From contig DAOUJO010000003.1 in the NCBI GenBank assembly GCA_034422595.1, positions 197,761-261,760 on the forward strand: a stretch of DNA of 64,000 nucleotides. The letters run 5' to 3'. Positions 1 through 64,000 of the stretch are shown piece by piece. Source of the DNA: Dehalococcoidia bacterium (lineage in GTDB: Bacteria > Chloroflexota > Dehalococcoidia > Lucifugimonadales > Australimonadaceae). The position numbers and the translations under genes are program-made. The number at the start of each line of letters is the position of its first letter. Position 1 is the first letter of the stretch. The notes under the pieces were generated by a model. The model saw only the letters and a list, made by a program, of their open reading frames with translations. It ran no database searches and was not told where the DNA came from.

Positions 1-258
1 CTCGCGGGGGTCAGTTTCGCCGGGCAGTTCGGACGCAGGCTCTGTCCTACTCTGGCGCCGCAGAAGGCTCTCTCCGGTGTCAGCTTCCGGCTTGCCACGC
101 CGGAGATACTGCACCCAGTCCTCCGGCTCCTTCATCAGCACGATGTCTCCGTCCACGACGGCTGCCGCTAACCTGTCTCCAGGGCTGATGCTCACCTCCC
201 TGAGGATGGCGACGGGTATGGTGACCTGGTTCTTGCTGCTGACGGTTATCGTGCGCAT
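1..258 (-). CDS. AbrB/MazE/SpoVT-type antitoxin-like DNA-binding protein; its 3' end runs off the window
   Basis: Absent from the ORF track because it is open-ended. ATG at 258-256 on the minus strand. Translation MRTITVSSKNQVTIPVAILREVSISPGDRLAAAVVDGDIVLMKEPEDW... stays open to position 1. The KNQVTIP...GD pattern is the SpoVT-AbrB signature. GAGG lies about 8 nt upstream. Confidence 0.5.
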   Translation of the reverse strand, partial: MRTITVSSKNQVTIPVAILREVSISPGDRLAAAVVDGDIVLMKEPEDWVQYLRRGKPEADTGESLLRRQSRTEPASELPGETDPRE

Positions 259-352
259 GGCAGGCCTCGGCTGCTTGGTATTCCTTACTTCCTTTGAAAG
301 TAAAGGTTTCCAAGCAGCCGGTCAAGCCCCTGCCAAAGAAGGGTGGAACCCC

Positions 353-1903
353 TTAGACGGCGCCTGCCGCCTCCGGTGAGCGGGTGGTGTCGCCCATCGC
401 GAGCAGACGGTTGAGCGCGTTCATGTAGGCCTGGGCGCACGCGACGATGATGTCCGTGTCCGCGCCGCGTCCGATGTACGGCTTGCCGTCCTGTTCGATG
501 CGGATGCTCACCTCGCCGATGGCGTCGATGCCCTCCGTGACCGAGTTGACGCTGAACTCCGTCAGCTCGTTCGGCACGCCGACGATGCGGTTGATGGCCT
601 GGTAGACGGCGTCCACCGGTCCGGTGCCTGTCGCCGCGTCGGTGCGGAGCGTCCCGTCTTCGAGGGAGAGTTGGACGGTCGCGGTCGGGATCTCGCCGGT
701 GCCGCAGGTCACCTGCACGTGCTCCAGCGAGTAGGTCTCCTCGATGGCCGTGCGCTCGTTGCCCATGAGTGCGATGAGGTCGCGGTCGGTCACCTCGCGC
801 TTCTTGTCGGCGAGCTCCTTGAAGGACTCGTGCACCTTGTCGAGCTCCTCGTTGGTGAGCGCGTAGCCCAGCTCTTCGAGCCGTGAGCGCAGGCCGTGGC
901 GTCCGCTCAGCTTGCCGAGCACGAGTTCGCTCCGGGGCACCCCCACGTCCAGCGGGTTCAGTATCTCGTAAGTGGTGCGCTCCTTCAGCACGCCGTCCTG
1001 GTGGATGCCGGAGGCGTGCCGGAACGCGTTGCGCCCGATGACGGCCTTGTTCGGCTGCACCGGGAAGCCGCTCACCTGGCTCACGAGGCGGCTCGTGTTG
1101 TACAACTGCTTCGTGTCTATATCGGTGTCGACGCCGAAGTAGTCGCCGCGCGTGCGGAGCGCCATGATGACTTCCTCGACGGCGGTGTTCCCCGCGCGCT
1201 CGCCGATGCCGTTGATGCAGCCCTCGACCTGGCGGGCCCCCGCCTTGACTGCGGAGAGGCTGTTGGCGACCGACATGCCCAGGTCGTCGTGGCAGTGGAC
1301 GGAGATGCGGACGCTGTCGCCCAGCTCCGGCACCTCGGCGCGCAGGTAGGTGATGAGGCCGCCGAACTCCTCCGGCACCGCGTAGCCGACCGTGTCGGGG
1401 ATGTTGACGGTCGTCGCGCCCGCATCGACCGCTGCCCGAACCATGTGCGCGAGGAACTCGCGCTCCGTGCGACTGGAGTCCATGGGCGAGAACTCGACGT
1501 CGTCGGTGTACTCGCGCGCCCGTGAGACGGCCTTCACCGCGATCTCCACCACCTCTTCCCTGTTCTTGCGCAGCTGATGCTGGATGTGCTGGTCCGAGGA
1601 AGAGATGAAGATGTGGATGCGGGGGTGCGCCGCGTCCTTCAGCGCCTCGCCGGCACGGTCCACCGCAGCCTCGTTCGCGTGCGCGAGCGCCGCGATGATC
1701 GGCTTCCGCACCTCGCGCGCTATCGTCTGCACCGCCTCGAAGTCGCCGGGCGAACTGATGGGGAAGCCTGCCTCGATGATGTCGACGTTCAGCCGCTCGA
1801 GTTGCCTGGCGATCTCCACCTTCTCGTCCACTGTCATCCCCGCCCCGGCGGACTGTTCTCCGTCCCGGAGCGTGGTGTCGAAGATGAGCACTCGGTCTTC
1901 CAT
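353..1903 (-). CDS. leuA: 2-isopropylmalate synthase
   Basis: MEDRVLIFDTTLRDGEQSAG... HMGL-like N-terminus plus a C-terminal LeuA dimerisation/regulatory region. I prefer the ATG at 1903, preceded by GGAGG, over the track start at 1918. Confidence 0.9.
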   Translation of the reverse strand: MEDRVLIFDTTLRDGEQSAGAGMTVDEKVEIARQLERLNVDIIEAGFPISSPGDFEAVQTIAREVRKPIIAALAHANEAAVDRAGEALKDAAHPRIHIFISSSDQHIQHQLRKNREEVVEIAVKAVSRAREYTDDVEFSPMDSSRTEREFLAHMVRAAVDAGATTVNIPDTVGYAVPEEFGGLITYLRAEVPELGDSVRISVHCHDDLGMSVANSLSAVKAGARQVEGCINGIGERAGNTAVEEVIMALRTRGDYFGVDTDIDTKQLYNTSRLVSQVSGFPVQPNKAVIGRNAFRHASGIHQDGVLKERTTYEILNPLDVGVPRSELVLGKLSGRHGLRSRLEELGYALTNEELDKVHESFKELADKKREVTDRDLIALMGNERTAIEETYSLEHVQVTCGTGEIPTATVQLSLEDGTLRTDAATGTGPVDAVYQAINRIVGVPNELTEFSVNSVTEGIDAIGEVSIRIEQDGKPYIGRGADTDIIVACAQAYMNALNRLLAMGDTTRSPEAAGAV

Positions 1904-1951
1904 GTCATTCCTCCGCATACAGGCCGCTCACGGCCTCCGCTGTGCTGGCGG

Positions 1952-2947
1952 TTACTTCTTCCCCAGGAACGTCATCATCCCCCGGAGCTCCGCTCCGACG
2001 GTCTCGATCTCATGACCGGCAGCCGCCTCACGCATCGCCTTGAAGCGCGGCTGTCCTTCGTGGTTCTCGGCGATCCACTCGCGGGCGAACGAGCCGTCCT
2101 GTATCTCCTGGAGCACGCGCTTCATCTCGGCGCGGGCGTGCTCGTCGACCACCCGGGAGCCGCGGCTGTAGTCGCCGTACTCCGCCGTGTCGCTCACGGA
2201 GTAACGCATGTACTTCATGCCGCCCTCGTAGAGCAGGTCAACGATGAGCTTCAGCTCGTGCATCACCTCGAAGTAGGCGATCTCCGGCTGATACCCGGCC
2301 TCCACGAGCACCTCGAAGGCGTTCGTGATCAGGCTGGTGACGCCGCCGCAGAGCACGGTCTGCTCGCCGAAGAGGTCGGTCTCCGTCTCTTCCTTGAACG
2401 TCGTCTCCACGATGCCTGCGCGGTCCGAGCCGATGCCTGCGCCGTAGGCCAGCGCGTTCGCAAGCGCGTCGCCCGAGGCGTCCTGGTGGATCGCCACGAG
2501 CGACGGTACCCCCTGGCCATCGACGAACACCTCGCGCACCCGGTGGCCGGGCGCCTTCGGAGCGATCATCGAAACGTCCACGTCGGCGGGAGGGTTTATC
2601 TCCCCGAAGTGGATGTTGAAGCCGTGCGCGAACATCAGCGTCTTGGAGCTGTCCAGGTTCGGTTCGATGGACTCCGTGTAGATGCTGCGCTGCGCGGTGT
2701 CCGGCGCCAGCACCATGATGACGTCGCTCTCCTTCGTGGCTTCCGCCGGAGTGGCGACCCGCAGGCCCTCGGCCTCAGCCTTCGCGCGGCTGGCGCTGGT
2801 CGGCAGCAAGCCAACCGTCACGTCGACACCGTTGTCGCGCAGGTTGAGCGCGTGCGCATGCCCCTGGCTGCCGTAGCCGATAACGCCGACGCGCTTGCCG
2901 CTCAACCGGCTGATGTCGGCATCTTCCTTGTAGTACACCTTCGCCAT
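1952..2947 (-). CDS. ilvC: ketol-acid reductoisomerase
   Basis: [40 protein letters not shown]... is a classic class I KARI. GAGGAGGAG RBS upstream. Confidence 0.95.
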
Positions 2948-3003
2948 ATCGCAGTCTCCTCCTCGTGTTCCGGTTCGTTGTACGTCCTTCCGTGGACGCG
3001 TTC

Positions 3004-3573
3004 TCAGGGGACGACTTCCGTATCCGGCGCGCTCCGCGCGGCGGGGACAGCCGTCTGCTTCGTACCCGCGGCCACGCCGCCACGGGTCATCGCTACCCGT
3101 CCTGTACGCATCGTCTCGCGGACGCCGAAGGGCTGAAGGAGCTTGATGAGCGCGTCTATCTTCCCCTCGTCGCCTGTCACCTCGACGATGACCGTGTCGT
3201 TGCCCACATCCACGATGCCTGCGCGGAAGATGTCCACGATCTGCATGATCTCCGCGCGGTTGTCCTTGTTGGACTTCACCTTGAGCAGGGCCATCTCGCG
3301 CACGACGCTGCTCTCCGACGAGATGTTCGTGACTCGCACGACGTCTATGAGCTTGTAGAGCTGCTTCGTCACCTGCTCCACCACCCAGTCCCCGCCCTCG
3401 ACGACGAACGTCATGCGGGAGAGCCCCGCCGTCTCACTGTGACCGACCGCCAGGCTGGAGATGTTGAACCCGCGCCGCGAGAACAGTCCCGCGACGCGCG
3501 CCAGCACCCCCGGCTTGTCGTGGACCAGCGCCGTAATGGTGTGGACGCGCCCGTTCAGGCTTACGTCAGCCAT
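3004..3573 (-). CDS. ilvN: acetolactate synthase small (regulatory) subunit
   Basis: ACT-domain sequence [44 protein letters not shown]... The ATG at 3573 overlaps the ilvB stop by 13 nt. The Arg-rich 5' extension of track ORF 3004..4095 lies inside ilvB and was rejected. Confidence 0.9.
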
Positions 3574-5261
3574 GACAGCGCTCCCTGCCCAGCGGGCGAT
3601 TCGATCATCTCGAACACGCTCTCTCCTGCGGGAACGTGCGGGTACACGTTCTCCTCCGGTTCCACGTGGAAATCGATGATGGCCGGCCCGTCCACGGCAG
3701 CAGCCTCTTCCAGGGCTGACCGCACCTGCGGCTCGTCCGTCACGTGCTTCGCCCATATGCCGTAGGCCTCGGCGATCTTTACGAAGTCCGGGTTGCCGGT
3801 ATAGCCGGACGCCACGCGCGAGCCCCCGTAGAACAGGTCCTGCAGCTGCCGCACGAGGCCAAGGTTGTTGTTGTTCAGGACGGCGAACTTCACCGGCACG
3901 TTGTGCTCCACGATGGTCGCCAGTTCGGACATCGTCATCTGGAAGCCGCCGTCTCCGGCGATGCTCCACACCTGCCGGTTGGGCTGTGCAAAAGCGGCGC
4001 CCATCGCCGCGGGCACCTCGAACCCCATCGTCCCCAGCCCGCCGGACGTTATCCAGGAGCCGGGCTCCTTGAACACGTAGTGCTGGGCCGCCCACATCTG
4101 GTGCTGCCCCACGCCCGTAACGACGATGGCGCGACCGTCCGTGACGTCACACAGTTCGCGGACGACGTGCTGCGGACGGAGCCCGCTGCCCTCGCCGGAA
4201 CCCAGGGGATGCCCGGCACGCAGCGCGTCTATCTCCGACATCCATTCGGGACGCGACACCTGCTCCACCTGCTTGGCGAGCGCGTGCAACACGCGCTTCG
4301 CGTCGCCGACGATCGGCACCGTCACGCGTACGTTCTTGCCGACCTCGGCGGGGTCTATGTCTATGTGGATGACCTTCGCGTTCGGCGCGAAGGCGCTCAA
4401 CCTGCCCGTGACCCGGTCGTCGAACCGCATCCCGACCCCGATGATGAGGTCGGCGCGGTCTATCGCCCAGTTGTTGTACGCCTGCCCGTGCATCCCAGGC
4501 ATGCCCATGCTCAGGACGTGCTCGCCGGAGAAGCTGCCGATGCCGAGCAGCGTCGTGATGACAGGTATCTGCGCCTTCTCCGCAATCTCGCGCACCTCTG
4601 CGAACGCGCCGGAGATGATCGCGCCGTGCCCCACCATGAGCAGGGGGCGCTGCGAGTCCGCGATGAGTTGCGCGGCGCGCTTGATCATCTGCCCATGCCC
4701 CTCCATCGTCGGTTTGTAGGAGGGGAGGTCGACGTGCTCCGGGTAGTCGAAGTCGTCGCTCTCGGTGAGCACGTCGCGCGGCAGGTCGATGAGCACCGGG
4801 CCGGGACGTCCCGTGCGTGCGATGTGGAACGCCTCGCTCATGATGCGCGGGATGTCCGCCGTGTCCATGACGAGGTAGTTGTGCTTGGTGATGGGCAGCG
4901 TGATGCCGGTGGTGTCGGTCTCCTGGAACGCGTCCCGTCCGATGGCGGCGCGCGGCACCTGCCCCGTGATCGCCACGACAGGCACGGAGTCCATCATCGC
5001 GGTCGCGAGCGGCGTGACGAGGTTCGTCGCCCCGGGCCCCGAGGTCGCGACGGCGACGCCCACCTTGCCGGACGCGCGTGCATAGCCGTCCGCTGCATGG
5101 CCGGCGTTCTGCTCGTGCCGAACGAGGATGTGCCGCAGCTGCGGGTACTCGGGCAGCGTCTGGTAGAGCGGCAGTATCGCGCCGCCGGGGAGGCCGAACA
5201 TGACGTCCGTCCCCTCCCGCACCAGGCTTTCGCAAACCATCTGTGCGCCTGTCAAACGCAA
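3561..5261 (-). CDS. ilvB: acetolactate synthase large (catalytic) subunit, ThDP-dependent
   Basis: MRLTGAQMVCESLVREGTDVMFGLPGGAILPLY... with a GDGGFQM ThDP motif. TTG start at 5261 with an AAAGGTGA RBS. Confidence 0.95.
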   Translation of the reverse strand: MRLTGAQMVCESLVREGTDVMFGLPGGAILPLYQTLPEYPQLRHILVRHEQNAGHAADGYARASGKVGVAVATSGPGATNLVTPLATAMMDSVPVVAITGQVPRAAIGRDAFQETDTTGITLPITKHNYLVMDTADIPRIMSEAFHIARTGRPGPVLIDLPRDVLTESDDFDYPEHVDLPSYKPTMEGHGQMIKRAAQLIADSQRPLLMVGHGAIISGAFAEVREIAEKAQIPVITTLLGIGSFSGEHVLSMGMPGMHGQAYNNWAIDRADLIIGVGMRFDDRVTGRLSAFAPNAKVIHIDIDPAEVGKNVRVTVPIVGDAKRVLHALAKQVEQVSRPEWMSEIDALRAGHPLGSGEGSGLRPQHVVRELCDVTDGRAIVVTGVGQHQMWAAQHYVFKEPGSWITSGGLGTMGFEVPAAMGAAFAQPNRQVWSIAGDGGFQMTMSELATIVEHNVPVKFAVLNNNNLGLVRQLQDLFYGGSRVASGYTGNPDFVKIAEAYGIWAKHVTDEPQVRSALEEAAAVDGPAIIDFHVEPEENVYPHVPAGESVFEMIESPAGQGALSWLT

Positions 5262-5325
5262 GATCGACTCACCTTTCCCTTTCGTTCAACCGATCATTCC
5301 GTAACCGGAGCGCCCCTCCGAAGGT

Positions 5326-5357
5326 AAAAAAAGACCCGCCCCATGAAGGGACGGGCC
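5326..5357 (-). terminator. intrinsic terminator of the T-box leader
   Basis: Minus strand reads GGCCCGUCCC-UUCAU-GGGGCGGGUC followed by UUUUUUU, immediately 3' of the T-box sequence. Confidence 0.75.
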
Positions 5358-5584
5358 GTTAACCCGCGGTACCACCCTACTTCCCCGGCTCCCGAAGGGC
5401 CAAGGCAGCTTTGCCTGCGCGGTAACGGCGCGCTCCGCTGGCCCTACTTTGCTGTTCAGGCCAGCCGCTCGGGGACGAGTTCAGGGGGGCTTGTCCATCG
5501 CCGGTCTCGCACCAGAATGACCGGCTCTCTGAGATGCGCTTGCCCCGTACTACTTCCCTTCTCAGCGGAACGGATGTAATAAGC
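5326..5584 (-). promoter_or_regulatory. T-box leader (tRNA-sensing riboswitch), leucine specifier CUC, controlling ilvBNC-leuA
   Basis: Minus strand carries the T-box sequence AGUAGGGUGGUACCGCGGG (plus 5365..5377 = cgcggtaccaccc). Stem I shows an AGAGA bulge and a GGUGCGAGA distal loop. The specifier loop has AGUAGUA on the 5' side and UGAA-CUC-G on the 3' side (CUC = plus 5477..5479). The UGGU bulge would pair with a discriminator A, as in tRNA-Leu. Confidence 0.8.
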
Positions 5585-5590
5585 CCATAT

Positions 5591-5620
5591 ATTCTAGTAC
5601 AGAGTCTCACGTCGAGTCAA
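5591..5620 (-). promoter_or_regulatory. sigma-70-type promoter for the ilv-leu leader
   Basis: Minus strand has TTGACT (5620..5615), an 18-nt spacer, then TAGAAT (5596..5591), just upstream of the T-box stem I. Confidence 0.6.
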
Positions 5621-5682
5621 CTTACAGGCGTGAGTGGTGCAGAAGGGCGCGTCACGGCTCTGAACACGCTAGACTGTCCGCC

Positions 5683-6477
5683 ATGTTGGACCGTCTGGAA
5701 AGAGCCCTCGCCCGCGCACGGGACCAGGGACGCACCGCCCTCGTGCCGTACGTCACCATCGGCTTTCCTTCGCTGGACGACACGCTCGCCATCGTCCCGG
5801 CCATCGAACAGGCGGGAGCGGACGCTCTCGAACTCGGGGTGCCGTACAGCGACCCGCTTGCGGACGGACCCACGGTACAGGCGGCGAGCTACCGTGCATT
5901 GACCGGCGGCGTGGACACCCACGTCTGTCTGGAGATGGCGCGCCGTCTCCGGGACGCCGGAGTGAGCCTGCCGTTCATCTTCATGGGCTACTACAATCCC
6001 ATCCTGCGTTACGGCATCGCCGCATACGCCGCGGACTGCGCGGATGCGGGAGTGGACGCGCTCATCATCCCCGACCTGCCGCCGGACGAGGCGGGCGAAC
6101 TGCGCGAGGCGCTGGAGCAGCACGGGCTGGGCATCGTGAGCATGCTCGCGCCCACCAGCACCGAGGAGCGCATCGTGCTCGGCTGCGAGCATGCACGAGG
6201 GTTCGTCTACTGCGTCAGCGTCACCGGCGTGACGGGCGCTCGGAGCGACCTGCCGGACGATTTCCCGGAGTTCGTGACGCGGGTGCGGCGGCACACGGAG
6301 CTGCCCGTGGGGGTCGGCTTCGGCATCTCAGAGCGGCGGCACGTGGAGCGCGTGGGGAAGGTCGCGGACGTCGCGGTCGTTGGAAGCGCGCTCATCAACG
6401 TGATAGATTCCGCCCCGCCCGGCGAGGCGGCCTCCCGGGCTGGCGCGTTCGTACGGGAGCTTGCTGCGGCGCAGTGA
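5683..6477 (+). CDS. trpA: tryptophan synthase alpha chain
   Basis: MLDRLERALARARDQGRTALVPYVTIGFPSLDDTLAIVPAIEQAGADALELGVPYSDPLADGPTVQ... is a canonical TrpA. Confidence 0.9.
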   Translation: MLDRLERALARARDQGRTALVPYVTIGFPSLDDTLAIVPAIEQAGADALELGVPYSDPLADGPTVQAASYRALTGGVDTHVCLEMARRLRDAGVSLPFIFMGYYNPILRYGIAAYAADCADAGVDALIIPDLPPDEAGELREALEQHGLGIVSMLAPTSTEERIVLGCEHARGFVYCVSVTGVTGARSDLPDDFPEFVTRVRRHTELPVGVGFGISERRHVERVGKVADVAVVGSALINVIDSAPPGEAASRAGAFVRELAAAQ

Positions 6478-6538
6478 CGCCGGGGCAGATGCGTGCGGTT
6501 GTGCCGTTCCCGTCCGTGGAGTGAGTGGAGAGAGCACC

Positions 6539-6904
6539 ATGCCGACCCTTGGACTGCGCGGCGCAACGACAGCCGACGCCAATACGCCCGAGGCGATCCT
6601 CGACGCCGCCGAGGAGCTGTTGCGCGAACTCGCGACAGCCAATGACCTTGTCGAGGAGGACATCGGCGCGGTATTCTTTACCGTAACCGCAGACCTCACC
6701 GCGGAGTTCCCGGCCAAAGCGGCGCGCTTGCGGCTGGGATGGGAGCAGACGGCGCTGATGGACAGCTGCGAGATTCCGGTGCCGGGTGCCCCGGAGTCCG
6801 TTATCCGGGTGCTCCTGCTCCTGAATACCGAGAAGCGGAAAGAGGACCTGCGGTACGTCTACCTGAAGGGCGCCCGTGACCTGCGGTCGCCCGGCAGCAG
6901 ATGA
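6539..6904 (+). CDS. aroH: chorismate mutase, AroH (monofunctional B. subtilis) type
   Basis: MPTLGLRGATTADANTPEAIL...TVTADLTAEFPAKAAR...IRVLLLLNT...YVYLKGARDLRS resembles B. subtilis AroH (IRGIRGATT...FPAKAVR...). ATG at 6539 after GGAGAGAG. The track start at 6461 is inside trpA. Confidence 0.8.
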   Translation: MPTLGLRGATTADANTPEAILDAAEELLRELATANDLVEEDIGAVFFTVTADLTAEFPAKAARLRLGWEQTALMDSCEIPVPGAPESVIRVLLLLNTEKRKEDLRYVYLKGARDLRSPGSR

Positions 6905-7091
6905 ACCGGCGGAGGAGATGCGCACAACGCTCGCAACCGAGTCTCGCATCCGTGGAGTCCGGGCCCTCGACTGGACCCGGCGGTTCTTCCTGTTTACGCG
7001 GCGGGGCAGCGCCAGCTACAGCTATCGCTAGGCTCCGCGTTCGTTCTTTTCCGCCTTCCGCATCGTCAGAGTAAAGAAAGGGGATTGCGTC

Positions 7092-8153
7092 ATGGCGCGT
7101 TCCGTTACCGACCTGCATATCAAATCGATAGAACCGCTCGCTCCGCCGGAGGAGCTCCAGCGCAGCCTGCCACTCACGCCCGCGATGGCCCAGACCGTCG
7201 CCGAAGGGCGTGACCAGGTGGAGCGCATCCTGACCGGCGAGGACCCACGCCTGCTCGTCATCGCGGGCCCGTGCTCGATCCACGACGAGAAGGCTGCGCT
7301 CGAGTACGCCGGCAGACTGGGCGAGCTCGCCGTGCGGATGAGCGACTCGCTCCTCATCATCATGCGTGTCTACTTCGAGAAGCCGCGTACCAGCCTCGGC
7401 TGGAAGGGCCTCATCAACGACCCGAACCTCGACGGCTCATTCGACATATCGAGCGGCCTCTACCGCGCCCGAAAGCTGCTCATGCATCTGGCCGAGATGG
7501 GCGTACTGGCCGGGACCGAGTTCCTGGACCCCATCACACCCCAGTACCTTGCCGACCTCGTGTCGTGGGCCGCCATCGGCGCGCGCACGACCGAGAGCCA
7601 GACGCACCGGGAGATGGCCAGCGGACTCAGCATGCCCGTCGGCTTCAAGAACGGCACGGACGGCAACTCCCAGATCGCCATCGACGCGATGAAGACGTCC
7701 CGCGCTCCGCACTCTTTTCTCGGGATAGACCGGCAGGGACGCACCTGCATCGTCAACACGAACGGCAACCCCTACAGCCACCTCATCCTGCGCGGTGGCT
7801 CCGGCGGTCCCAACTACACCGAGGAGAGCGTGCGCGACGTGCAGGCGAAGCTCGAGGCGGCGGGACTGCCCCCGCGCATCATGGTCGACTGCTCCCATGC
7901 CAACTCGGAGAAGGACCACAACCGGCAGCCCATCGCCTTCCGCGACGTGGTGCGCCAGCGCCGCGCGGGCAACGACCTCATCGTCGGACTCATGGCGGAG
8001 AGCCACCTCTTCGGCGGACGGCAGGACCTCGGCGACGACCCGTCGCAGCTCCAATACGGCGTCTCCATCACCGACGCCTGCATGGACTGGGAAGAGACCG
8101 CGGCGATGCTTACCGAGGCGCACGAGGCACTCGCTATCGAGCCTGTCGCCTGA
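7092..8153 (+). CDS. aroG: 3-deoxy-7-phosphoheptulonate (DAHP) synthase, class I
   Basis: ...RLLVIAGPCSIHDEKAALEYAGRL...GARTTESQTHREMASGLSMPVGFKNGTDG... is an AroF/G/H-type sequence. Which isozyme it is cannot be told. Confidence 0.9.
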   Translation: MARSVTDLHIKSIEPLAPPEELQRSLPLTPAMAQTVAEGRDQVERILTGEDPRLLVIAGPCSIHDEKAALEYAGRLGELAVRMSDSLLIIMRVYFEKPRTSLGWKGLINDPNLDGSFDISSGLYRARKLLMHLAEMGVLAGTEFLDPITPQYLADLVSWAAIGARTTESQTHREMASGLSMPVGFKNGTDGNSQIAIDAMKTSRAPHSFLGIDRQGRTCIVNTNGNPYSHLILRGGSGGPNYTEESVRDVQAKLEAAGLPPRIMVDCSHANSEKDHNRQPIAFRDVVRQRRAGNDLIVGLMAESHLFGGRQDLGDDPSQLQYGVSITDACMDWEETAAMLTEAHEALAIEPVA

Positions 8154-8173
8154 CCCTCGCATGGAGCGCCTTC

Positions 8174-9118
8174 GTGCCCGACCTCTGTGAGGAGCTGACC
8201 GCATACCGGCCCGACCGACCGGCGGCTGTCGCGTTCGGCGTGTTCGACGGGGTGCACCTAGGGCATCAGCACGTGCTCGCCACGCTGGTCAGAGCGGCGG
8301 AGGAACGCGGGCTTGCGCCCGTGGCTGTCACGCTCTCGAACCATCCGCTCTCCGTGCTTCGTCCGGACGTGCAGGTGCGGATGCTCACATCGTTGGACGA
8401 GCGGCTCAGTCTTCTCGCGGACTCAGGCGTCGAGGCGGTCGTGCCCGTCACGTTCACGAAGGAAGTATCGCTGCTTACGCCCCGCCAGTTCATGACGATG
8501 CTGCGCGACTGCCTCGGCATGGCGCACTTCGCCGCTGGGCCGGATGTCACCCTCGGCCACAACCGGGAGGGGACGCTCCCCGTGCTGGAAGCGCTGGGGG
8601 ACGAGCTCGGCTACACGATGGAGTGCGTCGAGCAGCTCACGCTCGACGGAGAACCCGCCCGCAGCACCGCAGTGCGGCAGGCGCTGGAAGCGGGCAATGT
8701 CGCCGACGCCGCGCGGATGCTGGGGCGTCCGTTCGCGCTGGAAGGCCCGGTCGTCGAGGGCGAGCACAGGGGCGGCGGGCTGCTCGGCTACCCCACGGCC
8801 AACCTCGGCGTGGAGGCGCAGCAGGCGGTTCCCGCAGACGGCATCTACGCTGGGTGGCTACTGCGCGGGACGGACCGGCTACCTGCAGCCGTGAGCATCG
8901 GGCACAAGCCCACGTTCCACGAGGGCGGGCCGAGCGTTGTCGAGGCGTTCGTTCTCGATTTCGACGGCAACCTGTACGGCGAACAGGTACGACTGGAGTT
9001 CGTCGAACACCTGCGCGGGCAGGAGAAGTTCGACGGCGCCGACGCGCTCATCGCCGCCATGCGCGACGACGTAGCCCGCACGAGGCGTATCCTTGCGCTG
9101 GCGCAGGAGGCGTCCTGA
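8174..9118 (+). CDS. ribF: bifunctional riboflavin kinase / FAD synthetase
   Basis: AFGVFDGVHLGHQHVL... FAD-synthetase N-terminus and GEHRGGGLLGYPTANL...GHKPTFHEG kinase C-terminus. There is no ATG, so I take the GTG at 8174. The start is uncertain. The track ORF from 7271 overlaps aroG. Confidence 0.85.
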   Translation: MPDLCEELTAYRPDRPAAVAFGVFDGVHLGHQHVLATLVRAAEERGLAPVAVTLSNHPLSVLRPDVQVRMLTSLDERLSLLADSGVEAVVPVTFTKEVSLLTPRQFMTMLRDCLGMAHFAAGPDVTLGHNREGTLPVLEALGDELGYTMECVEQLTLDGEPARSTAVRQALEAGNVADAARMLGRPFALEGPVVEGEHRGGGLLGYPTANLGVEAQQAVPADGIYAGWLLRGTDRLPAAVSIGHKPTFHEGGPSVVEAFVLDFDGNLYGEQVRLEFVEHLRGQEKFDGADALIAAMRDDVARTRRILALAQEAS

Positions 9119-9119
9119 C

Positions 9120-10355
9120 ATGCCCCCACTCGATCAGCAGACCATCGACCGCATCACGAAACGCGGCGTCGCGCAGATCATCCCGGAGGACGAGTTCATC
9201 CGCCGTCTGCAGGAGGGCAAGCCGCTCCGTCTCAAGATGGGGTTCGACCCCAGCAGGCCGGACCTGCACCTCGGCCACTACGTCGGCCTGCGGAAACTGC
9301 GCCAGCTGCAGGACCTCGGCCACGAGCTCATCCTCATCGTCGGCGACTGGACGGCGCAGATCGGAGACCCGTCCGGCCAGTCCGACACGCGCACCATGCT
9401 CAGCGCCGAGGACGTGCGCGAGAACGCCGAGACGTACATGCGCCAGTTCTTCAAGGTCGTCGACCCGGACAGGACGCGCGCCGTCTACCAGAGCGAGTGG
9501 TTCGGCAAATTCACCCTCACTGACGTCATACGGCTCACGGCGCATTTCACCGTCAACCAGTTCCTGCACCGCGACGACTTCGCCACACGCTATGCCGCAC
9601 AGCGCCCCATCGCCGTCACGGAGATGCTCTATCCGCTGCTGCAGGCATACGACTCGGTCGCCATCGAGGCGGACGTGGAGTTCGGCGGCACGGACCAGCT
9701 CTTCAACCTGCTCGTCGGGCGCGAGCTGCAGGAGAAGGTGGGGCAGCGGCCACAGCTCGTCTTCACCATGCCCATCCTCCCGGGCACGGACGGCGTCCGC
9801 AAGATGAGTAAGTCGCTCAACAACTACATCGCCCTCGACGACTCACCGCGCGACATGTTCGGCAAGATCATGTCGCTGCCCGACGATGTCGTTCCGCAGT
9901 ACTTTGAGCTGCTCACGGACGTTCCCGACGAAGAACTCGACGCCATCCGCGCCGCTATGAGCGGGCAGGGCGGCGCAAGCCCCATGGACGTCAAGAAGCG
10001 CCTCGGTGAGGAGCTGACCGCGGTCTTTCACTCGCCGGAGGCCGCGACTGCCGCGCGCGAGGAGTTCGAGCGCGTCTTCCAGCGACGCGAGACACCGGAG
10101 GAGATACCGGAGGTTGCCGTCGATCCGACCGGCCCCGCCGTCGTCTCCCACGACGCGGACGGCTTCGAGGCTGACCTCTCGCACCTGCTGCCCGCGCTCA
10201 ACATGGCCGCGAGCCGCAGCGAGGCGCGGCGCCTGCTGCAGCAGAACGCGGTGCAGATAGACGGCGAACGCCCCGACGGCGGGCGTGTCCGGATCCCCTA
10301 CGGCGCGCTCATCCGTGTCGGCAGCCGCCGCTTCACGCGCGTTGTCCGGGGCTGA
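9120..10355 (+). CDS. tyrS: tyrosine--tRNA ligase
   Basis: HLGH (DLHLGHYVG) and KMSKS (RKMSKSLNNYI) class I motifs, plus a C-terminal S4-like domain. The ATG at 9120 follows the ribF stop by 1 nt. Confidence 0.9.
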   Translation: MPPLDQQTIDRITKRGVAQIIPEDEFIRRLQEGKPLRLKMGFDPSRPDLHLGHYVGLRKLRQLQDLGHELILIVGDWTAQIGDPSGQSDTRTMLSAEDVRENAETYMRQFFKVVDPDRTRAVYQSEWFGKFTLTDVIRLTAHFTVNQFLHRDDFATRYAAQRPIAVTEMLYPLLQAYDSVAIEADVEFGGTDQLFNLLVGRELQEKVGQRPQLVFTMPILPGTDGVRKMSKSLNNYIALDDSPRDMFGKIMSLPDDVVPQYFELLTDVPDEELDAIRAAMSGQGGASPMDVKKRLGEELTAVFHSPEAATAAREEFERVFQRRETPEEIPEVAVDPTGPAVVSHDADGFEADLSHLLPALNMAASRSEARRLLQQNAVQIDGERPDGGRVRIPYGALIRVGSRRFTRVVRG

Positions 10356-10372
10356 ATCCCGCAGACCTGTTC

Positions 10373-11161
10373 CTACTGAGACGCCGCCATCGCCGAGAGC
10401 GCCATCTCCTTCCCGCCGATGACGTGCGGCAGGACCACCTCGTCTGCGCCGGCCCTGCGCAGCTTCTCCGCCGCATCGGGACGGGAAGCCCGCGCCACGA
10501 TGTACAGGTCAGGGTTGAGCCCGCGCGCCGTCAGCACCACGTAGACGTTCTGGCCGTCGTCGCCCGTGGCCGCAACGAGACCGCGTGCGTCCCTGACGTG
10601 AGCGGCCAGCAGGTTCTCGTCCTCCGCCGAATCGCCGTGCACCCACAGCATGCCGAGTTCCTCGGCTGCGGTTAGCGCCTCCGCATTCCTGTCGACCACG
10701 ATAAGCCCCGCCGACTGCTCCTGGAGCGTGGCGGCTACCGCTCTGCCGACGCGTCCGAAGCCGCACACGATGAAATGGCCGTTGAGTTTCTCCATACGCC
10801 TTCTCATTCTTCGCCTCCGCACCAGGCTTCGCAGCAGTTCCTGCGACACGATCAGGTGCACGGCGCTCGTCAGGATGTAGAGCATCACGCCAACGCCGGC
10901 GACCATGAGGAACATGGTGAACACGCGCCCGGTGGTCGAGAGCGGGTGCACCTCCTCGTAACCGACGGTCGTGAAGGTAATGACGGTCATGTAGGCGGCG
11001 TCGAGGAGCGACCACCCCTCGATGAGCATGTACCCCGCGATGGCGATCCCCACGAGGACCGCCAGCGCGAGCAGGCTCCTGGCCAACTGCGACTCGAACA
11101 GGTGTATGACGCTCTCCCTGATGCGCAAGGAACATGCTCTCGCAGGGTTGGTGCCGGGCAC
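10373..11161 (-). CDS. two-TM pore-loop cation channel with a C-terminal RCK/TrkA-N domain (K+-channel-like, atypical filter)
   Basis: Pore helix plus filter VITFTTVGYEEVHPL, then a Rossmann-like segment HFIVCGFGRVGRAVA. The gene starts 15 nt after the ATPase stop. Confidence 0.75.
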   Translation of the reverse strand: MPGTNPARACSLRIRESVIHLFESQLARSLLALAVLVGIAIAGYMLIEGWSLLDAAYMTVITFTTVGYEEVHPLSTTGRVFTMFLMVAGVGVMLYILTSAVHLIVSQELLRSLVRRRRMRRRMEKLNGHFIVCGFGRVGRAVAATLQEQSAGLIVVDRNAEALTAAEELGMLWVHGDSAEDENLLAAHVRDARGLVAATGDDGQNVYVVLTARGLNPDLYIVARASRPDAAEKLRRAGADEVVLPHVIGGKEMALSAMAASQ

Positions 11162-11176
11162 CCCGCTGGTAGTGCT

Positions 11177-13807
11177 TTACAGCGGGCCGAACCGCCGCAC
11201 GACCAGCTTCCCTGTGACGGTCGTCACGGCGAAGCCCACCAGCAGCCCTGCCAGCAGGATACCCCACTGTTCCAGACCCAGCGGCACCGTGTCGAACGCC
11301 GCGCTGCCGATGGGCGTGTAGAGGATGACTGCCTGCATGAGCAGGCTCACGCTCACCGCCGCCCAGAGCCAACGGTTCGTGCAGATGGGCATCCCCTCCT
11401 GGACACGGATGACCAGCAGCCGCAGGTACTCCTGCACGACGAAGCCGGTGAAGGTCATCGTCCGGGCCGTCTCCAGGTCCCACAGCCGCAGCCCGACGAA
11501 GAACGTGGCGACGAGGATGATCGTCATGACCACGCCGACACTGCCCACGAGCGCGGCCATCGAGCGCCCCAGCACCGCGCCGTGACGCGGAGGCTCGCGC
11601 ATCGCTCCCTGCGGCGCGGGGTCGGACGCCAGCGCCACCGCAGGCCCGGAGTCCGTGACGAGGTTGATCCACAGGATCTGCACGGCGGTCACCGGCAGGT
11701 AGCCGAACACGGTGGCCACCAGGATGACGAGCACCTCAGCGAGGTTGCCCGTAAGCATATAGTTCACGAACTTCTTGATGTTCCGGAATATCCGGCGGCC
11801 TTCTTCGACGGCGGCGACGATGGTCGCGAGGTTGTCGTCGAGGAGGACCATGTCCGACGTGTCGCGGGCGACGTCCGTGCCCTTGATGCCCATCGCGACG
11901 CCCACGTCCGCGTTGTGCAGGGCAGGGGCGTCGTTCACGCCGTCGCCCGTCATCAGCACGACGTCGTGGTCCTCCTTGAGCGTGCGCAGGATGAGCACCT
12001 TGTGGCGCGGCTCGGCCCGCGCGAAGATGCTCGTCCCGTCGATGACGCGCTTGAGCTCCGCCTCGTCCAGCCCGTCGAGCTCCTTCGCCTCGATGGCTTC
12101 CCCGTCCAGCCCCACCTCGCGGCCTATCGCCGCCGCGGTGAGGCTGTTGTCGCCCGTGATCATCACCACGCGGATGCCGGCCCGGTGCGCCGCCTCGATG
12201 GCGTGCGTGGCCTCCGGCCTCGGCGGGTCGCTCATCGCCCCCAGCGCCGCGAACGTCAGTCCTTCCTCGGCGATCGGGGCGTCGGCGGGCTGCTCCTTGT
12301 ACGCGAGCGCCAGCACCCGCAGCGCCTGCCCCGCCAGCCCGACGTTCTGCTCCAGCAGCGCGTTGCGCTCCTCCTCGCTCAGCGGCGACACGCCGTCCGC
12401 CGTCCGGATGCTCGTGCAGAGCGGGAGGACCGCTTCCAGCGCGCCCTTCGTCAGCAGCAGACCGTCGGCTGCTATGGGGTGTTGGACGGCCACCGACATC
12501 ATCCGCCGTTCGGACGTGAACGGGACCTCGCCTTTCCGCTCGTACTCATCCAGCGGCGCTCCGGCGCGCTCCGCGAACTCCAGCAGCGCCGTCTCCGTCG
12601 GGTCGCCGACGTAGCCGTACTCGGGGTGCCGGTGCGCGTTGTTGCACAGGCCCGCGATCAGCAGCGATATCGCCAGTGGCCCTCTGTGCGCATCGGGGAT
12701 GACGTCGTGCGCGTCCACCTCCTCGGAGAGCGTCGCGACCCGCCGCATCGTCATGCGGCCCTCCGTGACGGTGCCCGTCTTGTCGGTGCAGATGACCTCC
12801 GCCGCGCCGACGATCTCCACGATCGGCAGCGAGCGCACGAGCGCCTTGCGCTCCAGCATTCGCCGCGTGCCGAACGCGAGCGCGAGCGTGAGGACGACCG
12901 GCAGTCCCTCCGGCACAGCCGCGACCGCAAGGGCGACTGCGGTGATGAACGTTTCGAGCAGGCTCAGGTCGCCGGTCACCAGTTGCAGCACCACGACGAT
13001 GCCGATGAGCACTGCGACGGCCCAGCCGATCCGCGCCGCGAGGCGGCTTATCTCGCGCTGGAAGACGGTCGGCTCGCTCTCCGTCGTCTGCACCTCCGCC
13101 GCGATGCCGCCGACCTCCGTCTGCATCCCGGTGCGGGTTATCAGCATTCGCCCCCGTCCGCGCATCACGACCGTGCCGCTGTACGCCATGCAGAACCGCT
13201 CGGCCAGCGACGCGTCGGCGGCGACCGGCTGCGTGCTCTTGCGGACGGGCAGGCTCTCGCCGGTGAGCGCCGCTTCGTCGACACTCAGGTCGATGCTGCT
13301 GATGACCCGTCCGTCGGCGGGGATGCGCGAACCTTCTTCCAGCAGCACGACGTCTCCCGGAACGAGCACCTTGGCGTCGACCTGCTCCGCGACGCCGTCG
13401 CGGAGCACTGTCGCGGAAGGAGCGGCCAAGCGGTTCAGCGCCTCGATGCCCCGGCTCGCGCGGTAGTTCTGCGTGAAGCCGAGGCACGCGTTCAGCACCA
13501 CGATGAGCGCGATGAGCCCGGCGTCTATGTAGTGGTCGGACTCCTCCGCGAGGAGCGCGACGCCCACCAGCACCGCCGCCGCGCCGATGAGCACCAGCAC
13601 GAGCGGACTGCGGAACTCGTCCAGCATCAGTTTGAGCGCGGAGACGGGAGGAGCGCCGGTCAGCTGGTTCGGCCCGTACGTGGCCAGGCGCGTGGCTGCC
13701 TCGGCGGAGGACAGCCCGGAGGCCGACGACGAAAGGGCTTCGAGTGCATCTTCAACAGGCGAACTGTGCCAGGATGCCAGGGTCGTGTCCTCGACGGGAG
13801 CCTGCAT
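11177..13807 (-). CDS. cation-transporting P-type ATPase (P2/Ca2+-Mg2+-like)
   Basis: [12 protein letters not shown] phosphorylation motif, TGES, MITGDN and [12 protein letters not shown] hinge. Start taken at [14 protein letters not shown] (ATG 13807). The Arg-rich track extension to 14173 was rejected. Confidence 0.9.
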
Positions 13808-13965
13808 GCAGGAGAGTATACCCGTACACCGTGGGGGTAGTGTTGACGGTCCATTAACGCGTGCTCCGAAGCACCTCCGGAACGCCGGACGGCGCGGCTG
13901 CGCCGTCCGGCGGTTGACCTGCCGCCCGGCACTTGGCACACTCGCGGCTGCCTGGCAACACGGCC

Positions 13966-14901
13966 ATGGAGGGACCCTTGCGCATCGGCGTGCCCGACCT
14001 CGTCTCCAACTCCTACTTCCCCGCCATCGCCGCTGTCGACCTCGGCGCGTTCGAGGCCGAGGGCCTCGACGCCGACATCGAACTCGTATTCCCGGTGACG
14101 CGGGCGATGGAGATGCTCCGCGACGGCGGACTCGACTACGTGGCAGGCTCGGCGCACGCCGTGTTGACGGCATTCCCCCGGTGGGAGGGCGCGTCGCTGC
14201 TCGCCGCGCTCGCGCAGCATATGTACTGGTTCCTCGTGCTCAGGAGCGATCTCGGAGCGCAGCGCGGCGATATCGAGGCCGTGCGGGGCCTCCGCATCGG
14301 TGCTGCGCCCGGCCCGCGCGACGGACTGGAGCAGATGCTCCGGGAGGCGGGCATCGACCCGGAGCGCGACGGCGTGAGCATAGGCCCGGTGCCGGGCGTG
14401 ACGGGCTCCGGCGTCTCGTTCGGGGTGCAGGCGGCGAGGTCGCTGGCCGACGGCGCCATAGACGGCTTCTGGGCGAACGGCATGGGCACGGAGGTCGCCG
14501 TTCGCTCCGGCGCGGGCAGCGTCGTGCTGGACGTGCGGCGCGGCGACGGCCCGCCCGTGGCCCGCGGCTACACCCTCCCCGCGTTCATGACGACCGACAC
14601 TCGAATCACAGAGCAGCAGGACGAGGTTGCAGCCGCGGTGCGCGCTGTCGTGGCCGCGCAGCGTATGCTGAAGGCCGACCCCTCGCGGGCGGTGGAGGTC
14701 GGCGCGAAACGGTTCCCAGCCGAGGAAGCATCGCTCATCGCGGAACTGATCGAGCGCGACCTGCCGTACTACGACCCGTCGATAGCCGAGGAGACAGTGG
14801 AGCAGATGGACCGGTTCGCTCAACAGATAGGACTGCTCGACGGCCCCGTGCCCTACGAGCAGGTCGTGGCGACCCGGTTCGCCGGGTACTGGACGTCTTA
14901 A
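13966..14901 (+). CDS. NMT1/THI5-like (SsuA/TauA-type) substrate-binding protein, no obvious signal peptide
   Basis: MEGPLRIGVPDLVSNSYFPAIAAVDLGAFEAEGLDADIELV... has the periplasmic-binding-protein type 2 pattern. ATG at 13966 preferred over TTG at 13933; the start is uncertain. Confidence 0.65.
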   Translation: MEGPLRIGVPDLVSNSYFPAIAAVDLGAFEAEGLDADIELVFPVTRAMEMLRDGGLDYVAGSAHAVLTAFPRWEGASLLAALAQHMYWFLVLRSDLGAQRGDIEAVRGLRIGAAPGPRDGLEQMLREAGIDPERDGVSIGPVPGVTGSGVSFGVQAARSLADGAIDGFWANGMGTEVAVRSGAGSVVLDVRRGDGPPVARGYTLPAFMTTDTRITEQQDEVAAAVRAVVAAQRMLKADPSRAVEVGAKRFPAEEASLIAELIERDLPYYDPSIAEETVEQMDRFAQQIGLLDGPVPYEQVVATRFAGYWTS

Positions 14902-14923
14902 GGGCTGTAAGAGAGGAGTAGAC

Positions 14924-15268
14924 GTGGCGAAACCTGAGTTGGAGTTCTTCGACCCCTCGGACATCCCGAGCGAGCCGATCCCGCCGGTGGACGGCCTCAG
15001 CCAGCAGATACTCTCCCGCGACGAGGTGACTGGCGACTACACCCGCCTGCTGCGGTTCGAGCCGGGCACCGACACCTCGGCCATGGGCCCCCAGGTGCAT
15101 GACTTCTGGGAAGAGGTCTGGATCATCGAGGGCAGCATCCACGACATCCCGCTGAACGAGACGTTCACTGCCGGCATGTATGCCTGCCGCCCGCCTGGGA
15201 TGCCCCACGGCCCGTGGACCTCGCCGGACGGGTGCCGGACGTTCGAGGTGAGGCACTATGAGCGCTGA
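14924..15268 (+). CDS. small cupin-domain protein
   Basis: 114 aa, ...HDFWEEVWIIEGSIHD...GMYACRPPGMPHGPW... is a cupin beta-barrel pattern. GTG start after GAGAGGAG. Confidence 0.6.
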   Translation: MAKPELEFFDPSDIPSEPIPPVDGLSQQILSRDEVTGDYTRLLRFEPGTDTSAMGPQVHDFWEEVWIIEGSIHDIPLNETFTAGMYACRPPGMPHGPWTSPDGCRTFEVRHYER

Positions 15269-15992
15269 TGAGGTGGCTGCACCGTTGAAGAGGCCCGCCC
15301 GGATGCTCACGTTCGACCACGCGGGGACGCCCATGCGGTTCCTTGCGCGCAGGCTGCTCGCCGGAGGCTACACCGGCCGCGACCCTGCGGCGGTGGAGGA
15401 GCACATCGCCGAGCTTGCGCTCCTCGGCGTGCCGCGCCCGGCGCACGTGCCGTGGATATTCGTGGCGAACCCCCAGGTGCTCCAGGTCGACGGTGTCGTC
15501 TGGGCGTACGACGGCACGTCGTCCGGCGAGGCCGAGTACGTTCTGCTCATCGACCGGGACGACGTCTTCGTCTGCATCGGCAGCGACCACACCGATCGTG
15601 GCCTGGAGTCGCTCTCCATCGAGAAGTCCAAGCAGATCTACCCCAAGATCCTGAGCAGGCAGATATGGCGCCTCGACGACCTCCTGCCGCGCTGGGACGA
15701 TCTGCGCCTGCGCAGCCGCGTTGGCGACGGCGGCGAGCTCGCCGAGCTCGAGGACTACCAGGACGGAACGCTCTCCCAGCTCATCCGCCCCGAGCGGCTG
15801 CTCGAGCTCATCGGCCCGGACCCCGGCGCGGGAACCGTCGTCTTCTCCGGCACGCTGCCCGTGCTCGGCGGCAACGTGCGCCCAGCTCCCCGCTTCGAGG
15901 CCGAGCTCTTCGACACGGACGGGAGTTCGCTCGCGAATCTCGGCTACGACGTCGTGGTGTTGCAGCAGCAGGTCCAGCCGGACGAGCGCTGA
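15258..15992 (+). CDS. DUF2848-like protein (uncharacterised, FAH-fold-like)
   Basis: 244 aa. The motif GYTGRD...HIAEL..LGVP...GEAEYVLL...VCIGSDHTDR resembles DUF2848 family members from memory. Overlaps the upstream cupin gene by 11 nt. Confidence 0.5.
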   Translation: MSADEVAAPLKRPARMLTFDHAGTPMRFLARRLLAGGYTGRDPAAVEEHIAELALLGVPRPAHVPWIFVANPQVLQVDGVVWAYDGTSSGEAEYVLLIDRDDVFVCIGSDHTDRGLESLSIEKSKQIYPKILSRQIWRLDDLLPRWDDLRLRSRVGDGGELAELEDYQDGTLSQLIRPERLLELIGPDPGAGTVVFSGTLPVLGGNVRPAPRFEAELFDTDGSSLANLGYDVVVLQQQVQPDER

Positions 15993-16085
15993 GAGTCCAT
16001 ATGTGTGTGTGATTCCCGCGCTTGACGAATCGCGCGCAGCGAGCGAGAGTCCACCCAGACAAGCCTGACAGGCTGGAGGAGAACC

Positions 16086-17255
16086 ATGGCGCAGCAGACA
16101 GACGTCGCAACGATCGGAAAGGTGGACATAGACACAGACGCGCGGGCGAAGCAGCTTCCGTACGACCAGTGGGTCGAATCGCTCGACCTGCCCGTCCACA
16201 AGGGCTACTTCGTGGAGGACGTCCGCAACCTGGAAGTCGCCCCGTGGCCGGAGTTGGGCTGCAACGGCGCTTTCATCCAGCTCGAGGGCATGGAGGGCGT
16301 CGCCGACGCACGCATCACCGAGATCCCGCCGGGCGGCTCGACCACGCCCCTGCGCTTCGCTCTCGACGAGGTCGTCTACGTCGCGGACGGGCAGGGTCTC
16401 GCCACGGTCTGGGCGGAGGGTGTCGAGCGCAGAACGTTCGAGTTCAGCCCGCGCAGCCTCTTCGTCATCCCGCGCGGCGCGGTGCGCCAGTTCGCGAACG
16501 CCCGCGGCGACCGTCCTGCGCGGCTCATCTCCAACACGTACCTGCCGGTCGCCATGTCGCTCGTCCCGGACCCCACCTACTTCTTCAACAGCACCTACGA
16601 GGACCCCACCTTGCTGGAGCACTCGGAGGATGAGCTGTACTCGGTCGCCAAGCGCGCGCCGGGCGGACGCGGTGCGAGCTGGTTCGGCAACTTCTTCACC
16701 GACCTCGCGGCGTGGAGCGGCCTCGTCCCGCACCGCCAGCGCGGGGGCGGCGGGCACGTCGTCGACATCCAGTTCCCGCAATCGGAGATGGGCGGGCACA
16801 TGTCCGTCTTCCCGCCGGGCACCTACAAGAAGGCACACCGCCACGGGCCGGGCGTCGTCATCATCATCCCCGCGGGTGAGGGCTACTCCATCATGTGGCC
16901 GGAGGGCCAGGAGAAGGTCATCGTTCCGTGGCACGAGGCCAGCATGTTCGTGCCGCCGAACCGCTGGTTCCACCAGCACTTCAACGTGAGCGTGGAGCCT
17001 GCGCGCTACCTCGCGCTCTCCCCGATCCGCCAGATGCGCGGCCTCAGCAACCGCATGAACCCGCTGCTCGACCAGGTGGAGTACCCGAGCGAGGAGTCGT
17101 GGATCCGCGAGATGTTCGAGGAAGAGCTCGGCAAGCGCGGTCTGGAGAGCCTGATGCCGGAAGGGGCGTACCAGGACCCCCACTACAAGTGGGAGTACGA
17201 CGCCTCAGAGGAGCAGGGCGCCGTCCTCGACGCCACCGCAGGCCGCGGGCTGTAG
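16086..17255 (+). CDS. bicupin protein (gentisate-dioxygenase-like fold), function unknown
   Basis: 389 aa with two cupin-like halves. The second contains HRHGPGVVIIIPAGEGYSIMW...WFHQHFN. Confidence 0.55.
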   Translation: MAQQTDVATIGKVDIDTDARAKQLPYDQWVESLDLPVHKGYFVEDVRNLEVAPWPELGCNGAFIQLEGMEGVADARITEIPPGGSTTPLRFALDEVVYVADGQGLATVWAEGVERRTFEFSPRSLFVIPRGAVRQFANARGDRPARLISNTYLPVAMSLVPDPTYFFNSTYEDPTLLEHSEDELYSVAKRAPGGRGASWFGNFFTDLAAWSGLVPHRQRGGGGHVVDIQFPQSEMGGHMSVFPPGTYKKAHRHGPGVVIIIPAGEGYSIMWPEGQEKVIVPWHEASMFVPPNRWFHQHFNVSVEPARYLALSPIRQMRGLSNRMNPLLDQVEYPSEESWIREMFEEELGKRGLESLMPEGAYQDPHYKWEYDASEEQGAVLDATAGRGL

Positions 17256-17260
17256 GAGAG

Positions 17261-17620
17261 ATGAACGCCATAGACCTCGCGGACAAGCTGTCGCAGTTCG
17301 ATGAGTACTGGAGTCCCCGGATCGTGGGAGAGGTCAACGACTCCCACGTGAAACTGGCCAAGCTCAGCGGGGAATTCGTTTGGCACAGCCACGAGCAGGA
17401 GGATGAACTCTTTCTCGTGGTGAAGGGACGCCTGACCATTCGATTTCGGGACAGGGATGTCCACTTGGATGAAGGCCAGATGGTTATCGTGGAAAAGGGC
17501 GTGGAGCATCAACCCGTCGCCGAGTCGGAGGCTCACGTCCTGATAGTGGAACCGAAGTCCACTCTGAACACAGGCGACGTGGTGAACGAGCGCACGGTGG
17601 TTGATCTGGAGCGGATCTGA
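17261..17620 (+). CDS. small cupin-domain protein
   Basis: MNAIDLADKLSQFDEYWSPRIVGEVNDSHVKLAKLSGEFVWHSHEQEDELFLVVKGRL...VEKGVEHQP is a cupin_2 pattern. ATG at 17261 after GGAGAG. Confidence 0.65.
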   Translation: MNAIDLADKLSQFDEYWSPRIVGEVNDSHVKLAKLSGEFVWHSHEQEDELFLVVKGRLTIRFRDRDVHLDEGQMVIVEKGVEHQPVAESEAHVLIVEPKSTLNTGDVVNERTVVDLERI

Positions 17621-17647
17621 CGGGTGGGTTCGTGGTTCTGCCGTCGC

Positions 17648-18898
17648 CTAGGCCCGCGCGGGCGCGGTCTGGGGCAGCGCTACGCCGCGCAGCGCTCCCC
17701 CGCGCACCGCAATCGCCAGGGTAACGGCGACCAGGACCGCTCCTCCCGCCGCTACGGCGATGGGCGCTCCCGTGCGTTCGGCGAGACTGTTCATCATCGC
17801 TCCGCCCACCGGCAGCAGCGCCCAGTGGACGCCGTACAGCGCCATCACGCGTCCCCGCAGGCTGTCCTCCACCAGCGTCTGCAGGATCACCTGCCCGGTC
17901 GTGATCTGCATCACGCCGACTGCTCCCGAGAGGAACAGCAGGACGAGGGCGGCCTCGAACCACGGCGTGAGCGCGAACGCAACCAGCATCGCGCCGAACG
18001 AACCTGCCGAGCCCAGTAGTACGATCCCCGCGCCCCGTTGTTTGAAGTAGCGCGAGTACACGAACAGTCCCACCATCGCCCCGACCCCCGCCGAGGAGTA
18101 CATGAACCCCAGTTCGCGCGGGCTGACGTCGTACACCTCAACCTGGAACACAGGGAAGGTCATCATGTATCCCTGCCCGAACGCCGAGCACGCCAGCGCC
18201 AGCAGCAGCAGCGGGCGGAACACCGGGTGCGCCCACACGTAGGAAGCCCCTGCCTTCAGGTCGCCCAGCATCGTTCCATGCCGTCCGACAGCGGCCTGCT
18301 GCGGGTGCACCATCCGCATCACCGCCGCCATCGCGGCAGCGCCCGCCGCGGCAACGAAGAAGCTCGGCCCCGCTCCCGCTGCCGCGATGACGAACCCGGC
18401 GATGGATGGCGCGACGATGCGTGTCGACGACCACGCCACCGACGTGAGCGGCACCGCTATCGGGATGAGCGACCGGTCCGGTAGCAGGCGTGGGAAGAAC
18501 GACGCCCGGGCCGGTTCGTCGAACGACTGCACCAACCCGATCATCACTGCCGCTGCGGCCAGGTGCCACACCACCGCCTGATCGGTCAGTGCGAGCACGG
18601 CGAGAGTCACCAGCACGCCAACGGCGGTCGTCTGTGCAGCAACGACGAGTGTCCGGGGGTCGAAGCGATCGGCGAGTACGCCGCCCGCAAGGTTCACGAC
18701 GATGCGCGGCGCTGCGCTGACGAGGTTGATGAGTCCCAGGGCCAGCGCCGACTGTGTCAGGTCATAGGCCAGCCATCCGAGGGTGACGATGGTCATCTGC
18801 TGGCCGGTGACCTGCGCGACCAGCCCTATCCAGAAGAGCCGGAAGTCCCGGTAGCGCAGCGCGGCGAAGAACTCGACGAAGCCGTCGAACAGCCTCAC
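17648..18898 (-). CDS. MFS transporter
   Basis: 416 aa with about 12 hydrophobic segments. GTG start overlaps the upstream hydrolase stop (GTGA). Confidence 0.8.
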   Translation of the reverse strand: MRLFDGFVEFFAALRYRDFRLFWIGLVAQVTGQQMTIVTLGWLAYDLTQSALALGLINLVSAAPRIVVNLAGGVLADRFDPRTLVVAAQTTAVGVLVTLAVLALTDQAVVWHLAAAAVMIGLVQSFDEPARASFFPRLLPDRSLIPIAVPLTSVAWSSTRIVAPSIAGFVIAAAGAGPSFFVAAAGAAAMAAVMRMVHPQQAAVGRHGTMLGDLKAGASYVWAHPVFRPLLLLALACSAFGQGYMMTFPVFQVEVYDVSPRELGFMYSSAGVGAMVGLFVYSRYFKQRGAGIVLLGSAGSFGAMLVAFALTPWFEAALVLLFLSGAVGVMQITTGQVILQTLVEDSLRGRVMALYGVHWALLPVGGAMMNSLAERTGAPIAVAAGGAVLVAVTLAIAVRGGALRGVALPQTAPARA

Positions 18899-19641
18899 GG
18901 CTTCTCCGGTATCTCGTCATCCTCGGCTGCTGGCGCCGGAGCACCCAGGTGGTTCCTGAAGAACGCGAACGTCCGCTCCAGCGAGTCCTCAGCGGCCTTC
19001 GCGCGCCGCTCCGAGGAGTCCTGGTTCGGGTTCAGGAACGAGTGCCCGACACCCTCGTACATGAACAGCTCGTACTGCTTCTCGTACCGGTCGAGCGCTT
19101 CCCGGAACGCCTCGATCTCCGAGATGGGCGTCGTGTGGTCGTGCGTACCGTAGTGGCACATCATCGGCACGCTGATGTGCTCGAGTTCCTCGGAGTCAGG
19201 GAAGAGGCTGTGGTAGTAGACGACGCCCGCGCCGAACGTGTTCGTGCGCGCCAGCGACAGCAGCACGAGTCCGCCGCCGAGGCAGAAGCCTACGATGCCC
19301 ACAGGCGCGTCGTCCGCCGTCCACGGCAACGAGCGCAGGAAGTCCGCTCCGGCGCTCAGGTTCTCCACCGTGCGCTGTACGTCCAGTGAGTTCTTGTAGC
19401 GCAGCTGCGTGGCGCGGCCCTCCGGCAATGCGCCGTCGAACAGGTCCGGAGAGAGGGCGACGAACCCCGCGCGGGCGAACGTGCGGGTAATCTCGCGCTG
19501 GAACCAGTTGAGCCCGCCCATGCCGGAGATGACGACGAGCCCGGGGTACGGTCCACTGTCCGCCGGCCGGCCGACGTATCCGTCTACGAAGCCGTTGGGG
19601 CCGTCGTATCCCGCGTGCAGTGAGACGATGCGATGCGCCAT
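18895..19641 (-). CDS. dienelactone hydrolase family protein
   Basis: MAHRIVSLHAGYDGPNGFVDGYVGRP...GLVVISGMGGLNWFQREITRTFARAGFVALSPDLF...GFCLGGG nucleophile motif. ATG at 19641 is preceded by AGGAGG. Confidence 0.8.
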   Translation of the reverse strand: MAHRIVSLHAGYDGPNGFVDGYVGRPADSGPYPGLVVISGMGGLNWFQREITRTFARAGFVALSPDLFDGALPEGRATQLRYKNSLDVQRTVENLSAGADFLRSLPWTADDAPVGIVGFCLGGGLVLLSLARTNTFGAGVVYYHSLFPDSEELEHISVPMMCHYGTHDHTTPISEIEAFREALDRYEKQYELFMYEGVGHSFLNPNQDSSERRAKAAEDSLERTFAFFRNHLGAPAPAAEDDEIPEKP

Positions 19642-19715
19642 GCCACACCTCCTGCCGCCGTGCATCATAGGGCGGGGCATCTACGGCGACAACCGCCGCG
19701 AGCCGCGATGCACGT

Positions 19716-21755
19716 TCAGCGCACGCTTGCCGACGGCGCCGGCATCGCCTTGCTGAGCACCAGTGGAGCGAGCGTGATGTCCTCGCTCAGCGGGTCCCGG
19801 CTCTTCGCGGCTTCGACGTAGCGCTCTGCGTCCTCTTCGAGCAGGAATCGTGCCGCCTGCAACTGCCGCGCGGCCTCGGTCATCTGCCGCACGTACTCCT
19901 CGTGCGAAGCGTACCGCTCCTCGATGGAGCGCCGTGGGTCGCCGTCCGCTTCCCGCTCCGCGCGCGTTCGGGCGAAGGGCACGAAACTGCCTGCCAGCGA
20001 GGCGAGGTCGCCCCCGGCGAAGCCCGCTCTGCGCAAGTTCCATCCCGTGTGCGTGCCGACGGGGACCATGACTTCCGGCGAACGCAGGCCGCCGAGGTCG
20101 TTGCCGTCCTCGTCCACCTGCGGCATCTGCACGGTGTACTCCTTTCCCGGCACGGGCTGCGGCGGATGTTCGGTGACCAGCCCCTGATCGAACCCGGGCC
20201 CGTAGTCGTAGAGGGGCAGGCGGCTGGGGCTTGCCGGCGTGGGGAAGCCGGGCACCTTCGGGAACGCTGCAAGCGCTTCTTCTGGACTGACCAGCGTGCC
20301 GTCTGTTCGCCGCGGGACGATGCTGGGCGGCGGCGGTGTGCCTTCGGTCACCCAGCGGTGCATCATCGTGAGGACAGCGCGCATCAACGGGCCGTTGTTC
20401 ATCACGTTGGACCGCTGCTGGCAGATGTCATCCGGCGACGGCATCACGCTCGTATGCTGTGCGCTCGCGAGAAAATAGACGCGCACCGTCTCCGGGATTT
20501 CGATGTCGTCGCCTGTCCTCGGGTCCGTGTGCCCGAGCGATGCGTGGCGGTTCCAGTACTCGGTGTTCGTGTGCGTGTGCACGACCAGCGGGTCGGCCCC
20601 GGGCCGTTTCATGACGCAGTCCAGCGCGTCCGAGAAGGCGTCCGGCGCGACGGAGTAGGCGAACGGGTAACGCTCTGACGGCCACTGATGCTCCTCGTGC
20701 TGGCGTGGGTAACGCCCGACCTGTGCGAACCGGGCGTTCGTGAACAGGCGGCCCGCGCCTGAGACGTGCGGGTAGGCGGCGGCGAAGACCTTCCGCCCCT
20801 GCGGGTCCATGTTGTAGCCGTCGTAGATGAACTGGCGGATCACGCGTGCGCTCAGCGACGCTCCATACATGTAGGCGCGCTCGTGCCCCGCCAGGGGGTT
20901 CGGCGCGCCGTCGGCGTCGACGGCGTCGTGCAGCAGCATCGACACGAGGTCACGGATGCTCACGATGCCGAGCCCCATCACGCGGGAGCCGGCCGTCTCG
21001 TAGGCCAGTTCGTAGATCCAGCCGGGCTTGAATCCACCCTTCATGTAGCACGCCGTCGGGGACGGGCGCACCTGTTCCGTGCCGTCGACCAGTTCCGCCT
21101 CCGCGAAGCCCCAGTCGTCCGGCGGGACGGGCACGCGCGGGTCGCGCTCATGCTCGCGCAGGGTCATCGTGGCATGGGACGTATCGAGGTCGAGCGCGGG
21201 ATAGGACCGGATGCTCGGCGCGCCGCTCAGCGGCATCCAGAGCACACCTTCCTGCTCGGCGATGAACTCCTGGCGCACCTTGCCTTGCACAGGTCCGCCG
21301 TTCTCCAACGCCTCCGGCAGATCGATAGTGAGGAGGCCGTCGCCCGCCACGAGGTCGCCCTGCCAGCCGGACCAGACGACGGTGTAGCCCTGCCGCATCA
21401 GGAACCCGTTGCCGGCAGCAGCGAGCGTGAGCGGGTCATTGTCCGGCGGAGCGTCGTTGAATACCCGCACGACGGTCTTGTTCCCCCTGTTGTTCACGCC
21501 GTACAGCAGGCATCCGTTGCCCCGTGCGAGGTCGACGGGTTTCAGGATGTCGAGGTCCCCCCTGAACTCGACCATGCCGTTCGCATTGCGCGGCGCCAGC
21601 GGCAGGTCGACCACGTTCGCATTGGCGGGGTCGTTTGGGTCCAGTTCGAAGAACGCCGACCCGGTCAGGCGTTCATAGGGCCCCGTATCCCCGAAGGGAG
21701 CCCCCTCGGCGAAACTGACCTGCCGCTCGATGCTCAGCCGCACCCTGGTGTTCAT
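19716..21755 (-). CDS. large alpha/beta-hydrolase-domain protein of unknown specificity
   Basis: 679 aa, MNTRVRLSIERQVSFAEGAPFGDTGPYERLTGSAFFELDPNDPANANVVDL... resembles an uncharacterised alpha/beta hydrolase domain family from memory. ATG at 21755 after GGAGGAAG. Confidence 0.55.
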   Translation of the reverse strand: MNTRVRLSIERQVSFAEGAPFGDTGPYERLTGSAFFELDPNDPANANVVDLPLAPRNANGMVEFRGDLDILKPVDLARGNGCLLYGVNNRGNKTVVRVFNDAPPDNDPLTLAAAGNGFLMRQGYTVVWSGWQGDLVAGDGLLTIDLPEALENGGPVQGKVRQEFIAEQEGVLWMPLSGAPSIRSYPALDLDTSHATMTLREHERDPRVPVPPDDWGFAEAELVDGTEQVRPSPTACYMKGGFKPGWIYELAYETAGSRVMGLGIVSIRDLVSMLLHDAVDADGAPNPLAGHERAYMYGASLSARVIRQFIYDGYNMDPQGRKVFAAAYPHVSGAGRLFTNARFAQVGRYPRQHEEHQWPSERYPFAYSVAPDAFSDALDCVMKRPGADPLVVHTHTNTEYWNRHASLGHTDPRTGDDIEIPETVRVYFLASAQHTSVMPSPDDICQQRSNVMNNGPLMRAVLTMMHRWVTEGTPPPPSIVPRRTDGTLVSPEEALAAFPKVPGFPTPASPSRLPLYDYGPGFDQGLVTEHPPQPVPGKEYTVQMPQVDEDGNDLGGLRSPEVMVPVGTHTGWNLRRAGFAGGDLASLAGSFVPFARTRAEREADGDPRRSIEERYASHEEYVRQMTEAARQLQAARFLLEEDAERYVEAAKSRDPLSEDITLAPLVLSKAMPAPSASVR

Positions 21756-21822
21756 ACTCTTCCTCCGCTTGGGATAGCGCCAGACAGAGATTAGACGAGT
21801 CCCGGGCGTTCGTCGACGGCGG

Positions 21823-23133
21823 ATGAACGGAGAGGTCGACTGCGAGCGTACAATCCCGACCATGCGGCAGAACGACGATGGGAGTCTGAGTGAAGCGCCT
21901 GCCCGCCGCGGGCTTCATCCGCAACTCCGCCTGATCCTGGGGCTCCACGTTCCGGCGATCGCGCTGGGACTGGGGAACGGCATCGGGCTGCCCGTGCTGC
22001 CGGAGCTGACCAAGCTATACGGGGTCAGCATCGTCGAGGCGTCGTGGGTATTCGTCGTCTTCCTCCTTGGCACGCTGGTTGCGTCGCTTCCGACCGGGAT
22101 GCTCATCGACCGGATCGGCCGCCGCTGGATCCTGCTCGCCGGTCCGGTGGTTGTTGCGATTTCTTCCCTGCTCATCGCAAAGGCTGCGGTTTCAGGCTCG
22201 TTCACCGAGTTGCTCGTGTACCGGTTCATCGCCGGGGTCGGCACGCAGATGTGGATGCAGAGCCGCATCACGGTCATCGCCGATACCGGAGCGGTGCAGC
22301 AGCGCGGCAAGCAGGTCACACAGATGTTCGGCGTGCAGTCGATCGGAGCGCTTGGCGGCCCGCTCATCGGAGGGTTCGCGGCGGTGACGTGGGGGTTGTG
22401 GTCGCCCTTCCTCATACACGCAGGTCTGACGTTCCTCTCCATCATCCCCACCTACTTCGTCGTCAAGGAGTCGGCTCCCGCGGCGCGGCGTGCGGCCGAA
22501 GCCATTGTAGAGGGGTCGCGCTGGGCGTTGCTGCTCAGGAAACCGATCCCAACCGTCTTCTCGATCCAGTTCCTTACGAACGTCACCCGAGGAGCCGTCT
22601 TCGAGGGCGGCGTGATCCTTCTATACCCGTCCTACGTCTACGCACTGGACCCTGCCGAACTGGGTGTGCTGCGCAGCGTGATGGCGGTAGGGACGGTCCC
22701 CATCATGTTCTCCACCGGATTCGTGATGGATCGGTTCGGCAGGAAGTACATCGTCGTGCCGGGGCTGTTGCTGACGAGTCTCTCGATGGCCTCTGTGTCG
22801 GTAACTGCATTCGCCGGCCTCAGCCTGTCCTGGTTCATTGCGAGTTTCGTATTCGTGCACCTGTCGATGGGGGTCATCTCCGGCAACATGCAGACGCTGG
22901 GGACGGACGTGGCACCGCCGCAGGCGCGGGGACTCTTCTTCGGCGTCTCGCGACTGGTTGCGCAGGGCGGCTCGACAGCCAGCCCAACCAGCTTCGGCCT
23001 GCTGTCCGGCACGCTGGGGTTCGGCGCTGCGTTCGTGCTGCTGGCGTCGACGGCATTTGCCGCCGCGATGGTCGTGGCGTTCTTCCTGGAGGAGACGCTC
23101 AGGAAACCGGATAAGGCGGCGGTCGACGGCTGA
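21823..23133 (+). CDS. MFS transporter
   Basis: 436 aa, multi-TM, with an MFS-like loop LIDRIGRRW. An alternative ATG is at 21862. Confidence 0.8.
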   Translation: MNGEVDCERTIPTMRQNDDGSLSEAPARRGLHPQLRLILGLHVPAIALGLGNGIGLPVLPELTKLYGVSIVEASWVFVVFLLGTLVASLPTGMLIDRIGRRWILLAGPVVVAISSLLIAKAAVSGSFTELLVYRFIAGVGTQMWMQSRITVIADTGAVQQRGKQVTQMFGVQSIGALGGPLIGGFAAVTWGLWSPFLIHAGLTFLSIIPTYFVVKESAPAARRAAEAIVEGSRWALLLRKPIPTVFSIQFLTNVTRGAVFEGGVILLYPSYVYALDPAELGVLRSVMAVGTVPIMFSTGFVMDRFGRKYIVVPGLLLTSLSMASVSVTAFAGLSLSWFIASFVFVHLSMGVISGNMQTLGTDVAPPQARGLFFGVSRLVAQGGSTASPTSFGLLSGTLGFGAAFVLLASTAFAAAMVVAFFLEETLRKPDKAAVDG

Positions 23134-23139
23134 TAACGC

Positions 23140-24786
23140 CTAGCGACCGTAGGCGCTGCTGCGCAGCAGGCGTCCGGGGAGGGCCCCGGTGTGCTCACCG
23201 GCTTCTATCAGCACCTCGCCGTTGACGATGGTGCAGGCGACGCCTTCACTGGGGCGGCGCATCCGCACTGCGTCTCCAGGGTAGTCCGCGACCTCTTCCA
23301 GTTCCCCGGCGCCGATGGTGTCCGGGTCAAACACCGTCAGGTCTCCTGCCAGACCCGGCCTGATGAGGCCGCGGTCGTGCAGGCCGAACGCACTTGCTCC
23401 CATGAAGGTGAGTTTCCGCACGGCCTCCTCTAGGGAGAGCGCCTGCTGCCCCCGCACCCAGAACGACAGTAGGAAGGTCGAGAAGTGGCTGTCGCAACGG
23501 CGGGTGACGTGCGCGCCACCGTCAGAGAGTCCGGGCAGCACGAATGGGTCCGCGAGCACCTCCGCCATCGCCGACGTGCTCACGTCGGAGCGGAAGTAGA
23601 AGAGCGTCTTGAGGTCCTCCTCGAGCGCAAGGTCGAGGAACGTGTCCAGCGGGTCCTTGCCGAGCTCCTGCGCGATGTCCGCCACGCTCCGCTCCACGTA
23701 AGGACGGTGCTCGTCCAGAGCGACCCTGGCCACGTGCAGCAGGTCCCAGCGCACCTGGGGGGAGCCGGGGTTCCGCTTGTCCGGCGCATCGGCGTCGGCC
23801 CTGAGTCCGGCGCGCACCGCGGGGTCGTGGAAGGCTGCGCGCTTCTCCTCGGGAGAACTGCTCATCACGGGCAGCCAGTGCGGAAAGCCGTCGAAACTTC
23901 CCACGGTGAGCAGCGTCCAGCGTGCCGTGTTCTCCATGAAGGGCGATACCATCGCGTACATCCGCGCGTCGTTCCGGGTGGTCCCTGCGCGTCCTGCAAG
24001 GCTGGAGATCACCGGGCGTCCCGTTGCCCGGGCAGTCCGTGAGAGCAAGCCCTCCGACAGTTCGATGCGCTCCGAGTCCCCGAATTGGATGGAACCGGCC
24101 CCCACCTCCGCGAGCGCTCCGGCCACGGCGAGGAACTCGTCAGGTGGTGCGGCGTTCGCGGGCAGCAGACGGTTCTCGAGGTCCATGTGGCGCAGGTTGC
24201 GCTCCGAGGATAGACCGAGCGCTCCCGCGCGGATGCCTTCGCGGACGATCTCCTTCATCTGCTCGATCTGTTCGGGAGTCGCGACGGCCGAGTAGGCCGC
24301 CTCGCCCATCACGTGCCGCCGCACCGCCGAGAAGCCGATGAGCGAACCGACGTTCACGCCGAGCTCGCGGTCGATGGTCTCCAGGTACTGCGGCACCGAC
24401 TCCCACGACCACTCGACCCCGGCCTGCAGCGACTCGACCGGTATCGCCTCGACACGCGAGAGCATCGAGACGAGGTCGGCGCGCTCCTCCGGCCTCGCCG
24501 GAGCGAGCCCCAGCGAGCAGTTGCCGTTGATGACGGTCGTTGCGCCGTGGTAGCAGGCGAACGTGCAGAGCGGGTCCCAGAGCAACTGCGCGTCGTAGTG
24601 GCAGTGGTTGTCGATGAAGCCGGGGGCGATGACCTGCCCCTGCACGTCGATAACCCGCTTCGCGGACGAGCCGAGCCTGCCGGTCTCCGCGATGCGTCCG
24701 TCTACGACAGCCACGTCTCCCTCATAGGATGGCCCGCCGGAACCGTCGACCACTCGGCCGTTCTTGAGCAGCAGGTCGTAACTCAT
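23140..24786 (-). CDS. N-acyl-D-amino-acid deacylase (D-aminoacylase) family amidohydrolase
   Basis: MSYDLLLKNGRVVDGSGGPSYEGDVAVVDGRIAETG...VIAPGFIDNHCHYD is the metal-binding HxH of the amidohydrolase superfamily. Confidence 0.8.
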   Translation of the reverse strand: MSYDLLLKNGRVVDGSGGPSYEGDVAVVDGRIAETGRLGSSAKRVIDVQGQVIAPGFIDNHCHYDAQLLWDPLCTFACYHGATTVINGNCSLGLAPARPEERADLVSMLSRVEAIPVESLQAGVEWSWESVPQYLETIDRELGVNVGSLIGFSAVRRHVMGEAAYSAVATPEQIEQMKEIVREGIRAGALGLSSERNLRHMDLENRLLPANAAPPDEFLAVAGALAEVGAGSIQFGDSERIELSEGLLSRTARATGRPVISSLAGRAGTTRNDARMYAMVSPFMENTARWTLLTVGSFDGFPHWLPVMSSSPEEKRAAFHDPAVRAGLRADADAPDKRNPGSPQVRWDLLHVARVALDEHRPYVERSVADIAQELGKDPLDTFLDLALEEDLKTLFYFRSDVSTSAMAEVLADPFVLPGLSDGGAHVTRRCDSHFSTFLLSFWVRGQQALSLEEAVRKLTFMGASAFGLHDRGLIRPGLAGDLTVFDPDTIGAGELEEVADYPGDAVRMRRPSEGVACTIVNGEVLIEAGEHTGALPGRLLRSSAYGR

Positions 24787-24798
24787 CGTCGTCCTCCC

Positions 24799-25851
24799 TC
24801 AGAGAGCTTCCGGTACCGGTATGTCGTACAGGCGGCAGACGTTGGTGCTGAGCACCTTCGTGCGGGTCTCCGCGTCGAGGTGTCCGAGGTGCTCGGCAAT
24901 CACCTTGCGCGAGTTCGGCCAGGTGGAGTTCGCGTGCGGGTAGTCGTTGGACCACATGCAGGCGTCTGCGCCCCAGCTCGACAGGTAGCGTGTGCCGATG
25001 GCGTCGTTGAAGAACGTCGCGTATATCTGGTCGGCGAGGTATTCGCTCGGCGTCTTGTCCGGCGCAGGGCCCGGCTCGTGGTGACGGTGCCTGTCCAGGT
25101 AGTAGCCCCACTGCTGGAGGGCGAACGGGATCCAGCCTATCTCGTTCTCCACGAGCACGATCTTGAGGTTGGGGAACCGGTCCAGCGCCTGGTAGAAGAT
25201 GATGTCGAAGAGGCTGTTCATCACTTCGGCGATCTTGAGGTTCACGCTGGCGCGGTAGTGCTCGGTGCCGCCGCGCCGTCGCTGCATGTAGCCGTGTCCC
25301 GTGAGGATGTGGAGGCTCACGGGCATCTGCAGGTCCTGCGCTGCGGCCCAGAATGGGTCGTACCGGTCCGACGAGAACGGCAGGTCCTCGGGCGGGTTCT
25401 GCCAGATCATGGCCCCGCGCAGCCCCGCGTTCCGGCAGCGCTCCAGCTCGGCAACCGCGTGGTCGACGTCATACAGCGAGATGAGCCCGATGCCGAAAAG
25501 ACGCTCGGGGCTGACTGCACAGTACTCGATCAGCCAGTCATTGAAGGCGCGGACGCACGCCTCCTGCAGCGGCACGTCCTCGATTCGGAAGAGCGTCATG
25601 CCGCGCGTCGCGTAGAGCACCTCCAGGCTGACGCCGTCGACGGCCATCTCCTTCAACCGCTCGTTCGGGTCCCAGCCGCCGGGCTTGGCCTGGTCGGAGA
25701 CCGTGTCGGGGAAGGTAGGCGCCTGGTCGCGCAGCCCCTTGGGCAGGCGCGTCGCCCACAGATCGCCCGGCTCCATGACGTGGGAGTCGGAGGAGATCAG
25801 CAGTTCGTCAACAGCCCCTTCCGTACCTGCGCTCGCGATCGTCGTGGTCAT
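24799..25851 (-). CDS. amidohydrolase_2 family protein (ACMSD / LigW-like hydrolase or decarboxylase)
   Basis: ...ELLISSDSHVMEPGDLW...WSNDYPH... is the family pattern. ATG at 25851 after GGAGGAA. Confidence 0.75.
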   Translation of the reverse strand: MTTTIASAGTEGAVDELLISSDSHVMEPGDLWATRLPKGLRDQAPTFPDTVSDQAKPGGWDPNERLKEMAVDGVSLEVLYATRGMTLFRIEDVPLQEACVRAFNDWLIEYCAVSPERLFGIGLISLYDVDHAVAELERCRNAGLRGAMIWQNPPEDLPFSSDRYDPFWAAAQDLQMPVSLHILTGHGYMQRRRGGTEHYRASVNLKIAEVMNSLFDIIFYQALDRFPNLKIVLVENEIGWIPFALQQWGYYLDRHRHHEPGPAPDKTPSEYLADQIYATFFNDAIGTRYLSSWGADACMWSNDYPHANSTWPNSRKVIAEHLGHLDAETRTKVLSTNVCRLYDIPVPEAL

Positions 25852-25990
25852 GGCCGTTCCTCCCCTCGCGCTCGACTGCCTGTCGCGCCTCTTGCCGCAC
25901 TTAACCACCGCACCAACCGCCTGTCAACGAATGGCAGGCCTACCTTCTCTGCCGCCACGGATCGGGGTCGCCGCCCTCGGCACGCTCTTC

Positions 25991-26536
25991 CTAGAAGAAG
26001 GTGTTGATCACCTTCGGGAGGAGCACGTTCTGGTCCAGGATGATGTCGCGTTTGGCGATCTTGAACGCGGTGTCGGGGTCGTGCCGGAGGGTGTCGTACC
26101 GCCTGCCGACGAACAGGTTCACCTCGTCCTGGAGGCGGTTCTGGTAACAGAAGAACTTGCTGCTTACCCTCGCCTCATCGCCGTTCACTTCGAGCAGCAG
26201 GATGTTGGAGATGATGTGCTCGAACCTGGACACCGGCTCTTCCGCCCAGTGCACACCCGAGTTGATTTGCCGGACACGACCGATCAGGATGTCCTTGCCC
26301 TCGTCGAAGTAGGAGATCTCCGATTCGGGGTCGCTGTACTCGAGGTCCCAGTCGCCGAACTTGATGTTCCTGCGGATCGGCATCCAGTAGTGGATGTCCT
26401 CCGCGAGCAGGTCCAGCCACTCGGTGAGCCTCCGCTCGTCGAGCAGCAGCGCCTCCCAGTAGAGGAACTGCTCGATGTCTTTCAGCAGGACAACCCGGTC
26501 GACCGCTTCCAGGCTCGCATCCGCGCGTTCCGTCAT
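25991..26536 (-). CDS. aromatic ring-hydroxylating dioxygenase, beta (small) subunit
   Basis: 181 aa, ...IEQFLYWEALLLDERRLTEWLDLLAEDIHYWMP... is a typical NTF2-like beta subunit. Confidence 0.85.
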   Translation of the reverse strand: MTERADASLEAVDRVVLLKDIEQFLYWEALLLDERRLTEWLDLLAEDIHYWMPIRRNIKFGDWDLEYSDPESEISYFDEGKDILIGRVRQINSGVHWAEEPVSRFEHIISNILLLEVNGDEARVSSKFFCYQNRLQDEVNLFVGRRYDTLRHDPDTAFKIAKRDIILDQNVLLPKVINTFF

Positions 26537-26584
26537 CCCACGCCCCCCTTCGTGTTGCCTGCCTCGACCCGCCGGACTGTGCGT

Positions 26585-27985
26585 CTACCAGATGCGGTGC
26601 GACTTAGCCCTGTTCACCGGGTAGAGGTCGTCCCAGCTCGATGCCTCCATGAAGGCGAGCCACCTGCTGAAGCGTGCGCGGTGCGCCTCCTCGGTATGCG
26701 AACCGTTGAACACGATGCCCGGGTGCTGGTCGCTCTCGATCCCGCGCCCCAGACCGTTCGCGAAGAAGTAGTTGCGCTTGCGAGCCCTGGCCCCCTGGCT
26801 TGCGGAGTAGACGTAGTTCCAGTTCTCCATGTCGTCGGACTCGGTTGCGCCGGTCGGACCGTTGTACCGCATCACGTAGTGGCGTACCGCGTCCTTCACG
26901 TGCTTGGGCGCTTCCCTGTCGACTCCGAACAGGCTCCACCGCTCGACGACTCCGACGGTGTGGGGGTGCCACCAGCGCCACCGCCAGCTGTCCATGATGA
27001 AGTTGGGGAACACGCAGAAGTGTCCTCCCTCGTGGCCGTGTGGCGGCAGTATCTGGTCGGCGTACTTCATCGCCTTGCGGTCCCGGGCCTCGCGGAAGTA
27101 CTCGTCGACGCCGGATTCGAACCAGGTATCCACGTACTCCGGCACGCCGGGCTGTTGGTACACGGTCCAGTTGCCGCCGTGGCCGAGGTTGTGGTCGCCC
27201 ACAGCGTACCGGTCGGCAGGGAAGGGAGCGCGCCGCCTGTGCCGCTCGCCCCCGGACATCGTGCCGCGGTCGGGGCCTATGGAGGCTGCGTTCACGGAGC
27301 GGTGGGTCATCGCGGCGTGCGTCAGGTCGGTAGAGGATGAGAACGCGGGCACCTTCCAGTTCGTTGGGAGACGCCACTTCTGGAACGGCGTGAAGACCTC
27401 GATACCTGCCTCCGCTCCGTCGCTCGCCTCGCAGTCGTACCGGATGCCCTCTGCGAAGGGACCGACGTAGTCCTCGAACGAGGGGGCCTTCGGGTCCCAG
27501 GTGGCCCACAGCGACCCGTAGTAGTTCTTGAACTGCGCCACCGGCGTCAGCCCCCATTGCTCCCGGTCGATCCCGCCGGCGTAAGCGTAGGGGGCGTTCT
27601 GGTAGGCTGCTCCCACCAGAGCGCCGTTACAGTCATAGGTCCAGGCGTGGAACGGGCAGGTGAACACGAGAGCGTTCCCCTGATCGTAGCGGCAGACCTT
27701 CATGCCCCGGTGAGCGCACGAGTTGAGGAAGGCGCGTATCTGGTTGTCCTTCCGCCCGCGCACCACCAGCACCTCTTCCGTGCCCATCCGCGTCACGATG
27801 AAGTCGCCCGGGTTCGGCACCTGGCTCTCGTGGCCCAGGAACAGCCAGCACCGGCCGAAGATCTGCTCCTGCTCCTGCTCGAAGATGTCCTCGTTGACGT
27901 ACAGCTCCCGGCTCACCGTGCCGCCTTCGGTGTCGATGAGCGATCGGAGAGACCGGTCCCCACGTGCCGTGATGAGATTCGCCAT
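26585..27985 (-). CDS. aromatic ring-hydroxylating dioxygenase, alpha subunit (Rieske 2Fe-2S plus mononuclear Fe)
   Basis: Rieske motif CAHRGMKVC...CPFHAWTY, followed by a catalytic domain. Confidence 0.9.
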   Translation of the reverse strand: MANLITARGDRSLRSLIDTEGGTVSRELYVNEDIFEQEQEQIFGRCWLFLGHESQVPNPGDFIVTRMGTEEVLVVRGRKDNQIRAFLNSCAHRGMKVCRYDQGNALVFTCPFHAWTYDCNGALVGAAYQNAPYAYAGGIDREQWGLTPVAQFKNYYGSLWATWDPKAPSFEDYVGPFAEGIRYDCEASDGAEAGIEVFTPFQKWRLPTNWKVPAFSSSTDLTHAAMTHRSVNAASIGPDRGTMSGGERHRRRAPFPADRYAVGDHNLGHGGNWTVYQQPGVPEYVDTWFESGVDEYFREARDRKAMKYADQILPPHGHEGGHFCVFPNFIMDSWRWRWWHPHTVGVVERWSLFGVDREAPKHVKDAVRHYVMRYNGPTGATESDDMENWNYVYSASQGARARKRNYFFANGLGRGIESDQHPGIVFNGSHTEEAHRARFSRWLAFMEASSWDDLYPVNRAKSHRIW

Positions 27986-28068
27986 GACGATTCTTCCTCC
28001 CTACTTGGGGCACTTAACCACCAGGCCTACCGGCTGTCAAATGAGCGGCCGGATGGCCGGTCCAGCGG

Positions 28069-28971
28069 TCACTCCCACTCAGCGAAGGCCATCGCGCAGC
28101 CGACGCCGGCGAGGTTCCGGTAGCAGGGCTGGTAGTCGATGACCCGTCCCGCGCTGTCGCTCGTGGCGGCGGCGATGATCCAGTTCCTGATCTCGGAGGT
28201 CCCGCCGACCAGCACCTCGGGGTCCATCGCCGCCATGTAGTCGAGGTCGTGCGCCTCCACCGCTGCGAGGTAGTCCCGGTCGATCTGCTCGTCGATCATC
28301 ATGTGGGAGAGCCCGCCGGACGCGACGACCACGACGCGCCGGGACTCGTCGAAAGACTCGATGGCCCTGGCGAGCGCGCGTCCGAAGTCCACGCACCGCC
28401 GGGGCGAACTGGTGGGCGGGTAGTACGTATTCACCATTACCGGAACGATCTGGTAGCGGGCGTCGCCGTTCGTGGTGTGGAGCGGGCGGCCGAACGCGTG
28501 ACCGAGTCCCTGCTCGTGCCGGGTGGCGGTCGACCATGCGGGGTCGAATCCCGAGTCGAGGAGGGACTCGATGGCCCACCTGGCGAGCGGGACGTCGACC
28601 CGATACCTCGTTATGGTGTCGGTGAACTCGTCGCCGAGGTGGTAGTGCGAGACCCGTGTGCTCGCGTCCGCCTCGTCGCCGATGTACACGAGGAACGGCG
28701 GCGTGTTGTCCGCGAGGAGGTTCTCGCGCTGGTCGTCCCCGATGAGGACGATAGTGTCCGGCGCGGTCTCGTCGATCCTCGCCCGGACGGTGTCCATCGC
28801 CTTGAGGCACGCGTCGTAGCGGCGCTGCATCATGGCCTCCGAGGTCTGCTCGCGCATACCCGGTTTCTCAGGGCCCATGTCGTCGCGACGGAGGATGTTG
28901 GGCCACAGCTCGGGAGGCACGTAGAGCTGAGGGCCATGCGACATACCGAACCTGCCTACGATGGTTGCCAT
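28069..28971 (-). CDS. class III (LigB-type) extradiol ring-cleavage dioxygenase
   Basis: 300 aa, MATIVGRFGMSHGPQL...VASGGLSHMMI... resembles LigB / protocatechuate 4,5-dioxygenase beta-like proteins. Confidence 0.75.
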   Translation of the reverse strand: MATIVGRFGMSHGPQLYVPPELWPNILRRDDMGPEKPGMREQTSEAMMQRRYDACLKAMDTVRARIDETAPDTIVLIGDDQRENLLADNTPPFLVYIGDEADASTRVSHYHLGDEFTDTITRYRVDVPLARWAIESLLDSGFDPAWSTATRHEQGLGHAFGRPLHTTNGDARYQIVPVMVNTYYPPTSSPRRCVDFGRALARAIESFDESRRVVVVASGGLSHMMIDEQIDRDYLAAVEAHDLDYMAAMDPEVLVGGTSEIRNWIIAAATSDSAGRVIDYQPCYRNLAGVGCAMAFAEWE

Positions 28972-29043
28972 TGCTCCTCCTCTCGTCCGAGCCGGATCGG
29001 CGCCATTGTAGCCCGCGCAGCCGCGCCGTTCCTCGAGCCTGCG

Positions 29044-29955
29044 CTATGCCCGGCCCCCGGAAACGAGGCTCCGCACCATCTCCACGGCTCGTGGAACGTC
29101 TACTCCGACCGCCGCCTTCACCGTCCCGCCTCCGTATCTTGCGATGGTCCGCCCTCGTTCATCCCCGCTCGTCACGACGGATACCTGCGCCGGGCGGCAC
29201 GTCAGGATGTCGGAGTCGATCGCTGCCGCCACAGCCAGCGGGTCGTGCAGGTAGAACTCCTGAAGGTCGCTCCGTTCCTGGAACCGGTCCGCCAGGATGC
29301 GGTTGCCCAGCTGAGCTGATTTCGATGTTCCCGCGAACCAGTGCGGGCCGTTCCGGCGATGCATCGACGTCCGGCGGGTCACGTCGAGACCGACGAGCGT
29401 CACAGGCACTCCCGAAGCGAAGACGGCGTTGGCGGCCCAGGGGTCTTCGTGGATGTTGAACTCGGCGTGGGGTGTGACGTTGCCCGGCGCCTCGAACGCT
29501 CCGCCCATGACGACTATCTCTGCGAGCGCATCCGCGAGGTCAGGGCGGCTCTCCAGCGCGGTGGCAATGTTGGTGAGCGGGCCGAGCGCGATCACGGTAG
29601 GTGGCCCGGCAGACGTCGCGGCACGATCGCGTATGAACTCGACCGCGCTCATCCCATGCGGCCTCAGCGCCGGGGCAGGCAGGCGAACGCCTAGTCCCTC
29701 CGAGCCGTGAACGTGGTACGCGTAGGTGAACGAGCCGTGCACCGGCCGGTCGGCGCCGACCGCTACGGGTATGGCGCTCTGCTTCCCGTCGAGGTATTCA
29801 ACCAGCCTGAGCGCGTTGTCGGTCGTATCCGACAGCGTCGCGTTCCCGCCGACCGTGGTGATGCCCTCGACCTGCAGGTCGGGGGAGTTCATCGCCATCA
29901 TGAGCGCGAGGGCGTCGTCGCTGCCGGGGTCGGTATCAACTATGACTGTACGCAT
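29044..29955 (-). CDS. nucleoside hydrolase (IUNH family)
   Basis: MRTVIVDTDPGSDDALALMMA... is the N-terminal DxDxxxDD aspartate cluster. Confidence 0.85.
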   Translation of the reverse strand: MRTVIVDTDPGSDDALALMMAMNSPDLQVEGITTVGGNATLSDTTDNALRLVEYLDGKQSAIPVAVGADRPVHGSFTYAYHVHGSEGLGVRLPAPALRPHGMSAVEFIRDRAATSAGPPTVIALGPLTNIATALESRPDLADALAEIVVMGGAFEAPGNVTPHAEFNIHEDPWAANAVFASGVPVTLVGLDVTRRTSMHRRNGPHWFAGTSKSAQLGNRILADRFQERSDLQEFYLHDPLAVAAAIDSDILTCRPAQVSVVTSGDERGRTIARYGGGTVKAAVGVDVPRAVEMVRSLVSGGRA

Positions 29956-30083
29956 ACGCGCGACACTTACTCCGTGGAAGTGGAAGAGTACGCTATCGTT
30001 CCTGAACGCTGGACGCTATATTCCAGTCAGCAGACAGTCTACGGCGGGCAGAGACGTGTTGGGATTCAGAGAGGAGCATCGCC

Positions 30084-30833
30084 ATGCTTGAACCCATCAA
30101 CTGGCGCGCGCGTATCGGCCTCATCACTACCAGCGGACAGCTCATCACCGAGTCCCGGTTCCCGTATCTCGCCCCCAGGGGCGTCACCTTCCACGTGACT
30201 CGCATGATGAACGCAGGCGGAGGCATGGCTGCTCTCATCGAGATGGAGAAGCAGTCCTGGCGCGCCGTGGAAGAGCTGTCCACCGCTCGCGTCACCTCGC
30301 TGGGGTACTGCTGCACGGTCAGTGGAGCGCTGCGCGGCCTGCAGGGCGACATCGACTTCTGCCGCGAGGTCGAGCAGCGGTACGCCATCCCGACCACCTC
30401 CACCATGCTGGCTGCCGTCGAAGCGCTCAAGACGCTCGGCCTGAAACGCATCGTGGTCACCAGCCCCTACCAGGACGATCACCACGACTCGGAGCGGAAG
30501 TACCTCGCGGAGGCAGGCATCGATGCCTTCAAGATGAGGGGCATGGGCAAGTCCACCAGCAAGGAGTTCAGCACGACGCAACCCCAAGAGATCTACGACT
30601 TCAGCATGGCTCACTGGGACCCCTCCGCCGACGGCTTGTTCGTGAGTTGCATGAACCTCGACGCCATCGCCGTAGCCCAGGATCTGGAGGAGGCCATCGG
30701 CAAGCCTGTGGTCACCTCGCACACCGTAACGCTGTGGCGCACTCTCTCCCTCTCGGGCATCGACGACCCTATCGAGGGACTGGGGCGTCTGCTGACGATG
30801 TCCCGCGTTGGCGCGGTGGCAGCGGTGGTGTAG
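30084..30833 (+). CDS. maleate cis-trans isomerase / arylmalonate decarboxylase-like protein (Asp/Glu racemase superfamily)
   Basis: 249 aa with two candidate catalytic Cys motifs, GYCCTVSG and FVSCMNLD, spaced as in maleate isomerases. Confidence 0.65.
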   Translation: MLEPINWRARIGLITTSGQLITESRFPYLAPRGVTFHVTRMMNAGGGMAALIEMEKQSWRAVEELSTARVTSLGYCCTVSGALRGLQGDIDFCREVEQRYAIPTTSTMLAAVEALKTLGLKRIVVTSPYQDDHHDSERKYLAEAGIDAFKMRGMGKSTSKEFSTTQPQEIYDFSMAHWDPSADGLFVSCMNLDAIAVAQDLEEAIGKPVVTSHTVTLWRTLSLSGIDDPIEGLGRLLTMSRVGAVAAVV

Positions 30834-30940
30834 GGCCGCCGCTGAAGCCCATCGACCCATACGCCGCACCCCGGACGATTCCTTGACACCCGGTTCGAAG
30901 ATTCCTAGTGTGCAGTCGTCGGCAGACGCGGAGGCACGAG

Positions 30941-32110
30941 ATGGCGAAGAACGGTTTCAAGGTCATCGACAGCGACATGCACATCATCGAGCCGGTGGAC
31001 CTCTGGCAGCGGTACATCGACCCCGGCTTCAGAGGCGTCGCTCCTATCGGCACTGCGAACAGCGCCTCCGATCTCAACCTCATCCACCCGGACGGACGTC
31101 TCTGGGGACGAGACCCCTTGCGCGCGATGCCCACGGGCCGCCCCGCCGGGCGCAACTCCGAGGAGGTGGAGGAGCGCTACCGCCCCCACGCTGATCGCGG
31201 CTACAGCAACGAGGTCCAGTTGGAGGCGATGGACATCGAGGGCATCGACGTGGCGGTCATCTACCCCAGCCGGGGACTGCACGCCCTGGGCGAGCCGGAC
31301 ATGGACCCCACGCTAGCGGCAGCCGTCGCCCGCGCCTACAACGACTGGCTCTTCGACTTCTGCAAGGCGGACCCTCAGCGGCTCTTGGGCGCGGGCATGC
31401 TCTCGGTCTTCAACGTGGACGACGCCGTTGCCGAATCGCGACGGGTCGTCAAGGATCTGGGCTTCCGCTCCGTCTTCCTGAGGCCCAACATGGTCAACAA
31501 CCGTCCCTGGCACGACCCGTACTACGAACCCCTCTGGGACACGCTGGAGGAGCTCGGGGTGCCGCTCGGCTTCCATGAGGCCATCTTCACGGGTCTGCCG
31601 GAGGTGGGCTGGCAGTTCGGCCAGAACTTCATGCTGCGCCACACCTTCTGTCACCCGGTGGAGCAGATGCTGTGTGTGGCCAGCTTCGCCGGTGCAGGCA
31701 TCTTCGAGCGCCACCCGGACCTCAAGGTGGCGTTCCTGGAGGGGAACTGCAGCTGGCTGCCCTTCTTCCTCTGGCGGCTCGACGAGCACTGGGAGCAGAT
31801 GGGGGACGTCTGGGCGCCGGAGCTCACGATGGCCCCGAGCGAGTACTTCAAGCGACAGGGTTATGCGTCGGTCGAAGCCGACGAGGAACCGGTGAAGTAC
31901 GCCATCGACTGGATGCCGAACCGGAACTTGGTCTTCTCGACCGACTACCCGCACGGAGACTCGAAGTACCCCTACGCGGTCGACCGCTTCCTCCGATTGG
32001 GCGCCGGCGACAACGGGGAGAAGCCGGGTATCAGTGATGAAGACAAGCGGAGGATCCTCTGGGATAACTGCGCCGCGCTGTATGGCATCAAGGAACCGGT
32101 AGCCAGCTGA
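30941..32110 (+). CDS. amidohydrolase_2 family protein
   Basis: MAKNGFKVIDSDMHIIEPVDLW...FSTDYPHGD. ATG at 30941 after GGAGG. Confidence 0.75.
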   Translation: MAKNGFKVIDSDMHIIEPVDLWQRYIDPGFRGVAPIGTANSASDLNLIHPDGRLWGRDPLRAMPTGRPAGRNSEEVEERYRPHADRGYSNEVQLEAMDIEGIDVAVIYPSRGLHALGEPDMDPTLAAAVARAYNDWLFDFCKADPQRLLGAGMLSVFNVDDAVAESRRVVKDLGFRSVFLRPNMVNNRPWHDPYYEPLWDTLEELGVPLGFHEAIFTGLPEVGWQFGQNFMLRHTFCHPVEQMLCVASFAGAGIFERHPDLKVAFLEGNCSWLPFFLWRLDEHWEQMGDVWAPELTMAPSEYFKRQGYASVEADEEPVKYAIDWMPNRNLVFSTDYPHGDSKYPYAVDRFLRLGAGDNGEKPGISDEDKRRILWDNCAALYGIKEPVAS

Positions 32111-32147
32111 CGATCTGCAGCCAGCACTCCCGGTACAGGAGGGAGAC

Positions 32148-33500
32148 ATGCCCTACAACAGACAGGGACGGACCAAGGACTTCCCGGTGTTCGACTGCGA
32201 CAGTCACATCTTCGAGCCCCCCGACGTGTGGGAGAAGTACATCCCGGCCCATCAGAGGGAGTTCGCCAAGTCTCACCTCTACGTCGACAACGACCGGGGC
32301 ATCCGTGTGCTGAACGGCAGGAAGTCGTTCCTGGACCCACGCACCTTCTCGTATGCGGCCGAGGTCTGGAACCCCACGATAACGAAGAGCGACATCGGTG
32401 CGGTCAGCCCCGAAGACCCCGATTGGGACGAGCGTGTAGGGAGGAACGCCATCACGAGGGACCCCTATGCTCGTCTGCTGGAGATGGACGCCTGCGGCAT
32501 CGATCAGGTGATGGTTTTCCCTTCGGCGCCCATGATCCAGATGCCGTTGGTGAAGAATGCAGAGGCCGCGCGCATCTGTGCCCGCGCCTACAACGACTGG
32601 GTCGATGACTACTGCTCAGTCAACAGGCGGCGGCTGTTCCCCTGTGGCATCATCGCCCCTCAGGACGTGGACTTCGCCATCGAGGAGTTGCGCCGCATCG
32701 CCGGAATGGGGTTCAAGGCTGCCGCCGTGCGGCCCATCCTGTCCAACGGGAGATACCCGACCTTCCCCGAGTATGACCGGCTCTGGCATGAGTTCGAATC
32801 GCTGGGTCTGGCGTTGTGCGTGCACACCTTCATCGCGCCCGGGACCATGAGCCTGGAGTTGGCCGAGCGGATAGCGGCGGTCCACGAGAGCGCCGGAGCG
32901 ACGGCTCCCTCGACTTTCGAGCCTGAGGTCAGCGCGTACTCGCCCGGCCAGTTCGTACCCAACATCATGGAGGCCATGGGGTCGGCGGTTCCGTCGCTGG
33001 AGCCGCTGAGTTTCGTTGCCGAAGCCATGAACTGGCTGACCATCGTGCTCATGTCGGGCTGGCTGGAGAAGTTCCCCAAGCTCCGGGTAGCCGTGCTGGA
33101 GTCCAACGCGTCCTGGCTGCCGCTGGTGCTGGAGAAAGCCGAGGGTTTCCTGGACCTCCACCGGCATGTCCTGGAGCGGGCAAACCTGAAGATCGGCGAT
33201 CCGGAGGAAGTCTTCAACCGGCAGTGCTTCATCGGTTTCGAGGCTGATGAGGACCCCGTGCTCCGCCTGTGGGACATGTACGAGAACGTGGGGATATGGG
33301 CCTCGGACATGCCGCACCATGACGCCATGGATGCTTGGGAAGCCATCGACCGCATGAATCGGTGCGGTGTGCCGCAGGACGCCCAGTTGAAATTCCTGGG
33401 GCGGAACGCCTGCCGTCTGTACGGGATCGAGCAGCAATTGTTCGTCACCGAGGCGCCCGCGGAGTACACGCCCCGGAAGCTGCCTCGCGTGCTCTCGTAG
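32148..33500 (+). CDS. amidohydrolase_2 family protein
   Basis: ...FPVFDCDSHIFEPPDVW...WASDMPHHD. Paralogue of 30941..32110 and 24799..25851. Confidence 0.75.
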   Translation: MPYNRQGRTKDFPVFDCDSHIFEPPDVWEKYIPAHQREFAKSHLYVDNDRGIRVLNGRKSFLDPRTFSYAAEVWNPTITKSDIGAVSPEDPDWDERVGRNAITRDPYARLLEMDACGIDQVMVFPSAPMIQMPLVKNAEAARICARAYNDWVDDYCSVNRRRLFPCGIIAPQDVDFAIEELRRIAGMGFKAAAVRPILSNGRYPTFPEYDRLWHEFESLGLALCVHTFIAPGTMSLELAERIAAVHESAGATAPSTFEPEVSAYSPGQFVPNIMEAMGSAVPSLEPLSFVAEAMNWLTIVLMSGWLEKFPKLRVAVLESNASWLPLVLEKAEGFLDLHRHVLERANLKIGDPEEVFNRQCFIGFEADEDPVLRLWDMYENVGIWASDMPHHDAMDAWEAIDRMNRCGVPQDAQLKFLGRNACRLYGIEQQLFVTEAPAEYTPRKLPRVLS

Positions 33501-33514
33501 CAGCGCCGAACGTT

Positions 33515-34429
33515 CTACGCCTGCTCTCTTCCCCCGGCGAAGTCGATGCCTGCCGCCTCTTCCTGGAGCTTCAACAGGGCCGCAGTGCTCTGCCGGCCCC
33601 AGCCTCGCACCATCCCTTCGACCATGTACTGCTCAACCAGGGCGGCTATCGGCATCGGCACGTTGAGCTCGCGGGCGACGTCCATCGCTAAGCCCACGTC
33701 CTTCCGCGAGAGCGCCAGCGTAAAGGTTGCCGGCGCGTCGGAGGGTGGCTCGGACACGGCCCTGGCGAAGGACTCCCTGAGCTGGTGCATCTGCGTGTCC
33801 AGTCCCCAGTACATACACTCCCAGAGGGTCGACGGGTCGACGCCGGCCTTCGCTCCCAGCACCAACCCCTCGCCGATGGCCAGGCCGATACCCCGACGGA
33901 CCAGGTTGTGGGCCAGCTTGATGTACGTACCCGTTCCCAACTCCCCGGTGTACACGACCGTGTCCGAGAAGGCGTCCAGCACCGGCTTCACGCGGTCATA
34001 CGCGGCCCGGTCTCCGCTGGCCAGCACCTGCACGCTTCGTTCCCGGATGCCTCCCTTCCCGACGATCAGGGGCGCGTCCAGCACTTCGACGCCCTTCGCG
34101 CGGAACGCCTCCCCGATCTTGCGGATCGTGTTGGGGTGGCTGCTCGACAGGTCAACGTACACCTTCCCGCTTCCGACGCCCGACATGAGCCCGCCGGAGC
34201 CCAGCGCAACCTGCTCCACTTCCTTCGGGCTGGGAAGCGACGTCACGATGACGTCCGATCCTTCGGCTACCTCCGCAGGCGTGGCGCCGAAACGCGCGCC
34301 CGATTCCAGGAGCGGGCGAGTCGCCTCTTCGTGGAGGTCGTTGACGATCAGCGGGTAGCCGGCCGCGCCGATGTTCGCGGCGATGGCGCCGCCCATGTTC
34401 CCCAGCCCTATGAACCCTACGGTCTCCAT
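33515..34429 (-). CDS. NAD(P)-dependent oxidoreductase, 3-hydroxyisobutyrate / 6-phosphogluconate dehydrogenase-like
   Basis: METVGFIGLGNMGGAIAANI... is the dinucleotide fold of the HIBADH family. Confidence 0.8.
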   Translation of the reverse strand: METVGFIGLGNMGGAIAANIGAAGYPLIVNDLHEEATRPLLESGARFGATPAEVAEGSDVIVTSLPSPKEVEQVALGSGGLMSGVGSGKVYVDLSSSHPNTIRKIGEAFRAKGVEVLDAPLIVGKGGIRERSVQVLASGDRAAYDRVKPVLDAFSDTVVYTGELGTGTYIKLAHNLVRRGIGLAIGEGLVLGAKAGVDPSTLWECMYWGLDTQMHQLRESFARAVSEPPSDAPATFTLALSRKDVGLAMDVARELNVPMPIAALVEQYMVEGMVRGWGRQSTAALLKLQEEAAGIDFAGGREQA

Positions 34430-34442
34430 GGCGCCCCCTTCT

Positions 34443-35381
34443 CTACCTGTTCCGGGTCAACTCCCCGGCCAGGTCCGTAAGCCCCTCCGTCAGGTCGTAA
34501 GCACTCCGGTAGCCCGTCTCTTCCTGCAGACGGAGGATGCTCAGGGGCTGCGCCCGGTCCGGTGTGTAGTTCATGCTCCCGCCCTCCACAGGCCGCACCT
34601 CCACGCCGGGGAGCGCGGCCTGGAAAGCCTTCACGACGTGCTCCACTTTGGACAGCACCCCGCTGCCCAGGTTGAAGACCCGGCTCTCGAGCGGCTTTTC
34701 GCAGAGCAGGGCCACGCCCTGGGCCACGTCCCTGGCGTAGACGTAGTCGTTGGACCCGAAGAGCTGGGAGTCCACTTCGACGGGGCCACCCCGAAGGCCG
34801 GTCTCCATCAGCCGGTGCAGGACCTCGCCGATCAGGTCTCCTCCCGCGTAATGGCCGAATCCATACACCTGGGCGAACCGCGCGGTCGCGACCTCGAGGC
34901 CGTAGTGGCCGGCGTAGCCTTGGAGGATCACCTCACAGGCCAGCTTGCTGGCCCTGTAGAACGCGTTGCTGACGACCGGGTAGTCCTCGGTAACCGGAGA
35001 CGTTGGCCGCAGCCCCCACTGGTATACCCCGAACGTGCTGGCGAATATCAGCCGTCGCGCGCCGGTCAGCCGGGCGGCTTCGGCCACGGCGATCGCGCCC
35101 CCGATGTTCGCGCCGAGACCGGCGTAGGGCCGTTGGGCGAGGCGATCGCCGATCACATAGGCGGTGTGGACGACGGCGTCCGTCCGCTCCTGCTGCATGG
35201 TCTCGATCAGCGCCGGGAGGTCCCGCACGTCCCCCCGGACCACCGGCAGGTCGCCTGCCACTCTGCGGATGTAGTCCTCGCGGGGAGAGACGTCGTAGAG
35301 GGCGGCTCGATGCCCGCGCTCCGACAACGTTCGCGCAACGTGGCATCCGACCAGACCTGCACCCGTGATCAAGATGTTCAT
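34443..35381 (-). CDS. NAD-dependent epimerase/dehydratase (extended SDR)
   Basis: MNILITGAGLVGCHVARTL... has the GxxGxxG motif, and YRASK is a YxxxK motif. Confidence 0.75.
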   Translation of the reverse strand: MNILITGAGLVGCHVARTLSERGHRAALYDVSPREDYIRRVAGDLPVVRGDVRDLPALIETMQQERTDAVVHTAYVIGDRLAQRPYAGLGANIGGAIAVAEAARLTGARRLIFASTFGVYQWGLRPTSPVTEDYPVVSNAFYRASKLACEVILQGYAGHYGLEVATARFAQVYGFGHYAGGDLIGEVLHRLMETGLRGGPVEVDSQLFGSNDYVYARDVAQGVALLCEKPLESRVFNLGSGVLSKVEHVVKAFQAALPGVEVRPVEGGSMNYTPDRAQPLSILRLQEETGYRSAYDLTEGLTDLAGELTRNR

Positions 35382-35424
35382 TCGCTGTCCTCACGGCCCC
35401 GCAACGGTGCTGCCGCCGGCCCTG

Positions 35425-35757
35425 TCAGGCCGGATGGGGCGAGCGGTCGATGATGACCCAGCGCTCTGCGATCCGGCCGTCGACGACGCGAAGGACCTCT
35501 ACGCCCCGGGGCATGCGCATCACCACCTTGTCGTCCTCGGCGATGAGGTCCTCGATCTCTATATGGAAGTCCGGGCGCTTGCGGAGGTTGATGACGAGGT
35601 TGCGGATGCCCTCCCTGCCCACGGCGGGGCCGAAAGCGCTGGAGTTGAAGACATCTCTGAAGTCGGGGGCGATGAGCTCGTCGATGAGTTCCAGCCTGCC
35701 CTGGTTCTCCACCTCCTCGTAGAAGCGTCGAACGATCTCCTTGTTCTCGGCGGACAT
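35425..35757 (-). CDS. SnoaL-like (ester cyclase / NTF2-fold) protein
   Basis: MSAENKEIVRRFYEEVENQGRLELIDELIAPDF...DGRIAERW is a typical SnoaL-like pattern. Confidence 0.7.
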   Translation of the reverse strand: MSAENKEIVRRFYEEVENQGRLELIDELIAPDFRDVFNSSAFGPAVGREGIRNLVINLRKRPDFHIEIEDLIAEDDKVVMRMPRGVEVLRVVDGRIAERWVIIDRSPHPA

Positions 35758-35858
35758 CGGGGTCCCTCCTGTTGGGGGTCGTATCTCCGGGGGCCGTCTC
35801 CGGGGGGATGCTAGGAGCCGCTCCCAGGAGCGTCAAGGTTGGTGCCTGCGATGCTGCG

Positions 35859-38387
35859 TCACTCCCCTGCATCCTCCGGCGGCGACGAGCGTTCTTCGCT
35901 GTCGCTGCCCCAACAGACGGGCGTGCCGTCCGCTTCCAGCGCGCAGGTGTGGTCTGTTCCTGCGCTGATCGCCACGAACGTCTTGCCTGTCGGCGGTGAT
36001 GACTTATCGTGGTCATCCTTACCCCAGCATTGGGGCGTGCCGTCATCCCTGAGCGCGCAGCTGTGCCGTCGTGCACACGAGATTGAAGCGAAGTCACTGC
36101 CCGTGGGAGCAGATAATAGGTCCCATCTGTCACTGAATCCCCAGCAGGCGATGGAGCCGTCCGTCTTGATCCCACACGTGTGCAGGTCGCCCGCACTGAT
36201 TGCCGTGAACGTGGCGTCTTCCGGTGGTGTCATCTGGCCGTAGTCGTTGCTAACGCCTCCCCAGCACAAGGGGATGCCGTTCGCTTGGAGCCCGCACGTG
36301 TGCGTTTCCCCCGCGCTGATCGCCGTGAACGTCTTGCCCTCCGGCGGCGATGATTGCTTACTCCCGTCGCCGCCCCAGCACGCGGGCGTGCCGTCGCTCT
36401 TCAGTGCGCACGCGTGGATGTACCCGACACTGATGGTGGTGTACGTGTTGCCGGAGGGAGGAGTGGACTGGTGATAGTTGTTGTCGTCGTCGCCCCAACA
36501 GGCAAGTGAGCCGTCGGTCTTGAGTCCGCACGTGTGTGAGCCGCCGGTGCCGATGGCAGTCAACGTCGTGTCTGCGGGCGGTGACGATTGATTCTTGGAG
36601 TTGTCGCCCCAGCAGACGGGCGTGCCGTCTGATTCGAGCATGCATGAATGCGCATCGCCTGCTCCAATGGTCCGTTGAGACGCTGGCTCGGGGTCAGGTG
36701 CTGGTTCCGGCGTAGGAGTAGGTGTTGGTGTCGGAGTAGGAGTTGCCGTAGGAGTAGGTGTCGGGGTGGGCGTGGGAGTAGGGGTAGGCGTGGGAGTAGG
36801 GGTAGGCGTGGGAGTAGGGGTAGGTGTGGGAGTAGGCGTAGGAGTACCCGTTGGTGTCGCGGTAGGTGTCGGCGTCGGTGTGGGTGTAGGAGTGGGCGTA
36901 GGGGTAGCCGTAGGTGTCGCAGTAGGCGTGGGCGTAGGCGTGGGCGTAGGAGTAGGCGTGGGGGTCGGTGTGGGCGTTGCCGTTGGAGTCGGCGTCGGGG
37001 TAGGTGTCGGGGTTGGGTCCAGGGTGGGTGGGGATGATTGCCCCGAGCCGTTGCTGCCCCAACAGACGAGTATGTCGTCAGATGTCAGCGCGCAGGTGTG
37101 CTGTTCCCCAGCGCTTATCTGCACGAACGTCGAACGGGTGGGAGGCGTGGACTGGCCCTGGTCGTCCTTGCCCCAACAGACGGCCGTCCCGTCGGAAGTC
37201 AAGGCGCAGCTATGGCGCCATCCGCAAGAGAGCGAAGTGAACGTCTGATCGGTAGGCACGCCGGATACCTGGTTCTCGTTGTCCAGTCCCCAGCAGACCA
37301 CGAAGCCGTCCGATTTGATCCCGCAGGTATGGAGATAGCCCGCGCTGATCCTGGTGAACGTGGTATCCGCCGGAGGCGTTACCTGGCCGCGGTCGTTGTC
37401 CACGCCGCCCCAACACACTGCAGTGCCGGTGGTGGTGAGGGCGCAGGTGTGAGTCTCTCCGGCAGTTATCGCCGTGAAGGTCGAGTCTGTCGGTGGGGAC
37501 GATTGGTCCTTCTCATCATCACCCCAACAGATTGGCGTGCCATCGCTCTCCAACGCACAGGTATGAACGTATCCTGCGCTGACGCTGACGAACGTCTTGC
37601 CAGAGGGAGGGGACGCCTGTCCGTTGTCGTCCTCTCCCCAGCAGATGGGCGAACCGTCGGCTTTGAGCCCGCACGTGTGTGACCCACCGGCGGTGATGCC
37701 GGTCAATGCGGTGCCTGCAGGCGGAGACGATTGGTCCTTCTCGTCGTTACCCCAGCAGACGGGTGTGCCGTCTGACTCGAGTGCACATGCATGGAGGCCG
37801 CCCGCTCCTATGGTCTGCTGAGCTGCTTCCATTATGGGCACAGGCGTAGGAGTAGGCGTCGGTGTGGGTGTTGGAGTAGGTGTCGGAGTAGGCGAAGGGG
37901 TTGGAGTGGATGTAGGCGTTGGTGTTGGTGGAGGGGGCGGCGCGGGAGTATTGGTTGGCGTAGGAGAAGGTGTCGGGGTAGGGGTGGGTGTGGGAGTGGG
38001 CGTAGAGGTTGCACCAACGTTACGCGCCTTGACGGACGTCGGCGGTGGCGTCGGGGTAGGAGTGACCGTAGGTGTGGGCGTGGGCACGAGGGTTGGGGTC
38101 GGGGTTGGGACAGGAGTGCGTGTGGGAGTGGGGAATGCTGTCGGCGTCGGAGATGGAGTCGGCGTGACGGTCGATGTGGGGGTGGGAGTAGTGTAGGCGG
38201 CGGCGGTCGGTACAGGTGTACTTGTTGGAGTTGGCGTAGGCGTGGGAGTTGACGTCGGAAGCGGCGTAGGCGTTGGAGGAGCCTCGGGGATCGGGATGAA
38301 GGACGAGGCTGAGGCGTCATCGCATGCGCATATCAGTACTATCAGACTGATACTGATAAGAAGCAGCGGTAGGCGGCGTGGTACCAA
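35859..38387 (-). CDS. exported protein with two tandem seven-bladed RCC1-like beta-propellers separated by long Pro-Thr linkers
   Basis: TTG start. The N-terminal hydrophobic signal [22 protein letters not shown] is followed by about 150 aa of PT-rich linker. Then come seven repeats of G-x-x-H-[TS]-C-[AG]-[LI]-x-x-D-G-x-x-x-C-W-G, about 110 aa of near-pure (PT)n, and seven more repeats. Confidence 0.8.
36684..37025. repeat. low-complexity (ACN-CCN)n tract encoding Pro-Thr linker 2
   Basis: Plus strand reads ggtgtnggngtagg... hexamer-like repeats. It generates spurious GVGVGV ORFs on the opposite strand. Boundaries are approximate. Confidence 0.8.
37836..38282. repeat. low-complexity tract encoding Pro-Thr linker 1
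   Basis: Same ggngtngg periodicity as 36684..37025 but more degenerate (also S, A and V codons). Boundaries are approximate. Confidence 0.75.
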
Positions 38388-38516
38388 GTGATGTGCGGCA
38401 TGGTTGGATGCCGCAGATTGGCATCCACCACGGTTAGAAGATGCTGCAAGGATAGAGGTTCTATGATACTGTTATCAATCTACTGTGCTGGACAGGCTCA
38501 GGATGAGAGGGCACGC

Positions 38517-39221
38517 CTAGCCGCCGGAGACGGGTTTGGGTGCGCTCGGAGGAGTGATGCGCGGGGGACGGAGGTAGCGCGGAGCGATGGCCGTCGCGCT
38601 GCCCGCCTCGCCCGACGCCAGCATCGCCGCGCCAAGCTCCGCCGCGCCCGACAGGCGCATCAGCGGCGCCGACTCGGTCACGAACCGCGCATCCGCGCCC
38701 ATGCGCTCACGCAACGCGTCTTCCACGTCAGCCGCCGACTCGCCGCAGAAGAGCGTGCCGCCGGACTGCGCGGCTGCAAACTCAGCGATGGGGGAGACCT
38801 GCTCCTCGCTCAGCGCACTCCACGAGCCGTCGTCCATGCCGTAGACGGCCCAGGCCACGACTCCCCTGCCCGCGGGGAGCACCGCGCAGATGCGCTCCAC
38901 AGTCAAACGGCAGGGATACGCCGAGGCTTCCAGCGTGCTCACTCCGGCCACCGGAAGCGACCACGCCACCGCCAGCCCCTTCGCGACGCCGATGCCGGTG
39001 CGCAGTGCGCTGAACCCGCCGGGCCCGACGCTCACGACGATGCCGTCCAGCGCATCCGGCGCGACTCCCTCCGCTTCCGTGAGCCACCGGACCGCGGGCA
39101 TGAGCTCCGCAGTGTGGTTGTTGCGGGAGCGCCAGGAGACGGAGCGCGACAGCCCGTCCCGCCAGACCGCCGTCGCCCCGTAGCGCGTGGAGGTGTCTAT
39201 GACCAGGTACGCCGTCATCAT
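38517..39221 (-). CDS. tsaB: tRNA t6A37 biosynthesis protein TsaB (YeaZ)
   Basis: MMTAYLVIDTSTRYGATAV...GIVVSVGPGGFSALRTGIGVAKGLA. The start overlaps the tsaE stop (ATGATGA). Confidence 0.85.
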   Translation of the reverse strand: MMTAYLVIDTSTRYGATAVWRDGLSRSVSWRSRNNHTAELMPAVRWLTEAEGVAPDALDGIVVSVGPGGFSALRTGIGVAKGLAVAWSLPVAGVSTLEASAYPCRLTVERICAVLPAGRGVVAWAVYGMDDGSWSALSEEQVSPIAEFAAAQSGGTLFCGESAADVEDALRERMGADARFVTESAPLMRLSGAAELGAAMLASGEAGSATAIAPRYLRPPRITPPSAPKPVSGG

Positions 39222-39703
39222 GCCTCCGCCTGCAACGCGGCGAGCAGCCGGACGTAGCGCTCGCCGTGCGGCTCCAGCGTCAGCACCCGGGCATCCGGCG
39301 TGGCGCCGAAGGCGATGCCGACCGCAAGGTGCTCGTCAGGAAAGACGGCCTGCGCCTGCTCCGGCCATTCGACCACGCACGCTCCTTCCTCCAGCATCTC
39401 GCCGAACGCCAGATCGTCTATCTCGAGGTCGCCGCCATCCATCCGGAAGAGGTCCACGTGGTAGACGGGGATGCGGCCCCGGTACTCGTGCACGAGCACG
39501 AACGTCGGGCTGTGCGCGTAGCCGGTCACACCCGCTCCCCAGGCGACGCCCTGCGTCAGCGTCGTCTTGCCCGCGCCGAGCGTTCCGCGCAGCAGATAGA
39601 GGTCGCCGGGCTCCGCAAGCGCGCCGAGCCTGCGCCCGAGCGCCTGCGTCTCCTCGGCGCTGTACGTTTCGAACCGGGTATCCGTCACCGCAAGTGCTCC
39701 CAT
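39218..39703 (-). CDS. tsaE: tRNA t6A37 biosynthesis ATPase TsaE (YjeE)
   Basis: ...LYLLRGTLGAGKTTLTQGVAWG...SPTFVLVHEY...VYHVDLFR. The ATG at 39703 overlaps the thiL end by 19 nt. The longer track ORF was rejected. Confidence 0.85.
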   Translation of the reverse strand: MGALAVTDTRFETYSAEETQALGRRLGALAEPGDLYLLRGTLGAGKTTLTQGVAWGAGVTGYAHSPTFVLVHEYRGRIPVYHVDLFRMDGGDLEIDDLAFGEMLEEGACVVEWPEQAQAVFPDEHLAVGIAFGATPDARVLTLEPHGERYVRLLAALQAEA

Positions 39704-40677
39704 CCTTCGATGTCGATAGAGACCGGCTCGCCGCGCCCCGCGACGAATGAGATACCGCCCGCCGGACCCTCCGTGATCTCGCCGATAACCACGCTGCCGG
39801 GGATCTCGGAAACGGCGTCCTGCACGAGGTCCGACGGGCCGGTGAACAGTAGTTCGTAGTCCTCGCCGCCGCCCAATGCCAGCCGCATCGCATCCGGGCG
39901 GAACTCGCTCCGGAGCGCATCCGCCGCAGGCACATGGTCGACCTCGACCCGCGCCGCGACGCCGGACGCTTTCGCGAGCTTGGGCAGGTCGGCGGCGAGC
40001 CCGTCCGACAGGTCCATCGCGCAGCGCACGCCGACGCGGCGGAGCACGGCGCTCGCGTCCGTCCGCGCTGCGGGCCTGCGGTGCGCAAGCGCAAGCGCCT
40101 GCCGCGCGGGGGTGTCCAGCCCGGCGCCGCTCTCCAACAGCAGCAGTCCGCCGCGCGAGCCGCCGAGCGGGCCGGTGACGGCGAGCGCGTCGCCGGGGCG
40201 GGCCGCCGACCGGGACAGCGGCGTGGCGCTGCACACGCCGGTCATGGCGACGGTAACGAACGCGACGGGCGAGCCGACGATGTCCCCGCCCATCAGTTCC
40301 GTGCCGTAGACGGCGCACGCTTCCAGCATGCCGTCGTACAGCGCGTCAACGTCGCCCACGTCGAGGTCGGCGGGCAGGCCGAGCGATACCAGGCCTGCGA
40401 AGGGCGAACCGCCCATGGCGGCGATGTCGCTCACGTTGGAGACCCACGCCTTCCAGCCCACGTCCGCCCATGACGCGGTGGACGTGCGGAAATGGACGCC
40501 CTCGACCATCGTATCGGTCGTGGCGGCCTGCACGCCGGCCACGCGCCACGCGGCAGCGTCGTCCCCGATGGCGGTGATGACGCGCCCACCCATCGCCTGC
40601 AGCGGGCTGGCACGGCGCACACGCTCGACGATGCGCTCGATCAGCGCCGTCTCCCCCAGTTCTCCGACCGTGGTCAT
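39685..40677 (-). CDS. thiL: thiamine-monophosphate kinase
   Basis: MTTVGELGETALIERIV...IGDDAAAW...MVEGVHF... is the AIR-synthase-like fold. Confidence 0.9.
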   Translation of the reverse strand: MTTVGELGETALIERIVERVRRASPLQAMGGRVITAIGDDAAAWRVAGVQAATTDTMVEGVHFRTSTASWADVGWKAWVSNVSDIAAMGGSPFAGLVSLGLPADLDVGDVDALYDGMLEACAVYGTELMGGDIVGSPVAFVTVAMTGVCSATPLSRSAARPGDALAVTGPLGGSRGGLLLLESGAGLDTPARQALALAHRRPAARTDASAVLRRVGVRCAMDLSDGLAADLPKLAKASGVAARVEVDHVPAADALRSEFRPDAMRLALGGGEDYELLFTGPSDLVQDAVSEIPGSVVIGEITEGPAGGISFVAGRGEPVSIDIEGWEHLR

Positions 40678-40781
40678 GGGGGCATTATCGCAAAAACGTC
40701 CGCCGCGGAGGGGTCTCCTTCGACAAGCTCAGGATGAACGGGCTTTTGTCAGCGCGGGGCGTATACTGGTCTCAGGGCAAC

Positions 40782-42287
40782 ATGTCACGACTATCCCTCA
40801 CCACTCTGCTCGCCGCCGCCTTCCTTGTCGCAGGGTGCACCTCCACGGCCTACACGCCCGAGCCGCCCACACCGACCCCGACGCACACGCCGACCCCTGC
40901 GCCGACGGCCACTCCCGCCCCCACGAGCGCACCCGCATCAACGTCGGATCACCCCTACGACCCGAACAACACGATGTGGCGCATCTTCAGCACCACCGAC
41001 CAGACGTTCGAGTCCCTGCAGCTTGCCCTCGACGACGCCGTTGCGGCGAACGACACCTCCCAGGTGCCCATCATCGTGGAGATCATGCGTTTCAGCGGCG
41101 CGCCTGCGGTGATGGACGCGTACCGGGAGGCGCTCGTGAGCCTCACCGGCCAGGACTTCTGGCTCGATCCGCCTGCGTGGAATGCGGCGATGGAGTGGCT
41201 GGGGCCCCGCAGGGACGAGTTCCCTCCGCCGGACGAGTACCTGGACTGGAAGGTGAACATCCTCGGGCTCATCGACCCGCGCATGGCGGCGTTCTTCAGC
41301 GCCGCCCCTGGCTCGGAGCGCATCGATCTCACGGAGGCCGTCTGGGGCGGGGTACGCACCGACGGCATCCCCGACCTCCAATTCGCGCCCACGCTCACCC
41401 CGGAGGAGGCGGACTACCTGGACCCGCGCGACCGTGTCTTCGGCGTCTCCATCAACGGCGAGCACCGCGCCTATCCGCTGCGCATCATGAACCCGCACGA
41501 GATGGCGAACGACCGGTTAGGAGGCGAGCCGATAGCGCTCGCCTACTGAACGCTCTGCTTCAGCGGGATCGTGTATTCCGCAAAGATAAACGGGGAGCCC
41601 ACCACGTTCGGCACGTCCGGCATGCTCTACCAGAGCAACAAGCTGATGTACGACCGCACGACGAACTCGATCTGGAACCAGTTCACGGGCGAGCCCGTCG
41701 TCGGCCCGCTGGCGGACAGCGGCATCAAGCTCGACTTCTTCCCGTCCGTGCTGACGACGTGGGAGGAGTGGCTGGCCGAACACCCGGACACGACGGTACT
41801 GAACGTCGATACCGGCGTCTACTCGCCAGCCGTCTATGCCCACGAGTGGGAGCCGCACGCCATCTACTTCGACTACTTCTCATCGCCCCGGACGATGTTC
41901 CCGGTCTTCAACCGGGACGAGGCGCTGCTCCCCAAGGAGACGGTCATCGGCGTGGGCATCGGTGGGGACTACAAGGCTTACCCCGTCTCCGCGTTTCAGG
42001 AGGAGCCGGTCATCAACGACGTGGTGGGCGGGCAGGAGATCGTCATCACCGGATCGAGCACCTGGGGCACGGGCAGGGTCTACGAGCGGGGTGGACAGAC
42101 GTTCGCCGGGGAAGGCGAAGGACTGCGGGACTCGGACGGAGCGCTGTGGACCATCGGCGAGGATGCGCTGACCCGGGCGGACGGCGCCGGGACGCTGGCC
42201 CGCATACCGACGATAACGTCGTTCTGGCACGGGTGGTTCTCGTTCCACCCGGATACCGCCCGCTACGAGGGCAGCCAGTCCGGTTAA
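40782..42287 (+). CDS. DUF3179 lipoprotein with one in-frame TGA (41547..41549): candidate selenoprotein or recently inactivated pseudogene
   Basis: Track ORFs 40734..41549 and 41571..42287 share one frame and are separated by a single stop. Lipobox LLAAAFLVAGC, then a PT linker. The DUF3179-type domain is continuous across the stop (...GGEPIALAY-TGA-TLCFSGIVY...FGTSGMLYQSNKLMYDRTTNSIWNQ...). Confidence 0.6.
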
Positions 42288-42296
42288 AAGGAAGAA

Positions 42297-42312
42297 GGCG
42301 GGTCTCCCCGCC
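42297..42312. terminator. GC hairpin between convergent genes (possible bidirectional terminator)
   Basis: GGCGGG-TCTC-CCCGCC lies 10 nt after the DUF3179 stop. The flanks are only weakly T/A-rich. Confidence 0.35.
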
Positions 42313-42475
42313 CTTCATTCCTCTGCCAGCGTTCCCGGCACACCTCTTATCCGTCGCTCCTTCGCGTATCGAGGGCGGAGCCACCCATGTCCGTGCCGGT
42401 GTTCGTCTGCAACACTCATGCTACCGGCAGAGTATTGCGTCCCCGTTACACGAACGTTAAGGGAGTGTTACGGCT

Positions 42476-43747
42476 TCAGGCTGCGCCCACGTACATCTTC
42501 TGCATGAGCGCGTCCTGCCAGCGGACGCTGTCCGGCAGCACCTCTTCGATGGCGCGGATGTGGTAGTAGGAGTCGTTCGCGCCCAGGGGAGTCCCGCCGT
42601 CCTCCATCGTGCGTATCGCCTGCATCAGCATCTTGCGGGCGGTGATGACGGCGCGGTCGGTCTGGCCGAGGTGCTCCTGGCTGCGGTCGACGATAGGCTT
42701 CATCGCCTCCTGCACTGCCCGGTCCTGCGCGTTGATGCCCTTGATGCCGGTGAACGTGTCGGTACGCTGGATATCGCGGTCGATCAGCCAGTTGTTGCGC
42801 GGGTTGCGCAGGCTGCGCCACGTCGTCTGGTCGACGTCGTCGGGGCCGTTGCCGGTGGCGAGCTCGTCGCGCTCAGCCTGGGTGAGAGGCTCGTCAAGCG
42901 TGTAGAACCAGTTCCAGACCATGGTGGTCTCGTCGTCCATGGGCACCCAGTGGTGTCCGGCGATCTTGAACTTGAACCAGGAGCCGTCGTTGTTCAGCTG
43001 CGCCGCACGGATCTGGACGTGGGGCATCACGTAGTGGTAGGTGCGGACGTAGTTGGCGTCCTCGCCGGGCAGAGGGCGGACCGAGCCGTAGCGGTAGCCG
43101 TAGTCCGTGGGCTCGACCTCCAGCTTCGAGGCCGTTGCCTTGGCGCGCAGACCGTCCAGGCCCCCCGCCCCGCCGGTGCCGAACTTGCGATGGAGGAAGG
43201 ACGAGTGCACCGAGTCGATGCCGCCTTCCAGCGCCTGCAGCCAGTTGCACTCCTCGATGACCTTGGAGGCGTGCCGGTGGGTCTGGGGTTGCCGCGTGAA
43301 CTCGAACGAAGGCTCGGGCGGCGTCTGCTCCTTCGGCCCCATGTAGGTCCAGATGACTCCGCCCAACTCCACGGTCGGGTATGCCGTGATTCGCACCTTG
43401 CGGCTGAAGTCGTACTGCGCCGGTTCGTTGGGCATGTCGACGCACGCGCCGTCCACGTCGAACTTCCAGCCGTGGTAGACGCAGCGGATGCCGCTCTCCT
43501 CGTTCCGGCCCAGCCAGAGCGACGTAAGGCGGTGGGGGCACCACTCGCTCATGAGGCCGACGCGGCCCGACGTATCGCGGAACGCGATGAGGTCCTCGCC
43601 GAGGATACGCAGGCGCAGGGGGTCGCAGTCGGGGTGCGGCAACTCGTGAGAGATGAGGACGGGCTGCCAGTAGCGGCGCATCAGCTCGCCCATCGGCGTG
43701 CCGGGCCCCACGCGGGTCAGTCGCTCGTTGTCCCTGGTCGAAAGCAT
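42476..43747 (-). CDS. Rieske (2Fe-2S) non-haem iron oxygenase, alpha-only (phthalate/KshA-like) type
   Basis: ...MRRYWQPV...CPHRLTSL...CVYHGWKFD... is the Rieske CxH / CxxH motif. No adjacent beta subunit. Confidence 0.85.
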   Translation of the reverse strand: MLSTRDNERLTRVGPGTPMGELMRRYWQPVLISHELPHPDCDPLRLRILGEDLIAFRDTSGRVGLMSEWCPHRLTSLWLGRNEESGIRCVYHGWKFDVDGACVDMPNEPAQYDFSRKVRITAYPTVELGGVIWTYMGPKEQTPPEPSFEFTRQPQTHRHASKVIEECNWLQALEGGIDSVHSSFLHRKFGTGGAGGLDGLRAKATASKLEVEPTDYGYRYGSVRPLPGEDANYVRTYHYVMPHVQIRAAQLNNDGSWFKFKIAGHHWVPMDDETTMVWNWFYTLDEPLTQAERDELATGNGPDDVDQTTWRSLRNPRNNWLIDRDIQRTDTFTGIKGINAQDRAVQEAMKPIVDRSQEHLGQTDRAVITARKMLMQAIRTMEDGGTPLGANDSYYHIRAIEEVLPDSVRWQDALMQKMYVGAA

Positions 43748-43823
43748 ATCGGCTTCCTCTTATGGTCCCTGAGGTTTTCGATGGTTTGTACGCCCCACGG
43801 GGGAGGCCTGTCAACGAGCCGGT

Positions 43824-45233
43824 TCACCCACCCCGCAGCAAACGGAGGAAGTCCGTGACGTCCGCTACGTCGTCGAGACCTTCCGTCATGTCGATGACCT
43901 CGTCGATCGTTGCGTCGTTCAGCGGCGTCCCGGCGTGGACGGCGCAGGCGCGGAACTTCTGGTGGCGCTGGTCGTCGGTGAGCGGGTTGTCGCGATGGCC
44001 CGGGGCGGCGTCCACGCGCTCGGAGAGGGTCTCGCCGCCGGCGAGCGTCACTTCCACGACGCCGGACTTGCCGAGCGATTCGTCCACCTCGTATTCGGTG
44101 ACGTTGGCGATGCGCAGGCACGTCTCCTCGAACAGCCCCTGCGGGGTGGGCTGGAGGTCGGCCAGCGTCACGTTGCCGGTGGTGAGCGCGCGGGCGGTCG
44201 CGAAGATGATCGAGTCCTCGGCCTCGACGGGCGCCTGCGGGTTGCGGCGGGTCTGCAGGGGCTCGCAGAACGTCTGGATGTGCGGTTCGCCTCGCAGCAG
44301 CACGTGGGTCACTGTCGACGGGTCGGGCACACGCGTCGCTCGCAGGTTCGCGGCGGCCTCGATGAACACGTGCGCGACGCCGGTGGTGGGCCACGGCTTG
44401 ATGCCCACGTTCAGCAGATGCCACTCTTCGCCGAGGCCGTCGCTCATCGCAGGGCGGTGGAACACGCCGCCGTAGTAGGTGGGGAAGAAGCCTGCCGCGC
44501 CCTCGAACGCGTCGCAGTCGCCGAGCAGCCCCTCGCGCGCCAGCAGCACGCTCTGCATCCCGGCCTGGCAGGAGAACGCGGCGTAGATCGCTTTCGCGGG
44601 ACGCCCCTCCAGCACGGGTTGCCGTCCGCCGGACGCCTGCATGAACGCGAGTCCGAGCGCGCTGTGCGTCTCCCGCGGAGAGAAGCCGAGCATGCGCGAC
44701 CCGCTCATTGCCGCGGCGAAGCAGCCCGGCATCTGCGTCGGCTGCGGCCTCGATTCCGTGAACGCGCCCTGTGTCGCGGTGATGGCAATGCCGATGCGCG
44801 ACATGAGCTCCATCCCCGCCGCCAGCGCGGTCATGAACTCCCTGCCGGACGCCCCGCCCCGTAACTCCGCGGCCACGAGCGCCGTCGGCAGCGTCACCGG
44901 CCCGAGGTGGCCGGAGCCGACGGCGGTGGTGTCGTCGAAGTTCAGCGCGTGCGCCATGCCCCCGTTCAGCATCGCGGCCACGGCGGCGGGCAGCCTGTCC
45001 GGCAGGCCGATGAGCGATGCCTCCTCGACGCCGCCGGCGCGCCGTGCCCAGGCGAGCAGCTCCGGGATGCCGATGCCGAGCGTGTTGGCCGCGATGGAGG
45101 TGGCGAGCGTGTCCAGCGTGATCGAGCGGACCGTGCGGCGCACGCTCTCCGGCAGGTCGTCGTACGTCAGCTCTGCGCCGAACCGCGCCCACAGGGAGGT
45201 CAGCTCTTCCACGCCTGCATCCCGTGTCGTCAT
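43824..45233 (-). CDS. MmgE/PrpD family protein (2-methylcitrate dehydratase-like)
   Basis: 469 aa, ...LTYDDLPESVRRTVRSITLDTLATSIAA... is a typical PrpD-family N-terminus. Confidence 0.85.
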   Translation of the reverse strand: MTTRDAGVEELTSLWARFGAELTYDDLPESVRRTVRSITLDTLATSIAANTLGIGIPELLAWARRAGGVEEASLIGLPDRLPAAVAAMLNGGMAHALNFDDTTAVGSGHLGPVTLPTALVAAELRGGASGREFMTALAAGMELMSRIGIAITATQGAFTESRPQPTQMPGCFAAAMSGSRMLGFSPRETHSALGLAFMQASGGRQPVLEGRPAKAIYAAFSCQAGMQSVLLAREGLLGDCDAFEGAAGFFPTYYGGVFHRPAMSDGLGEEWHLLNVGIKPWPTTGVAHVFIEAAANLRATRVPDPSTVTHVLLRGEPHIQTFCEPLQTRRNPQAPVEAEDSIIFATARALTTGNVTLADLQPTPQGLFEETCLRIANVTEYEVDESLGKSGVVEVTLAGGETLSERVDAAPGHRDNPLTDDQRHQKFRACAVHAGTPLNDATIDEVIDMTEGLDDVADVTDFLRLLRGG

Positions 45234-45299
45234 TCCACGCTCCTTCCAACTCTATCGGCGGTGTGCATTATGACACTCATGCAGTAGTAGCATGCGCTC

Positions 45300-46025
45300 A
45301 TGCGAACGCTCATCGTCAGCGACGTGCACAGCAACCTCACCGCGCTCGACGCCGTTCTGGCGGCAGCAGAGGCGGACGGGCTGGTGGATGCCGTGTGGTG
45401 CCTGGGGGACATCGTGGGGTACGGGCCGTGGCCGCTCGAGACCGTCCGGCGCATCCGCTCGCTCGACGCGGTCTGCATCCAGGGTAACCACGACGCCGGA
45501 GCGATCGGACGCATCAGCCTGGACACGTTCAACTACGCGGCACGTGAGGCATGCCGGTGGAACGGGGAGCAGCTGGACGATGAGACGCGTTCCTTCTTGG
45601 AGGGTCTTCCCGACACCGTTGCCGTCGCCGACTTCACGCTCGTTCACGGCACGCCGAGGGACCCGCTCTGGGAGTACCTGACCGGCCATGCCGACGCCGT
45701 CGCAGCACTCGCAAGCATCGGCACGCGCGACGTGCTGGTCGGCCACACGCACCACCAGTTCGCATTCGAGGACGGACGCGGCGCGGCATTGCCGGGGCCT
45801 GGCGGGCTGACCGTGACGCGGGACGGCGGGCGTCTCGTCGTGAATCCGGGGAGCGTGGGGCAGCCTCGCGACCACGACCCACGCGCCGCCTTTGTCGTCT
45901 ACGACAGCGAGGCGGACACGCTGTCGCTGCGCCGGGCCGCGTACGACGTCGCTGCGACCCAGCGTGCGATGGAGCAGGCCGGTCTGCCGGAGCCGCTCAT
46001 CTCACGCCTGAGCGCGGGGCGCTGA
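45300..46025 (+). CDS. metallophosphoesterase (calcineurin-like)
   Basis: MRTLIVSDVHSN...CLGDIVGYG...GNHD...GHTH motifs. Confidence 0.8.
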   Translation: MRTLIVSDVHSNLTALDAVLAAAEADGLVDAVWCLGDIVGYGPWPLETVRRIRSLDAVCIQGNHDAGAIGRISLDTFNYAAREACRWNGEQLDDETRSFLEGLPDTVAVADFTLVHGTPRDPLWEYLTGHADAVAALASIGTRDVLVGHTHHQFAFEDGRGAALPGPGGLTVTRDGGRLVVNPGSVGQPRDHDPRAAFVVYDSEADTLSLRRAAYDVAATQRAMEQAGLPEPLISRLSAGR

Positions 46026-46057
46026 CCCGCACCCCCCTTCCGTACTCCTTGACTGGG

Positions 46058-46066
46058 TGATAGAAT
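46058..46066 (+). promoter_or_regulatory. possible extended -10 promoter element for rpsP
   Basis: TGATAGAAT lies 44 nt upstream of the rpsP ATG. The same TAGAAT hexamer occurs in the ilv leader promoter. Confidence 0.3.
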
Positions 46067-46109
46067 CCACAGGCTTATACCGTCCAACCACTGGAGGCGA
46101 CAACTTCTC

Positions 46110-46361
46110 ATGCTCCGAATCCGTCTGCGCCGAGTAGGCAAGAAGAAGCAGCCGAGCTACCGCATCGTGGTGGCTGACGTGCGGTCGCCCCGCGACGGCA
46201 GATTCGTCGACCAGGTTGGACATTACAACCCGCTGACCGACCCGCCCACGGTCGTGGTCAACGAGGAGAAGGCCCGGCACTGGCTCGGGGTCGGCGCGAA
46301 GCCCACGGACACCGTTCAGCGCATCCTCCAGACGCAAGGAGTCGTCGAGAAAGCGGGGTAG
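46110..46361 (+). CDS. rpsP: 30S ribosomal protein S16
   Basis: MLRIRLRRVGKKKQPSYRIVVADVRSPRDGRFVDQVGHYNP... Confidence 0.95.
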   Translation: MLRIRLRRVGKKKQPSYRIVVADVRSPRDGRFVDQVGHYNPLTDPPTVVVNEEKARHWLGVGAKPTDTVQRILQTQGVVEKAG

Positions 46362-46364
46362 CCC

Positions 46365-46592
46365 ATGAAGGAACTGGTGGAATACATCGCCAGGGCCATC
46401 GCCACTCATCCCGACGACGTGAAAGTCACCGAGGAGGAAGAGGACGGCCAGATCATCATCAAGCTGGAAGTCCATCCTGACGACAAGGGGAAGGTGATCG
46501 GGAGGCAGGGCCGCGTGGCGCAGGCGATGCGCGTGCTGCTCCGCGTTGCCGCCATCAAGGAAGGCACCCGCACCAGCCTGGAGATCGTCTGA
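46365..46592 (+). CDS. KH-domain RNA-binding protein (YlqC/UPF0109)
   Basis: 75 aa, ...VIGRQGRVAQAMRVLLR... has a GxxG KH motif. It sits in the conserved position between rpsP and rimM. Confidence 0.8.
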   Translation: MKELVEYIARAIATHPDDVKVTEEEEDGQIIIKLEVHPDDKGKVIGRQGRVAQAMRVLLRVAAIKEGTRTSLEIV

Positions 46593-46601
46593 TCCTGCCT
46601 C

Positions 46602-47213
46602 GTGCCGACCACCTCCGGCAACACGCCCCAGCAGCAGCCTGACAACCTCGTCGCCGTTGGCGTCGTTCTCCGCGCGCACGGCAGCGACGGCCGCGTTCGC
46701 GTTCAGCCGGAGACCGACAACCCCGGGCGCTTCCGCAAGGGGGCCCGTCTCCTCGCCGGCGACCGGGAACTCCACGTCGAGCGCGTCCAGCGGATGCCCG
46801 ACGGCTCCCTGCTCCTGCGCTTCACGGGCATCGCCGTGCGTGGCGACGCTGCGGCCCTGCAGGGAGAGACGCTCTTCGTGCCAGCGGATGAGGCGCCGGA
46901 GGCCCCGCCCGGCACGTACTACCACTACCAGCTCGTCGGCATGAGCGTCGAGGACGAGGCCGGCGAGCGCCTGGGCACGCTCACCGAGATCGTCGCCACG
47001 GGAGCGAACGACGTGTACGTCGTCACCGGGGAGAGCGCGGAGCTGCTCCTCCCCGCGGTGGCGGACGTGATCGTCGGCGTGGACGTGCGGGCCAACAGCA
47101 TGACCGCCGCCGTGCCGGAGGGGTTGTCCTGGCGCGCGCTGAACCCGCCGCGCGGGAAGAAGAAGCCCCGCCGCCGCGCGCCGCGCAGGCCGGAACCCAC
47201 GCACGGCGGGTAG
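46602..47213 (+). CDS. rimM: 16S rRNA processing protein RimM
   Basis: ...VAVGVVLRAHGSDGRVRV...YYHYQLVGMSV...GANDVYVV... GTG start. Confidence 0.85.
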   Translation: MPTTSGNTPQQQPDNLVAVGVVLRAHGSDGRVRVQPETDNPGRFRKGARLLAGDRELHVERVQRMPDGSLLLRFTGIAVRGDAAALQGETLFVPADEAPEAPPGTYYHYQLVGMSVEDEAGERLGTLTEIVATGANDVYVVTGESAELLLPAVADVIVGVDVRANSMTAAVPEGLSWRALNPPRGKKKPRRRAPRRPEPTHGG

Positions 47214-47274
47214 AACGCAGGCGCGGTTTTGTCCTATCCTGCTTCCGTCCAATCCACGTGAGAGGAGCCTCTAC

Positions 47275-48036
47275 ATGTCCGGTCACTCCAAGTGGTCCAC
47301 CATCAAGCACAAGAAAGCCGCGCTGGACGCGAAGAAGGGCGCGCTCTTCACCAAGCTCGCGCGCGACATCGCCGTCGCCGCGCGTGAAGGCGGCAGCGGC
47401 GACCCCAACATGAACTTCCGGCTGCGCCTGATGATGGACAAGGCCCGCGCCGCCAACATGCCCGCCGACAACGTCGACCGCGCCGTCAAGAAAGGCCTCG
47501 GCATCGGGGGCGACGGCGTCTCGTTCGAGGAGATCGTCTACGAGGGCTACGCCCCCGGTGGAGCGGCCATCATGGTGAAGGCGCTCACGGACAACCGGAA
47601 CCGCACCGCCTCCAACGTGCGCGCCGTCTTCTCGCGCGGCGGCGGCAACCTCGGCGAGGCCGGGTCCGTTGCCTGGATGTTCGAGAGCAAGTCCGTCGTC
47701 ACCGTCGAGGAGGTGTCCGAGGAGCAGGCGGAGGAGATCGCGCTTGCCGCCATCGACGCGGGCGCGGAAGACTTCAAGGTGGAGGACGGCGTCCTGGAGA
47801 TCACGGGCGCCCCGAACGGGCTGGAGCCGATAGCCGCCGCGGTGAAGGAGGCCGGCGTCGAGCCTGCGCAGGCCACCGTGACCATGGTCCCCTCCAACAC
47901 CGTCGAGCTCGACAGTGGCCACGCGGGACAGACCCTCCGCCTGCTGGACAACATCGAGGACCTGGAAGACATCCAGCAGGTCTTCACCAACGCCAACTTC
48001 ACCGACGAGGCGCTGGAGAAGTACAGCAACGCCTAG
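47275..48036 (+). CDS. yebC: YebC/PmpR family DNA-binding regulator
   Basis: MSGHSKWSTIKHKKAALDAKKGALFTKLARDI... Confidence 0.9.
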   Translation: MSGHSKWSTIKHKKAALDAKKGALFTKLARDIAVAAREGGSGDPNMNFRLRLMMDKARAANMPADNVDRAVKKGLGIGGDGVSFEEIVYEGYAPGGAAIMVKALTDNRNRTASNVRAVFSRGGGNLGEAGSVAWMFESKSVVTVEEVSEEQAEEIALAAIDAGAEDFKVEDGVLEITGAPNGLEPIAAAVKEAGVEPAQATVTMVPSNTVELDSGHAGQTLRLLDNIEDLEDIQQVFTNANFTDEALEKYSNA

Positions 48037-48149
48037 CCGGGCCTGCGCGTCATCTGGCGCAGGTGAGCCCCCAGGGAACGACAGGCGCGCGGGTGTGATA
48101 GGCTACGGGATCCGTCGCCGGGTATGGCGGCAAGAAGGAGTAACCAGCC

Positions 48150-48605
48150 TTGTCCGAGCGTTCTCTCGTTCTGCTCAAACCGGATGCGCTCCAGCGCGGC
48201 CTCGCGGGCAGGATCATCTCTCGATTGGAAGACCGTGGGCTGAAGATAGTCGGCATGAAGCTGATGCAGATGGACATGCCGACCGCGCAGCGCCACTACG
48301 CCGAGCACGTGGAGAAGCCGTTCTTCGCGGGGCTCTCCTCGTTCATGATGTCCCGGCCGATCGTCGCGATGGCGGTGGAAGGTAAGAGCGCGGTGGAGGT
48401 CGTCCGCAAGACGATGGGGGCCACGAATCCCCAGAACGCGGAGCCCGGCACCATCCGCGGCGACCTGGCGGTGGACATCGGGCGGAACCTCATCCACGGC
48501 TCCGACTCGCCGGAGTCCGCGGAGCGGGAACTCGCCATCTTCTTCGAGGACGGCGACCTGCTGGACTACCCCCGCGAGATCGAGCCCTGGGTCACTGAAT
48601 CCTGA
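48150..48605 (+). CDS. ndk: nucleoside-diphosphate kinase
   Basis: SERSLVLLKPDALQRGLAGRIISRLEDRGLKIVGMK...NLIHGSDS. TTG start after AAGGAG. Confidence 0.9.
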   Translation: MSERSLVLLKPDALQRGLAGRIISRLEDRGLKIVGMKLMQMDMPTAQRHYAEHVEKPFFAGLSSFMMSRPIVAMAVEGKSAVEVVRKTMGATNPQNAEPGTIRGDLAVDIGRNLIHGSDSPESAERELAIFFEDGDLLDYPREIEPWVTES

Positions 48606-48960
48606 CGAGCTCTCTGCCTGCCCGCCACACCTGCTCCAGCCGGTAGAAGTCCCGCTGCTCCTCGCTGAAGACGTGTACCACTACGTCGCCGAAGTCGAGC
48701 AGCACCCAGCCCGACTCCGCGGAGCCTTCCCGGTGATGGAGCGAAGGCCCCGCCTTCTCCACGGCCTCGATCAGGTCATCCGAGAGCGCGTTCAACTGCC
48801 GTATGCTGCCTGCCGTGAGCACGACCATGTAATCGGCGAACGCGGACACCCCCCGCACGTCCAGCAGCACGATGTTGGAACCTTGCTTGTCTGTCGCCGC
48901 GTCTACGGCCTTGCGTGCCGCCGCGCCTGCGTCCGGGGGTGTGCTCTGCTGCGTTGCCAT
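48592..48960 (-). CDS. rsfS: ribosome silencing factor
   Basis: ...NIVLLDVRGVSAFADYMVVLTAGS...WVLLDFGDVVVHVF... The 3' end overlaps ndk convergently by 14 nt. Confidence 0.85.
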   Translation of the reverse strand: MATQQSTPPDAGAAARKAVDAATDKQGSNIVLLDVRGVSAFADYMVVLTAGSIRQLNALSDDLIEAVEKAGPSLHHREGSAESGWVLLDFGDVVVHVFSEEQRDFYRLEQVWRAGRELVRIQ

Positions 48961-48992
48961 GCAGAGGAGATTATAGGCGGGGCGCTGCTATC

Positions 48993-50210
48993 ATGGACAC
49001 CGACGGCGAGAGGCCGCCGCAACGTATGGGAACGAACGATAGGGCAACAGGGCACGGGAAACGGGTTATCGCCGCGATGTCGGGCGGCGTCGACTCGTCG
49101 GTAGCCGCGTACCTGCTGCACCGGCAGGGCTACGACGTCGTCGGCATCACGATGCGGCTCTGGTCGGCGGACGAGGACGACGTATCGCCGGACCATCAGG
49201 GCTGCTGCTCGATCCAGGATATCGAGGACGCCCGCCGCGTCTGCCATGCGCTCGGCGTGCCGCACTACGTCGTCGACGCCCGGCGCGAGTTCCGTGAGCA
49301 CGTCGTCGCCTACTTCGTGAGCGAGTACGAGCGGGGCCGCACCCCGCACCCCTGCATCGCGTGCAACGACCGCATCAAGTTCGACTTCCTGATGCAGCGC
49401 GCCGCGATGATGGACGCCGACTACGTCGCCACGGGCCACTACGCCCGCATCGAGCGCGACGCCTCCAACGGCGAGTGGACGCTCCGGCAGGGCGTGGACG
49501 CAACGAAGGACCAGTCCTACGTGCTGTTCGGACTCGGGCAGGAGCAGCTGGCGCGTGTCCTGCTGCCGGTGGGCGGCTACGCCAAGGACGAGATCCGTGC
49601 GCTGGCGAGAGAGGCCGGGTTCCATCTCGCCGGCAAGGCGGACAGCCAGGAGATCTGCTTCATCCCCGATGGCGACTACCGACGGTTCATGCGGAAGGAG
49701 TCCGCGCCGGAGCCGGGCGAGGTCGTGGACGCGGCAGGCCGTGTCGTCGGCGAGCACCCGGGCATCGAGTTCTACACCGTCGGCCAGCGGCGCGGCGTCG
49801 GCATTGCGCCGTCGGCTCTTGGTCTGCCCGAGGGCGAGAAGGTCTTCGTTACCGCCGTCGACCCTGAGACGCGGCGCATCACCGTGGGCGGGAGCCGCGA
49901 CCTGCTCCGGCACGGCGTGCGCGTGGGTGGCGTCCGCTACGTCGCGGGCACGCGTCCCGCTGACGGGCACCGGGTCTCCGCCCGCATACGCTACAACGGA
50001 CGCCCTGCATCAGCCGTCCTCCACCACGACGGCGACGGCGCGGTGCTATGGTTCGACGAGCCGCAGCGGGCCATCACACCGGGTCAGGCCGCCGTCTTCT
50101 ACGACGGCGACCGCGTGCTTGGCGGCGGTTTCATAGAGGGCCCGGCGGAAGCATGGCTGCCATCCATCGTTGAGAAGAACGGCCCGGCCGGAGTACCGGC
50201 TGCCGTCTGA
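48993..50210 (+). CDS. mnmA: tRNA-specific 2-thiouridylase
   Basis: ...RVIAAMSGGVDSSVAAYLL... PP-loop, and ...DQSYVLF... The start is uncertain: ATG 48993, with an alternative at 49026. Confidence 0.9.
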   Translation: MDTDGERPPQRMGTNDRATGHGKRVIAAMSGGVDSSVAAYLLHRQGYDVVGITMRLWSADEDDVSPDHQGCCSIQDIEDARRVCHALGVPHYVVDARREFREHVVAYFVSEYERGRTPHPCIACNDRIKFDFLMQRAAMMDADYVATGHYARIERDASNGEWTLRQGVDATKDQSYVLFGLGQEQLARVLLPVGGYAKDEIRALAREAGFHLAGKADSQEICFIPDGDYRRFMRKESAPEPGEVVDAAGRVVGEHPGIEFYTVGQRRGVGIAPSALGLPEGEKVFVTAVDPETRRITVGGSRDLLRHGVRVGGVRYVAGTRPADGHRVSARIRYNGRPASAVLHHDGDGAVLWFDEPQRAITPGQAAVFYDGDRVLGGGFIEGPAEAWLPSIVEKNGPAGVPAAV

Positions 50211-50279
50211 GGCCGGACGACGAACGGACATCCGATCCCCACGCAGAGCGAGGAGCGCCGCCTCCTGCTGGAAGGCTAC

Positions 50280-50864
50280 GTGCGTATCGCGGGCGTGGAC
50301 GAGGTGGGGCGCGGTCCCATCGCCGGGCCGGTCGTCGCCAGCGCCGTCGTCCTCCCCGACCTGACCGGGTTCGAGCACGACGACCTGCTGCTCCTGCGCG
50401 ACAGCAAGACGCTCAAGCCCACCGAGTTGCGCCGCGCCGATCGCCTCGTGCGCGGCATCGCCCTTGCCATCGGTATCGGCGAGGCGAGCAACGAGGAGAT
50501 CGACAGCGAGGGCATCGCTCCCGCCTCCCGCATCGCGATGCGCAGGGCGCTCGAATGCCTCGCGGAGCCTCCCGACCACGTGCTCGTGGACGCGTTCCCG
50601 CTCGACTGGAAGCGCAAGCCGTGTACCGCCATCGTGAAGGGCGACGCGCTCTGCACCGCCATAGCCGCCGCCTCCATCGTGGCGAAGGTCTACCGCGACA
50701 GACTGATGCGGAGGCTGGACAGACGCTACCCGGGGTACGGCCTGAGCGCACACAAGGGCTACGCCTCGGCCCGGCACCTCGCAGCCGTCGCGGAGAGGGG
50801 GCCGTCGCCCGTGCACCGGCTTACGTTCTCGCCGTTCAAACCGGTGCTGTTCACCGATGCCTAG
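50280..50864 (+). CDS. rnhB: ribonuclease HII
   Basis: RIAGVDEVGRGPIAGPVVASAVV...DSKTL... GTG start is uncertain; there is no in-frame ATG/GTG/TTG between the mnmA stop and 50280. Confidence 0.85.
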   Translation: MRIAGVDEVGRGPIAGPVVASAVVLPDLTGFEHDDLLLLRDSKTLKPTELRRADRLVRGIALAIGIGEASNEEIDSEGIAPASRIAMRRALECLAEPPDHVLVDAFPLDWKRKPCTAIVKGDALCTAIAAASIVAKVYRDRLMRRLDRRYPGYGLSAHKGYASARHLAAVAERGPSPVHRLTFSPFKPVLFTDA

Positions 50865-51231
50865 CCCGCGCTCCAGACTCGGCGCGCAGGGCGAGCGGAT
50901 CGCATCGGCGCACCTCGAATCGCTCGGACTCGTCATCGAGACGCGGAACTACCGCACGCGGTACGGCGAGATAGACCTCGTCGCCCGTGACGGCGTGGAA
51001 GTCGTATTCGTCGAGGTGCGCACGAAGCGCAGCGCCGCCTTCGGCACGCCGGAGGAGTCGCTGACCCGTCGCAAGCAGGCGCGGCTCGTCCATGCCGCGA
51101 AGGAATACCTGGCCGCGCACGGGCTTGCCACCGCCTCGTGGCGGGTTGACTTCGTCGCCATCACCCTGCAGCCCGACGGCCCGGCGCAGATATCGCACAT
51201 CGAGTCTGCGGTGGAGGACCCGGGCGGCTAG
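50857..51231 (+). CDS. yraN: YraN family endonuclease (UPF0102)
   Basis: ...GERIASAHLESLGLVIETRNYRTRYGEIDLVARDGVEVVFVEVRT... Overlaps rnhB by 8 nt. Confidence 0.8.
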   Translation: MPSPRSRLGAQGERIASAHLESLGLVIETRNYRTRYGEIDLVARDGVEVVFVEVRTKRSAAFGTPEESLTRRKQARLVHAAKEYLAAHGLATASWRVDFVAITLQPDGPAQISHIESAVEDPGG

Positions 51232-51241
51232 GAGAGGCTGG

Positions 51242-52075
51242 CTACTCGCCTTTCCAGAGCGCGAAGCCGATGACGCCCGGGCCGGTGTGGGCGCCGACCG
51301 ATGCGCCCACCGGAGCGCTGATCACGGGATTGGCCGTGAACTGGGCGAGGTGCTCGGCCATCGCCCCCGCTTCCTCGTCCGAAACCCGGTGTATCACCGC
51401 AGCTTCCCGGTACGGAGCCTTCTCCGCCCCGATGGCGCGCATGCGTTGCACCGCCTTGGCCGTGGTGCGCACCTTCTCCTTCGGGTGTACCTCGCCGTCC
51501 ACCAGCGTCAATATCGGCTTCATGGACAGCAGCGACCCCAGCAGCGCCTGCGCCCCGCCGATGCGGCCTCCGCGCTTCAGGTATTCCAGGGTTTCAGGCA
51601 CGAAGTACACCTCTGTATTGGCCGCCGCGTTGCGCGCGGCCTCCGCCGCTCCCGCCGCATCCGCGCCTCCTGAGATCGCGTCCGCTGCGGCCTTCGCCGC
51701 GAGCGCGGCGCCCATCGACGCAAGCTCGGTGTCCACTATCTCCACCGTGGTGTTCGGCAGCTCCTCGGCTGCGAGGCGCGCCGAGTTGACCGTCCCGCTC
51801 AGCTTGCCCGAAACGTGCACGGAGACGATGTCGTGGCCTGCCTCCGCAAGTGGTCTGTAGACGTCCAGGAAGTCCCCTACAGAGGGCTGGGTCGTGGTGG
51901 GCATGATGTTGCCCGTGGTGAGCCGGTTGAAGAACTCGTCCTTGGTGATCTCCACGCCGTCCTTGAACGCTTCGGCGCCGAAGAACACTGTGCAGGGCAC
52001 CACAGAGATACCGAGCTCCTTGGCGAGTTCTGCCGGGATGTCCGAAGCGCTGTCGGCTACGACTTTAACTGCCAT
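51242..52075 (-). CDS. DegV family fatty-acid-binding protein
   Basis: MAVKVVADSASDIPAELAKELGISVVP...TTQPS... ATG at 52075 after AAGGAGG. Confidence 0.85.
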   Translation of the reverse strand: MAVKVVADSASDIPAELAKELGISVVPCTVFFGAEAFKDGVEITKDEFFNRLTTGNIMPTTTQPSVGDFLDVYRPLAEAGHDIVSVHVSGKLSGTVNSARLAAEELPNTTVEIVDTELASMGAALAAKAAADAISGGADAAGAAEAARNAAANTEVYFVPETLEYLKRGGRIGGAQALLGSLLSMKPILTLVDGEVHPKEKVRTTAKAVQRMRAIGAEKAPYREAAVIHRVSDEEAGAMAEHLAQFTANPVISAPVGASVGAHTGPGVIGFALWKGE

Positions 52076-52123
52076 GCTGTCCTCCTTCACCGTCTCCGTG
52101 TTCGATGGAGACGCTGTCTCCCA

Positions 52124-53779
52124 CTATTCGATGGAGACGAGGTAATGATAGTGCGGCTGCCCGCCTTCGTGTACTTCTACCTCGATACCGCCGGAGCGCG
52201 CACCGATGGCTGCTGCCGCTTCTTCAGCCGTTTCCCCGGCCAGCCCCGCGCCGTAGAAGAGCGTCACCAGCGCGCCGTCGTCGAGTTCGGCGGCGTCCAG
52301 CATCGCGGCGAGCGCGTCGTTCGGGCTCGCCGCGGCTGCGGCGAGTCCGCCGTCTAGTATCGCTATCGCCTGCCCCTCCTCGACGTCCACGCCGTCTATC
52401 GTCGTGGAGCGCACCGCCGTCGTGATTTCGCCCGACCGCACGCTGTCCAGCGCGCCCCGCATAGCTTCGGCGTTCTCCTCGCCGTCCAGGTCGGGATTGA
52501 ACGCCAGCATCGCCGCCATGCCCTGCGCGATGTTGCGGGACGGCACGACAGCGATTGGTGTGTCGGAGAGCTCCGCGGCCTGCTCCGCCGCGAGCACGAT
52601 GTTCTTGTTGTTCGGCAGCACGATGGTGAACGCGGCGTTCGTCTTCTGCACCGCGGCGATGATGTCGGCCGCGCTCGGGTTCATCGTCTGGCCGCCGGAC
52701 ACCGTCGCAGCCGCCCCGAGGCTCCGGAAGACGCGTGCGATGCCGTCACCCGGTGCGACCGGTATGACCGCGAGTTCCGTGACCTCGGCCTGCTCCGGCG
52801 CATCCTCGCGGTAGCCGTGGAGCGCCATGAACTCCTGGTGCTGCAGGTCCATGTTCTGGATGTTGATCTGGTCGAGCGCGCCCAGCTCTGCCCCAATGCT
52901 CAGCAGTGGCCCCGGGTCATCCGCGTGGGCGTGCACCCGCACGACACGGTCGTCGCCCACTACGACGGTCGACATCGCCAGCGTCATCACACGCTCGCGC
53001 ACCGCGTCGGGGTCGAGCCCTTCGCCATGCACGACGAACTGCGTGCAGTAGCCGTACATCTCCTCTTCCGTGTGTTCGAGAAACTCGTGGCTCACGTTCG
53101 CGGCAGCGCTTTCCAGTCCACCCTCCGGCGCGGTGATGCGCAGGACTATCTGCTCCTCGCTCACGAAGTTGACCATCCCCGCGAGGAACGCCACGACGCC
53201 CTGACCGCCCGCGTCCACGACCCCAGCCTGCTTGAGGATGGGCAGTTGCTCCGGCGTGTATGCCAGCGCGCGCTCGGCGGCCTCGTAGGCGGTGCGCAGC
53301 ACGTCCGGTGTGTCCGGCGTGCCGTCCGGCGGGTGGACGGCCTCCGCCGCTGCCCGCATCACGCTCAGCATCGTGCCCTCGACCGGGTTGCCGACCGCCT
53401 GGTAGCCGGCGTCGGCGGCGGCCTGCAGCGCCGTCGCGAACGCTGCGCCGTCCGCGCGTTCGCACTCTGCAAGCCCGCCGGCGAGTCCCTTCATGAACTG
53501 GGAGAAGATGACGCCGCTGTTGCCGCGAGCGCCGAGCAGCGCCCCGCGGGCGATCGCGCTGCTCATCGAGCCAACGGTGGCCGACGCCGCGTCCGGCACT
53601 TCCGCAGAGGTCGCCGCGCGCAGCGTCAGCAGCATGTTGATGCCGGTATCGCCGTCCGGCACCGGAAAGACGTTGAGCGCGTTGATGGCGTCGACGTTGG
53701 CTTCGAGGCAGCCTGCGCCGGCGAAGATGAGCTGACGGAAGTCCTGCGCGTCGAACGCGGAAGAGGCGTGTTCGTTCAT
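52124..53779 (-). CDS. yloV: DAK2-domain fusion protein YloV
   Basis: ...VFPVPDGDTGINM...GNSGVI... Dak2 N-terminal half plus a YloV C-terminal half. It is divergent from rpmB, as in B. subtilis. Confidence 0.85.
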   Translation of the reverse strand: MNEHASSAFDAQDFRQLIFAGAGCLEANVDAINALNVFPVPDGDTGINMLLTLRAATSAEVPDAASATVGSMSSAIARGALLGARGNSGVIFSQFMKGLAGGLAECERADGAAFATALQAAADAGYQAVGNPVEGTMLSVMRAAAEAVHPPDGTPDTPDVLRTAYEAAERALAYTPEQLPILKQAGVVDAGGQGVVAFLAGMVNFVSEEQIVLRITAPEGGLESAAANVSHEFLEHTEEEMYGYCTQFVVHGEGLDPDAVRERVMTLAMSTVVVGDDRVVRVHAHADDPGPLLSIGAELGALDQINIQNMDLQHQEFMALHGYREDAPEQAEVTELAVIPVAPGDGIARVFRSLGAAATVSGGQTMNPSAADIIAAVQKTNAAFTIVLPNNKNIVLAAEQAAELSDTPIAVVPSRNIAQGMAAMLAFNPDLDGEENAEAMRGALDSVRSGEITTAVRSTTIDGVDVEEGQAIAILDGGLAAAAASPNDALAAMLDAAELDDGALVTLFYGAGLAGETAEEAAAAIGARSGGIEVEVHEGGQPHYHYLVSIE

Positions 53780-53880
53780 GGTTCGCCAGCGGCGCCAGAG
53801 CGTGCTACACTATGCGTCTGCGCCTCGTTGAGGGTGCGCGCATTCTAACCCCGCCGGGCACTCCGGCGACAGAGAGCGTC

Positions 53881-54075
53881 ATGGCCAGTTGTGAACTATG
53901 CGGAGCCCGCCGCCGGGCAGGCAAGAACGTCAGCCACTCGAACCGGCACACGAACCGCTGGTTCTTCCCGAACATCCAGCGCGCCATGCTGACCATCGGC
54001 GGCAAGCAGAAGCGGATGAACGTCTGCACCCGCTGCCTCCGCACCATGCAGAACAAGCGGATGCTCTCGGCCTAG
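53881..54075 (+). CDS. rpmB: 50S ribosomal protein L28
   Basis: MASCELCGARRRAGKNVSHSNRHTNRWFFPNIQ... The track start at 53812 was rejected. Confidence 0.9.
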   Translation: MASCELCGARRRAGKNVSHSNRHTNRWFFPNIQRAMLTIGGKQKRMNVCTRCLRTMQNKRMLSA

Positions 54076-54094
54076 ACCTTCCGTCCCCGGTTTC

Positions 54095-55324
54095 CTACCC
54101 CTCTTCCCCCAGTTCGAACGCGTCGTGCAGTGTGCGCACGGCGTCGTTCACCTGCGTCTCGTCGACGACGCACGTGATGCGTATCTGCGACGTCGTGATC
54201 ATCTCGATGTTCACGCCCGCCTCCGCGAGCGCGGAGAACATGACGGCGGCGACGCCCGGTGCGTTCTGCATGCCGGTGCCGACGATGCTCACCTGCCCCA
54301 GGTTGTCGTGCGAGACGCACTCGCCCGCGCCGATGGTCCCGGCGACGCCCTCCGTCACTTGGAGCGCCGCGCGCAGGTCGCCCTGGTCGACGGTGAAAGA
54401 GAGGTCGGTGAGCCGCTCGGCGCTCGCGTTCTGGACGATGGTGTCCACGCTGATGTTGGACTCCGCCAGCGGCTCGAACACCGCGGCGGCGATGCCGGGG
54501 CGGTCCGGTACGGCGCGCAGCGTGATGCGCGCCACCCCGCGCTCGTAGGTGACTCCCCGCACTTTGTTCGCGACTTCCATCCCTTCTCCTTCCGGCGCAA
54601 CCTCATGGATCAGCGTGCCCGGCACGTCCCGCGCGCTCGACGCCACCAGCACGGGCGTGTTGTACCACGCCGCCAGCTCGATCGAACGCGGGTGCATCTT
54701 CGCGCCGTAGCTCGCCAGTTCCAGCATCTCCTCGTAACCGATCTCCGACAGCTTGCGGGCGTCCGGCACGATGCGCGGGTCGGCGGTGTAGATGCCGTCG
54801 ACGTCCGTGTACACCTCGCAACGCTCGGCTCCGAGCGCCGCCGCCAGCGCGACCGCCGTCGTATCCGACCCGCCGCGCCCCAGCGTGGTCACGTCCATCT
54901 CGTGCGTAACGCCCTGGAACCCCGCGACGATGACGATGCGCCCGGCGTCCAGCGCCTGCTGCACGCGCTCCGCGTCGAACTCGACGATGGAGGCGCTTCC
55001 GTGCGCGGTGTCCGTGCGGATGCCCGCCTGCGCCCCGCTCATGCTGACGGCCTCTTCCCCGATCTCCCGGAGCGCCATCGTGACGAGCGTGCAGGAGACC
55101 AGCTCGCCGGTCGAGAGCAGCACGTCCAGCTCGCGCGGGTCCGGCGCGTCGCTGATCGACTCCGCGAGTTCGATGAGCCGGTCGGTCGTGTCCCCCATCG
55201 CAGAGACCACGACCGCGATGCTGTTCCCCGCGCGCCGCGCAGCCGCGATGCGCTCCGCAACGTGGCGGATCTTCTCCGCGTCGCCGACGGACGTGCCGCC
55301 GTACTTCTGCACGAGGACGGCCAT
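54095..55324 (-). CDS. lysC: aspartate kinase (with C-terminal ACT domains)
   Basis: MAVLVQKYGGTSVGDAEKIRHVA...VVSAMGDTTD... Confidence 0.9.
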   Translation of the reverse strand: MAVLVQKYGGTSVGDAEKIRHVAERIAAARRAGNSIAVVVSAMGDTTDRLIELAESISDAPDPRELDVLLSTGELVSCTLVTMALREIGEEAVSMSGAQAGIRTDTAHGSASIVEFDAERVQQALDAGRIVIVAGFQGVTHEMDVTTLGRGGSDTTAVALAAALGAERCEVYTDVDGIYTADPRIVPDARKLSEIGYEEMLELASYGAKMHPRSIELAAWYNTPVLVASSARDVPGTLIHEVAPEGEGMEVANKVRGVTYERGVARITLRAVPDRPGIAAAVFEPLAESNISVDTIVQNASAERLTDLSFTVDQGDLRAALQVTEGVAGTIGAGECVSHDNLGQVSIVGTGMQNAPGVAAVMFSALAEAGVNIEMITTSQIRITCVVDETQVNDAVRTLHDAFELGEEG

Positions 55325-56254
55325 CTACTCGAGTCCCTTGGGGTGCGGTATCACTTCCGCGCCGCCCCGCGCGGGCTTCAGCACCTGGAAGGTGCCGGTA
55401 AGGCCGGACTTGTCGCCGGCGTCCGCCATCTCGTAGCCGATGGTGAACGCCCGGTTCTCGCCCTGTTTCGTGAACGCGACGACGGACGACCCCGCGCCGG
55501 AGAGGAAGACTCCGCGTGCGCCCGCCGCCAGCGCATGGTCGAAGATGACCTTCATCTGGCGGTACACCTGCTGACGCTGCGGCTGGTGCAGCCTGTCCTG
55601 CGTCGCGAGCCGGAGGTACTCCGGACGGTCGAGCGTGAGGCTCGCCACGAGCAGGGCGGTGCGCCCGGCGTTGAAGACGGCGTCCGCGCGCGGGACCTCG
55701 GGACCGAGGATGTTCCGGGCCTCGTGCGTCGCCATCGGCGTATCGGGGATGTAGACGACGCACTGCAGGTCCTTCGGCAGCGGAACGGGCGCCGCGTGGA
55801 CGGTCTCGCCGTCCGCGACGACGATGCTCATGCCGCCCATGAGCGCCGGCGCGACGTTGTCCGGGTGCCCCTCGATCTCCGTGGCCAATTCCAGCAGCCG
55901 GTGTGGCGAGAGCGGATAGCCGAGCAGCGCGTTCGCGGCGTAGATGCCGCCCACGATGGCCGCCGAACTGCTGCCGAGTCCCCTGCTGAGCGGGATCTCC
56001 TGCCACGCCTCTATCGAGAGGCTGCGCCCGGCGTTGCCGGTCTCGATCAGCACGCGCTCCGCGGAGCGGTACATGAGGTTGCCGGGGTCGCGCCGCAGGT
56101 GCTCCGCGCCCAGCCCGTGCAGGCTGAGCACCGGCTCGTCGGCCCAGCCCACGCGCATCGTGTTCCAGAGCGACAGCGCCATGCCGAGGCAGTCGAAGCC
56201 CGGCCCGAGGTTCGCTGTGGTCGCGGGAACGCGGATGGTGAGTACGTCTGACAT
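55325..56254 (-). CDS. thrB: homoserine kinase
   Basis: MSDVLTIRVPATTANLGPGFDCLG...PLSRGLGSSSAA is the GHMP motif. ATG at 56254. The stop abuts the lysC start. Confidence 0.85.
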   Translation of the reverse strand: MSDVLTIRVPATTANLGPGFDCLGMALSLWNTMRVGWADEPVLSLHGLGAEHLRRDPGNLMYRSAERVLIETGNAGRSLSIEAWQEIPLSRGLGSSSAAIVGGIYAANALLGYPLSPHRLLELATEIEGHPDNVAPALMGGMSIVVADGETVHAAPVPLPKDLQCVVYIPDTPMATHEARNILGPEVPRADAVFNAGRTALLVASLTLDRPEYLRLATQDRLHQPQRQQVYRQMKVIFDHALAAGARGVFLSGAGSSVVAFTKQGENRAFTIGYEMADAGDKSGLTGTFQVLKPARGGAEVIPHPKGLE

Positions 56255-56338
56255 GGAAGCGGGGCGCGCCGTCTCCGGCTGCCCCGCGATTATACAGGCT
56301 ATCCCGCACCGCACACGGAGGGGAGGCGGGGCGTGGGG

Positions 56339-59176
<2,838 letters not shown>

Positions 59177-59278
59177 GCGGCTCCTTTCACGCTATGGGGG
59201 GAGTGGCCGCCGAACTACCACAACATGTGGTGGGCGGGGGGACTTCCGTCTCCCAGATGTGCCGAAATAGTCTCAGGC

Positions 59279-59287
59279 ATTATAGCA
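59279..59287 (-). promoter_or_regulatory. extended -10 promoter element upstream of gyrA
   Basis: Minus strand reads TGCTATAAT, about 100 nt upstream of the gyrA ATG. Confidence 0.4.
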
Positions 59288-59342
59288 AAACGTATCTGCA
59301 ACCCCCAACAACCCCGTGACATCCATTTTGGCGCGGTCTACG

Positions 59343-59870
59343 TCACGCGCCCGGGTAGCCCTTGTAGATCGCTACCGGCAGCCGCGACCACCGCAGATGC
59401 TCGATCAGCAGCGTGTCGCCCTCCTCGAACATCCGGTACGTCGACAGGTCGATCGGAAAGCGGACGCGCCCCAGCGCCGTCACGTACGGCTTCGGCGGCA
59501 GCGGGTTGAGCGGATGCCGCTTCGCGATAGGCCCCAGCCTGCCCGGAACGAACCCGTGCCGCGCGTACAGCTCGAACCCGCCCAGCAGCGTCCGCGTGAA
59601 GAAGAGCACCGCGATCACGAGGAACACCGACGCCAGTATCGACGACCCGCCTATCGGGAACGCCTGCGCAGGCACGAGCAGGATGACGGCGATGACCGCG
59701 AAGATGAGGTTGCGCGTCGTCGGCTTGATGAGGTCGCCCCGTTCGGACGCCCACGCGAGCCGGAACTGCATCCCGCAGTGCACGCACTTGGCCTCGCCCG
59801 TCAGGTACAGGTGCCGGCACTCGCCGGACGCGTCCACCTGCTGCTGCGGCTGAACGTTCCGCCGTCTCAT
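59343..59870 (-). CDS. hypothetical membrane protein with N-terminal zinc-ribbon-like CxxxxH...CxxC and two TM segments
   Basis: MRRRNVQPQQQVDASGECRHLYLTGEAKCVHCGMQF... then NLIFAVIAVILLVPAQAF and ILASVFLVIAVLFF. The start overlaps the upstream stop (ATGA). Confidence 0.5.
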   Translation of the reverse strand: MRRRNVQPQQQVDASGECRHLYLTGEAKCVHCGMQFRLAWASERGDLIKPTTRNLIFAVIAVILLVPAQAFPIGGSSILASVFLVIAVLFFTRTLLGGFELYARHGFVPGRLGPIAKRHPLNPLPPKPYVTALGRVRFPIDLSTYRMFEEGDTLLIEHLRWSRLPVAIYKGYPGA

Positions 59871-60556
59871 CTCGGCATCTCTCCTGCTTCGTAGCGCTCC
59901 GCCCACCCGGCGAGCCACTCGAACAGCTTGCGGAAGCTCTTCGGCACCTCGTCCTCGCGCTCCGGGTGGCACTGCACTCCCAAGAGCCACGGATGCTCCG
60001 GACTCTCCAGCGCCTCCACGATGCCGTCCTCCGGGTGGTACGCCGACGCCATCAAGGACGGCGCGCGCTGCGCTTCCTTCAGCCCCTGGTGGTGACGGCT
60101 GTTCGTGCGGTAGATCGCGCCCGCGCCGATGATGGCCCCGAACCGGCTTCCCGGCGACACGTACACCTGGTGCACCGCCGACTGGAACTCCGGCAGCGTG
60201 TGCCCCGGCAGGTCCTGGATCAGCCTGCCGCCCATCGCCACGTTGATCAGCTGCATGCCCCGGCATATCCCCAGCGTGGGCATCTCCTCCTCTATCGCGT
60301 AGCGGAACAACGCCATCTCCATCTCGTCGCGCTCCGGCTCGATGCCCATCGACCCGTCGAGCGCTTCGCCGTAGAGGGCCGGGTCGACGTCGCCGCCGCC
60401 GGTCAGCAGCAGACCGGAGACGCCGTCCATCGCCTCCTCGATCGACGTGAAGCGCTCAGGCGTCAGCACCCGGACCTGTGCCCCGCGCGACTCGAGCGAC
60501 GCAACGTACCTGCCCGCGCTGCTGCCGTTGGACGTCGTTACGCCGATGAGCGCCAC
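59867..60556 (-). CDS. class I glutamine amidotransferase, peptidase C26 (gamma-glutamyl hydrolase / PuuD-like)
   Basis: ...LLLTGGGDVDP...GICRGMQLINVAMGG...VQCHPE... is the Cys-His-Glu triad pattern. GTG start. Confidence 0.8.
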   Translation of the reverse strand: MALIGVTTSNGSSAGRYVASLESRGAQVRVLTPERFTSIEEAMDGVSGLLLTGGGDVDPALYGEALDGSMGIEPERDEMEMALFRYAIEEEMPTLGICRGMQLINVAMGGRLIQDLPGHTLPEFQSAVHQVYVSPGSRFGAIIGAGAIYRTNSRHHQGLKEAQRAPSLMASAYHPEDGIVEALESPEHPWLLGVQCHPEREDEVPKSFRKLFEWLAGWAERYEAGEMPR

Positions 60557-60559
60557 GCG

Positions 60560-61537
60560 TCAGCCTCCGAGCGCTGCGCTCAGCGCGGAAGCGTCGACGC
60601 ACTCCCGGGCCATCGCTCCGGCGCGCTCCGCCTTCGCCGCGTGATGAACGCTCACCGCGTCGCTCAGCGACTCCAGCGCCGCCGCCGTGTCGTGCGTGTT
60701 CGAGCCCACCGCGATGAGCGGCACGTCCAGGTCGTCCGCGCGCTGGTACACGTACTGCGACGGCGTCTCGCACCCCGTCAGGAAGAGCGCGTTCAGCGGG
60801 AAGTTCAGCGCGCTCATCTGGATGTCGATCCGCCCCCCGCGCACGACGACCGCCTGGTTCGGCAGCCGCCCGAAGTAGTTGCCGCCCCACTCCGTGATGA
60901 GCCCGCCGATGAGGAAGTGCTCGATGAGCTCGCCGCCGCCATCCTCGCCCGCGAAGTACGTGCCGCCCAGGTGCTCGGTCGCCTGCTGCACCGTCGGCGC
61001 GAGCAGTAGCCGCTCCTCCGGCAGCACGCCGAGCACCGGCATCCCCGCGTCTTCCAGCTCGACCGCCAACCGCGCCGAGGCGTCGTGCTCCGCGTAGCGG
61101 GACCGCTTGTTCACGACGCACCCCGCGAGCGACTCGCCGAACGCGTCGCGCCATACTCCGGCTGCCGCCGCGCCGAGCGTACGCTCGTACTCCAGCACCG
61201 CGACCACCGCCGCGCCCGTGTTCCGCGCCAACTCGGCCTCTCCACCTTCTCCAAGGCCCGGCCCCTCCACCACGACCACGTCGGCGCTCGACGCGGCGCC
61301 CTGTACGATCCTGGCCGCCTCCGCCACCTGCGCCGCCGACGGGGCGCCCTCGGCCTCGACCGTCTCCGCCGAGCCGCCCAGCGACGCCAGGAACGCCGGG
61401 TCCGCGTCGCCCGCTGCCGACAGCGGCTTCACGAGCGTCACGCGCTTCCCTTGCGACCGCAGCACCGCCGCGAGCCCGCAGGCGACCGTCGTCGCGCCCG
61501 CTCCCGGCCGTGCCCCTGCAATCTGCACCACGCTCAT
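60560..61537 (-). CDS. DTBS/CobQ-like P-loop domain plus DRTGC domain protein (Pta N-terminal-like)
   Basis: MSVVQIAGARPGAGATTVACGLAAVLRSQGKRVTLVKP... then ...LIGGLITEW...AVVVRGGRIDIQMSAL...LFLTGCETPS... ATG at 61537 after GAGGGAGGA. The track extension to 62074 crosses repeats and was rejected. Confidence 0.65.
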   Translation of the reverse strand: MSVVQIAGARPGAGATTVACGLAAVLRSQGKRVTLVKPLSAAGDADPAFLASLGGSAETVEAEGAPSAAQVAEAARIVQGAASSADVVVVEGPGLGEGGEAELARNTGAAVVAVLEYERTLGAAAAGVWRDAFGESLAGCVVNKRSRYAEHDASARLAVELEDAGMPVLGVLPEERLLLAPTVQQATEHLGGTYFAGEDGGGELIEHFLIGGLITEWGGNYFGRLPNQAVVVRGGRIDIQMSALNFPLNALFLTGCETPSQYVYQRADDLDVPLIAVGSNTHDTAAALESLSDAVSVHHAAKAERAGAMARECVDASALSAALGG

Positions 61538-61625
61538 CCTGGCTTCCAGTCCTCCCTCACGGATCGCCGCCGAGTATATCAGCGCCACTACACCGAGCAC
61601 CCTCACCCGCCGCGCAAGCGCGTCG

Positions 61626-61646
61626 ACCTCTCCCAAGGGGAGAGGT
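61626..61646. repeat. perfect 9-bp-stem palindromic unit
   Basis: ACCTCTCCC-AAG-GGGAGAGGT. Confidence 0.7.
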
Positions 61647-61656
61647 GGGCCATACA

Positions 61657-61734
61657 GGGCATCCACGAGGGATGCCCCTACACCGGGCACCCGAGAGATG
61701 CTTCGACTCCGCTGCGCTCCGCTCAGCATGACAG
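61657..61734. repeat. 78-bp repeat, copy A (hairpin GGGCATCC-ACGAG-GGATGCCC plus a GAGATGCTTCG...AGCATGACAG module)
   Basis: Matches 63617..63694 in direct orientation at 73 of 78 positions. All 5 differences are transitions. Confidence 0.9.
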
Positions 61735-61783
61735 GCACCACTCCCCACACCACACCACCGTGTGCGCTGCCCGCGCACCCTGG

Positions 61784-61803
61784 ATTCCCGCCGGTGCGGG
61801 AAT
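61784..61803. repeat. palindromic unit ATTCCCGC-CGGT-GCGGGAAT
   Basis: 8-bp perfect stem with a 4-nt loop, followed by GAC. It resembles REP-like units that create spurious short ORFs. Confidence 0.7.
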
Positions 61804-61821
61804 GACGAGGTTGGCGGCGGA

Positions 61822-61981
61822 TATCAAGGGTGCCAATGGGGGCTCTCATCTGGCACTCTTGATGCGATCCCAAGAGCGAACCGGCCACGTCATCTGGCAT
61901 CCTTGAGATTCTTGAGTCTGGGTTTTTCAAGGCCGTGGCCTGCTTCCCGGGCTCCAGAGCATCAAGAATCTCAAGAGTGCC
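61822..61981. repeat. four copies of a TGGCA(C/T)(C/T)CTTGA-type motif in both orientations (iteron- or operator-like), including a 22-nt inverted repeat
   Basis: atcaagggtgcca (61822, reverse), tggcactcttgatg (61851), tggcatccttgagattcttgag (61895) and catcaagaatctcaagagtgcca (61959, reverse). The last two are inverted copies with 3 mismatches. Confidence 0.75.
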
Positions 61982-61988
61982 AGTGTTT

Positions 61989-63509
61989 TCAAGTTTGTGC
62001 GTCATCGTCCGGTGTCTCATCCTGTTCCAAAGTGTTGCGCGGTGGCAGCGACCAGCGCCATTCACCCGCTCCATGAGCCCCGCCGGGTACGCTCACACGA
62101 GTGCATACGACGTCACAGGCGGCGCGGGCGCGGAAGAGGGTGCGCCGGGATATGCCCAACATGGCGGCTTCGCGCTCGACCTCGGCGGCGGGGCGGGGGC
62201 AGTCAGCCAAGGCGCGCATGAGGAACGTCTGTGCAGCGCGTACCTTCGCACCGTCGTTGTGGCGGGGTTCGGCGAGAGCCTTCACATGGGCGGGGAAGAC
62301 GGGTTTACGCCAGGCGACGGTACAGTCTTCGGCGGCGGGAAGGACGAAGGGGATGGCCGGGGCGTCGTCGCTCATTGCAGGACGGAGCGGGACGAGGAAG
62401 CGCCTCTCGGCGGGTCCCACGACGGCGGTGGTGAAGACGACGGACGCCTGGGGGAGGCGGCGTTGCATGGCTGTGACGGCGCGGGGGTAGTTCGGCGCAG
62501 GGTTGTGGGTGAGGGCTATCACGGCTGCGCCGGAACGGGCAGCGAGGGCCTTGAGCATGCCGAGGACCGTCGTCACGTGGGCGCGGTGCATCGAGGCGAG
62601 GTCTTCCACCTGGTCGACGACGAGGAGGGCGGCGCTGCCTGCGTCGATGAAGTTGGCGAGCCGCTTCATGACGTGGTTGAGGCCCGGCCAAGGCGCGATG
62701 GTATCCGAGGCGTTCGGCGCCGGCTCCGGCCATCGCGGAGCGGGGAGCCTGATGCCGTACGGCCTTCGGCGGGGAGCGTCCTCGTCGTCGAAGTCATCGT
62801 CATCATCGAAATCGTCATCGTCCTCGTAGTCCGGGCCGTCCTCCGGGGGCGGGTCGTCCGGGTGGTAGTCGATAGGGTGCTTAGGCGAGAGGAGGTCTGC
62901 GAGGTAGGTGCGTTCCAGGTCTGCGCCGAAGAGGCGGAGGGTAGGGAGGACGTCGGCCTTCGGGTTGCCGTTCAGGAGGGCGAGAACGACGGGGGCGCAG
63001 GGGAAGGCGGCGTCCGGCTGATCGGGCGCGGCTGCGCCGCGTGAGACGCGGGCGGCGATGTCCAAGGCGATGGAGGTCTTGCCGGATGAGGGATAGCCGG
63101 CGATGAGGGTGAGCTTGCCGAGTGGGACGCGGTTTGGCCATAGCCAGTCCGGAGGCTGCTGGATGAAGAAGTTGAAGGGCTGAAGTCCTGCCGCCTGAGC
63201 GCCGCTGGAGGTGTAGAACTCCGATGCCGGCGCGAGGCCGCGTTTGGCGAGGGCGTCCATGACGCGGTCGGGTGGACAGACGAGGCATCGGAAGGAGAAG
63301 CCGCCTTCCGGGTCGTAGACGATGGTAAGGGTCGGGGCCTCGGCGTGGCTGTGGGAGGGGCAGTGGAGCATGGGGCCGTCTGCGCAGCCGCAGCCTGGTA
63401 CGCCGCATCGGAGGGCGCGGGTGAGGCGGTCGGCGTATGCCCTGTCGTGCGGTGGGAGGGTGTCGGGCGATATGTAGTTGTCAGGCGCGGGTGCGGGTTG
63501 AATAGCCAT
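61989..63509 (-). CDS. mobile-element-type replication protein: N-terminal primase-like zinc finger, RepA/AAA_25-like P-loop ATPase, C-terminal HTH
   Basis: ...LHCPSHSHAEAPTLTIVYDPEGGFSFRCLVCPPDRVMDAL... is a CHC2-like finger. The Walker A is LIAGYPSSGKTS. The tail ...AAMLGISRRTLFRARAA... is an HTH. ATG at 63509 preferred over the track TTG at 63545. Confidence 0.65.
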   Translation of the reverse strand: MAIQPAPAPDNYISPDTLPPHDRAYADRLTRALRCGVPGCGCADGPMLHCPSHSHAEAPTLTIVYDPEGGFSFRCLVCPPDRVMDALAKRGLAPASEFYTSSGAQAAGLQPFNFFIQQPPDWLWPNRVPLGKLTLIAGYPSSGKTSIALDIAARVSRGAAAPDQPDAAFPCAPVVLALLNGNPKADVLPTLRLFGADLERTYLADLLSPKHPIDYHPDDPPPEDGPDYEDDDDFDDDDDFDDEDAPRRRPYGIRLPAPRWPEPAPNASDTIAPWPGLNHVMKRLANFIDAGSAALLVVDQVEDLASMHRAHVTTVLGMLKALAARSGAAVIALTHNPAPNYPRAVTAMQRRLPQASVVFTTAVVGPAERRFLVPLRPAMSDDAPAIPFVLPAAEDCTVAWRKPVFPAHVKALAEPRHNDGAKVRAAQTFLMRALADCPRPAAEVEREAAMLGISRRTLFRARAACDVVCTRVSVPGGAHGAGEWRWSLPPRNTLEQDETPDDDAQT

Positions 63510-63616
63510 GCACCCATCGTAGGGAGGGGTGTGGCGTCTGCGCAACGGGCGCGTGTCACTAAATCAACATCGATGGACAGGATGGGGGAGCGACAGGCTC
63601 ACCATGAGCGGGGCAA

Positions 63617-63694
63617 GGGCACCCACAAGGGATGCCCCTACACCAAGCACCCGAGAGATGCTTCGACTCCGCTGTGCTCCGCTCAGCATGACAG
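63617..63694. repeat. 78-bp repeat, copy B
   Basis: See copy A at 61657..61734. Confidence 0.9.
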
Positions 63695-63732
63695 CCCTCC
63701 CGCGCCGCGCACCGGAGCACCCCTGGATGCGG

Positions 63733-63762
63733 TTGACAGTATCTATCGAATGATGATATATC
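63733..63762 (+). promoter_or_regulatory. possible promoter of the PadR gene
   Basis: TTGACA (63733..63738), then an 18-nt spacer, then TATATC (63757..63762). Confidence 0.35.
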
Positions 63763-63794
63763 GCTATCCGGTATATCGGCATACGGTATATCGC
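63755..63794 (+). promoter_or_regulatory. three direct repeats of (G/A)TATATCG(C/G) between the -10 and the RBS (candidate operator)
   Basis: gatatatcgc (63755), ggtatatcggc (63770) and ggtatatcgc (63785), at 15-nt spacing. Confidence 0.35.
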
Positions 63795-63813
63795 ATCAGT
63801 GTTTGCAGAAGGA

Positions 63814-64000
63814 ATGGAACCTTCTTCTTCAGGCAGGTCTGCAGTGACAACGTCGAACCGAACGCCTTCGGACTTGCTTCCCTTACCAGCCTCCCAGTTG
63901 CACATCCTGCTCGCCCTGGCCACCGGCGAGAACCACGGCTACGCAATCATGAAGGAGATAGAGGCGTTCACCGGCGGAGCGGTCACCATGGGGCCGGGCA
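63814..64000 (+). CDS. PadR family transcriptional regulator (N-terminal part; continues beyond the window)
   Basis: Absent from the ORF track because it is open-ended. ATG at 63814 after AGAAGGA. MEPSSSGRSAVTTSNRTPSDLLPLPASQLHILLALATGENHGYAIMKEIEAFTGGAVTMGPG matches the PadR winged-helix signature (L.LL....HGY.I...I). Confidence 0.7.
   Translation, partial: MEPSSSGRSAVTTSNRTPSDLLPLPASQLHILLALATGENHGYAIMKEIEAFTGGAVTMGPG

Follow-up and report, generated by a model that had tools for sequence, protein, structure and literature searches.

A putatively lipid-anchored protein with two predicted disulfide-stapled propellers on Pro-Thr stalks in a sponge-associated SAR202 bacterium

The window, i.e. 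the whole 64-kb stretch of DNA analysed here, carries a single copy of a gene whose product strings two seven-bladed propeller domains along two Pro-Thr-rich (PT) stalks (Table 1). In our preferred reading, held with moderate confidence, this is an extracytoplasmic lipid-anchored protein of sponge-associated SAR202, with its two stapled propellers serving as binding modules. The gene is real, since its orthologues evolve under purifying selection (dN/dS 0.15–0.33), and the TTG start codon is kept in 7/7 orthologous loci. ThiL, encoded upstream on the same strand, is 94–99% identical to its counterparts in Dehalococcoidia/SAR202 metagenome-assembled genomes (MAGs), one of which, bin16 (MPMJ), was binned from the sponge Aplysina aerophoba.

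The initial annotation of this DNA had proposed a plan of hydrophobic N-terminal signal, PT linker, seven repeats, (PT)n run and seven further repeats, and the open reading frame, Pfam matches and residue composition all confirm it. The repeats are marked by 14 ‘CWG’ units, seven per propeller, with the consensus G-x-x-H-[TSA]-C-[AGM]-[LI]...C-W-G. Successive units lie 38, 38, 38, 40, 39 and 38 residues apart in propeller 1 and 38, 40, 38, 40, 39 and 38 residues apart in propeller 2, and the repeat signal is far from chance. The protein has 32 cysteines: two in the signal and lipobox, 28 in the blades (each having one in HxC and one in CWG), plus one more in each sixth blade. A period of about 38 residues and some 30 cysteines had been anticipated, and the sequences then quoted for blades 5 and 6 proved exact. 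Stalk 1 also carries a short basic island that is conserved among orthologues.

Table 1. Positions of the gene, its predicted segments and a candidate promoter in the window
Feature	Residues	Position	Strand	Basis
Complete CDS, 842 aa + stop		35859..38387	(-)	TTG start; ORF call
Lipoprotein-type signal peptide (predicted)	1-22	38322..38387	(-)	PS51257-type pattern + hydropathy
Stalk 1, 163 aa, 71% P+T	23-185	37833..38321	(-)	Composition
Propeller 1, seven blades of 38-40 aa	186-455	37023..37832	(-)	Pfam, AlphaFold2, Foldseek
Stalk 2, 113 aa, nearly pure (PT)n, 89% P+T	456-568	36684..37022	(-)	Composition
Propeller 2, seven blades	569-842	35862..36683	(-)	AlphaFold2; 62.8% identity to propeller 1
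Sigma-70-like promoter candidate, TTGATA-18-TATCCT		38449..38478	(-)	Consensus match only, ~60 nt upstream of TTG

The N-terminus has the makeup of a lipoprotein signal, with an RR n-region, a hydrophobic core and the lipobox L-I-C-A-C, in which Cys22 is both the predicted lipidated residue and, from the lipobox pattern, the predicted first residue of the mature protein. As a pattern, the lipobox [LVI][ASTVI][GAS]C (PROSITE PS51257) is matched with its end at Cys22; the C-[AG]-C motif is kept in all orthologues, and the cysteine at lipobox position −2 is unusual. A hydropathy scan of the 842 residues found no transmembrane-like segment beyond this single N-terminal hydrophobic stretch, which together with the pattern match bears out the export signal expected from the outset. 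Judged by its sequence, the protein is probably exported and tethered to the membrane at the cell surface: signal-peptidase-II-type processing would leave Cys22 lipidated and so anchor the protein to the outside of the cell membrane.

Searches with RCC1 models, which had been proposed as a check, recovered the repeats in full. Pfam RCC1_2 (PF13540) matched 14 stretches (E = 1.1e-99; 324.5 bits against a cut-off of 22) and the RCC1-like domain PF25390 scored 228.2 bits against a cut-off of 150; the G-x-x-H...WG core was recognised by PF00415 and PF25390, and an NCBIfam scan of the protein returned nothing relevant. Among solved structures, a sequence search placed nearest the CRINKLY4 ectodomains of Physcomitrella (PpCR4; 7A0K, E = 1e-29) and Arabidopsis (ACR4; 7A0J, E = 1e-26) and the inhibitor BLIP-II (1JTD/3QHY, E = 1e-25), with UVR8 and RCC1 many orders of magnitude behind. 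AlphaFold2 models of both halves, built on a 91-sequence alignment, reached a pLDDT of 96.2 and a pTM of 0.92 for propeller 1 and 95.5 and 0.91 for propeller 2, each with 21 strands and hence seven blades of three strands. In Foldseek, propeller 1 matched BLIP-II (1jtd_B) with an rmsd of 1.7 Å over 254 columns (TM 0.79/0.80; about 30–31% identity) and PpCR4 with a TM of 0.79, whereas matches to RCC1/UVR8-type structures needed 330–370 columns at an rmsd of 4–6.7 Å. The models thus display the seven three-stranded blades, the period of about 40 residues and the closed ring of the BLIP-II class, and with the BLIP-II match they uphold the two closed seven-bladed propellers that had been proposed.

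Canonical RCC1, i.e. the Ran GEF type with seven four-stranded blades of 51–68 residues, was considered as a class and rejected on the period of 38–40 residues and the three strands per blade. RCC1, UVR8, HERC2 and RPGR belong to a common propeller superfamily with our domain and share its seven blades and G-x-x-H...WG core, but these canonical RCC1-like proteins, besides their longer four-stranded blades, are cytoplasmic or nuclear and lack disulfides. What did not survive is the suggestion of an unusual ‘mini-RCC1’ blade, as the blade of about 39 residues is the established BLIP-II/CRINKLY4 ‘crinkly repeat’ type, covered by RCC1_2. As modelled, the domain is a BLIP-II-type fold with CRINKLY4-type staples.

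CRINKLY4 is built of seven ‘crinkly repeats’ of about 39 residues, each stapled by a disulfide; its crystal structures (7A0J, 7A0K) show one disulfide per blade, a feature that has been presented as peculiar to the plant receptor. Both cysteines of every blade in our protein align column for column with those of PpCR4 and ACR4, and in the 91-sequence alignment these columns show either no change or a conservation of at least 90%. By analogy, each blade is probably stapled by one disulfide linking the strand 2 cysteine (HxC) to the strand 3 cysteine (CWG). The two cysteines per blade reported earlier stand, although the one-disulfide-per-blade pattern was already known from the CRINKLY4 crystals. 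The likeness extends to an extracellular, membrane-tethered setting (predicted here) as well as to the repeat number, the repeat length and the C...CWG pattern. In contrast, CRINKLY4 is a plant receptor that crosses the membrane once, through a transmembrane helix, and also has a TNFR-like Cys-rich domain and a cytoplasmic kinase; our protein differs in having two propellers and a predicted lipid anchor. Pfam and hydropathy found no TNFR-like domain, transmembrane helix or kinase in our protein, and the receptor function of CRINKLY4 is not transferable because these parts are absent. In CRINKLY4 the propeller pore is filled by an N-terminal strand; the AlphaFold2 models of our protein show only the 21 blade strands, the first of which (residues 8–10) belongs to blade 1.

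BLIP-II, from Streptomyces exfoliatus (PDB 1JTD, 3QHY), is a secreted seven-bladed propeller with only three antiparallel strands per blade, and binds class A β-lactamases with pM–fM affinity. Our protein resembles it in the period of about 39 residues, the RCC1_2 match and the seven three-stranded blades predicted here, whereas BLIP-II consists of one free propeller, has neither a lipid anchor nor PT stalks, and carries Leu or Ala where the present protein has its blade cysteines. At the turn between strands 1 and 2, propeller 1 has L, S, V, T, L and R in place of six aromatic residues (W/Y/F) that we take to be hot spots of β-lactamase binding in BLIP-II. An inhibitor of the BLIP-II kind would be expected to keep the aromatic and acidic loop residues in contact with class A β-lactamases; because the turn aromatics are unconserved, the BLIP-II target is not transferable, and from the sequence we would not expect the present protein to bind β-lactamase. 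The initial annotation had made its interpretation depend on there being no well-characterised family of known function: the family is in fact a recognised one, with two characterised members, but neither function transfers to this protein.

The two propellers are related to each other in register. Blades of the same index are 63% identical, against 45–52% at any other register shift, and their lengths match in part (blades 4 and 11 have 40 residues, blades 5 and 12 have 39). Over 269 residues their identity is 62.8% (69% at the DNA level). When 240 relatives are compared, each propeller still finds its closest match in the other, and the runners-up reach 47–49%. The in-register similarity and reciprocal best matches agree with the whole-propeller duplication suggested at the outset, and origin of the second propeller by such a duplication is supported at the sequence level. 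This event was not recent, given a dS of about 1.3 between the halves. PT-coding repeats flank propeller 1 on both sides and could make gain or loss of this module easy.

Twin-propeller orthologues are present in six related MAG loci, two of them cut by the locus end. Five (L001, L010, L005, L003 and L006) are 70–86% identical at the amino acid level and share the signal and the basic island of stalk 1, with a stalk 2 that varies. The L004 locus covers 345 residues (about 41% of the protein), over which identity is 78%. Across orthologues, the two propellers are set apart by a CWG-to-CWG gap of 97 to 157 residues. Another relative, L002, encodes a 459-residue version whose one propeller has 95% identity with propeller 2 of both L003 and L006; its lack of propeller 1 and one stalk could reflect either recombination between PT repeats or collapse of the assembly. 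When compared with L003, L006 and L005, the gene has a dS of 0.5–1.0, which exceeds the 0.2–0.4 of the flanking genes, so that synonymous divergence from these three relatives is about 2–4 times that of the neighbours; dN is also higher. Diversifying selection was rejected on the dN/dS values given above, which show no sign of it, and per-position variability among orthologues places the variable sites across the loops, with no obvious binding face.

The exact protein sequence has no record among the public assemblies searched, but related proteins are abundant. When 1.84 billion cluster representatives (50%-identity clusters) were searched exhaustively with HMMER, 130,179 matched at E ≤ 1e-3, 79,014 at ≤ 1e-10 and 18,163 at ≤ 1e-30. 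About half of the 148 newly returned top-scoring representatives have at least 10 CWG units with a modal spacing of 37–39 residues, and up to 84 such blades occur in single proteins of this set. A word-based search with the full-length protein, in which the 8000 candidates sharing most words were scored, reached proteins of about 0.6–1.75 times the query length, the close orthologues being found separately in their loci; a single-domain query hid multi-propeller relatives. A lipobox start is found in 79/230 mid-sized relatives, commonly followed by a PT-rich linker, and several mid-sized relatives have 13–16 blades. Trypsin-like or subtilisin-like protease domains share the polypeptide in about a quarter of the 120 mid-sized relatives listed. 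In other relatives the added domains are of the FN3, LRR, solute-binding, hydrolase or DnaJ/CAP kind, and a PT-rich stretch is often found at another place in the chain; some relatives bear SLH domains (PF00395).

Compared with our protein, the multi-propeller and multidomain RCC1_2 proteins of Chloroflexota and other bacteria have in common the Cys-stapled blade of 37–39 residues, in some of them in numbers from 14 to 84, and the Chloroflexota set often shows a lipobox and PT linkers as well, whereas most RCC1_2 relatives have one propeller or added enzyme or adhesion domains. The bare plan of lipobox, PT, propeller, PT and propeller was seen only in the close orthologues, as far as the word-based search goes, which may have missed others. 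None of the short blade, the cysteines and the multiple propellers is unusual, and few propeller types are as common in bacteria as this family. Since precedents exist for the fold, for the short blade of three strands and for one disulfide per blade, the gene alone adds little new biology. It does show that the CRINKLY4-style disulfide-stapled blade, described as plant-unique, is widespread in bacteria. A minor possibility is that the CRINKLY4 ectodomain of plants descends from bacterial Cys-stapled propellers of this kind.

A surface binding or capture module, as the protein was first described, is a reasonable inference by analogy. We propose that the two PT spacers (163 and 113 residues), presumably extended, set the propellers serially away from the membrane, and that the stalks may reach tens of nanometres. 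The propellers, as closed seven-bladed rings of three-stranded blades of about 38 residues, would most likely bind an extracellular protein, or a macromolecule of another kind, in the sponge matrix; contact would be made through their loop faces, in the manner of BLIP-II and of the proposal for CRINKLY4. A binding role is suggested because BLIP-II is a secreted picomolar protein binder and the CRINKLY4 ectodomain, a monomer, has a putative ligand groove; behaviour as a recognition module is suggested because relatives join the propeller to protease, FN3, LRR and hydrolase domains. Propellers of sponge SAR202 on long PT stalks, alone or in one polypeptide with proteases, are therefore candidates for recognition of host matrix or substrate, in an uncultured sponge-symbiont lineage that probably has no cell wall and in which whole propellers are apparently gained or lost. 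With a defined ligand, this very large bacterial subfamily would receive its first function.

Other roles can be weighed against this one. The missing propeller 1 of L002, the varying stalk lengths and the raised synonymous divergence would fit a more specialised device, i.e. a symbiosis-specific surface adhesin or capture protein of sponge SAR202 that binds a component of the sponge matrix and whose modules recombine in the PT-coding repeats to give strain-level surface variation; we regard this as a minor possibility. An alternative that dispenses with an external ligand makes the stalks and propellers a structural component of the envelope, in a surface layer or spacer lattice of a wall-less cell. 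The long and probably rigid PT linkers would suit such a lattice, as would an organism probably without peptidoglycan and a family expanded among Chloroflexota surface proteins, some with SLH domains. We nevertheless consider it unlikely, as there is only one copy in the window, propeller 1 is absent from L002 and hence dispensable, and CRINKLY4 ectodomains are monomers.

It is quite unlikely, in our view, that the protein acts like BLIP-II as a tethered proteinaceous enzyme inhibitor, clamping extracellular serine hydrolases such as β-lactamase/PBP-type enzymes or proteases of the host or competitors. BLIP-II, with its pM–fM affinity, is the best structural match, and many paralogous propellers share a polypeptide with serine proteases; yet the identity to BLIP-II is only about 30%, its six turn aromatics are replaced in propeller 1, and sponge SAR202 genomes have been reported without peptidoglycan synthesis genes, leaving no obvious place for a PBP or β-lactamase partner. 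Most improbable of all is a eukaryote-like RCC1 effector delivered to the sponge host and acting on Ran-type GTPases, a role suggested by the Pfam RCC1/RCC1_2 matches, by the sponge association of the lineage (eukaryote-like repeat proteins are a reported trait of sponge symbionts), and by the RCC1-repeat effectors of Legionella, described as targeting the Ran cycle (PMC7157520). The three-stranded blades of 38 residues are of a different kind from RCC1 blades (51–68 residues, four strands), to which matches took 355–370 columns at an rmsd of 4.7–6.7 Å; a lipobox anchor together with 14 predicted disulfides points to oxidising surroundings outside the cell and not to host cytosol, and the context of the gene holds no secretion-system genes. 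Our literature search on RCC1 repeats in sponge Chloroflexi found nothing specific.

The surroundings of the gene are in keeping with the earlier remark that no neighbour suggests a function. Genes for SnoaL-like, epimerase, dehydrogenase and amidohydrolase proteins lie downstream and tsaB-tsaE-thiL upstream. The latter are inside a 9.6-kb segment (38509–48063) that is inverted relative to 6/7 of the closest genomes, with a breakpoint roughly 100 bp ahead of the start codon; no convincing inverted repeats were found at the ends of the inversion. A functional link to tsaB-tsaE-thiL was thus rejected, as the adjacency was made by a lineage-specific inversion and is absent from most relatives. 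No terminator was predicted after the gene. The upstream stretch of about 100 bp, to about 38488–38505, stays with the gene where the neighbouring segment is inverted in relatives, and because it contains the promoter-like site of Table 1 the gene probably forms a transcription unit by itself.

The DUF3179 gene (coordinates in the table) carries its TGA at 41547-41549, within the surroundings ...IALAY-TGA-TLCFSG..., and this in-frame TGA is kept in all of the related loci checked (10/10). Read as U, the codon generates a U-x-x-C motif, and DUF3179 appears on a published list of prokaryotic selenoprotein families with the motif UxxC/T (PMC9312934). The product also displays an LVAGC lipobox and a PT linker. 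A gene broken by a stop codon could be read as a pseudogene, a reading disfavoured by the conservation of the TGA, the resulting motif and the listing of the family. On the strength of these same three observations, we consider the product to be probably a selenocysteine-containing lipoprotein. A small hairpin begins 13 nt 3' of the TGA and is not statistically distinctive; no tRNA-Sec was found within the 64-kb window.

Coordinates of the features discussed (L002, locus of a related Dehalococcoidia MAG)
Feature	Location	Strand	Description
DUF3179 gene	window 40734-42287	+	single reading frame broken by one in-frame TGA
Inverted segment	window 38509-48063		~9.6 kb; tsaB, tsaE, thiL, DUF3179 and further genes
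Single-propeller allele	L002 966-2423	-	459 aa; counterpart of window 35859-38387
Third Cys, blade 6	residue 388 (propeller 1), residue 771 (propeller 2)		[10 protein letters not shown] and [10 protein letters not shown]
Basic island in stalk 1	window about 38040-38075, residues ~105-116	-	short, conserved, breaks PT stalk

The inverted segment is reversed relative to six close Dehalococcoidia MAGs (L002-L006 and L010) and shares its orientation with a further related locus, L001. One breakpoint lies ~100 bp upstream of the propeller gene start, and a search for inverted repeats at both ends of the segment returned no clear ones. At window 45274-45284, L001 holds ~2.5 kb extra (L001 2889-5435) with no counterpart in the window, while the flanking sequence is otherwise 93-95% identical; the difference is an insertion or a deletion.

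Synonymous divergence of the propeller gene reaches a dS of 0.5-1.0 against L003, L005 and L006, compared with 0.2-0.4 for the neighbouring tsaB and tsaE in the same genome pairs (~2-4 times higher), a hint that the locus holds older alleles or has undergone recombination. In the L001 and L010 comparisons the dS of the propeller gene is similar to that of the flanks. The L002 allele lacks propeller 1 and one PT stalk, and the single propeller left matches propeller 2 of L003 and L006 at 95% identity. Either the missing part was truly deleted between PT-coding repeats, or the short-read assembly collapsed there.

The third Cys of blade 6 has no evident partner; that of propeller 2 is present in all orthologues, and that of propeller 1 is replaced by Gly in L003 and L006. 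The basic island of stalk 1 reads [11 protein letters not shown] in the window protein and xGRRSxPTS in L003 and L006, and could represent either a site of processing or shedding, or a recognition motif.

Follow-up and report, generated by a model that had tools for sequence, protein, structure and literature searches.

A single in-frame TGA (41547..41549) divides a DUF3179 lipoprotein gene in the 64,000-nucleotide stretch of Dehalococcoidia DNA analyzed here (the window), and this TGA is very likely a real selenocysteine (Sec) codon; the family to which the protein belongs is already catalogued among selenoproteins. The initial annotation of the region had proposed that the UGA encodes Sec with the help of a SECIS-like hairpin, a reading that now draws strong support from the conservation of the TGA, from selection on the surrounding gene and from the hairpin itself. 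It had also called the gene a candidate new selenoprotein. That part has to be given up, as DUF3179 (PF11376, motif UxxC/T) appears among prokaryotic selenoprotein families in Table 1 of a 2022 review (PMC9312934) and likewise in a 2026 review (PMC13188914). Both reviews cite Zhang and Gladyshev 2007, a study of the Olavius algarvensis symbiont metagenome (PMC1976440), and the literature entries for DUF3179 as a selenoprotein are computational predictions. The names used in the 2007 paper are OS_HP1 and OS_HP2; going by table order only, DUF3179 presumably corresponds to one of the two. The family has been catalogued since 2007, and the gene in the window, from a marine or sponge SAR202 (Dehalococcoidia) bacterium, is a missed annotation of a known kind.

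Layout of the gene and its product

The window's ORF list contains two ORFs in the same frame, 40734..41549 and 41571..42287, and the TGA is the sole stop between them, just as first described. Translation across it from the ATG at 40782 yields a protein of 501 residues. The lipoprotein of about 500 residues with a Pro-Thr linker that had been expected from read-through is therefore present, complete with a V-A-G-C lipobox and a Pro/Thr-rich linker. The features of the locus are as follows.

40782..42287, plus strand: predicted selenoprotein coding sequence, complete; 501 codons and TAA, with Sec as codon 256
40782..40838, plus strand: lipoprotein signal peptide MSRLSLTTLLAAAFLVAGC, residues 1-19, with lipobox V-A-G-C and Cys19 as the predicted lipidation site; read directly from the sequence
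40839..40949, plus strand: flexible linker rich in Pro, Thr and Ala, residues 20-56; gapped and variable in the homolog alignment
40950..41360, plus strand: N-terminal all-helical domain common to the Chloroflexota family, from the homolog alignment and the AlphaFold model of the homolog P0088
41361..42257, plus strand: beta-rich DUF3179 (PF11376) domain, residues 194-492, from Pfam; continuous across the TGA
41547..41549, plus strand: UGA, inferred Sec codon, residue 256, aligned with a conserved Cys
41547..41558, plus strand: U-T-L-C (UxxC), residues 256-259, presumed redox or metal-binding center, from the homolog alignment
41563..41581, plus strand: SECIS-like hairpin with apical loop CGUGU (41570-41574) on a stem formed by 41563-41569 and 41575-41581
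41565..41579, plus strand: 15-nt block GGGATCGTGTATTCC, which encodes G-I-V-Y-S and has frozen synonymous sites in every TGA form, from codon entropy
42285..42287, plus strand: true stop TAA, matching in relative position the stop of Cys-form homologs
42295..42314, no strand assigned: GC-rich hairpin between the DUF3179 gene and a convergent Rieske oxygenase gene; terminator-like only on the minus strand in our scan

Translation probably starts at the ATG at 40782, since homologs start near the equivalent position; an in-frame ATG at 40734 is a possible alternative start. Read by eye, the signal consists of a basic R3, the hydrophobic stretch LTTLLAAAFL and V-A-G-C at residues 16-19, an ending that fits the lipobox pattern [LVI][ASTVI][GAS]C for an N-terminal signal peptide. 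When the protein is aligned with its full-length homologs, Cys19 is nearly invariant.

As had been claimed, the DUF3179 domain continues across the stop. The PF11376 match has an E value of 3.6e-76 and scores 256.8 bits against a cutoff of 27, and it covers profile positions 2-292 of 292. The helical domain that precedes it matches no Pfam model, and NCBIfam has no model for the protein. The immediate sequence context of the proposed Sec256 is GGEPIALAY-U-TLCFSGIVYSAK.

Four other same-frame ORF pairs in the window are split by one TGA, and we rejected all of them as selenoprotein candidates because they are ordinary adjacent genes. They comprise an amidohydrolase/D-aminoacylase-like pair, a KH protein followed by RimM, MnmA followed by RNase HII, and, as the fourth, a pair whose second member is a glutamine amidotransferase-like gene.

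Conservation of the TGA and of the frame beyond it

In an alignment of the read-through protein with full-length homologs, the TGA falls on the column of the first Cys in A-Y-C-T-L-C-G, a nearly invariant motif. The initial annotation had recognized that the TGA replaces the first Cys of a CxxC pair, and the homolog alignment it had proposed confirms that the column is a conserved Cys; the motif that it gave for the family, C-P-L-C-G-S, gives way to C-T-L-C-G. A UGA that takes the place of a redox-type Cys in CxxC is the classic form of Sec/Cys pairing.

Protein and genome databases give different pictures of how common the TGA form is. A collection of 5.8 billion proteins contained no full-length homolog above 51% identity, and all of those found carry Cys at this position. 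In contrast to this 51% ceiling, orthologs in genomes reach 96% identity. A DNA-level search of GTDB species genomes recovered 60 loci, many of them 66-96% identical to the window copy. At the position in question the codon is TGA in 43 loci of other GTDB species genomes, as in the window, and TGC or TGT in 15. The TGA forms span protein identities of 96% to about 42%, and one of them comes from a Thermoflexus MAG. The closeness of some relatives is illustrated by locus L003, with which the window shares 93% nucleotide identity over 7.5 kb, an identity that makes the window organism a congener of the GTDB representatives, distinct from them. Evidently, all Sec-form DUF3179 genes are cut in two by gene callers.

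The reading frame past the TGA is intact throughout this set. Each of the 42 complete TGA loci of this first scan stays open for 242-267 codons past the TGA, with a stop that matches those of the Cys forms. We also scanned GTDB genomes for a composite DNA signature made up of the TGA, the T-L-C codons and the hairpin, which returned at least 120 matches. All matches listed sit in DUF3179 genes, and almost all of these come from Dehalococcoidia/SAR202 MAGs, many of which are complete chromosomes. Among the complete copies in that list, 105 of 107 have about 240-259 codons downstream; the other two are frameshifted downstream of the TGA, and both belong to older short-read UBA bins.

The downstream half also bears the marks of selection. 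Pairwise dN/dS values against the window copy are 0.19-0.46 after the TGA, compared with 0.09-0.42 before it, indicating that the half past the TGA is translated and under selection. The three codons that follow the TGA are informative in another way: T-L-C is invariant as protein, and its codons vary synonymously. Because this stretch lies ahead of the first possible restart codon, its pattern of variation indicates that ribosomes read through the TGA.

These observations bear directly on the simplest competing explanation, that the gene is a pseudogene or that the TGA reflects a recent nonsense mutation or a base-call or assembly error. A change from TGC (or TGT) to TGA takes one substitution, and a damaged gene would account for the split gene calls, for a protein collection that contains no full-length homolog above 51% identity and for the frameshifts in the two UBA-bin copies. 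Against it, the same TGA recurs in the 43 loci and the 120 or more signature matches, which come from independent assemblies, many complete long-read chromosomes among them. A second disruption occurs in 0 of the 42 complete first-scan copies, and purifying selection acts alike on the two halves of the gene. Taken together, the conserved TGA loci, the intact downstream frames and the dN/dS values rule out a nonsense mutation or sequencing error, an alternative that the initial annotation had left standing and whose probability we now regard as practically nil.

A true stop could also be conserved if the locus encoded two proteins that assemble: an N-terminal lipoprotein of 255 residues and a C-terminal protein initiated at the GTG at 41571. 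The arrangement of the ORFs allows this, with an in-frame GTG 22 nt past the TGA and 41571..42287 present in the ORF list as an ORF of its own. However, the stretch ahead of this GTG includes the T-L-C codons, whose synonymous variation under an invariant protein sequence shows that they are translated, and the GTG itself is part of the loop of the hairpin. A C-terminal half made separately would carry no signal peptide and could not join an N-terminal half that is exported. In addition, both Pfam and the structure model show one continuous beta-rich unit across the site. We consider such a split gene exceedingly improbable and favor translation through the UGA.

The downstream hairpin and the Sec machinery

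If the UGA is read as Sec, a bacterial SECIS element should lie just downstream. The hairpin in the window has a conserved core at 41564..41580, which consists of a 6-bp stem and a 5-nt loop and is extended to 7 bp in the window copy. Its loop begins 20 nt past the UGA, which corrects an earlier count of 19 nt. The hairpin proposed in the initial annotation is thus real and its upper part is conserved, but the outer CUU/AAG pairs that were drawn at its base are restricted to the window's own clade. In that clade the position after CxxC, usually Gly, has a Phe codon (TTC), and this Gly-to-Phe change adds three base pairs at the foot of the hairpin.

Codon usage across the hairpin is frozen in the TGA forms. 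All of them share GGR-ATC-GTG-TAY-TCC (G-I-V-Y-S), starting 18 nt after the TGA. Among 39 unique TGA sequences, the third positions of codons +7, +8 and +10 have an entropy of 0 bits. The corresponding values in the Cys forms are 0.70 bits at +7, 1.53 at +8, 0.84 at +9 and 0 at +10. The two forms also differ in the protein at codon +8, where Cys forms carry Ala and TGA forms carry Val. Written as RNA, GGRAUCGUGUAYUCC is unchanged across well over 100 Dehalococcoidia species genomes, in proteins down to about 42% identity.

The base pairing is supported by covariation as well as by conservation. RNAalifold, applied to 28 unique sequences, returned a 6-bp stem. Alignment positions 19:33, 20:32 and 23:29 pair in every one of the 28 sequences, AU and GU alternate at 21:31, and the closing pair, 18:34, shows covariation (CG in 20, UA in 4 and GC in 2). 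Counted over the alignment, 90.3% of cells are paired; sliding the partner lowers this to 63% or less. The covariation score lies above all 500 shuffles. TGA orthologs with a conserved downstream structure, which the initial annotation had suggested looking for, are therefore found, in the form of 43 loci with a covarying hairpin.

The element also agrees with published bSECIS criteria, which call for a loop of 3-9 nt, a stem of 4-16 bp, a UGA-loop spacing of 16-37 nt, an MFE of -7.5 kcal/mol or lower, and a G as the first or second loop nucleotide, with G or U usually next (PMC13188914). Its loop has 5 nt, its stem 6-7 bp and its spacing 20 nt; the MFE is -8.8 kcal/mol in a 29-nt context, and the loop CGUGU has G at position 2 followed by U. 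This stability is unremarkable in a background of 67% GC (z = -2.2 for 29 nt and -0.55 for 54 nt). At a permissive threshold, Rfam gave no SECIS match and no family for the hairpin region; the sole Rfam match in the window at the gathering threshold is a T-box leader. Because stability alone is weak evidence and Rfam has no match, the case for a SECIS rests on conservation and covariation.

Decoding a UGA as Sec requires dedicated machinery, and we looked for it in the window and around related genes. The 64-kb window contains no selA, selB or selD and no tRNA gene, and the flanks of the DUF3179 loci contain no selA, selB, selD or tRNA-Sec. Two apparent exceptions came up. The divergent upstream neighbor of the DUF3179 gene (39685..40677, minus strand) is, as a SelD would be, a member of the AIR-synthase family, but it is ThiL: it scores 263.6 bits against a cutoff of 184 for TIGR01379 and 73.9 against a cutoff of 125 for selD. 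SelA-like matches lie near DUF3179 in loci L081, L115 and L165; the one scanned, in L115, is a DgaE-family paralog and not SelA.

The lineage clearly uses Sec. High-GC codons for the SelB-specific G1 motif identified 120 loci, 119 of which match Escherichia coli SelB in tblastn. Chloroflexota SelB carries an N-terminal signature of its own, MTIELGFAW, and this Chloroflexota-specific variant led to 118 further loci, all encoding SelB. The complete 2.73-Mb Dehalococcoidia chromosome OZ252245.1 encodes both a TGA-form DUF3179 protein (L138) and SelB (L362). The former is 51% identical to the window protein and has the same hairpin; the latter is a full-length SelB of 626 residues that scores 342 bits against a cutoff of 242 for TIGR00475.

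Published genome surveys are in line with these results. For SAR202 bin16, the source of a TGA ortholog that is 92% identical to the window protein (L007), Table S4 of Slaby et al. 2017 lists one COG3276 (SelB), one COG0709 (SelD) and one COG1921, although COG1921 counts are unreliable because of DgaE paralogs. The same table gives one SelB and one SelD for bin22, the source of another of our loci (L088). BSepDB, which counts a species among Sec users only when two or more Sec pathway genes are present in it, records 49 selenoprotein genes for Dehalococcoidia bacterium UBA1141, from which locus L129 derives. By extension, the exact source genome of the window presumably uses Sec as well.

In a third alternative, the UGA is read through but a standard amino acid (for instance, Trp or Cys, by a near-cognate tRNA) is inserted and the hairpin stimulates this independently of SelB. 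The shortness of the hairpin and its failure to match curated SECIS families would suit such a mechanism. However, it leaves out of account that the UGA replaces a redox-type Cys of CxxC, that both the loop sequence and the spacing of the hairpin suit the bSECIS model, and that SelB is encoded in a genome bearing the same gene. The lineage is moreover reported to be rich in selenoproteins, and the family is already classed as one. We judge read-through of this kind very unlikely, and Sec insertion remains our preferred explanation.

Proposed mechanism and relation to known systems

We infer actual Sec insertion, lipoprotein export and redox chemistry, with the individual steps modeled on the standard bacterial pathway. 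In the mRNA, the hairpin at 41563..41581, with its loop CGUGU 20 nt past the UGA, would act as a bacterial SECIS. SelB carrying Sec-tRNA(Sec) would bind this hairpin and bring Sec to the ribosome, competing with RF2. The product would bear a U-T-L-C center at a beta-hairpin turn of the DUF3179 domain, and the protein would be exported and lipid-anchored through Cys19 on the outer face of the membrane.

The structural setting of this center can be judged from the AlphaFold model of P0088, a Cys homolog that is 53% identical to the window protein (pLDDT 94.2, pTM 0.91). In this model, an N-terminal helical domain (helices within residues 2-122) is followed by the beta-rich DUF3179 domain, and CxxC lies at the turn between two beta strands. 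A Foldseek search of the model against the PDB gave no significant match (best E = 0.12); the Rieske-ferredoxin/NirD beta fold shows weak local similarity at a probability of about 0.6, and a sequence search of the PDB found no relative. In the literature searched, three papers mention DUF3179 and none of them reports a function; we found no experimental data for any DUF3179 protein. By analogy with other UxxC selenoproteins, the U-x-x-C pair would most likely serve as a selenenylsulfide redox center or as a soft-metal-binding knuckle in an extracytoplasmic, lipid-anchored protein.

The main value of this result is a corrected annotation, together with a modest pointer to a mini-SECIS that is very conserved in Chloroflexota; it establishes neither a new selenoprotein family nor a new mechanism. 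For those who analyze SAR202 and sponge-symbiont genomes, the practical consequence is that one conserved exported selenoprotein presents itself as two fragments or as a pseudogene. The gene also supports the picture of marine Dehalococcoidia as selenoprotein-rich, and the conserved pair of UGA and mini-hairpin is a possible test substrate for Chloroflexota SelB. A bolder proposal, which we advance tentatively and consider rather unlikely, is that the hairpin represents a lineage-specific minimal SECIS class tuned to Chloroflexota SelB and that Sec-form DUF3179 proteins are among the most widespread selenoproteins of marine SAR202, systematically unannotated. If this were true, the Gly-to-Phe change in the window's clade would be a case of SECIS constraint shaping a residue adjacent to the active site.

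The closest known system is the DUF3179 selenoprotein family itself. The likeness, by domain and by listed motif, lies in the same Pfam domain with Sec first in UxxC, and in the family, as here, Sec aligns with the Cys of homologs and a stem-loop lies just downstream of the UGA. The 2007 description came from deltaproteobacterial worm symbionts, whereas the window copy belongs to a large Chloroflexota/Dehalococcoidia (SAR202) clade. That clade is set apart by its extra N-terminal helical domain, its lipoprotein signal and its very conserved mini-hairpin.

At the level of RNA, the appropriate comparison is with the SECIS of E. coli fdhF and the bSECISearch consensus. These are likewise hairpins within the coding sequence, 3' of the UGA, with a small apical loop, an early G-U and a spacing of 16-37 nt. 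In contrast to the fdhF element, the predicted SECIS of the window has a much shorter stem (6-7 bp), no evident bulged U and an unrelated sequence.

At the level of the protein, the window gene recalls the exported thiol:disulfide oxidoreductase selenoproteins, such as the DsbA-like and thiol-disulfide isomerase-like proteins, which also combine UxxC with a predicted extracytoplasmic location and Cys homologs. The fold of the window protein is not thioredoxin-like, however, and the likeness is one of working principle, not of family.

Copies of the gene in genomes and in protein collections

The DNA searches recovered orthologs of the DUF3179 lipoprotein gene that are up to 96% identical in genomes, whereas identity among full-length called homologs reaches at most 51%. 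A protein search of a 5.8-billion-protein collection found no full-length homolog above 51% identity. Gene callers appear to split all selenocysteine (Sec) forms of DUF3179 systematically.

Some single Dehalococcoidia chromosomes carry a pair of widely separated DUF3179 paralogs with TGA at the Sec codon, among them OZ253584.1 (loci L048/L092 and L116) and OZ240229.1 (L064 and L152). The same hairpin is present in each paralog. Frameshifts were found downstream of the Sec codon in two copies, at 211 codons in L129 (UBA1141) and at 81 codons in L130 (UBA1123). Both come from older short-read bins, and the frameshifts could represent either assembly error or genuine decay. All other complete copies among the matches listed are intact. 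We also observed the TGA-form gene typical of the SAR202 lineage on contigs from sponge MAGs placed in different phyla, labelled Bacteroidetes (L059) and Actinomycetes (L074); these contigs were probably mis-binned.

The foot of the hairpin

The clade to which the window belongs has phenylalanine, encoded by TTC, in place of the nearly invariant glycine that follows the CxxC motif. Because of this change, the foot of the SECIS-like hairpin gains three CUU/AAG base pairs (window 41556..41561 and 41583..41585; columns 12-14 and 37-39 of alignment A2). The identity of a residue beside the active site may have been shaped by RNA structure.

Selenocysteine machinery

The SelB N-terminal peptide MTIELGFAW is almost exclusive to SelB of Chloroflexota (L183, L192, L303-L420). 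When a degenerate DNA pattern of this peptide was used, every one of the 118 further matching loci encoded SelB, and in several MTIELGFAW loci selA or tRNA-Sec lies beside it.

SelA-like matches also occur within a few kb of the DUF3179 gene in three genomes:

L115 1627..2757, SelA-like ORF
L081 5264..5710, SelA-like match
L165 33..482, SelA-like match

Of the three, the L115 ORF was scanned against profiles and rejected as a true SelA: it scores 217 bits with TIGR01437 and 57 bits with the SelA profile TIGR00474 (cutoff 268), placing it in the DgaE family. Counts based on COG1921 therefore overstate SelA in these MAGs.

Other features of the window

39685..40677, minus strand, ThiL (TIGR01379), divergent from and adjoining the DUF3179 gene
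42476..43747, minus strand, Rieske/LigXa-type oxygenase gene, convergent to the DUF3179 gene
43824..45251, minus strand, MmgE/PrpD-family gene, convergent to the DUF3179 gene
5344..5572, minus strand, T-box leader (RF00230; 101.2 bits, gathering score 93)
3561..5285, minus strand, 574-codon ORF immediately downstream of the T-box leader

The divergent ThiL/DUF3179 arrangement is conserved: some 25 related loci have ThiL in the corresponding place. Since ThiL belongs to the AIR-synthase family, it attracts weak "SelD" matches in tblastn, which we rejected as false. The ORF behind the T-box leader is presumably an aminoacyl-tRNA synthetase or amino-acid gene. Across 42476..45251, we saw no sign of a functional tie between the oxygenase or MmgE/PrpD genes and the selenoprotein; the two genes are catabolic content typical of SAR202.
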